This document shows positions 1 to 32,000 of a stretch of 32,000 bases of DNA, piece after piece. Below the pieces are notes generated by a model. The model saw nothing but the letters and a program-made list of their open reading frames with translations, made no database searches and was not told where the DNA came from. The position numbers were made by a program, and so were the translations under genes. The DNA comes from Candidatus Brocadia sp. (GTDB lineage Bacteria > Planctomycetota > Brocadiia > Brocadiales > Brocadiaceae), in contig CP091279.1 in the NCBI GenBank assembly GCA_021650915.1, forward strand, positions 3,420,001-3,452,000, given 5' to 3'. Positions within the stretch are counted from its first letter, which is position 1; every line of letters starts with the position of its first letter.

Positions 1-1355
1 GGTATCATGGATATCTTGCGGACGGGGTCGGCATGCGGCACAGAGCATGCAACCAGGGCATGGCCTGATTCATGGTGGGCAACGATCTCCTTCTCCTTCT
101 TGTTCATCAGGCGCTTCTTTTTTTCGAGACCGGCCATAATGCGGTCAATCGCCTCTTCAAACTCCGGCATGCTCACGGCCGTCTTGTTTCTTCGCGCCGC
201 AAGCAGGGCTGCCTCGTTAACGAGATTTGCCAGGTCTGCGCCGACAAATCCCGGCGTCATCGCCGCAACCGAATGCAGATCAATCTCTTTTTCCAACTTC
301 ACGTCTTTTACGTGCACCTTCAGAATTGCCTCACGACCATGAAGATCGGGACGATCCACAACCACCTGCCGATCAAACCGTCCGGGCCTTAAAAGGGCGG
401 AGTCCAGCATCTCCGGTCGGTTGGTGGCGCCCATAATAATTACCCCCTTATTGGAGTCAAAGCCGTCCATCTCCACCAGCAACTGGTTTAACGTCTGCTC
501 GCGTTCATCGTGCCCGCCCATGGGATTTGCGCCGCGCGCCTTGCCAAGGGCATCCAGTTCATCGATAAAGATGATGCAGGGCGCCTTCTGGTCTGCCTGG
601 TTAAACAAATCCCTCACCCGCGCAGCGCCCACGCCGACAAACATTTCGACGAATTCCGACCCGCTCATATTGAAAAACGGCACCCCGGCCTCGCCCGCCA
701 CGGCCTTTGCCAGAAGCGTCTTTCCCGTTCCGGGAGCGCCCACGAGCAGAACGCCCTTGGGTATTTTGCCGCCCAGGGCGCGGAATTTTTCCGGCGTCTT
801 CAGAAATTCAATAATCTCCTGCAGTTCTTCCTTGGCCTCATCGATGCCCGCCACGTCGTCAAAGGTTACATTCAGGTCTTCCTGGGCATAGAGGCGGCCT
901 TTGCTCTTGCCAAACGTCATAATGCTGCTGGCGGGGCCAAATCGTTTAAATACAAAGCGCCAGATAAGAAACAGGATCAGCAGCGGCATGACCCAGGAGA
1001 AAAAGAACGTCCTTAGCCACGGGCTCTCATAGTGTCCTGCATATCTTACCCCCATGGATTCCAGGTCTTTCACCAGGTCAGGGTCCTCAACGCGCGCGGT
1101 GACAAAGATGGCATTTTTTGTGGTGCCGCGTTCCATCTCGCGCAGTTTGCCGCGAATTACCATATGGGAAATATGGCATTCGACGACGTTTCCATCTTTC
1201 ACCTGTTTTTTAAACTCACTGTACGTGATATCCCGTACTCCGGGGTTCATTAAATACATCTGGAGCAGGATAAAGAAACCAAAGGCGATAACAATATGCC
1301 AGACAGAAAACTTCTTTGGCATCTTAATCTGTATCTTTTTAAAATCTTTGAACAT
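1..1355 (-). CDS. ftsH: ATP-dependent zinc metalloprotease FtsH, paralog 1 (5' ~451 codons; 3' end lies beyond the left window edge)
   Basis: Absent from the supplied ORF track because it is open at the window edge. Hand translation of the minus strand from ATG 1355 (AAGGAG 7 nt upstream) gives [28 protein letters not shown]... It contains Walker A GAPGTGKT, Walker [33 protein letters not shown] and zinc site HESGHAL. It is colinear with the complete FtsH at 29573-31435. Plus-strand ORFs 7-1016 are antisense shadows. Confidence 0.9.
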
Positions 1356-1401
1356 ATACACTCCTTGGAATGAAGCCACACCGTGCAAATAGTCAGTATC
1401 T

Positions 1402-1621
1402 TATAGTATTACTGTATAAAAACTTCTTTTTTTGTAAGTTTTTTCACAAACCCCTTTCAGAAGGTGCCGTTTTTTATGAGTGAAAGATTGCTTCGCTTCA
1501 CTCGCAATGACAACGTGCCGTGTGCCGTCAAAGTGCATGGTCGCTGTCATTGCGAGGGCCTTTTCCGAAGCAATCTCCCCGTTTTCATAAAGGAAATTTG
1601 GTTGCGGCTGCGCCGCGCTAT
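1402..1621 (+). repeat. Family A structured modular repeat, long variant, copy 1
   Basis: 5' arm is tatagtattactgtataaaaacttctttttttgtaagttttttcacaaaccc. The central long hairpin pairs gattgcttcg/ctcgcaatgaca with tgtcattgcgag/cgaagcaatc. 3' arm is aatttggttgcggctgcgccgcgctat. About 93% identical by hand alignment to 27290-27510. Confidence 0.85.
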
Positions 1622-1850
1622 AATATTACCGTATAAAAGCTTTCTTTTTTTGCAAGTTTTCTCGCAACCCTATTTATCCCTTGTCAGAAGGTACTGTTTA
1701 TTTATAAGAGAAGGATTGCTTCGCTTCACTCGCAATGACAACATGCCGTGTGCCATCAAAGTGCATGGTCGCTGTCATTGCGAGGGGCCTTTTTCGAAGC
1801 AATCTCCCCGCTTTCATAAAGGAAATTTGGTTGCGGCTGTGCTGCGCTAT
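1619..1850 (+). repeat. Family A repeat, long variant b, copy 2 (head-to-tail with copy 1)
   Basis: Starts tataatattaccgtataaaagctttctttttttgcaag, sharing the tat junction with the end of copy 1. Same hairpin core and the same 3' arm, ending ggttgcggctgtgctgcgctat. Confidence 0.8.
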
Positions 1851-2032
1851 GAGATAGTTATACCAGAATCTTTGTGTAATTCATAACCTATTTTAGCAGA
1901 AAGGGCTAAAACACTCAAAAAAACTTTGGCATGCCGGGAAATTTTTATCGATAACCACTTCTGCGCATCCCGTTAACAAAGAATTGTGGTAACAAGGTGG
2001 CCTTTTGAAAAATCCCGAAGGGATGTCATGAT

Positions 2033-2103
2033 TATAGAAAAAAACTTTTTTTGCAAGTTTTTTCGCAACCCTATTTATCCCTTACCAGAAGGCACTGTTT
2101 ATT
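2033..2103 (+). repeat. Family A repeat, copy 3, 5' part (split by a nested insertion)
   Basis: actttttttgcaagttttttcgcaaccctatttatcccttaccagaaggcactgtttatt matches copy 2 up to ctgtttatt and then breaks. The left boundary is approximate because the arm is degenerate. Confidence 0.7.
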
Positions 2104-2430
2104 AATAATGTAGAAAACCACGTCCTGTGGGCGTGGTCAGAGAACAACGGCTATGCCAGTAATCCCCTTCGATAAGTATGACGGAACTGGTTTTCGCCAT
2201 GCCGGTATTTTCCCAAAGAGATGTTCAATTTTGAGTATAAAACATTGAAAATACAAATAGGCTTACCGCTCATATCTCAAAGAAGCATTTTGGTTGCATG
2301 AAAACGAATCGCAGTTAGTTCTACACACCACGGGAATTACTTACAGTTTGCGTAATGAGTACAAATGGCAAACTTATCCCCTTTTAGGGGTTAACCCAAA
2401 GCCACCTGCTCCGCGGGTGGCTTCTTTACT
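2104..2430. mobile_element. Nested 327-bp insertion with subterminal hairpins (PATE-like non-autonomous element or small-RNA cassette; function unknown)
   Basis: Removing 2104-2430 rejoins ctgtttatt + tataagag, which equals the uninterrupted copy 2 sequence ctgtttatttataagag. There is at most 1 nt of junction ambiguity, so no target duplication. Hairpins are accacg-tcctgtggg-cgtggt (2117-2137) and gccacc-tgctccgcg-ggtggc (2401-2421). Each is followed by a T-run facing outward. Confidence 0.45.
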
Positions 2431-2577
2431 TATAAGAGAAGGATTGCTTCGCTTCACTCGCAATGACAACGTGCCGTGTGCCATCAAAGTGCATGGTCGC
2501 TGTCATTGCGAGGGCCTTTTCCGAAGCAATCTCCCCGTTTTCATAAAGGAAATTTGGTTGCGGCTGCGCTGGGCTAT
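2431..2577 (+). repeat. Family A repeat, copy 3, 3' part (hairpin core plus 3' arm)
   Basis: tataagagaaggattgcttcgcttcactcgcaatgacaac...gtcattgcgagggccttttccgaagcaatc...ggttgcggctgcgctgggctat. Confidence 0.8.
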
Positions 2578-2637
2578 AATCATGGCATCCCTTCGGGATT
2601 ACAGCATAGGTGACACATTCGTTTTTTGAAAAAGGAG

Positions 2638-2707
2638 GTGCGAAGCATTTGCCAGCTTGGGGTGTGAACACCTGTATGCCAATTTATGGCAAATGCTTAG
2701 CCCCTAC
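2638..2707. repeat. Family B hairpin repeat, copy 1
   Basis: gtgcgaagcatttgcca...tggcaaatgcttagcccctac forms a long imperfect hairpin. It resembles 21096-21164. It is itself bracketed by an outer inverted repeat, ggtgacacattcgttttttgaaaaa (about 2600-2625) and tttttcaaaaaacgaacgtatcacacc (about 2738-2765). Confidence 0.7.
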
Positions 2708-3042
2708 ACCGCGCGGTAACAACGTTATTATGGTAATTTTTCAAAAAACGAACGTATCACACCTTTCTTTTTTGGTAACAGTTCACCCCCTGGTGTGAAA
2801 GAAACAAATTCATCGGGGCATTTTTAAGAGATAGGCTGCGTAGAGTAATTCGAAAGAATTAAGCAGCCAGATGAGTGTGGTCAGGGAGGTGTTGTAGAAG
2901 CAAGGATGGCATGGAGAGATGGTGTCGGTGGGCGTGGATAGATTGACGGAAGAAGTCAAGGGTGTTTCTACGCTGCATCCGGCAGGATTGCCAAACGGTA
3001 AGCAACCGCGCCCGAAGAATTTGTCCCTTGTCGCTGCGGGTA

Positions 3043-3154
3043 CACTAGTGTGCAGACATATTAATAACGAAACATATAAATGCTGTTTTGCGGCGCGATA
3101 TAGCTAAAATTGTCCACAATATATAATTTGTAATTAATATGTCTACACACTAGT
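3043..3154. repeat. 112-bp block bounded by 23-bp near-perfect inverted repeats (possible miniature element)
   Basis: cactagtgtgcagacatattaat (3043-3065) matches the reverse complement of attaatatgtctacacactagtg (3132-3154) at 22 of 23 positions. It lies at the 5' limit of the integrase remnant. Confidence 0.6.
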
Positions 3155-3721
3155 GACGAGGAAAAAAGACTTCTTAATAACTCTCCGCAATGGTTAAGAG
3201 AAATTGTCACCTTTGACCTGCATACCGGCCATCGTCAAGATGCGCTGCTTTCACGTCAATGGAGCCGGGTTGATTTGTTCCGCAAAATCATCATCATACA
3301 AGAAACGAAAAGCGGCAAACCCCGTACGGTTCCGTTGAATCAAATTGCCCTGGGTGTTTTAGCAGAAAAGGCTAAAGTAAGGCATATGAAAAGTGACCTT
3401 GTTTTCCTGAGTAGAGCATCAACCAAGATTGCCCGACATAATCTGAGAAGGGCTTTTAATACTGCTTTAGATAAGTCGGGAATTCAGGATTTCCATTTCC
3501 ACGACATACGGCATGCCTTTGCAACACGTTTAGCGCAACGGGGCGGTGATATTTACAAAGTCTCAAAACTGCTGGGACATGCTCATATTTCCATGAGCAC
3601 AAGGTATGCTCACCTTTGCCCGGAATCCTTGAGGGACGGCGTGAATATTTTAGAGAATTTGGGTCACGATTTGGTCATGGTAGAGGGAAACCGAATGTGT
3701 CAACTGCCTGAAAACCCTTGA
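3137..3721 (+). pseudogene. Tyrosine recombinase / phage-type integrase, C-terminal catalytic domain only, with 5' frameshift
   Basis: WLREIVTFDLHTGHRQDALLSRQWSRVDL (Arg box), HFHDIRHAFATRLAQ (HxxR), LLGHAHISMSTRYAH (catalytic Tyr). The N-terminal domain is missing. DEEKRLLNN lies in a different frame from SPQWLREIV (extra c near 3180). It ends 6 nt from the 3' end of tRNA-Val. Confidence 0.8.
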
Positions 3722-3727
3722 TTTGTA

Positions 3728-3803
3728 TGGTGGGCGCTAGTGGATTCGAACCACTGATCCCTTGCGTGTGAAGCAAGTGCTCTAGCCGCTGAGCCAAGCG
3801 CCC
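3728..3803 (-). tRNA. tRNA-Val (anticodon CAC), CCA encoded
   Basis: Reverse complement is GGGCGCTTGGCTCAGCGGCTAGAGCACTTGCTTCACACGCAAGGGATCAGTGGTTCGAATCCACTAGCGCCCACCA. It folds into a full cloverleaf: 7-bp acceptor, D stem GCTC/GAGC, anticodon stem CTTGC/GCAAG with loop TTCACAC, and T stem AGTGG/CCACT with loop TTCGAAT. Confidence 0.92.
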
Positions 3804-3944
3804 GGATTAGGAGCTATTTTTCTCTGATTATTCTATGAAAAATTCAATCTCATTTCCATACTAAAAAAAGAGTACAGGGGAAATCTCCTTCAACAAACCA
3901 AGCAAGTACAGTAACTTCCTATACAATCCAGCGCAAAAACCTCG

Positions 3945-4805
3945 TCACCGGTGAGTCAAAAACCCTTTTACCAACCGGGGTAGAGAGCCGATCCACGCCT
4001 GAGGCCCCAAAGTATGTATCAGGAGTTTGTGATTATACAATGAATCCTTAAACCACTGACCCCTTTTTGCTTCACGGCTTCCACCAGATGGAACCTCCTG
4101 ATGAATTACGATAGCATCGCCCCGGTACTGCCCATAGTAGCCTTCTTTTGCCAGTCTTAATCCAAAATCTGCTTCAAAATAGTATGCATTGCCCGTAAAA
4201 CCGCTATGAAAACCACCGATTTTTAAAAATGATTCCCGCCTTACAGCCATATTGCATCCGCGTGGAGAATTTATTTTGCAGATACCTGGCTGATTAAAAT
4301 TTCCCAAAATTACCCCAAATTTATTGGCCCAACCAACGATACGACCATTCAATTTTTTATCACTTCCTACAAATAATCCAAAAAACCATTCTGTCATAAT
4401 TCGAAACCACTCTGAGAATGCAGATCTTCCCTTCGTTAAACGAACTTCCCGTCCGGAAGTATATACCAAATCAGGCTGTTCATCAAAAGCCCTGATATGC
4501 GCCTCCAGCCATCCAAAGCAAGGCACGGCATCATCATCTAAAATTACGATAATATCTGCCTGAGAACTTGTAATGCAATGATTCAATGTACCGGTAGTGC
4601 TGGGATGTGGTAATACCTCAATCCGTAAATATGGATCACTCTTTAATTGGGCCTGAAAATCCTGATCGGATACATTCCCTTGTAACCCTACGCAGACTTT
4701 AAGAGTGGGATATAACACCCTAATCTGTTTTAAGGTATCCTGAAGGGTATTTAATCGATTGTAGCTTGGAATAACCAGTTCAACGATCAGGTTCGACTTT
4801 GACAA
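3945..4805 (-). CDS. Glycosyltransferase family 2-like
   Basis: LVIPSYNRLNTL at the N-terminus, the acidic motif IIVILDDDAVP, and RRESFLKIGGF. Confidence 0.75.
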   Translation of the reverse strand: MSKSNLIVELVIPSYNRLNTLQDTLKQIRVLYPTLKVCVGLQGNVSDQDFQAQLKSDPYLRIEVLPHPSTTGTLNHCITSSQADIIVILDDDAVPCFGWLEAHIRAFDEQPDLVYTSGREVRLTKGRSAFSEWFRIMTEWFFGLFVGSDKKLNGRIVGWANKFGVILGNFNQPGICKINSPRGCNMAVRRESFLKIGGFHSGFTGNAYYFEADFGLRLAKEGYYGQYRGDAIVIHQEVPSGGSREAKRGQWFKDSLYNHKLLIHTLGPQAWIGSLPRLVKGFLTHR

Positions 4806-4841
4806 GACAAAACTCCCTTGAGGGGCAAAATTTCCTGCTTC

Positions 4842-5663
4842 TTAAAACTTACTTCTCATAGAATTCACAAATTTTTTAGGAAGGATATCTTTAAGAATCT
4901 TTTTTAAAAACGTATCGGTCAGCAACAGCATATAATAGATATCAATTTTTATACTCTTTGAATACGTTCTTGCTATCGACCAATGATCCTTCACCCTTCT
5001 CAAACAACCTGAATCTGATAGTCCCCCTGCTAAAATTGAGGATACAACTATACCGGTATTGTAAAATCTAAAGTTATTTATATATGCGCTATAGATAAAC
5101 TCATAATCAGCATTCATGGTATTTTTTCTATTAAATTTATACCGTTTCATAAGCGATGCCTTAACGAACAAACTCTGATGGCAGAAAACCATGCCTTTCC
5201 AAAGATTTTGTATTGGAAGGGCTTTCTGTATCTTTGAAAAATTTTGATCGTAGTTAATCTGGTGATGTCCGTAAATAAAATCAGCGTGTAGATCGCATTC
5301 CTTAAAAACCTTTTCAATAGTATTGCTTTCATAAAATTTATCACCGGCATTCATGAAATTGATCCATTCACCTTTAGCCAGGTCAATTCCTTTATTCATG
5401 GCATCATATATGCCATTATCGGGCTCGCTTAGCCAATAATCAATTTGATCCTCATACTTTTTAATTATATCCAATGTTCCATCTGTAGAATTGCCATCAA
5501 TAATAATATATTCAATTTTATTATACCTTTGGTTCAAAACACTAAGAATCGTTTGTTCGAGATGTTTTTTCCCATTATAAACTACCGTAATAACACTAAT
5601 CTGTGGCTCTTTCGGTTCTGATATTTTTCTAGTCTTTTGATGAATATAAATTCCGTCCTCCAT
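4842..5663 (-). CDS. Glycosyltransferase family 2
   Basis: ISVITVVYNGKKHLEQTILSVLNQ, YIIIDGNSTDGT, DNGIYDAMNKG, FMNAGDKF. Confidence 0.8.
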   Translation of the reverse strand: MEDGIYIHQKTRKISEPKEPQISVITVVYNGKKHLEQTILSVLNQRYNKIEYIIIDGNSTDGTLDIIKKYEDQIDYWLSEPDNGIYDAMNKGIDLAKGEWINFMNAGDKFYESNTIEKVFKECDLHADFIYGHHQINYDQNFSKIQKALPIQNLWKGMVFCHQSLFVKASLMKRYKFNRKNTMNADYEFIYSAYINNFRFYNTGIVVSSILAGGLSDSGCLRRVKDHWSIARTYSKSIKIDIYYMLLLTDTFLKKILKDILPKKFVNSMRSKF

Positions 5664-5770
5664 ATGGTTCTGATAAGTATATCGATTCTTATATCCCTCG
5701 GATGGAAAATATCATTAGCAATAATCCTGCAGGTAAAATAATTGTTAGTGACCTTAAGCTAAGAAACCTG

Positions 5771-6733
5771 TCAAGTAATATTTTTATACCGTTCCGTACG
5801 ACTCAAATATACTCTCTTAAAGTATTTTAATAGTGCCCATTTTTCTTTTGTAGGTCTAATTACCGAAAGCGGTATATTAAAATGTTCCAATTTTTGAATA
5901 CTTTTCGAAAGTCTCAAAAAATACAGATCATAAAAACGTTCCCCTTTTTTTCCAACACGATAATCTCCATAAAGCCTTACTCTGCTAGGCGCAATGATTC
6001 TTAAATTATGAAAATGGAAGAAAACAGGATTTAGATTATCACTTATAAGATTAGTAAAATATCGGACATTCCAAGGGGCAAGTGTTTTATTAACTTGTTT
6101 TAATACATGTATCTCTTCAGAAAATAAATCTGGCCATAAATCTAAGTATTTCTGGTCACCAAACCTTCCGTCTTCAAAATTGGCAAAGCACCAATCCAGA
6201 CATTTATTTTGCCACCATTTCATAATCTTTGCAGCTTGTATGGTGCTTCTAAAGGTTGTAAACTGAACACAGAACCGACCACACAAAGGACGCAAGTAAT
6301 CGTACTCAGGGGCATAAGCATGTTCGGTAATCAAAACATGTTTTCCACTTTGATTCAATTCGCAGAGTAAGATTCTCGGATCATCGAAAAAGAACATATC
6401 TGCATCCAGGTAGGTAACGCGTTCTACAGTAGTATCTCGATCAAACACAGTGTGGGGTGTAAACGGTGTCAATGTCCAGCAATATTCACCCTGTGTGCGT
6501 CCTGGTTTCACTGCTAATAACTCCTGGGTTTCTATCTCTTTAAGCGGAATTAATGTTACATGAGATAAGGATATTTGTTTTAACTGTTTTTCAACCATTT
6601 CATCCATGCATAAAATCCACAAATGAAATGGCTGTGCATGAGTCATCAATGAATCATGAAGCGCCATTCCCAAAGGTAAAAATTTACTGTCAAATAAAGT
6701 AACAAAGTGCTCCATAGATCTATTTGAATTCAT
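5771..6733 (-). CDS. GT-A fold glycosyltransferase (GT8-like, DXD), paralog of 13149-14147
   Basis: VTYLDADMFFF, CVQFTTFR, GDQKYLD and APWNVRYF align with YLDADTYFY, CVQFMTFR, GDQKYLD and APWNVQQY in the paralog. The probable start is MEHFVTLF at 6715. Confidence 0.65.
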   Translation of the reverse strand: MNSNRSMEHFVTLFDSKFLPLGMALHDSLMTHAQPFHLWILCMDEMVEKQLKQISLSHVTLIPLKEIETQELLAVKPGRTQGEYCWTLTPFTPHTVFDRDTTVERVTYLDADMFFFDDPRILLCELNQSGKHVLITEHAYAPEYDYLRPLCGRFCVQFTTFRSTIQAAKIMKWWQNKCLDWCFANFEDGRFGDQKYLDLWPDLFSEEIHVLKQVNKTLAPWNVRYFTNLISDNLNPVFFHFHNLRIIAPSRVRLYGDYRVGKKGERFYDLYFLRLSKSIQKLEHFNIPLSVIRPTKEKWALLKYFKRVYLSRTERYKNIT

Positions 6734-7829
6734 TAATGGCCTCTATCACCTTGTTAACCTCGTCATCACTCATTTGAGGATGACATGGAATGGAGAGACA
6801 ACGGGTGGCGTGAACTTCGGCATGAATCAAACCTTTCGGATCACGTCGTATGCTTCTGCATGGTACTTGATGGTGAACAGGTATTGGATAATGAATGAGA
6901 TTGTCAACTCCATGCTCCACAAGGTAATTACTCAGACGGTCTCTTTTATCGCATAAAATTACAAAAAGGTGATAAACATGACATTTGCTTTCCACCGGTT
7001 CGGCCATTAAGTGAACAAGTGGATTTTTAATACCATCGAAATAGGCTTTTGCAATCTCCTTGCGTCTGGCACTGAAAAAATCAAACCAACCGAGGCGGGC
7101 TGTCAGGATTGCAGCATGCATCTCGTCCAGACGACTATTTAAACCAAGCTCTGAATGATGATACCGCTGGGACTGCCCATAGTTACGAAGTATTTTGGCC
7201 TGATTCGCTAACGCTTCTGAATTGGTGATGATTGCCCCGCCATCACCCAACGTGCCTAGATTTTTAGTTGGGTAAAAACTATAAGCTCCCCAGGCACCAA
7301 AAGCCCCTGCAACCTTATTTTTCCAGAAGGCCAAATGTGATTGGGCGCAGTCTTCTAACAATTGAATACCGGCATGATTACAAAGCGTAATCCATGAATC
7401 CATATTTCGCACCTGCCCGTAAAGATGTACAAGCAACACTGCCCGAGTGCGAGAGGAAAGACATCGTTCAACACTTGCGGGGTCTAACAAAGCTGTTGCT
7501 GGTTCAATATCAGCAAGAACCGGGATTGCACCAGCACGAATAATCGCCAACACGGTGGCAAAGGCAGTCATTGGTGTAGTGATTACTTCATCCCCAGAAC
7601 CAATTTTAAGTGCCCGTAAACCTATCTCAATAGCATCCATCCCATTGCCAACCCCTATAGCGTAATTTACCCGACAGTGGCTTGCCCAAGCTGATTCGAA
7701 ATTGCTGACTTGATTCCCGAGAATATACCAACCAGACTTAATTACCTTTTCAACTGCTGCAACTTCCTGTTGGATAAGCTCTGCTGGTTCTGCCTGAAAA
7801 TTGTTCATCAAAATCATATTTAGTCCCAA
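6720..7829 (-). CDS. DegT/DnrJ/EryC1/StrS-family PLP-dependent sugar aminotransferase
   Basis: GVGNGMDAIEIGLRALKIGSGDEVITTPMTAFAT, and SFYPTKNLGTLGDGGAIITN containing the PLP lysine. Confidence 0.88.
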   Translation of the reverse strand: MGLNMILMNNFQAEPAELIQQEVAAVEKVIKSGWYILGNQVSNFESAWASHCRVNYAIGVGNGMDAIEIGLRALKIGSGDEVITTPMTAFATVLAIIRAGAIPVLADIEPATALLDPASVERCLSSRTRAVLLVHLYGQVRNMDSWITLCNHAGIQLLEDCAQSHLAFWKNKVAGAFGAWGAYSFYPTKNLGTLGDGGAIITNSEALANQAKILRNYGQSQRYHHSELGLNSRLDEMHAAILTARLGWFDFFSARRKEIAKAYFDGIKNPLVHLMAEPVESKCHVYHLFVILCDKRDRLSNYLVEHGVDNLIHYPIPVHHQVPCRSIRRDPKGLIHAEVHATRCLSIPCHPQMSDDEVNKVIEAINEFK

Positions 7830-8815
7830 TAGTGTGTCCTGTTTTGAATGTAATACTCAAAAGTTTGTTTCAAACCATATTTAAGCAAAATACACGGCGA
7901 CCATCCCAACGATTGATTGATCTTGGTATAGTTACTGTAATAATCTCCAATATCGATTGCTTTGAGATCGGAAGGGAAGGGCACAATTTCATATGTCCCT
8001 TCCCGAAAGATTTCGATCAGCAGAGCAGCCAAATTTTTCAGATTAATATTTTCAGTACTCCCTAAATTAAACACCTCACCATCCGCTTTGGGGTTAATTG
8101 CCGCTATCAAGAGAGCATCCACTACATCACTAACATAATTAAAATCACGTATTTGCAATCCATCACCAAATACTTTAATAGGTTTTCCTTCAAGTAGATT
8201 TTTCACCCAAATTCCCAAGAATGTTTGTCGTGCATCCTTTACACGCATGCCTGGGCCATAGGTATTGGTCAAGCGCAAAGCACAGGCCCTAATTTTATAA
8301 ACATTGTTATAGAGCAAATGGTACCACTCGCCTGCCAGCTTATTAATGCCATTCACATCGACAGGACGAATTGGATGTTTTTCATCTACTGGCAGGTACT
8401 CTGGCTTACCATAAATTTGGCGAGTACTGGCAAAAACAATTTTTATATTCGGATTGTGTTTACGACAGGCTTCAAGAATGGATAACTGGGCAGAAGCATT
8501 AATATTAAGGTCGGTTTGTGGATCATTCATAGAATCTATATGACTGGTTTGCCCTGCCAAGTTAAATAAATAGTTTTGTTTCTGAACAAGATACGCCATG
8601 GCGTAAGGATCCCTAACATCGCTGATATTTACTGTCACCTGGTCCTTTATATCGTGAATATTAAAAAAATTACCACCGTAGAGAGGTATGAGACTATCTA
8701 CTAATGTGACTTTTGCGTTAAGTTGAACCAAGCGTCGAGCAAGCGATGAGCCAATAAAACCAAGCCCGCCAGTTATGAGCACTTTTGCATTAGAAAATTT
8801 CAGGAAATCTCTCAT
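7820..8815 (-). CDS. NAD-dependent epimerase/dehydratase (extended SDR) with an atypical active-site position
   Basis: Rossmann motif VLITGGLGFIGSSLARRL, plus FASTRQIYG and LRLTNTYGPGM. NGINK occupies the position where YxxxK is expected. Confidence 0.8.
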   Translation of the reverse strand: MRDFLKFSNAKVLITGGLGFIGSSLARRLVQLNAKVTLVDSLIPLYGGNFFNIHDIKDQVTVNISDVRDPYAMAYLVQKQNYLFNLAGQTSHIDSMNDPQTDLNINASAQLSILEACRKHNPNIKIVFASTRQIYGKPEYLPVDEKHPIRPVDVNGINKLAGEWYHLLYNNVYKIRACALRLTNTYGPGMRVKDARQTFLGIWVKNLLEGKPIKVFGDGLQIRDFNYVSDVVDALLIAAINPKADGEVFNLGSTENINLKNLAALLIEIFREGTYEIVPFPSDLKAIDIGDYYSNYTKINQSLGWSPCILLKYGLKQTFEYYIQNRTHYWD

Positions 8816-9543
8816 ACCGTCTTTTTCTTTTTTAATAGAACCACGCTATCCAGATATAAATCTTCATTCTTTGGTAACACCTTTGAAAGTAATTCTCCCA
8901 AAATAGTAAAAGGAGACATCAAAAAAAATGTAGTGAAGAGATTTACGAACACGTTTTTTGTGAGTGTTTTTTTATAGATATAGCAATTCAGCAGTTGGAA
9001 GATCACTCTGATATCGCTGATGCTTTTTCGACATTCGATTACTTCAAAACCAGATTTTTCTAATAAATATTTCAAACCAAAAGAAGAGTAACGTGCGTAA
9101 TCAAAAGGTTGTTCATGTTCATCCCAGACAAATGGAACTGTCATAAGTAGTATTCCATTCGGTTTTAATACCCTGTATATTTCACTTAAGAAATCAGATG
9201 GACGAAAAACATGTTCAAGGACTTCATTGACAATTACACTGTCAAATTCATCGTTCTGAAACGGAAAGGTAGTTCCATTATAAAAATAGTCGGCTTTTTT
9301 GTTTTTCCTGTTTGCAACGGCATCGAGCTCAAGACCAATATAACTTGTAGTACTTAAAAAAAGTTTTTCATAAGGCTTCGTGCCACAACCTACATCCAAA
9401 GTTCTTCCTGTAATGTGTGGAGCCCATAGGGAAATATGCCGAAATAAGCCTTTTCTGGAAAAATAATACGGGTTAAAGAAAAGTGCCAGAATTCCTGGTT
9501 GAAATTGCTCTTTTCTTAATGCATGCTTTATTTTCTCAATCAT
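8812..9543 (-). CDS. Class I SAM-dependent methyltransferase
   Basis: LDVGCGTKPYEKLF (motif I), VIVNEVLEHV, LKPNGILLMTVPF. Confidence 0.8.
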   Translation of the reverse strand: MIEKIKHALRKEQFQPGILALFFNPYYFSRKGLFRHISLWAPHITGRTLDVGCGTKPYEKLFLSTTSYIGLELDAVANRKNKKADYFYNGTTFPFQNDEFDSVIVNEVLEHVFRPSDFLSEIYRVLKPNGILLMTVPFVWDEHEQPFDYARYSSFGLKYLLEKSGFEVIECRKSISDIRVIFQLLNCYIYKKTLTKNVFVNLFTTFFLMSPFTILGELLSKVLPKNEDLYLDSVVLLKKKKTV

Positions 9544-11270
9544 CTGTTTTTCAGTTCAAAAATAAAACCCATAAAAGATGAAAATTGAATATTTGATTTA
9601 TCGGTTGATTCAAAATCTACAATTAGTTGATATTTTTCTGAAAAAAGATTGAGAAAGTTAGTTAAATTAAAAAACCACACAGGATAACTTGCATCATATA
9701 TTTCAGGGGGGACTTTTTGCACGGCTATTCGATCCCCTCCCCTCTGCAAGAAAGGTGTTCTGTCTATAATGATATGTTCGAATCTATTTTTTATAATTGT
9801 CTCCAGCAAGGCATAAGGGTATGGAATGTATTGAAGCACACTTGACAAAAGTATTGCTTGCGGATTCTCTTTTATGACGCATTCCTTGAAATCAAAGTAA
9901 AATTTTAAATTATCATTTTCAAAAAACTTTTTCCCAACTTGCACAAAATGTTCCTGTTCCACAATACACCATTTTAATTCACTTACATGGCTTAAAAAAA
10001 GTTTATTTTGAAAATAAGATGTGCCTAAAGATCCACCGAAATCTAATAAAGTGAGCCTATTGTTATTCCGCGATGCAATCCATAGCAATCCCGCTAATAA
10101 AGGCCATGAATATTGGACTTTATCAAACAAGACAGAATCCCGTTCACCAGATGCTTCACCGTTTTTGACTTTTAAAAGAGCATCCGTAACCTTTTTGAGA
10201 ATGATTTCCGAATCATATCCGGCAGAAGCCTTTTTGGCTGCTTCCCAATCAGGATAATTTCCAAAAAAACCATATTTTGCTGCTTTATTTTTGTAAATTC
10301 TAAAAATAACAGGTGGAGTAATTTCGCGTATGATTTGGGCAATCGTAGTTTTTTTACATATCTTTGACACTTTACCAAAAATCTTACCGGACAAAGAAAC
10401 AGAAGAGAATGTGTTTGTTCTAAAATAGTCTTCAAATATTTTTAGGGCAGATTCGTTTTCTACTATAGGAATGTGTTCGATCCGAATAGGTTTCTTAGCG
10501 ATTGTCGTGTTAAAAATATCCGTTGCAGAGCAATGCGTTCCACTTCCGTCATTTCCATTATTATGGATCAACGACATGCCAGGATATAAGGTAAGCTTTT
10601 CTTTTAAAAATAATGAAGCGTGCCATCGGATTGCCCAGGAATGATTCTTTCCTTTAGCCTGATCTTTTAACATTCTTGTGTACGGATATGTGCCGTTCAG
10701 ATCAAACTTTCTCAGAAGATTATTTTTCTTCAATTCATATAAAAGCTTACTTCCATCTGTTTCAAACAAATTCCAGCCTCTTTTCCAGGTAGCCCATCCC
10801 CAACAGTCAGCACCTCTCAAGAAAAACGTTTCTGGAAGCAGGGTTTTGAGTGGATAAATATAACCATGAATACTTGCAACCCTTTCCTCATCTTCATAAA
10901 ATTCCAAGGCTTCATTCATGAATCTCAAAAAGTATGGAGAACTGATCATATCATCTTCAAGCACAATGATTCTGCCATAACGATTAATTATTTCTGTAAC
11001 ACCTGTAATAATGGAATTCCCAAGACCGAGGTTTTGTTCTCTTTCTACGATGTTGACGCTCTTAAAGCCTGAGATTGTTTTGATATACTTCCGTACCGCC
11101 AATACTTTTTCTTTATCGGCTTCAGACTTTGGACCGTCCGAAAACACAAAAAGTTCGCTAAATTCTGCCAATTCATTTTTATTCAATGACTCAACAGTCT
11201 GTCGTAAATGCCAAGGGCGATTATAAACAAATAAGGCGATTGGCGCTAATTCCATCTTTATCCCCCACAC
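9540..11270 (-). CDS. Fusion protein: N-terminal GT-A glycosyltransferase plus C-terminal methyltransferase-like domain (my recollection: LIC12133/TIGR04325-like)
   Basis: The N-terminal half aligns at about 70% with 14995-15891 (MELAPIALFVYNR..., IIVLEDDM, GADCWGWATWKRGW). The C-terminal half aligns with 14160-15014 (YGFFGNYPDWEAA, LLDFGGSLGTSYFQN, IIIDRTPF). The likely start is ATG 11255 (MELAPI), preceded by GGGGGA. Confidence 0.75.
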   Translation of the reverse strand: MWGIKMELAPIALFVYNRPWHLRQTVESLNKNELAEFSELFVFSDGPKSEADKEKVLAVRKYIKTISGFKSVNIVEREQNLGLGNSIITGVTEIINRYGRIIVLEDDMISSPYFLRFMNEALEFYEDEERVASIHGYIYPLKTLLPETFFLRGADCWGWATWKRGWNLFETDGSKLLYELKKNNLLRKFDLNGTYPYTRMLKDQAKGKNHSWAIRWHASLFLKEKLTLYPGMSLIHNNGNDGSGTHCSATDIFNTTIAKKPIRIEHIPIVENESALKIFEDYFRTNTFSSVSLSGKIFGKVSKICKKTTIAQIIREITPPVIFRIYKNKAAKYGFFGNYPDWEAAKKASAGYDSEIILKKVTDALLKVKNGEASGERDSVLFDKVQYSWPLLAGLLWIASRNNNRLTLLDFGGSLGTSYFQNKLFLSHVSELKWCIVEQEHFVQVGKKFFENDNLKFYFDFKECVIKENPQAILLSSVLQYIPYPYALLETIIKNRFEHIIIDRTPFLQRGGDRIAVQKVPPEIYDASYPVWFFNLTNFLNLFSEKYQLIVDFESTDKSNIQFSSFMGFIFELKNR

Positions 11271-12151
11271 TACGAATGAGGCTCGTTTAAATTAACTTTT
11301 ATTGGCTTTCTTAAAGCTGCTCTCAAGAAACCGATCATCTGGTAAACAGCGCCTTTCCAAACACGAAGCCAGTTAGGAAATTTCCATTGCCATGGACAAG
11401 CTAAAGCTATAAAAATAGTTAAAATCAGTGGATTCAATGCAGATTTTTTAGAAAAATATTTCTTCAGGAAATCAATAAAAGATCCATTTTTAAATTGGCG
11501 ATATCCCGTGGCGTCCTCATCCAGCCACAATCTCAGCAAAGGATCTGTCATTAATTTCATGCCTTTCCGCTGAGCACGAATTGTGAATTCATAATCTGAA
11601 AGATAGTGTGGCAATAACCTTGGATAAAAACCGCCAATCTCAAAGAAATCCGAAACTCGTAAAAACAATCCTCTGGTTGACAGACAGTTTATTTCCTCCG
11701 GTATAGCTACACGTTCAAAAGCTAATTTACGCCAATCAACGTGTACGCCGGCATCAATTAATTCCCGAGTTTTTTGATTATAACACTGTGCTAATAGTAG
11801 TGTTTTTGAATATTTCCGAAGTAAATACATCGCTTTTTCTAGAAAATCAGCCTCGAAATTTGTATCATCATTAATTATCAGTACCACATCATTCAATGGC
11901 AAATTTTGAGACTTTAGCCATTCATAACCATGCTGGAGCGAACCCGCCCACCACCAATTACCATATCCTTTAAGTGTCGTGATAGATGAAATAAGTTTAC
12001 GAACCATCTCTTCAGTACCATCTTTAGAACCGTCATCAATCAAAACCAAATGATACTGCCGAAATGTCTGGATTCTAAGACATTCTATAAAGCGTCTTGT
12101 CATATCCCGGCGGTTATGAACCGGAAGGAGGATATATATTTTCTCTGTCAT
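11270..12151 (-). CDS. Glycosyltransferase family 2
   Basis: IYILLPVHNRRDMTRRFIECLRIQT, LVLIDDGSKDGT, LIINDDTNF. Confidence 0.8.
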   Translation of the reverse strand: MTEKIYILLPVHNRRDMTRRFIECLRIQTFRQYHLVLIDDGSKDGTEEMVRKLISSITTLKGYGNWWWAGSLQHGYEWLKSQNLPLNDVVLIINDDTNFEADFLEKAMYLLRKYSKTLLLAQCYNQKTRELIDAGVHVDWRKLAFERVAIPEEINCLSTRGLFLRVSDFFEIGGFYPRLLPHYLSDYEFTIRAQRKGMKLMTDPLLRLWLDEDATGYRQFKNGSFIDFLKKYFSKKSALNPLILTIFIALACPWQWKFPNWLRVWKGAVYQMIGFLRAALRKPIKVNLNEPHS

Positions 12152-13107
12152 TTTTTCCTCAAAAAAAACAGGTAATTATCTCCCATACCAAGTGCATCAA
12201 AAAAACGGGTGATAATATGATTCATTTTCGAGAGCCTGGAGAGCGCAACTAATTTGAACAAAACCTTTTCTTTAAAACCTCGATTCATAAGAGGCGACCA
12301 GAATATTGAAGGCTCGCCCATTTTAGGAAATGTTAACAAATGTACCCACTGATAATACAGCCATTCGGTGTTGGTAATCGTCTTAAAGCGCTCAAAGCTT
12401 AATCCTGCCTGTTCTGCTACAAGTTTCATCGAATTTACAGAAAAAAATTGACAATGATACGGTACGTGCCAGTTAATCCAATAACGACCAAATAATTTTG
12501 CACCCCACCCATTGGAATTAGGAGTACTCAAAATGGCAACGCCTCCTGGCTTTAATACTTTAGCAATACCACGCATAGTTTCCAGAGGATCGTTGACATG
12601 TTCAATAACCTGGTCCATAGTAATGTAGTCAAAGAAATTAGACTCGTACAAGTTTGAATCAAACAAACCAACGTGTATTTTGTATCCAAATTTATCAGCA
12701 ACACGTCGGATATTTTCATCCACCTCGACACCGTAGGCATCACAACCACGGGATTGATGATATCCTAAGGTTTCACCTAATCCGCAACCAATATCCAATA
12801 CACATACGTTTTTAGGCACCCAACGAAAAGCGGAACAATACGCACCATCAAACCAGGCCTTAAAACCATAGCGCTCTTGGTAAGGTTGGTAGTGTTTCAG
12901 ATCAAACGTTGAGCGCGGGTAATAGTTGGAGTAAAGATTGCACAGCAACTCTGGAGAAAACTCCCCTTGCAAAGATGCATGCCCACAACTACTGCACTTC
13001 CAAATCGGAAATATCCCGGGATAACCGTAACGGTCATCGTAAAGTGTAAACAACCTGAAAAATTCTTGTAATCCACAAATACGGCATATTAATGTTCTAT
13101 TATTCAT
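12148..13107 (-). CDS. Class I SAM-dependent methyltransferase with N-terminal CxxC...CxxC zinc-ribbon-like motif
   Basis: CRICG...CSSCG, LDIGCGLGETLGY, MDQVIEHVNDP, LKPGGVAILSTPN. Confidence 0.8.
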   Translation of the reverse strand: MNNRTLICRICGLQEFFRLFTLYDDRYGYPGIFPIWKCSSCGHASLQGEFSPELLCNLYSNYYPRSTFDLKHYQPYQERYGFKAWFDGAYCSAFRWVPKNVCVLDIGCGLGETLGYHQSRGCDAYGVEVDENIRRVADKFGYKIHVGLFDSNLYESNFFDYITMDQVIEHVNDPLETMRGIAKVLKPGGVAILSTPNSNGWGAKLFGRYWINWHVPYHCQFFSVNSMKLVAEQAGLSFERFKTITNTEWLYYQWVHLLTFPKMGEPSIFWSPLMNRGFKEKVLFKLVALSRLSKMNHIITRFFDALGMGDNYLFFLRKK

Positions 13108-13148
13108 CTATCAAAACGACCATTGACGACTGCGACATTTTCTTTATC

Positions 13149-14147
13149 TTAAATCCTCTTTTCATTGTATAGATGCCTGACATTCTCATATTGCAGAGCT
13201 TTTTGAGTCCAGCTTTTTATAGAAGCAATAAATCCGGTTTGTTCTGGACAAGGTCGGGCACCATGAGGGTCAAAGTCGCCAACTAAATTAGCAACCCGTT
13301 TCTTTACATCTTTTAAGTGTCTTATATAAGGCATATATAAAAGGCGTTTTACCTTATTCGAAAGATCATAACCGCCATTAGTGAGTTCCACAGTATTATT
13401 TTGGAAAAACTTCAGCGCATGATAATGAAAGAATACGATTTCAAACGCCCTGTCACTTTTTACTTCTTTTCCGCAAACTTGGCCTTGTTTCAAAAATACT
13501 TCGTATTGCTGAACATTCCAGGGGGCAACGCCGCCTCCTAGGTGCTCAAGCTCATGCACACCCCCGAATCGCGTTGTCCAATCATCAAGATACTTCTGAT
13601 CCCCGCATTTTCCTTCATTGGGATTCAACTCACACGAATCGATGCATGCATGTCGCCACCATTTAAGGACTCTCAAACCCCGAACATCGTTCCTGAATGT
13701 CATGAATTGAACGCAATATTTTCCAGACGTTACGGTACTATCATACTTTGGAGTGTATCTGTGGGCCGTAATAATTACAGAATCGTTCTTCAGTTCGTCG
13801 AGAAGAACTTTCGGAGAAGAATAAAAGTAGGTATCCGCATCAAGGTATGTGCATTCGCGCAACCCAAATTTTTCAATAGAGTACAAGATTATTGACGGTG
13901 TGCAAGTCCAACAATACTCTGCACGTGTTCGTTGTCGCTTTATATTGATGAGTTCAATATCCTCAAACTCATGAAGAGATATTATCTGAGCATATTTAAA
14001 ATCAAGTTTTGTCAAAGTCTTATAGCACAAATCATCAAAGGCGAATATATAAAGCCGGAAGTCTTTGCAATGCATTGCCAGAGATTCATACAATGCAACA
14101 CCGCGGGACAGATAATTGGAATCAAAAAGGGTGCAGAAGTTAAGCAT
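13149..14147 (-). CDS. GT-A fold glycosyltransferase (GT8-like, DXD), paralog of 5771-6733
   Basis: FCTLFDSNYLSRG, CTYLDADTYFY, GDQKYLDDW, GGGVAPWNV. Confidence 0.65.
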   Translation of the reverse strand: MLNFCTLFDSNYLSRGVALYESLAMHCKDFRLYIFAFDDLCYKTLTKLDFKYAQIISLHEFEDIELINIKRQRTRAEYCWTCTPSIILYSIEKFGLRECTYLDADTYFYSSPKVLLDELKNDSVIITAHRYTPKYDSTVTSGKYCVQFMTFRNDVRGLRVLKWWRHACIDSCELNPNEGKCGDQKYLDDWTTRFGGVHELEHLGGGVAPWNVQQYEVFLKQGQVCGKEVKSDRAFEIVFFHYHALKFFQNNTVELTNGGYDLSNKVKRLLYMPYIRHLKDVKKRVANLVGDFDPHGARPCPEQTGFIASIKSWTQKALQYENVRHLYNEKRI

Positions 14148-14159
14148 AGCTTTATCTAT

Positions 14160-15014
14160 TTACTTCCTTCTATTTCTGAATATAAAACCTTTATCATTTG
14201 CAATAGTATCCTCTAGTTTTATTTGACCAGCCAGTGCATCAAAATCCACAACAAGTTCATAATCGTTTTTTAAAAAATCAAGAAATTTCATTTCACTTAA
14301 GAACCAGACTGGATAACTTGCCTCATAAATAGCAGGCGATACTTTTTGAACTGTAAGCCGATCTTTCCCTTTTGCTAAGAAAGGAGTCCTGTCAACAATT
14401 ATGTAAGTAAAATTTAGATTCAATACATCCTGTAATAAAGCGTAGGGCCTTTCAAGATAAGGAAGAACACTGGATAGAACAATTGTCTCTGGATGCTGAT
14501 CCTTAATACAATCGTCCATATTTTTATAGAATTTCAGATGCTCATCTTCAAAATAAAGCTTCCCGCATTCAACAAATCTTGCTTGTTCAATAATATTCCA
14601 TTGCAACTCTTGGAGATTCTCAAGGAACTTCCTGTTCTGAAAATAGGTACTACCCAGAGATCCTCCATAGTCTATAAGATTAAGAGAGTTATTGTTTTGT
14701 GAAGCAATCCACATAAGACCAGCCAATACTGGCCAGGAGTATTCTATCTTGTCAAAAAGTACTGAATCCCTCTCATAGACTGCATCTCCATTTTTAACTT
14801 TAAGCAAGGCATCTTTGACTTTTTCAAGTATTAATTCAGAACCATACCCTGATGAATCCTTCAGAGCATCTTCCCACGTCGGATATTCGCCGAAAAAGCC
14901 GTATTGCGATGCAACCCTCCTGTAAGACCTTACAAATATAGGTGGAATCAAATCTTTTAAAATACTTTTCATTAGCTCGCCCTTGCAGTCTGTTTTATTT
15001 AAAGACCTTAACAA
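14160..15014 (-). CDS. Stand-alone methyltransferase-like protein homologous to the C-terminal half of 9540-11270
   Basis: YGFFGEYPTWEDA, LIDYGGSLGSTYFQN, IIVDRTPFLAKGKDRLTVQKV. The likely start is ATG 14972 (MKSILKDLIPP), 22 nt after the upstream TAA and in a different frame. Confidence 0.7.
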   Translation of the reverse strand: MLRSLNKTDCKGELMKSILKDLIPPIFVRSYRRVASQYGFFGEYPTWEDALKDSSGYGSELILEKVKDALLKVKNGDAVYERDSVLFDKIEYSWPVLAGLMWIASQNNNSLNLIDYGGSLGSTYFQNRKFLENLQELQWNIIEQARFVECGKLYFEDEHLKFYKNMDDCIKDQHPETIVLSSVLPYLERPYALLQDVLNLNFTYIIVDRTPFLAKGKDRLTVQKVSPAIYEASYPVWFLSEMKFLDFLKNDYELVVDFDALAGQIKLEDTIANDKGFIFRNRRK

Positions 15015-15891
15015 GAATGCCCTTCAGACGACCCATAATATCAGGTCCTATGGACTTAAAATATTTTTCTACTTCTCTTAAAGCATGACAGTTCTCTTCA
15101 ATCCGAATATTCCCTGTTCTAACAGACGACACGGAAACATATGTGTCGTATACACCTATCATCCCACAGTGAGTCCCGCTGCCATCGGTTCCTATATTGC
15201 GTATTAACGATCTTCCCGGATACAAGGTCAGCCTGTCTTTTACAAAAGCCGATGCATACCACCTGATTGCCCAGGAATCATTTTTCCCATTAATCTGATC
15301 TTTAAGCATTTCTGAATAAGGGTATGCCCCCTTAATATCAAACTTCTTTTGCAGTCCAGACCTTTTTATTTCATCCAAAAGTTTCCGTCCATCAGCCTCG
15401 AATAAATCCCATCCCCGTTTCCATGTAGCCCATCCCCAACAGTCCGCACCTCTCAAAAAGAACGTTTCAGGAAGCTCGATTTTTACAGGATAAATGTACC
15501 CATGTATACTTATGACTTTTTCTTTATCTCTATAAAATTCCAGAGACTCATTCATAAATTTTAAAAAAAAAGTCGACGTTACCATATCATCTTCCAATAC
15601 AATTATTCTCCCATATTTGCCTACAACTTCTGTAACTCCTTTAATAATAGACTGGGCCAATCCAAAATTAAGTTCTCTTTCTATAATTGTCACGTTTTTA
15701 AAGCCAGAAATTGTTTTAGCATAATTTCTCACCATTAATACATTTTCTCTATCGGCTTCGGATTTTGGACCATCTGAAAATATGATAAGTTCACTTTCTG
15801 AAGCAAGATAATTTTTTTTCAATGCCTCAATGGTTTGTTGTGTATGCCACAGGCGATTGTAAACAAACAATGATATTGGAGCTAATTCCAC
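14995..15891 (-). CDS. Stand-alone GT-A glycosyltransferase homologous to the N-terminal half of 9540-11270
   Basis: MELAPISLFVYNRLWHTQQTIEAL, IIFSDGPKSEAD, IIVLEDDM, GADCWGWATWKRGW, NIGTDGSGTHC. Confidence 0.7.
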   Translation of the reverse strand: MELAPISLFVYNRLWHTQQTIEALKKNYLASESELIIFSDGPKSEADRENVLMVRNYAKTISGFKNVTIIERELNFGLAQSIIKGVTEVVGKYGRIIVLEDDMVTSTFFLKFMNESLEFYRDKEKVISIHGYIYPVKIELPETFFLRGADCWGWATWKRGWDLFEADGRKLLDEIKRSGLQKKFDIKGAYPYSEMLKDQINGKNDSWAIRWYASAFVKDRLTLYPGRSLIRNIGTDGSGTHCGMIGVYDTYVSVSSVRTGNIRIEENCHALREVEKYFKSIGPDIMGRLKGILVKVFK

Positions 15892-15967
15892 TTTTCCTTC
15901 CTGTTACACTTAGGTAAGTTCCATCGGTCATAGCGAGAATTTATCTCTGGAATTATTTTTTGCCGCT

Positions 15968-16663
15968 TCATAATGTAGAATTTAGTATCTTACCATCTTT
16001 GCTTATTACAAGGTAATCAAAGCGCGTATGCCATAACATCATATTCATAAATAAACTGCGATTGTTATGTATCGTTTCCTGGATAGGATTCGTCCATTTA
16101 GATTGAAATTGCTCAAAAAAATAATTTGTTCCTAAACCTATGAGTTCACTATTTTTCCATTCCAAAAAAATTATTGTATCTCCCAGAACTTCAATATGCC
16201 ATCTATGATGGAACGGTAAACGAATAAAATTAAATAATATATCAGATGTCTTTGTTGGAGTTTCGATATAACCGCGTTTCCCAATTCTCATTAATTCATC
16301 GCATGCTCTTGCAGGGTCTTCAGTATGCTCTAAAACATGTGAACAATATAGAAAATCAAATGCCTTATCGGCGAAAGGCATAGCGCCTATATTACAAACA
16401 ATAAAAGGACGGTTATCGATTTTAAGAGGCCTAAATCTATGCGTTGTATCGCCTAGATAAAGATCAGCAAGGTGTGTTGCTAGTGGGAATGGGTCTTGTC
16501 CGCTTCCTATATCTAAAACTTTTTCTCCTTGGTGAATGTCAAAGTTTATATGCTTAAACTGATAGGAAAAACGTTCAAATTCATATCCGCATCCTTTTTT
16601 TAAAAGCTTGATATCAAATTTTAGGACATCATTTATAAAATTTTTTATTAGTTGCTTCATCAT
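15968..16663 (-). CDS. Class I SAM-dependent methyltransferase
   Basis: VLDIGSGQDPFP (motif I), FDFLYCSHVLEHTEDP, GKRGYIETP. Confidence 0.75.
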   Translation of the reverse strand: MMKQLIKNFINDVLKFDIKLLKKGCGYEFERFSYQFKHINFDIHQGEKVLDIGSGQDPFPLATHLADLYLGDTTHRFRPLKIDNRPFIVCNIGAMPFADKAFDFLYCSHVLEHTEDPARACDELMRIGKRGYIETPTKTSDILFNFIRLPFHHRWHIEVLGDTIIFLEWKNSELIGLGTNYFFEQFQSKWTNPIQETIHNNRSLFMNMMLWHTRFDYLVISKDGKILNSTL

Positions 16664-16679
16664 CTATATTTTGATGGTC

Positions 16680-17408
16680 TTAATTACCGACTTTTAGCCA
16701 TATGGAAGTTCGCCAAAAATATGAACAATATGGTCCAGGCCCGTAGAAATCTATTTTCTCCCAATTCGTATTATTAAGATTCTCGTGTATGTTGAAATAA
16801 TATTCCCTCTCGGCATTATCCAAAACAAAATAACCACCCAGCCTAACTTTTGAAACAGCATGTTTGAAACAAGAGGGCCTTGCCCGACCATCAACCATGA
16901 CCAAGTCAAAATACTCATCAGGGTATTCATCTATTTTTTTGACATATTTTTCAAAAGATTGGCCACGGTAATTCTTATCTTCCGATTTATAAGAATCTAT
17001 ATCAGCAATATTTTCATATTGAGATTTATCTGAAATCGTGGGTTCAATGAGCCATAGATGTGAGTTACCGTGTCCCAGCACGTTAACTTTATCACTAACA
17101 ACTTTCCACCATGATTTATCATGCTCTACTGAAATGACAGTTTTAACCCGTTCTGCAAAAAAAAGAGTCGAGCCTCCTGAGCCGTATTCAAATACCATCA
17201 TATCTTTTGTTAATATAGCATCTAAATACTTAATAGCGGTAAATACAATCCATGGCCTCTTATCGCTTAAAGCACTTTTCTCTCCATTTTGACTGATCCA
17301 CCATGGGAAAAAGTATTTAATCAGTTCTAGTATATTAAAATTTTGTGAATATTCTTTTCGCAGCTTTTTTGATTCTATCAAATAACTTTTTATTCTTACC
17401 GAAAACAT
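16680..17408 (-). CDS. Putative class I SAM-dependent methyltransferase (weak assignment)
   Basis: VFEYGSGGSTLFFA resembles SAM motif I. DLVMVDGRARPSC and GGYFVLDN lie downstream. No other motif was recognised. Confidence 0.45.
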   Translation of the reverse strand: MFSVRIKSYLIESKKLRKEYSQNFNILELIKYFFPWWISQNGEKSALSDKRPWIVFTAIKYLDAILTKDMMVFEYGSGGSTLFFAERVKTVISVEHDKSWWKVVSDKVNVLGHGNSHLWLIEPTISDKSQYENIADIDSYKSEDKNYRGQSFEKYVKKIDEYPDEYFDLVMVDGRARPSCFKHAVSKVRLGGYFVLDNAEREYYFNIHENLNNTNWEKIDFYGPGPYCSYFWRTSIWLKVGN

Positions 17409-17411
17409 AGA

Positions 17412-18779
17412 TTACACCTGTGCAGATATTTTAAAATGATAATCCATCAAAAAAGTGCCCTGTTCCAAGGGGGGTAGTTTACCAGAATCATAGTAGTCAC
17501 CGGCTTCAACACTGAAAAAGCCAGCATTTTGAACCCAATCTGCCACTTCTCCGTTTATGGTGCAATAAATTGTAAAACTATAAGTTCCTGGCACAAGTGG
17601 TAATCTTATTATATTCAACTCAAAATATGTTTCATCTGACTTAACGATTTCGAACGTCTCGTTTTGGATCGCGTTACCAAGAACTGTAATTCTTCCTGCC
17701 AAATAATCATCAATGCCTATTGCAATACTAACGTTCTTTAAATCTCCATTTATTCTATTTTCAAAATTAAATATTAATTTAACATTTTGTCCACTGTAAA
17801 GAGCATTAATGGAATCTCCTTTTTCATTTTTAAAAAGAACAGAGGTAAATCGGATTATGCCCGTACCATGCCTATCTTTTCTTTTTAACAGAGCTACATT
17901 AGAGGATGATTCTAAGCGGAATAGATATTTTTCAATAACAGTCCCTGCTTTCTCATTTACAATAACTTGACCTTTATCCAACATAATAGCTGTACCGCAT
18001 AGATTCTGAATTGCCAGCATATTATGGCTCACAAACAGCACCGTCCGGCCTTCTTTTGCGGACACATCCCCCATCTTCCCCAAACACTTCTTCTGGAACT
18101 GGGCATCGCCCACGGCCAACACCTCATCAACGATGAGGATCTCCGGCTCGAGGTGGGCGGCAACGGCAAAAGCCAAACGAACATACATTCCCGAAGAGTA
18201 TCTTTTAACCGGAGTATCGAGAAACTTCTCAACTTCTGCAAAGGCAACAATCTCGTCAAACTTTTTTTTAATTTCCGCCTTGCTCATTCCGAGGACAGCG
18301 CCGTTCAGGAATATGTTTTCCCGTCCGGTTAATTCAGGATGAAATCCGGTGCCAACCTCAAGCAGGCTTGCTACCCTGCCTTTTATGGTAACCCGTCCGG
18401 TTGTTGGCTCGGTAATCCGGCTTAATATCTTCAGCAGCGTCGTTTTCCCGGCGCCGTTGCGACCAATAATCCCGACCCGGTCTCCCTGGTTAATCTCAAA
18501 CGATACCTCTTTCAAAGCCCAGAACTCTTCATGTGTGGGATCGGCGAAATGTGAGCGGTGAAAGGTAAAAGGTGAAACGATTTTTTCCTTAATACCTCTG
18601 AACTTATCACTAATCACATCCCGCAAAGCTGTATAGCGTTCCTGTTTTTGATGGGAAAGGATATATTTCTTGCTTAAATTTTCAACCTTGATTACCGTAT
18701 TGCTCACAATTTTTGTTAAATATGAAAATTTATTGAAAAAAGTGAAATGTGAAATGTTAACACATACAACAAAGATCAA
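17412..18779 (-). CDS. wzt: Polysaccharide/O-antigen ABC exporter ATP-binding protein Wzt with extended C-terminal (carbohydrate-binding-type) domain
   Basis: Walker A GIIGRNGAGKTTLLKIL, signature YSSGMYVRLAFA, Walker B ILIVDEVLAVGD, H-loop VSHN, followed by about 170 further residues. The probable true start is GTG 18707 (VSNTVIKVENLSKKY). Confidence 0.88.
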   Translation of the reverse strand: MIFVVCVNISHFTFFNKFSYLTKIVSNTVIKVENLSKKYILSHQKQERYTALRDVISDKFRGIKEKIVSPFTFHRSHFADPTHEEFWALKEVSFEINQGDRVGIIGRNGAGKTTLLKILSRITEPTTGRVTIKGRVASLLEVGTGFHPELTGRENIFLNGAVLGMSKAEIKKKFDEIVAFAEVEKFLDTPVKRYSSGMYVRLAFAVAAHLEPEILIVDEVLAVGDAQFQKKCLGKMGDVSAKEGRTVLFVSHNMLAIQNLCGTAIMLDKGQVIVNEKAGTVIEKYLFRLESSSNVALLKRKDRHGTGIIRFTSVLFKNEKGDSINALYSGQNVKLIFNFENRINGDLKNVSIAIGIDDYLAGRITVLGNAIQNETFEIVKSDETYFELNIIRLPLVPGTYSFTIYCTINGEVADWVQNAGFFSVEAGDYYDSGKLPPLEQGTFLMDYHFKISAQV

Positions 18780-18866
18780 CTTATTGACCTTGACAGGCCG
18801 TATATCATTTTAGAAATCAGGGTTGCTTTGTTCATAAGTTCATGTATAGGAATTTCAATGTAAGAT

Positions 18867-18923
18867 TGTAGGATGGGGGTTTATCCTCCGCCATTGGCCG
18901 ACCGCAAGGGTCGGCGCTACAAA
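18867..18923. repeat. Double-hairpin intergenic unit between the nucleotidyltransferase gene and wzt
   Basis: tgtaggatgggggtttatcctcc (aggat/atcct) followed by ggccgaccgcaagggtcggc (ccgacc-GCAA-gggtcgg), then gctacaaa. Confidence 0.55.
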
Positions 18924-18966
18924 CAAAGAAAAAACCGTTGGTTTTGCAAAACCAAACCTAATTCAA

Positions 18967-19293
18967 TCACTCTCTTAATAGTTCAATTCCCGCATGTTTA
19001 ATTTCATGCACTATGGGAGTTAGTTCATCCTTAAATTCTTCCTTTGAAAAACATATGGGTTCTATAGCTGGATTAAACGCCTGGGCCTCATGAAAGACCT
19101 CAAAAGCTTCATCAAATAAACCGGACTGGTCAAGGTGGTCAAAAACAAGAGCCATATCTATATCGCTTGAAGCACTGGCAGTCCCTTTGGCATAAGAACC
19201 AAAAAGATATGCCTGTTTCAGGGAATGCCTGGAGCGTATTTTCTGGAGAAATTCGTCTATAATTCTATTGATTTGATCCTTAGTGTACACCAT
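18967..19293 (-). CDS. Nucleotidyltransferase (MNT/Pol-beta superfamily) domain protein
   Basis: LFGSYAKGTASASSDIDMALVF matches the GSx10-ish DxD NTase motif. It overlaps the upstream HEPN ORF by 37 nt. Confidence 0.85.
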   Translation of the reverse strand: MVYTKDQINRIIDEFLQKIRSRHSLKQAYLFGSYAKGTASASSDIDMALVFDHLDQSGLFDEAFEVFHEAQAFNPAIEPICFSKEEFKDELTPIVHEIKHAGIELLRE

Positions 19294-19610
19294 TCGGTAA
19301 CCTCCTTGGCAAAATTCAGAAATTCCTTTGCAACTTCAGACGTTATTTTATTCTGAAGTATAGTTATATCTTCCTTGTATCTGGCATTAAGATAGTATTG
19401 ACTAAGAAAATCTATCTTTGTCCACCAATCATCAGGAAAATCCCTGATGCTCCCGGTAATATTCAGAAGTCTTCTGAGGTTGTGTTCAAATGGGATTATT
19501 TTCCCCTCAGCCTCAATCAATGCCTTAACCACCTTTTCGATTGCCTGCTGAGCCATATAAACCACGTATATATACCTGCCCGTCTTATACATAGCCGCTG
19601 CTGTTTCCAT
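19257..19610 (-). CDS. HEPN domain protein (possibly 5'-frameshifted)
   Basis: MAQQAIEKVVKALIEAEG...FEHNLRRLL...QYYLNARYKEDI is a typical small-HEPN helix pattern, and the gene is paired with an NTase. No R-x4-6-H motif was seen. Confidence 0.7.
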   Translation of the reverse strand: METAAAMYKTGRYIYVVYMAQQAIEKVVKALIEAEGKIIPFEHNLRRLLNITGSIRDFPDDWWTKIDFLSQYYLNARYKEDITILQNKITSEVAKEFLNFAKEVTEWCTLRIKSIEL

Positions 19611-19686
19611 GTCATACTTTACACGCCCAAGCCATGCTTCTATATGTTTCTACGTTTAGAATCATTCATTTTTCACTTTTCCCAGT

Positions 19687-20532
19687 CTATATCACATCTG
19701 CAAAAACACGTTCGGTTTTACGGAAATATCGTAGCCCGAAGATGAACACCAACAGGGTTAAGACTGTTGAGAGAAGAAGCCCAGGCCAGTAAATATGCGT
19801 GCTACCGCCAAGAATCGCCCACCGAAACCCATCGATTACCCCCACCATCGGGTTCAGGGAATACCAGAGCCGCCATTGCTCTGGCACTACCGCTGTACTG
19901 AAACCTACGGGAGAAATGTAAAGGCCAAACTGCACGATAAACGGCACAATATAGCGAAAATCACGGTATTTCACGTTCAGCGCTGCCAGCCAAAACCCAG
20001 AACCAAGCGATGCAATCAGGGCCAGAAGCAGAAAGATGGGTAACGTAACGATTCGCCAGCTGGGGATAAATTGGCACCAAATCATCAGGACAACAAGGAT
20101 AGCAAAAGAAATTATAAAATCCACCAAACTGACAATTACCGCGCTGGCCGGCATAATAATGCGCGGAAAATAGACCTTTGACAGCATATTCGCATTGGTA
20201 ATCAGAGAATTGCTGCTCTCACTTAACGAGTTGGCAAAAAACTGCCAGGGAAGCATGGCCCCGTAGACCAGAATAGGGTAAGGAACTCCTTCTGACGGAA
20301 GCCTTGCCAGTTTTCCAAACACTATCGTAAAGACAATCATCGTCAGCAACGGCCTGATGACGCTCCAGGCAATGCCAATGACCGTTTGTTTGTAACGCAC
20401 CAGGATGTCGCGCCACGACAGGAAGTAAAACAACTCGCGGAAACGCCACAGGTCTTTCCAGTAATGGAGCTCCGTGCGTCCTGCTTCGATTACCAAAGTA
20501 TATTCCGATTGATTACTCATTTTCTGCCCCAT
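19687..20532 (-). CDS. wzm: ABC-2 type polysaccharide/O-antigen exporter permease Wzm
   Basis: LWRFRELFYFLSWRDILVRYKQTVIGIAWSVIRPLLTM is the ABC-2 signature region. There are about 6 hydrophobic segments. YFPRIIMP is also present. Confidence 0.88.
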   Translation of the reverse strand: MGQKMSNQSEYTLVIEAGRTELHYWKDLWRFRELFYFLSWRDILVRYKQTVIGIAWSVIRPLLTMIVFTIVFGKLARLPSEGVPYPILVYGAMLPWQFFANSLSESSNSLITNANMLSKVYFPRIIMPASAVIVSLVDFIISFAILVVLMIWCQFIPSWRIVTLPIFLLLALIASLGSGFWLAALNVKYRDFRYIVPFIVQFGLYISPVGFSTAVVPEQWRLWYSLNPMVGVIDGFRWAILGGSTHIYWPGLLLSTVLTLLVFIFGLRYFRKTERVFADVI

Positions 20533-20587
20533 TTATCCGAAAAAATCACACACCACATCCATGCGTCACATCGCATCAATACGTAAC

Positions 20588-20625
20588 TAAAAAGCAGGTG
20601 TGGAATTTTGATAGTGAGACCTGCT
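20588..20625 (-). terminator. Candidate intrinsic terminator (large loop) upstream of wzm
   Basis: The minus strand reads agcaggt-(19 nt)-acctgct followed by ttttt. Confidence 0.3.
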
Positions 20626-20641
20626 GTCCGTATGCCGATAT

Positions 20642-20752
20642 CTATTGCAGCAAGCCGCAATCAAGTCCCCAGAATAAAGGGGGATTCAGGGGGTTGTAAA
20701 AAACTTACGAAAAAAAGAAAGATTTTACACGGTAATGCTATACTTGAACAAA
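20642..20752 (-). repeat. Family A repeat, short variant, inverted orientation
   Basis: The reverse complement reads tatagcattaccgtgtaaaatctttctttttttcgtaagttttttacaaccccctgaatccccctttattctggggacttgattgcggcttgctgcaatag. It has the same arms as the other copies and a short G/C hairpin in place of the long hairpin. Confidence 0.7.
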
Positions 20753-21095
20753 CAACAAAGAATTTGAAAAAAGTTTGCTTTAAAAAATATTATACACCTT
20801 TTTATTATCGTATTGCAACCATTCTTTCGCTTGCTGTCAACAGCTTTGCCTTAGATTTGGCGATGGGTAGGAACAAACTTGTGGGTACAGGAACATTATG
20901 AACCAGTCTATCACACACTCACCAGCAGCTATCTCAGACTGTATGGCATTTCGTCTGCAGTCTTGACCTACAGAAACCAAAGCAAATGGAACACTGGCAA
21001 GCGGGAGAAATTTTGGGGTGGAGTATCCTGGAAATGGGAGGAGATGACAGTAAAACAACCCGGTCTCAGGAGTGCCTTTCGTGAAAAGGTTAGGA

Positions 21096-21164
21096 GGGAC
21101 GAAGCATTTGCCTATTTGGGGATGGACATGTTTGTGTCAATTACATCAAATGCTTCGCCCCTAC
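21096..21164. repeat. Family B hairpin repeat, copy 2
   Basis: gggacgaagcatttgcc...caaatgcttcgcccctac. Compare 2638-2707. Confidence 0.7.
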
Positions 21165-21348
21165 GATTAACCGCAAACAAAAGCAGCCAGGCGCTACTCT
21201 AAATTAATACCCATCGGGAATCAATGCAAAAAATCTGAAACGACAAATATTATCGAGCCTCTCTTTTTGATATGAGACAGCGCTCATTATGGCAATAGAC
21301 CATAAACCCGAAGAGCGAAGGAAAACTTCACTCTCCGGATCATCAGGT

Positions 21349-22447
21349 TTAATTGTTAAAAATGTCCAGCACCTCCTGATCACTCAATGCCCTCCGGTAA
21401 AGCCGAACGTCGTCAAGGATGCCGTTAAAATACCCTGCATTCACCCGTGAATGGCCTATCCTCATGTCCGTGTACGCCGTCAACGGCACTACCGTGTTCC
21501 CCGCCGGATGGGTTTGGGTATTCACCAGTTGACCATTTACGTATAACTTTTGTTCTCCCGTTGTCTTGTTATATGTACCGGTAACATGGTACCAGCTTCC
21601 CACAGAATTACCCAAATTCCCCTGGGCCATTTGCATGATTCTTGTGCCGCTTCCATCCTGTGTCACCACGACAAACTGAAGCGTATTGGGATTGCCTGAT
21701 GGAAATCTCAGTTCAAATCCCTCACGGAGTTGTGCATTGGAACTGTTCCTGAATCCGCTGAAGATGGCGTCATTCCGCGTCGTATCATTGGCATTCTTAT
21801 AGCACCACGCCGTAACGGAAATCTCATCGTTGTTGATCCTGGGGACGGTTACATGATCATCTACCCCATCAAATCTCAGTCCATTTGCAATCGGCGCCCC
21901 CGTCCATATCGCTCCGCCATTGATGGCACCATGATTGCCATTACCCGAAGAATCTCCTGCAATCGTCCCCGATCCTTCATCAAGGGCGTAGTGCACCTGC
22001 AGGTCTCCGGTGAAGGCATGGTATAAGGTGCGGATTTCCCAGTCACTCAAGGGCCGGTTGTACAGACGGACGTCATCAATAACGCCGTTGAAATAACCAT
22101 TATTCACCCGTGAATGTCCTATCCTCATGTCAGGGTAATAGATCATGGGTACGACAGTATTTCCCACCGGATGGGTCTGAGTATGAACGAGTTCTCCATT
22201 TACATACAACGTTTGTTGCCCCGTTGTCTTGTTATAGATGCCAACGGCATGGTACCAGCTTCCTATCGAGGTAAGGAGATTCCTTCGGGTAGTCCGTGTC
22301 GTCCTGTTCCCGCTCCTGTCTTGTGTCACGAGGACAAACTCAAGGGTATCCGGGGCACCTGCAGGAAACCGCAATTCAAACCCCTCCCGAAGTTGCAGAT
22401 TTGAGTTGCTTCTGAATCCGCTAAAAATGGCAACATTCCGTGTTGTA
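21349..22447 (-). pseudogene. Tandem LamG / concanavalin-A-like lectin (Laminin_G_3-type) domain protein, 5'-truncated by IS630
   Basis: There are two ~190-aa modules about 70% identical to each other (AIFSGFR..LREGFELRFP..GSWYH..YNKTTG..LYVNG..DMRIGHSRVN.GYFNG..DDVRLY). ORF residues 1-31 are translated from the IS630 terminal repeat. Confidence 0.8.
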
Positions 22448-23541
22448 TAGATTGTTGCATTAATTAAGTTAATAATTAGTTTCATTGCTAGATAAAATGT
22501 TGTAAAATAGGAGCATGAAAGATGACGGAAGGAAGCTGTCAAGGGAGGTATTGGAGTCTTATCGAATCCGGGCGATCACGCTCAGGGATAAGATGCATTA
22601 TTCCGTTAAAGAAATAGGCGAGATATTTGGCATTAAGTATGAAAGTGTCTCAAGGTGGTTCTCTCAATACCGTCGTGGTGGTATAGAGGCGCTTAAGGAA
22701 CGCAAAGCAAAGGGCAAGGCGCGAATTGTAAATGCGGATGATTTAAGATGGTTGCAAAGTGTTTTGCAGAATGTCGCGACAAAATATGGTTTTTCGACTC
22801 CGCTGTGGACCGGAACATATGTTAGAATTCTTTTCCGGCGAGAAGGAAAAGTGAATTTGGATCGCAGCACAATATGGCGATATCTGGTTCGGTTGGGTTT
22901 GAGTTTTCAAAAGCCGGAAAAACGTTATTCACAGCAAGACATGGATTTGGTAAAGACATGGATTAGCAAGGAGTGGCCTGAAATTCAGAAGTGGGCTCAG
23001 AAAAACCGGGCTATTATCTATTTTGAGGATGAGTCGGGCGTTTCCCTTGCGCCTGTTATTGGAAAAACATGGGCTCCGATAGGAGAAACCCCCGTTGTGC
23101 GTGTGACCGGGAAACGGGGCGGCGTTTTGGCCATGTCGGCGATTTCGCCATCTGGCAGGATGTGTTTCCGTCTGGAGAAACGAAAAGTTAACGCCCAGGT
23201 TCTTATGGAATTTCTGAATCAAATTAGCGTGCAACATCCGCGGCGTAAGGTGGCGGTGATCATGGACCAAGCGCCTTGCCATGTTGCCAAAAGAATTAAA
23301 GCATTGAATGAGGGGTCATCGAAGCTACGCGTATTCCATCTGCCGCCGTATTCACCGGATCTGAATCCGGATGAAAAAGTTTGGCGGCATATGAAGCATG
23401 TCACGCTAAAGAATCACCAGGCACAGAACAAAAAACAACTTGGACGTTTAGTCATTGGAGCGCTTAGAAAAATACAGAAGAACCCTGAATTGACCAAGAA
23501 ATTCTTTGAGAATTATTTAACATAATCAATGCAACGAACTA
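22448..23541 (+). mobile_element. IS630-family insertion sequence with TA target duplication
   Basis: The imperfect ~30-bp terminal inverted repeats are tagattgttgcattaattaagtta on the left and, as the reverse complement of the right end, tagttcgttgcattgattatgtta. TA lies at 22446-22447 and at 23542-23543. Confidence 0.85.
22515..23525 (+). CDS. IS630-family DDE transposase (apparently intact)
   Basis: N-terminal HTH (YSVKEIGEIFGIKYESVSRWF), IYFEDESG, VIMDQAPCH, PPYSPDLNPDEKVW. Confidence 0.9.
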   Translation: MKDDGRKLSREVLESYRIRAITLRDKMHYSVKEIGEIFGIKYESVSRWFSQYRRGGIEALKERKAKGKARIVNADDLRWLQSVLQNVATKYGFSTPLWTGTYVRILFRREGKVNLDRSTIWRYLVRLGLSFQKPEKRYSQQDMDLVKTWISKEWPEIQKWAQKNRAIIYFEDESGVSLAPVIGKTWAPIGETPVVRVTGKRGGVLAMSAISPSGRMCFRLEKRKVNAQVLMEFLNQISVQHPRRKVAVIMDQAPCHVAKRIKALNEGSSKLRVFHLPPYSPDLNPDEKVWRHMKHVTLKNHQAQNKKQLGRLVIGALRKIQKNPELTKKFFENYLT

Positions 23542-23565
23542 TATAATCAAGCTCCAGCATAAATA

Positions 23566-23979
23566 TCAAGGTTCCTCGAAATCAGCCTTCAATTTCTTGA
23601 AATCCGCTTTATCAAAGGAAATGATCTTGCAGTCTTTCATTCTTGCCAAAACCGCTAGAAAAATATCCTGAATGTCTACTGTGTGAACGGCGTACAATTT
23701 CAGGCTCTCTGAAAAAATTTCTTTGCTGAAAACAGTTTTTAAGCCATTATAATTTAGTAATTTCAAGAATATCGGGCTGATCTCTTTCCGCGGGATGCTG
23801 TAAACTTTCTGTAAGACCCAGATGACTTCGGCAAATACGATCTCTGTCAAAAGGGCTTCATCTTCCCCGAATTCAAGTTTCCTGAAAAACTCTTTTGACC
23901 TCTGGAATTTCTCCTCATCATCTTCAAGAAAAAACCTCAGTATTACGTTGGCGTCAAGTATCTTTTTCGGCAATTTCAT
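23566..23979 (-). CDS. vapC: PIN-domain toxin VapC
   Basis: ILDANVILRFFLEDD supplies the N-terminal acidic residue. TEIVFAEVIWVL and DIQDIFLAVLA are also present. The gene overlaps the upstream antitoxin gene by 26 nt. Confidence 0.8.
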   Translation of the reverse strand: MKLPKKILDANVILRFFLEDDEEKFQRSKEFFRKLEFGEDEALLTEIVFAEVIWVLQKVYSIPRKEISPIFLKLLNYNGLKTVFSKEIFSESLKLYAVHTVDIQDIFLAVLARMKDCKIISFDKADFKKLKADFEEP

Positions 23980-24211
23980 GGGCAGTAATCTCGACGGCTT
24001 TCTCTATGTCTTCATTCGCCGTAAATTTCTTTTTAAGGGTATATTTTTTAAAGCAGCCCGCAAGGTCGTCTGTAACAGGCTCGGGTTTTCTAACGATCGC
24101 TTTCCTGTCCTTGATTTCAACCTCTATGAGGTCTTTCACCTCAAGGGCTTCTCTTAATTTTTTCGGAAATGTAACCTGTCCCTTCGGTGAAACCTTCAGT
24201 ATGTATTCCAT
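23954..24211 (-). CDS. vapB: AbrB/SpoVT-type antitoxin VapB
   Basis: LKVSPKGQVTFPKKLREAL is a SpoVT-AbrB swapped-hairpin motif. The gene lies directly upstream of a PIN gene. Confidence 0.75.
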   Translation of the reverse strand: MEYILKVSPKGQVTFPKKLREALEVKDLIEVEIKDRKAIVRKPEPVTDDLAGCFKKYTLKKKFTANEDIEKAVEITAHEIAEKDT

Positions 24212-24258
24212 AAGTTGTACCTCACTAAATAGTCATACTTTGATAAGCGTTATACTTC

Positions 24259-24287
24259 ATAATATGATTGTACATATCTTTTGTCAA
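24259..24287 (-). promoter_or_regulatory. Sigma-70-like promoter for vapBC
   Basis: The minus strand reads TTGACA (24287-24282), a 17-nt spacer, then TATTAT (24264-24259). This is about 48 nt upstream of the vapB ATG. Confidence 0.5.
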
Positions 24288-24462
24288 GCAGGTTTTTGGC
24301 TTTACAAACCACAGAGGCCACGGGGTCAAAATCTATTCGACAATTCCGGGTAGAGTAGGGAACTGGCTATCTATAGTTTAGGTTGGCCTATCTGTTTCTG
24401 CCCCTTTCGTCTGGCAGTGCCTCAGTAGCCTCACCATGCTATTTCGCCAGTCCTCCCTCATC

Positions 24463-24495
24463 AAACCGTGCTTGCGGTTTTCCCGCACACGGCTT
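24463..24495 (-). ncRNA. Group II intron domain V
   Basis: The minus strand reads AAGCCGUGUGCGG-GAAAA-CCGCAAGCACGGUUU. It has the AGC triad, the two-nucleotide bulge and a GNRA-like loop. Confidence 0.85.
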
Positions 24496-24523
24496 TCCGA
24501 TGCCCTTCACCATAAGGCATGCG

Positions 24524-25840
24524 CTATCTCCATACCGCTGTGGTCGGCACTTTGTAAAGACCATATCTCTCATATAACATGCTGTTTGTGTATCGCTTAA
24601 GCCCTGTCTTCCTGTCTCTGATTTTATGACGTCTGTACAGGTGTATCCGAAGCCGGAATTGAGCGTGTTCTCTTACTTGCTTGAGGACTCTGCTGCAATT
24701 GCGATAATGGAAGTATCCTGTCCATCCTATCAGTGCCGTATTCACCTCTTTGACTATCGCTTCAAACGGTAGAGGGGACCTGTTCCTGCTGGTAAGTGCC
24801 GTAATGTGGTCTTTTATCTTCTTGAGAGATTTCTTCGACGGCTGAACATGGGGATAACTCTTCCCCGTGCGCCAATTCTTCCTCTTTTGAAGTTCAAACC
24901 CAAGAAAGGTAAATCCCTCTTTCATGGCGTCTACTACACGGCTCTTTGCCTCGTTTAACGTCAGTCCCAGTTTGTCCAGCACCCGCTTTGTTATCGCCAT
25001 TGGCTGTTCAGTTCCTTGCCTGCACAGTACGACAAAGTCATCGGCAAAGCGTACTAATCTGGCTCCGAGTTTCTTCTCCAGTCGATGTCTCTCCCATATC
25101 CTGTCCAGGAGGTGCAGGTAGAGATTGGCTAGTAACGGTGAGATTACTCCTCCTTGAGGTGTGCCTTTCCGGTTCCCTTTACCTCCGCCGATGTTCCTTT
25201 GTTTTCCGTCTCTGCCTTTTTCTATGACCGGAGCCTTGAGCCACGTCTTTATCAGGTGCAGTATCTCACCGTCACTGATGCGCTCTGCTACCACAGCCAT
25301 AAGCTTGGCATGGGGGATGGTGTCAAAGTATTTGGACAGGTCGGCGTCTATGATTTCGGTATATCCCTTGTTGAGGGTATATGCTACGTCATCTACGGCA
25401 TCGTGGGCAGATTTCTTCGGCCTGAACCCGTATGAACATTCGCAGAAATCGGCTTCAAAAATGGGTTCTATGACCAGTTTTACGGCCATCTGCGCTACCC
25501 TGTCACGGATGGTGGGAATGCCTAACGGGCGTTCCGTTCCGTCCGTCTTGGGTATCATTACTCGTTTTACAGGGCTTGCTTGATAGGTCTTGCTCCTGAG
25601 TGCTTCTTGCAGTTCCGCCAGAAAGGCGGATACCCCTTCTCTTTCCTCGATGGCCTCGAAGGTTACGCCGTCTATCCCGGCGCTCCCTTTGTTGGCACGG
25701 ACAAGGGTGTAAGCATGACTGAGGATGTCTGCCCGGAATACCTTGTCATAGAGGGCGTAGAAGCGGTAGGTTGGTTCTTGCTTGGCCTTTCGGTATAGCT
25801 TCCTCTGTAGTATCCTGATCTTTTCCGGGGTTGTTAGCAT
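24524..25840 (-). CDS. Group II intron reverse transcriptase/maturase (no endonuclease domain)
   Basis: RT motifs are RPLGIPTIRDRVAQ, IDADLSKYFDTIPH, GTPQGGVISPLLANLYL and VRFADDFVVL. The maturase X domain is LIGWTGYFHY. The protein ends without an HNH region. Confidence 0.92.
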   Translation of the reverse strand: MLTTPEKIRILQRKLYRKAKQEPTYRFYALYDKVFRADILSHAYTLVRANKGSAGIDGVTFEAIEEREGVSAFLAELQEALRSKTYQASPVKRVMIPKTDGTERPLGIPTIRDRVAQMAVKLVIEPIFEADFCECSYGFRPKKSAHDAVDDVAYTLNKGYTEIIDADLSKYFDTIPHAKLMAVVAERISDGEILHLIKTWLKAPVIEKGRDGKQRNIGGGKGNRKGTPQGGVISPLLANLYLHLLDRIWERHRLEKKLGARLVRFADDFVVLCRQGTEQPMAITKRVLDKLGLTLNEAKSRVVDAMKEGFTFLGFELQKRKNWRTGKSYPHVQPSKKSLKKIKDHITALTSRNRSPLPFEAIVKEVNTALIGWTGYFHYRNCSRVLKQVREHAQFRLRIHLYRRHKIRDRKTGLKRYTNSMLYERYGLYKVPTTAVWR

Positions 25841-26353
25841 TTCTGCAATCTCCCTTTTCCTCTACTCGTCGGTTGCATGAACAAAGCAGGGTTCCTTTCC
25901 TCGAACAGGGTTTTGTTGTCCCTTGTCCTCAAACGGTATCATGAACCCCTCCGACTCCCTATACAGCCCGCTGTGATTTCGTTTCCTTATACAGAGCGGT
26001 TTATGCCCCTCAAACATTACTGCATAGGGTCTCCAGCACTGGTCTGTTTATCTTCCACTGCATGCCGCCCCTGCTACCCCGGAAGATATTACAGACTCCT
26101 TCCGTTGCCTGAGTCTGCAATCTTCGGCCTTCCCCACGTGTCCACGGGGTCGGCATCTTCAATTTGTATTGACGAGGCTACTTGTAGGTTCGCTTGCGCT
26201 GCGGCCTGCGGTTTTGCCAATTGGGAACTTACGACCCCTGATTGCTCAGACGCCGCTCCCTTGAACTACCGGGGTGAACGGATAATTCCCCGGACGGGAC
26301 TTTAACCCGTAAGAATAAACAAATGTTACTGCGTACGGACACCATACTTAATT

Positions 26354-26810
26354 TTAGAGATTCTTATTTTTCTTTTGAAGCGCCTTTGGGCCGGGTTTCT
26401 GCTTATTGAGCATTCTCCTAAGGACATCTTCAAGTCTGCCTATAAAACTGTTAGTGCCCAGAGGTCTCCCGGTTCGCTCGTGACATCGAAACTTTTCGAC
26501 TTCTTCATCTGATATGCCCCTGAAAAGAAAATCACTCCACTCGCCAAACATTTCAAACAACGGAGCTACATGCACAGGTCGATCATCTCGCACAGCAATA
26601 TGTGCAGATGCACTGCTCCATCGGTACTCCTGTGGTTTCTTAACCAAATTTGCCCTTACAGGATTCAGTTCAACATAGCGTGCGGCTACGTACAGATGGG
26701 TTTTGTCCATGGGAAAAGAGGCAAAATGTCCTTGCCATAGGTGTCCTCTCCAGCCTTCCCGGAAGTTAACGCGACGCGTGTGGCATCGATGCGCTTCGCC
26801 AATTGCCCGA
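26354..26810 (-). pseudogene. REP-associated/IS200-like Y1 (HUH) transposase, RAYT type (COG1943-like), C-terminal half only
   Basis: SRAIGEAHRCHTRRVNFREGWRGHLWQGHFASFPMD...AARYVELNPVRANLVKKPQEYRWSSASAH. The HUH-containing N-terminal half is missing. Homology stops exactly where the IS inverted repeat starts (26811). The first ~9 residues of ORF 26354-26839 are IS-derived. Confidence 0.75.
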
Positions 26811-26964
26811 CTAACCCGACATTCGCAATTCGCGCCCAAAAAAGTTTATTTTTGGGCAAGAGTCGCCTGGAAAGCCTTGAAATTCAAGGGGTGAATTTTC
26901 AAAACGGCTTGTAGTGCCGACCTACCCTCTTGACGCATGCAGGAGGAAGTGCGAAAATGCTCGC

Positions 26965-28963
26965 ATGTTTCTCCGGGAAAAGACATGAACGAAAGATGGG
27001 AAAACCCACCGGTATTGGAGTGTGGTAGAGAACCGCCGGGTTACCGGAAGAAGGGTGGTGCAGCGGCAGGTTCTCTCTTTGGGAGAACTCAATGACAATC
27101 AACGGGCTGGGTGGATTCGGACGATAGAGGCGATGTCGGGTAAAGAACCCAAGCCAAGACAACTGGCATTGTTTCCGGATGACCGGGAAGCCATGCCGAT
27201 ACCGGATGGTGAGACCGTTCGGGTGAAGTTGGACAAAATAGAGCTGCGCCATCCACGGGAGTGGGGAGCGAGCTGGTTGGGATTGTATGTATAGTATTAC
27301 TGTATAAAAACTTCTTTTTTCTGTGAGTTTTTTCACAAACCCCTTTCAGGAGGTACCGTTTTTTATGAGTGAAAGATTGCTTCGCTTCACTCGCAATGAC
27401 AACATGCAGTGTACCATCAAAGTGCATGGCCGGTGTCATTGCGAGGGCCTTTTCCGAAGCAATCTCCCCGCTTTCATAAAGGAAATTTGGTTGTGGCTGT
27501 GCCGCGCTATGGAATATGCTGGAACTGGACACATTCTGGAGGATGCGTCTGCCGTCAAGCCGGAAGGGGACAAGCTGGTTGAATATACTGAAGGCGCTTG
27601 TCTGTTACCGGTTGACCGATCCGGGAAGCGAATTTCGTTTTCACCGTGAGTGGTACGTGCGGAGCGCAATAGGTGATCTGCTGGGAGAGGATTATTCCTG
27701 GCGCAGAAGGACAAGGCGTATCGTTGTTTGGATTTGTTGCTTGAGCATCGGGACGAGTTGTTTGCCTATTTAAAGGAGAAGTGGGGAAAACTCTTTGGGG
27801 CGAAGTACGATGTGCTGCTGTATGATTTGACGAGTACGTATTTTGAGAGTGAACCGCCACCGGCTGGATCGGGGAGTAAGAAGCGGTTTGGATATAGCCG
27901 GGACAAACGTTCGGATTGCGTGCAGGTGGTAGTGGCGTTGGTGTTGACGCCGGAAGGATTTCCCGTAGCCTACGAAGTGTATCCGGGCAATACCAGAGAC
28001 ACCGCAACGCTGGAGGAATTTCTGGATCGGATTGAAAAGCAGTATGGGAAATTCCGGCGCACCTGGCTTATGGATCGCGGTATTCCAACGGAGGAGATGT
28101 TGGAAAAGATGCGTGAGCGCGGGATTGATTATTTGGTTGGGACTCCGAAGGGGCATTTGACGAGAGTAGAAAAACCGCTACTCGAACAAACCTGGATGCG
28201 GGCGAGGGAGAGCGTCCGCGTGAAAGTTCTTCGGCAGGAATCGGAGTTTTACGTTTACGTGGAAAGCCATGACCGGGTGTCTAAGGAGCGTGCCATGCGT
28301 AGGCGCAGACTCAGACGTTTGTGGATGGGCCTGCGCGAACTTCGCAATCGAAAAGCCCTCACGCGCGATGACCTGCTCATGCATATTGGCGCGTTAAAGA
28401 AAGAAGCCGGACGAGACTACAGACTGGTCACGATCTCCATTCCCAAACCGCAGGAACCGGTCAATGAGAATACGTTCCGGTTCAGTTTGGATCGGGAACG
28501 CCTGAGGCAGGCGTATCGGCGCGAGGGGCGTTATTTGCTTCGTTCCAACATGCAGGCCACCGCGCCAGAAACCGTCTGGGAAAATTATTTGCTGTTGACA
28601 CGGATAGAACAGGCATTTAAGGACTTGAAGGGGTCTCTTTCCGTCCGCCCCCTATGGCATCAATTGGAACGGAGAATTGAAGCCCATATCTTTGTTTCCT
28701 TTTTGGCTTTTTGTCTCCACACGACACTGCGCAATCTTGCGCGGGGGAGGGCCGGAGGGCTGACGTCTGAAGCGATTTTGGAAAAACTGTCGGGCATTCA
28801 AATGATAGACGTTCATTTACCGACCACGGATGGCCGTCATATTGTCATGAGCCGTTATACCCAGCCGGAGAAGGACGTTTTACTCCTTTTGGCGCAGTTG
28901 GGATTAACGCTTCCTGAACAACCGCCGCCCAAGGTTTACGCATCCGGACAGGTCGGCCTGTAG
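26965..28963 (+). pseudogene. IS1634/IS4-type DDE transposase with nonsense codon, repeat insertion and frameshift
   Basis: MFLREKT-TGA(26986)-TKDGKTHRYWSVVENRRVTGRRVVQRQVLSLGELND. The gene is interrupted at 27290-27510. It changes frame near 27690-27700 (..LLGEDYS to LAQKDKAYRCLDLLLEH..). Then come YDVLLYDLTSTYFE, WLMDRGI and LLTRIEQAFKDLK. Confidence 0.85.
27290..27510 (+). repeat. Family A repeat, long variant, inserted inside the IS1634-like transposase gene
   Basis: tatagtattactgtataaaaac...gattgcttcgcttcactcgcaatgaca...tgtcattgcgag...cgaagcaatc...ggttgtggctgtgccgcgctat. Excising exactly these 221 bp restores one reading frame, WLGLY-G-NMLELDTFW. Confidence 0.85.
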
Positions 28964-28976
28964 TGCCGACCTTTTT
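28951..28976 (+). terminator. Intrinsic terminator at the transposase stop codon
   Basis: ggtcggc-ctgtagt-gccgacc followed by ttttt. The TAG stop lies in the loop. Confidence 0.6.
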
Positions 28977-29572
28977 GCATGACCCCTTGATTTTCCTGGC
29001 TCAGAGGGTTGCATACCCCTCGAATTGCGAAAGTCGGGTTAGGGAATTTCTTTCCAAGACATAAGTCCTCCCCCGGTCATATGGATTACCCCTTTTCCCT
29101 TCGTGATGTATGCTCAAACGCATTATCCAGAGATGTTTTCACCAAATCGCTTGCATCATCTCCACCAAGGACACTGTCAGCACTTCACTGAGAAAGGGCA
29201 GTTGGCACGAACTAACACGCCATACTCATACACCCCAAAAGGTCGTCTGTATCTCGTAACTCCATCATACCCCTCACGGGAATACGCTATCCTTCTCCGC
29301 ATACGGATTACTCCGTTGTATACGCATAGGTACAAACTTCTCTACGAGGATTTAGTCTCGCAGAGGTGATATTTTCAACCACTCAGGTATTCCATACTTC
29401 AAGGCACGTCTTTTCTCACGTATCCAAGACGAACCTCAAGATTCACCGTCTGCATTCCCGAAACACCTTCTCCACCTTTGACAAGTCCTTGTGCCAATCG
29501 TGTACCAAATCGGTATCCGCCGATCGTCATTCCTCGGATCGGTCTTGATTACATAGGGTTTCCGTTCAAACA

Positions 29573-31435
29573 CTACGTAAGACCAGGGGGTGGTGATTGT
29601 TTCTGGGGTGTGACCTTGCCGTCAATAATTTTTCTCAGCTCTTCCCCCTCAACGACCTCTTTTTCCAGAAGAAGTTTTGCAAGGGTTTCTAAGCGGTCTT
29701 TATTTTCCGTAAGAATGCCTTTTACCCTGCTATACGTGTCGAATACAATCTTCTTGACCTCATTATCAATGTCTTTTGATACATCTTCGCTCAACTCGCG
29801 GCTCGTGCGATATCCGAGATCCAGAAATTGCGGTCTCCTGCCATTTTGAAAAGTCATGGGCCCAAGCTTTTCGCTCATGCCATATTCCCGAACCATGCTC
29901 ATAGCGATGTCCGTTGCCCGTTCCAGATCATTCTGCGCCCCGGTAGAGATCTCCTGAAATTTAATTTCTTCGGCCACACGACCACCGAGAAGCACCGCAA
30001 GCCGGTCTAATAATTCTGATCGCGTCAGTAAATACCGGTCCTCCGTAGGTAATTGCAGGGTATATCCAAGGGCGGAAATTCCGCGTGGAATGATTGAAAT
30101 TCTGTGGACTTTGTCAGCGCCTGGAACTGATTCTGCCACCAGTGCATGCCCCGATTCATGATAGGCAATAATCTCCTGTTCCTTCCGGCTCATAACCTTT
30201 TTTTTCTTCTCGAGTCCGGCAATCACCCGATTGATAGCTTCTTCAAGACTGTCCATTCCCACGGCATCTTTGCCTACGCGTGCGGCAAGCAGCGCAGCTT
30301 CATTAACTACATTCGCCAGGTCTGCGCCGACAAACCCAGGAGTCCGTGCGGCAACAATCTTTATATCGACGTCTTTTCCCAGTTTTATATTTTTGCAGTG
30401 CACCCTGAGTATCTCTTCGCGCCCTTTAATATCAGGTCTGTCGACCAGGATATGTCTGTCAAATCGTCCGGGCCTCAATAGTGCCGGATCCAGCACTTCC
30501 GGCCTGTTCGTCGCTGCCATGAGGATAACGCCTTTTCTTGTGTCAAATCCGTCCATTTCGACAAGAAGCTGATTCAGGGTGTTTTCTCGTTCTTCATGAC
30601 CACCCGATACCGGCGCTGCTGCCCTTACCTTTCCCAGGGCATCAATTTCATCAATAAAGATAATGCAAGGCGCCTTTTCCTGTGCCTGGGCAAACAGATC
30701 CCTTACCCGGGCGGCTCCTACCCCCACAAACATCTCGACAAACCCGGATCCGCTTATTGAAAAAAACGGCACCTTTGCTTCCCCGGCTACCGCCTTGGCA
30801 AGCAGGGTCTTGCCCGTGCCCGTGGGGCCGACCAGCAATACCCCTTTGGGAATCTTTCCTCCTAACCGCTGATATTTCTGCGGGTTTTGCAAATAATCGA
30901 TGACCTCTTTCAATTCTTCCTTGGCCTCATCGACACCAGCAACATCATTAAAGGTAACGCCGGTATCCTTGTCGATATACAGATTTGCCCGGCTCTTCCC
31001 AATGGCCATGAGTCCCGCCCCTGTCGCACCTCGTCTGACGCGCGCCATCAGAATGAAAAAGATAATCATGGGGAGAAACCAGAGTAAAAACAGGCTTTGA
31101 CTCCATCCGCCATTGGTGGTTGCAGAAAATCTTACCTTGTGTGCTATGAGTTCCTTAATCAGTTCCTGGTCTTCGATCTTTACCGTTGTTATCGTCTTTT
31201 TTATCTTCTGCCCTTCTTCTGGCTTTAAAATACCTTTGATTGTCGTGGGGCTCATAATCACTTCTTCCAGCCTGTTTTGCTGTATCAGAGCCTTAAAATC
31301 ACTGTAAGGAATCCTTTCAGTCGAGGAGAATGCGGCATATGCATTACGGTGCATGGCGAGAACCGTCAGAAATACGATGAATAGGAAAGAGATGCGCGCG
31401 AGGTGTCTTCTCTTCATTTTATTAATTTCTTTCAA
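29573..31435 (-). CDS. ftsH: ATP-dependent zinc metalloprotease FtsH, paralog 2 (complete)
   Basis: N-terminal TM segments, Walker A GPTGTGKT, Walker [33 protein letters not shown] and HESGHAL. The protein is 620 aa. Confidence 0.95.
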
Positions 31436-31596
31436 CCATGCTTCTTCGAAAACAAAAAGTCGTATGACAAACGGCTACCATACCTTGATTAACTATAGCA
31501 AATTATACAAGCCATTCGCAACGCATAATTTATCAAGGTAGCAAGTAGATTTGAATATTATTTGCCATTTCGCATTTTAAATTTTACCAGTATAAT

Positions 31597-31698
31597 TATA
31601 GTATTACTGTATAAAATCTTTCTTTTTTTGCAATTTTTTTGACAACCCCCTTCACCCCCTTTGTTAAGGGGGAATTGGTTGCGGCTGTGCTGCGTTAT
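31597..31698 (+). repeat. Family A repeat, short variant
   Basis: tatagtattactgtataaaatctttctttttttgcaatttttttgacaaccc, then the tight hairpin ccccctt-tgtt-aaggggg, then aattggttgcggctgtgctgcgttat. It lies 161 nt upstream of the ftsH paralog 2 start. Confidence 0.75.
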
Positions 31699-31873
31699 GC
31701 AATTTCTTGCCAAACATATTTTACCCAATACCTGCGTAAACATTATGGACCAATATCATCCCTGTGGTCTTGCCCATAAATATCCGGAGATTAACCGGCG
31801 TATTAGTGATAAGGAATTTGAGGACGCCCTTCGCATAGGCCGTGAAGAAGGTATCAGCAGGTTGGCCGACTAA
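31697..31873 (+). pseudogene. 3' fragment (~58 codons) of a PflX-like (COG1313-type) radical SAM protein gene
   Basis: FLAKHILPNTCVNIMDQYHPCGLAHKYPEINRRISDKEFEDALRIGREEGISRLAD resembles the conserved C-terminus (VNIMxQYRP...EYPElNRRit.eEy) of that family, from memory. The upstream sequence is replaced by the repeat. Confidence 0.5.
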
Positions 31874-31955
31874 GGGATTACAGGTAATACAATGGGTAGA
31901 ATTTCGATAGTAAAGGGTGTAATGGATACGTTTGTTTGCCTGTGTCTGATGTAAT

Positions 31956-32000
31956 ATGAAAGATTGGTATGATCTCATTGTTGTTGGTGGTGGTCCTGCA
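31956..32000 (+). CDS. Start of an FAD/NAD(P)-binding oxidoreductase (15 codons, runs off the right edge)
   Basis: ATG 31956 opens MKDWYDLIVVGGGPA, a dinucleotide-binding GxGxxG/A N-terminus. It is not in the ORF track. Confidence 0.4.
   Translation, partial: MKDWYDLIVVGGGPA

Follow-up and report, generated by a model that had tools for sequence, protein, structure and literature searches.

Several classes of short mobile repeat have been described in bacteria with which the repeat family examined here can be compared. The MITEs of the IS630/Tc1-mariner group, such as Correia/NEMIS of Neisseria and RUP of S. pneumoniae, are likewise non-coding, high-copy elements of 100–250 bp, flanked by TA and found between genes or disrupting them. 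Correia/NEMIS and RUP have terminal inverted repeats (TIRs) of 20–30 bp and symmetric targets, whereas in the Brocadiales family the two ends are unrelated and the target motif, 6–8 nt long, lies on one side only. The palindrome-associated elements derived from IS200/IS605 (PATEs) and the REP/REPINs, mobilised by Y1 enzymes of the HUH type, resemble it in having no inverted repeats, in containing hairpins, in a short conserved motif on one flank, and in precise integration that depends on an enzyme acting in trans. However, they need a subterminal hairpin at both ends, or an REP doublet, and a 4–5-nt target 5' of the left end, whereas the Brocadiales family has a hairpin only at its right end, 2 nt from the tip, and a longer motif lying beside that end.

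The IS91/ISCR elements of bacteria and the non-autonomous Helitrons of eukaryotes are also similar. They too lack inverted repeats and have a conserved 5' end that is unstructured, together with a GC hairpin close to the 3' terminus. They insert at a constant di- or tetranucleotide, with a conserved flank next to one end, and form head-to-tail arrays and one-ended copies; their members have only the termini in common, around heterogeneous interiors. The anatomy of rolling-circle HUH elements, in which inverted repeats are lacking, a hairpin is subterminal on the 3' side and a short fixed target adjoins one end, is thus found here, although the resemblance is one of anatomy only and no Y2 or Rep-helicase partner was found in the loci searched. 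We know of no miniature IS91 derivatives of 100–250 bp. Finally, the BOX elements of S. pneumoniae (boxA-boxB(n)-boxC) and the BIMEs of E. coli share constant termini, internal modules that vary in number and kind, and a strong potential for secondary structure, but in BOX elements the outer modules base-pair together, REP is the building unit of BIMEs, and neither class is defined by an exact filled/empty junction at TA beside a one-sided target motif.

The window analysed here is a stretch of 32,000 nucleotides from Candidatus Brocadia sp. A copy of the repeat lies within an IS1634-family transposase gene. The family is a real non-autonomous mobile element of the Brocadiales, MITE-like, which fits neither the DDE MITEs nor the REP and IS200/IS605 derivatives cleanly.

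Copies of the repeat in the window

Seven full or partial copies are present in the window (Table 1) against a chance expectation of zero. The original prediction had listed six, having overlooked copy 7. Its hand-aligned value of about 93% identity between copy 5 and copy 1 agrees well with the 94% measured. In Brocadia genomes, copies of the element have been translated into 52 clusters of spurious 'hypothetical proteins'.

Table 1. Features of the repeat family and of the interrupted insertion sequence; coordinates are those of the window.
Feature	Coordinates	Strand	Basis or remark
Copy 1, long subfamily	1402..1621	+	head-to-tail tandem with copy 2; one TAT (1619-1621) common to both
Copy 2, long subfamily	1619..1850	+	87% identical to copy 1; orthologous site in L155 empty
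Copy 3, partial	2033..2108	+	L-part only; TATTACYGTRT segment deleted internally
Copy 4, partial	2425..2577	+	hairpin core and R-end; left module differs
Copy 7, short subfamily, 100 bp	20643..20742	-	missing from the original list
IS1634-family insertion sequence	26812..29041	+	2012 bp without the insert; pseudogene with three lesions; Pfam DDE_Tnp_1
Copy 5, both flanking TAT included	27290..27510	+	intact IS copies and 94% identity to copy 1
Left junction TA(T)	27290..27292		read from sequence; single TAT in empty site
Conserved L-end TATAGTATTACTGTATAAAAACTTCTTTTTTCTGTGAGTTTTTTC	27290..27334	+	AT-rich; 20-mer exact in 84+ metagenome stretches
Long imperfect hairpin core	27355..27490	+	cargo module of the 'long' subfamily
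Conserved R-end TTGGTTGTGGCTGTGCCGCGC-TA	27487..27509	+	5-bp hairpin inside
Right junction TA(T)	27508..27510		native target flank GGAATAT (27511-27517) follows
Copy 6, short subfamily	31597..31698	+	L-end, CCCCC...GGGGG hairpin and R-end; upstream region of ftsH

Insertion into the transposase gene

The boundaries of the IS were set by alignment to at least 20 copies. A truncated Y1-like gene (26354-26811) directly adjoins it. As the original prediction had stated, the transposase gene is interrupted by the repeat: the frame ...ELRHPREWGASWLGLY ends at 27288, and the reading is taken up again at 27513, in a different frame, as (N)MLELDTFWRMRLPSSRKGTSW. Homologues of the interrupted transposase in Candidatus Brocadia are intact, 593 aa long and 98% identical, and read ...LYVWNML across the insertion site. 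The empty site in intact IS copies encodes ...LGLYVWNMLELD from the DNA TTGTATGTAT·GGAATATG, where the centred dot marks the junction. Six intact copies read at the DNA level have GGATTGTATGTAT·GGGATATGCTGG across the site, in the general form TTGTATGTAT·GG(A/G)ATATG, and at least 20 further copies align across it without the block. The proposed check for empty sites therefore upholds the insertion, since the IS is uninterrupted, and encodes a continuous protein, in more than 25 copies drawn from at least six genera-level lineages. That the 218 bp might be original to the IS, or an error of assembly, would have nothing in its favour beyond this IS copy being a pseudogene; it is contradicted by these uninterrupted copies and by the presence of the same insert in the IS of an independent metagenome assembly (L137), which rules out an artefact of assembly. 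We regard this explanation as vanishingly improbable. The interruption is thus strongly supported as direct evidence that the repeat family is or was mobile.

The size of the insert differs from that originally given. Deletion of 221 bp, which had been thought to restore a Gly codon and one continuous frame, gives ...LYGNML and a protein of 592 aa, whereas the intact proteins have Val-Trp at this position and 593 aa. The net increment is 218 bp, being 27290-27507 or any equivalent register up to 27293-27510; the register is ambiguous by the 3-nt TAT found at both junctions. Restoration of the frame is in any case a weak argument for insertion when used alone, because the 218-bp insert is one of three lesions in the gene. 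The others are a TGA at 26986-26988, where intact copies have CGA, and a 1-bp deletion at ∼27698 (TTCC-TGG as against TTCCCTGG), both of which had escaped the first reading of the sequence.

TA(T) flanks copy 5 at both ends and occurs once in the empty IS site. The original prediction allowed for a 4-bp TATG duplication, but this is moot because the IS itself supplies both TATGs (TATGTATGG). Seven independent comparisons of filled and empty sites are concordant, namely the IS1634 site, copy 2 and five insertions into other repeat families. Copy 2 is a strain polymorphism, missing from a related strain (L155) whose orthologous site is empty and reads GCTGCGC-TA-TGAAATAG. At the other five sites a single dinucleotide is present in the paralogues, TA in most of them and CA in some diverged ones; for one of the five, CA is found in all three paralogues available.

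Target site, orientation and tandem arrays

Target statistics were compiled over 52 independent, non-redundant copies. TA, usually TAT, brackets nearly all of them, the right-hand TA being intact in 49–50 of the 52. To the right of it, position +1 is T or G in 51/52, +2 is G in 46/52 (p = 2e-26), +4 is A in 32/52 and +6 is T in 34/52. On the left flank only a C at -3 (25/52) and an avoidance of G at -1 are prominent. The integration rule across the 52 copies is (C-n-Y)TA·KGRAWT, and the combination of a strongly conserved right flank with a weakly conserved left one indicates that integration is orientation-specific and directed by sequence. Copy 5 follows the rule: its R-end lies beside the native TGGAAT of the IS, so that its right side from the TA, TA·TGGAAT, fits the preference. 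Orientation relative to local GC skew was 15:25 (p = 0.15), giving no bias against a measure that is a poor proxy for the direction of replication.

Head-to-tail tandems with one common TA(T) are found in the window and at L090, L102, L115, L128, L130 and L147. The junction of an R-end, TA and KGRAWT remains a good target, so new copies land there and head-to-tail arrays build up. The tandem of copies 1 and 2 is an example of such an array and is polymorphic between strains.

The original prediction held that there was no consistent flanking direct repeat and argued from insertion without target duplication to a Y1 enzyme of the HUH type. The TA(T) noted above contradicts the first statement, and its presence at both junctions fits a 2-bp duplication equally well, which weakens the basis of the second. 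One TA at each junction and a single one in the empty site are equally consistent with a 2-bp duplication, with a 2-bp crossover core, or with cutting in or beside the TA; an element that brings one TA with it, or that inserts inside a TA, would likewise end up with TA on both sides and no duplication.

If the TA were a crossover core, the family might move by site-specific recombination of a circular intermediate, through an IS607-like serine recombinase, an IS110-like DEDD enzyme or some other, with an R-TA-L junction recombining with a target TA. The 2-nt identical core at both junctions, the lack of inverted repeats, the precision of the events and the head-to-tail arrays would all suit this, and a loose likeness exists between the target CnY-TA-TGRAWT and the R·L junction of the element itself, CGC-TA-TAGTAT. 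The TA common to both junctions and to the R·L tandem junctions is compatible with elements of the IS607 and IS110 types but not specific to them. IS607-type elements are described as very low in target specificity. IS110-type targeting would constrain both flanks, and a comparison of the target flank with the sequence lying 5' of the R hairpin showed no guide-like correlation (observed 3.44, null 3.44). Moreover, a palindromic TA core alone cannot set a fixed orientation, and no serine, DEDD or other recombinase gene was seen inside element ends in the loci searched. We consider recombination of this kind unlikely.

Anatomy of the element

The layout of the family was drawn from the copies in the window together with 84 metagenome loci carrying the exact L-end 20-mer. 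All share an L-end of ∼45 nt (TATAGTATTACYGTRTAAAA...) and an R-end of ∼25 nt with TA last; what lies between them is variable and mosaic, and in the 84 loci the total length ranges from 93 to 390 bp. The constant parts are the non-palindromic ends. Truncated L-only and R-only copies also occur.

No TIRs are present, inverted repeats being internal only; the two tips are unlike each other, the L tip reading TAGTATTAC... and the R tip, in reverse complement, GCGCRGC.... The L-end has no stable conserved hairpin and is no inverted copy of the R-end. A subterminal hairpin is present at one end only, the R-end, where GTGGC-TGT-GCCGC (27493-27505) lies 2 nt from the terminal TA. Each position of this hairpin pairs on the + strand in 30–36 of 37 distinct copies, while on the - strand the central position pairs in 16/37 (G.T 20, G-C 11, A-T 3). 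This spectrum of pairs is suggestive only, as any transition from an ancestral G.T gives a Watson–Crick pair, and the G.T-rich state could simply be an inherited imperfect palindrome.

The long imperfect hairpin described in the original prediction is borne out by folding of the copy 5 block (z = -4.7 as DNA and -5.1 as RNA), with outer arms at 27374-27384 and 27455-27465 and inner arms at 27390-27401 and 27434-27445. This 135-nt hairpin is the interior of copy 5, but elsewhere its place is taken by other small palindromes or nested elements, and the short members of the family have other interiors instead. Its absence from the short members indicates that the long hairpin is dispensable cargo. 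Covariation gave a double change in 1 of 53 predicted pairs, the family being too uniform for this measure to validate any stem. The covariance models of Rfam 15 gave no match to the window at the gathering threshold, and over copies 1–4 they gave only sub-threshold noise at E<=1. Promoter and terminator scans of the element gave no consensus.

Search for a mobilising partner

In ∼1.7 Mb of related DNA no autonomous element or enzyme bracketed by L- and R-ends was found. L-to-R distances of more than 450 bp were considered as autonomous copies and rejected, the ends belonging to unrelated neighbours, and a search for inverted L..L or R..R pairs gave nothing coherent. When the ORFs of ∼1 Mb were clustered, IS1634 formed the sole multi-copy cluster. 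Plasmid and viral collections held no relatives, the one match being a chance 20-mer in a giant-virus contig. A literature search returned no paper on Brocadia MITEs, and a search with sequence strings matched primers only. Given that no autonomous partner was found in the ∼1.7 Mb, mobilisation in trans and the class of the enzyme are matters that we infer.

An IS630-family IS (DDE_3) at 22448-23541 of the window is flanked by TA/TA, and both of its tips read TA·TAG. The family could accordingly be an ordinary MITE mobilised by a DDE transposase of the IS630/Tc1-mariner type or the IS5 subgroup, the TA(T) being a true target-site duplication. The TA at both junctions of nearly every copy, found once in the readable empty sites, is what this would leave, and the L tip of the element also reads TA·TAG. 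However, the element has no TIRs, and the IS630-family inverted repeat (TAGATTGTTGCATT) matches neither of its ends. The target preference is strongly one-sided, whereas TA-duplicating DDE enzymes (IS630 with CTAG, Tc1/mariner) have a symmetric or palindromic one. IS630 copies are few in related loci and unlinked to the ends, and one of them is itself inserted into an element. The association with IS630 was therefore rejected, and a DDE MITE is in our view an improbable account of the family. On this point the original prediction, that the element is not in the style of DDE MITEs, is partly sustained: the lack of TIRs, the one-sided target, the hairpin at one end and the arrays speak for it, but its premise of insertion without target duplication is not established.

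Its positive proposal, that the family derives from REP/REPIN or IS200/IS605 elements and is mobilised by genomic COG1943 (RAYT/Y1) genes, fared worse. The hairpin-rich body without inverted repeats, the truncated Y1-like gene beside the IS and the Y1 genes of related loci would be in keeping with it. Against this, a hairpin is lacking at the L-end, the long one in the interior is dispensable cargo, and no conserved GTAG-type tetranucleotide is present at the ends of the element. REP/REPIN systems have palindromic units of 20–40 nt that contain a conserved tetranucleotide, often form inverted doublets and flank a single-copy RAYT gene, whereas the constant parts of this element are not palindromic. 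None of the Y1 genes of the window, of L077 or of L113 carries the element ends; the RAYT gene in L113 is flanked by palindromes of the GGCAGGCAATGCCTGCCCTAC type, which differ from the ends of the element, and a second Y1 gene by CACCATACTTAATT inverted repeats. An association with RAYT was thus rejected for the related loci, where neither Y1 gene is flanked by L- or R-ends, and we think membership of these families very unlikely.

DISCUSSION

Taken as a whole, the explanation that we favour is of a non-autonomous family that inserts precisely at TA and is mobilised in trans, perhaps by an HUH-type enzyme, and we would put its chance of being right only just below even. Its parts differ in strength. 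That the family is mobile, trans-mobilised and directed by sequence to TA is very probable. The HUH-type single-strand mechanism is a best guess and a tentative one.

In such a mechanism, an enzyme acting in trans would recognise the two dissimilar ends and the one-sided target motif. It might be an HUH-type nuclease or transposase, working either by Y1 'peel-and-paste' or by Y2 rolling-circle transposition of the IS91/Helitron-like kind, with the R-end hairpin as the putative recognition structure and cutting at or within the TA. The lack of TIRs, the one-sided target, the hairpin at one end and the head-to-tail arrays together make us lean towards a strand- or site-specific mechanism rather than a DDE MITE. 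Some observations tell against an HUH enzyme. IS200/IS605 elements carry a hairpin at each end, whereas the L-end here lacks a conserved one. A TA-duplicating DDE transposase (IS630/Tc1-mariner) would leave just such a TA at each junction, and an IS630-family element lies 4 kb away. Read along the strand with the best pairing of the R hairpin, the element has the conserved target on its 3' side, whereas that of IS608-type elements lies 5' of the left end.

A bolder reading, which we hold to be doubtful, is that a transposition system undescribed in bacteria has this family as its miniature form, mobilised in trans. The system would be TIR-less, strand- or orientation-specific and directed to TA plus an asymmetric motif of 6–8 nt. 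It might be a Helitron/IS91-like rolling-circle system or a new class of HUH enzyme or recombinase, with termini identical over 20 nt across lineages of the Brocadiales, and the element would serve as a landing pad or carrier for other tiny mobile modules.

Whatever the enzyme, the family inactivates genes and other mobile elements, and it provides a clean case of precise, orientation-specific integration at TA without inverted repeats, outside the standard definitions of MITE, REP and PATE. It also reveals that at least four kinds of miniature element take part in nested traffic within one lineage. The composite of IS and repeat at a second locus (L137) implies that the repeat can spread as a passenger inside an IS which is mobilised in trans. 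For anammox bacteria, which have no pure culture and no genetic tools, a small element whose ends and target motif are defined could, once its enzyme is found, lead to a tool for integration.

Uninterrupted copies of the transposase gene and the insertion site

The reconstructed transposase (Pfam domain DDE_Tnp_1) shares 98% identity with IS1634-family proteins of Brocadia sp. As the original prediction held, its gene reads ...ELRHPREWGASWLGLY to 27288 and then MLELDTFWRMRLPSSRKGTSW after 27513 in another frame, and the block between them is near-identical to the repeat at 1402-1621 (94% identity measured). For empty-site comparison, 80 loci encoding transposase relatives were collected. Uninterrupted IS copies without the block were found, six close ones reading GGATTGTATGTAT/GGGATATGCTGG at the insertion site and more than 20 others aligning unbroken across it. 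The native reading at the site is Val-Trp, encoded by GTA TGG. The intact copies put the net gain at 218 bp, so the insert coordinates first proposed were wrong. The predicted 221-bp excision restoring a Gly codon gives LYGNML in a protein of 592 aa, where intact homologues have LY(V/L)W(N/D)(M/L)L; the intact homologues of Brocadia, Jettenia and more distant organisms are 593 aa (or other lengths). When filled, the site has the sequence TTGTATG-TAT-[215 bp]-TAT-GGAATATG, against TTGTATG-TAT-GGAATATG when empty. A 4-bp TATG duplication, offered earlier as an alternative, is ruled out as both TATGs are native to the IS. The claim that precise interruption of the IS marks a mobile family is now backed by seven filled/empty comparisons.

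Besides the insert, the IS carries two lesions, a CGA to TGA change at 26986-26988 and a 1-bp deletion at ∼27698. The same IS1634::218-bp composite, with private variants in common, was found in an independent metagenome contig (WBZY01004471.1; locus L137, 2709-4639, matching window 26811-29041) whose flanking DNA is unrelated to that of the window. This second IS copy has internal deletions of its own but neither of the two lesions, which indicates that the insertion is genuine and predates them. Given the different flanking DNA, the composite is present at two or more loci. The repeat was apparently carried along as a passenger when the IS was copied, the IS presumably being mobilised in trans by intact copies.

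The surrounding DNA forms a three-level nest, with a Y1 gene split by IS1634 and IS1634 split by the 218-bp repeat. The N-terminus of the Y1-like protein, which holds the HUH motif, was severed by the IS1634 insertion; full but frameshifted homologues are present in related loci L113 and L077. Behind the gene, directly after its stop codon, lies a group II intron with Rfam hits to D1-D4 and domain V/VI; the uninterrupted site of the intron, GGTGTCC/CCGGAATT, was seen in L113 at ∼2860-2880.

Positions of the repeat copies and other features within the window
Feature	Position	Strand	Remark
Repeat copy	1402-1621
Repeat copy	1619-1850
Repeat copy	2033-2108		L part only
Repeat copy	2425-2577		core and R part
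Repeat copy	20643-20742	minus	missed in the original list
Repeat copy	27290-27510		block as first delimited
Repeat copy	31597-31698
Inverted repeat AATCCCGAAGGGATGTCATGATTATAG ... CTATAATCATGGCATCCCTTCGGGATT	2010-2037, 2571-2600		flanks the two partial copies
GGTAACA-type miniature element	2590-2770
Inverted repeat cactagtgtgcagacatattaat...attaatatgtctacacactagtg	3040-3160		25 nt, perfect-looking
Phage-integrase-family ORF	3275-3721		truncated
tRNA gene	3731-3803	minus
Direct repeats D5, D6, D8, D10	9610-11259, 14239-15895		offset ∼4636 bp
LamG-domain gene (ORF)	21349-22542	minus
IS630-family IS	22448-23541	plus	intact 336-aa ORF
Group II intron	24350-26303	minus
RT/maturase ORF of intron	24524-25840
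COG1943/IS200-like Y1 protein gene	26354-26811	minus	C-terminal two-thirds
IS1634-family IS	26812-29041
ftsH	29573-31435	minus

Anatomy and distribution of the family

Each of the two end motifs occurs five times in the window where none is expected. All members follow one plan: an L-end of ∼45 nt, TATAGTATTACYGTRTAAAAACTTCTTTTTTTGYAAGTTTTTT, a variable interior and an R-end, TTGGTTGCGGC-NNN-GCYGCGC-TA, with a total length of 93-390 bp. The 135-nt hairpin of the window copies is just one of several kinds of interior. Short members have a CCCCC...GGGGG hairpin in its place and others contain duplicated hairpin units, small palindromes or, within the T-run of the L-end, a nested TIR-type MITE. 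As the interior varies while the ends are constant, the two ends are presumably the recognised parts. The element codes for no protein, and its interior is dispensable; 52 protein clusters labelled 'hypothetical protein', from Brocadia only, are translations of the hairpin core. The L-end is not an inverted copy of the R-end, and the sole inverted repeats of the element are internal.

The R hairpin lies 2 nt from the R tip. Of 37 distinct copies, 30-36 pair at each hairpin position on the plus strand, whereas on the opposite strand the central pair would be a mismatch in most. The long core has a folding energy of -73.6 kcal/mol on the plus strand versus -64.4 kcal/mol on the other. These calculated differences hint at a single-stranded, strand-specific substrate, though the asymmetry is not proof, since there is too little variation within the family for covariation analysis.

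In one metagenome scan the 20-nt L tip, TATAGTATTACYGTRTAAAA, matched at least 84 stretches; anammox reactors, groundwater and Lake Tanganyika account for most of the matches listed. Among GTDB genomes, those of B. pituitae, B. carolinensis, B. sapporoensis and other Brocadiaceae also have relatives, and one copy is kept at the orthologous purE-lipA spacer in five assemblies. The element has no match in Rfam and no hits in plasmid and virus collections, and literature searches found no description of it.

Other small repeats are intermingled with the family. A second miniature family with true inverted repeats (GGTAACA..TTTAGTTTTTTGAAAAA ... TTTTTCAAAAAACTAAA..TGTTACC), present in the window and in L085, L103 and L155 (two sites), lies repeatedly within the T-run of L-ends and is in turn a target of the studied family (element in L081). 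A ∼26-nt palindromic module, CCCCATTTTCATGAGGACAAG(TTTT), nested in many L-ends at many loci, splits a small GIY-YIG (COG2827-like) ORF in L096 (minus strand, ∼2313-2700) and is another tiny mobile unit.

Target site and head-to-tail arrays

Flank statistics were taken from 52 non-redundant copies, found with a motif that included the left TA. TA brackets nearly every copy, with 49-50 of the 52 having an intact TA on the right, and the earlier statement that there is no flanking repeat was wrong. The left flank is weakly constrained (C at -3 in 25/52; almost never G at -1). The right flank is strongly constrained, with T or G at +1 in 51/52, G at +2 in 46/52 (p = 2e-26), a purine at +3, A at +4 in 32/52 and T at +6 in 34/52. 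The IS site, TA/TGGAAT, agrees with this motif. Other repeat families are frequent landing sites of the elements, so paralogues provided five more empty sites, all of them compatible with a single dinucleotide and the motif already being in place. The dinucleotide is mostly TA, with CA in some diverged paralogues including all three for one case.

A related strain (L155) has the copy at 1402-1621 in its orthologous region but not that at 1619-1850, the empty site being GCTGCGC-TA-TGAAATAG. This shows the origin of the head-to-tail arrays. R-end, TA and KGRAWT together still make a good target, and it is at that TA that a further copy enters. Tandems with one common TA(T) occur in six other loci. 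The AATCCCGAAGGGATGTCATGATTATAG/CTATAATCATGGCATCCCTTCGGGATT motif adjoins R-ends or L-ends in L103, L136, L140 and L155, and its family is the target in two of the filled/empty pairs.

Other features of the window

The truncated phage-integrase-family ORF adjoins a tRNA gene and is preceded by an inverted repeat; the region is probably the leftover of an integrated element. Four collinear direct repeats with 70-76% identity point to a gene block that was duplicated in tandem and has since diverged, within a low-GC (35-39%) region at 4-20 kb. Positions 539-869 and 30628-30958, 30,089 bp apart, have 73-74% identity and, as the latter lies inside ftsH, a second, diverged FtsH-like AAA gene is present at the window start.

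Mobilisation and comparison with known systems

Integration is precise and orientation-specific, at a TA next to a one-sided motif, and the ends are dissimilar. Mobilisation by a trans-acting HUH-type enzyme is the favoured reading, tentatively held, because the combined features most resemble HUH elements and above all the layout of IS91 and Helitrons: inverted repeats are lacking, the target is one-sided, the 5' end is conserved and unstructured, a hairpin lies subterminally at the 3' end, copies form head-to-tail arrays, members have only their termini in common and one-ended truncated copies occur. The second TA would then be part of the element, with cutting within or next to TA. The HUH mechanism of the original prediction therefore stays the best guess, on grounds other than the supposed lack of a flanking repeat. 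The second TA would instead be a target duplication if a TA-duplicating DDE transposase were responsible, which seems unlikely. The intact IS630-family IS of the window (DDE_3 and HTH domains), inserted in a LamG-domain gene, has TA/TA flanks but its inverted repeats, TAGATTGTTGCATT / TAGTTCGTTGCATT, are unrelated to the ends of the element. Likewise improbable is a serine or DEDD recombinase, for which the second TA would be a shared crossover core.

No partner gene for the element was found in the related loci searched, and the palindromes flanking Y1/RAYT genes in the compared loci differ from its ends. A guide-like relation of an internal motif to the target was tested and is absent; element orientation relative to local GC skew was uninformative. 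In L113 (1500-2130) a classical RAYT-type gene lies between GGCAGGCAATGCCTGCC-CTAC palindromes, and related GTAGGGGCAGGTTTnAAACCTGCCCCTAC units are scattered over many loci. With its own palindromes, this gene shows that a true REP/RAYT system exists in Brocadia, separate from the studied element. The absence of inverted repeats, the hairpins and the one-sided motif recall PATE/REPIN elements, but the two-hairpin and partner tests fail, and the REP/RAYT and IS200/IS605 memberships suggested earlier are not borne out. The element is MITE-like in being small, non-coding, probably trans-mobilised and high-copy but fails the defining inverted-repeat test, and it has the modular A-(B)n-C build of BOX elements.

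The element belongs with the bacterial non-autonomous mobile repeats, and its mobilisation mechanism may be unusual. It represents a well-defined new family in organisms without genetic tools, and would gain clearly in interest if its partner enzyme turned out to be of a new or rolling-circle type.
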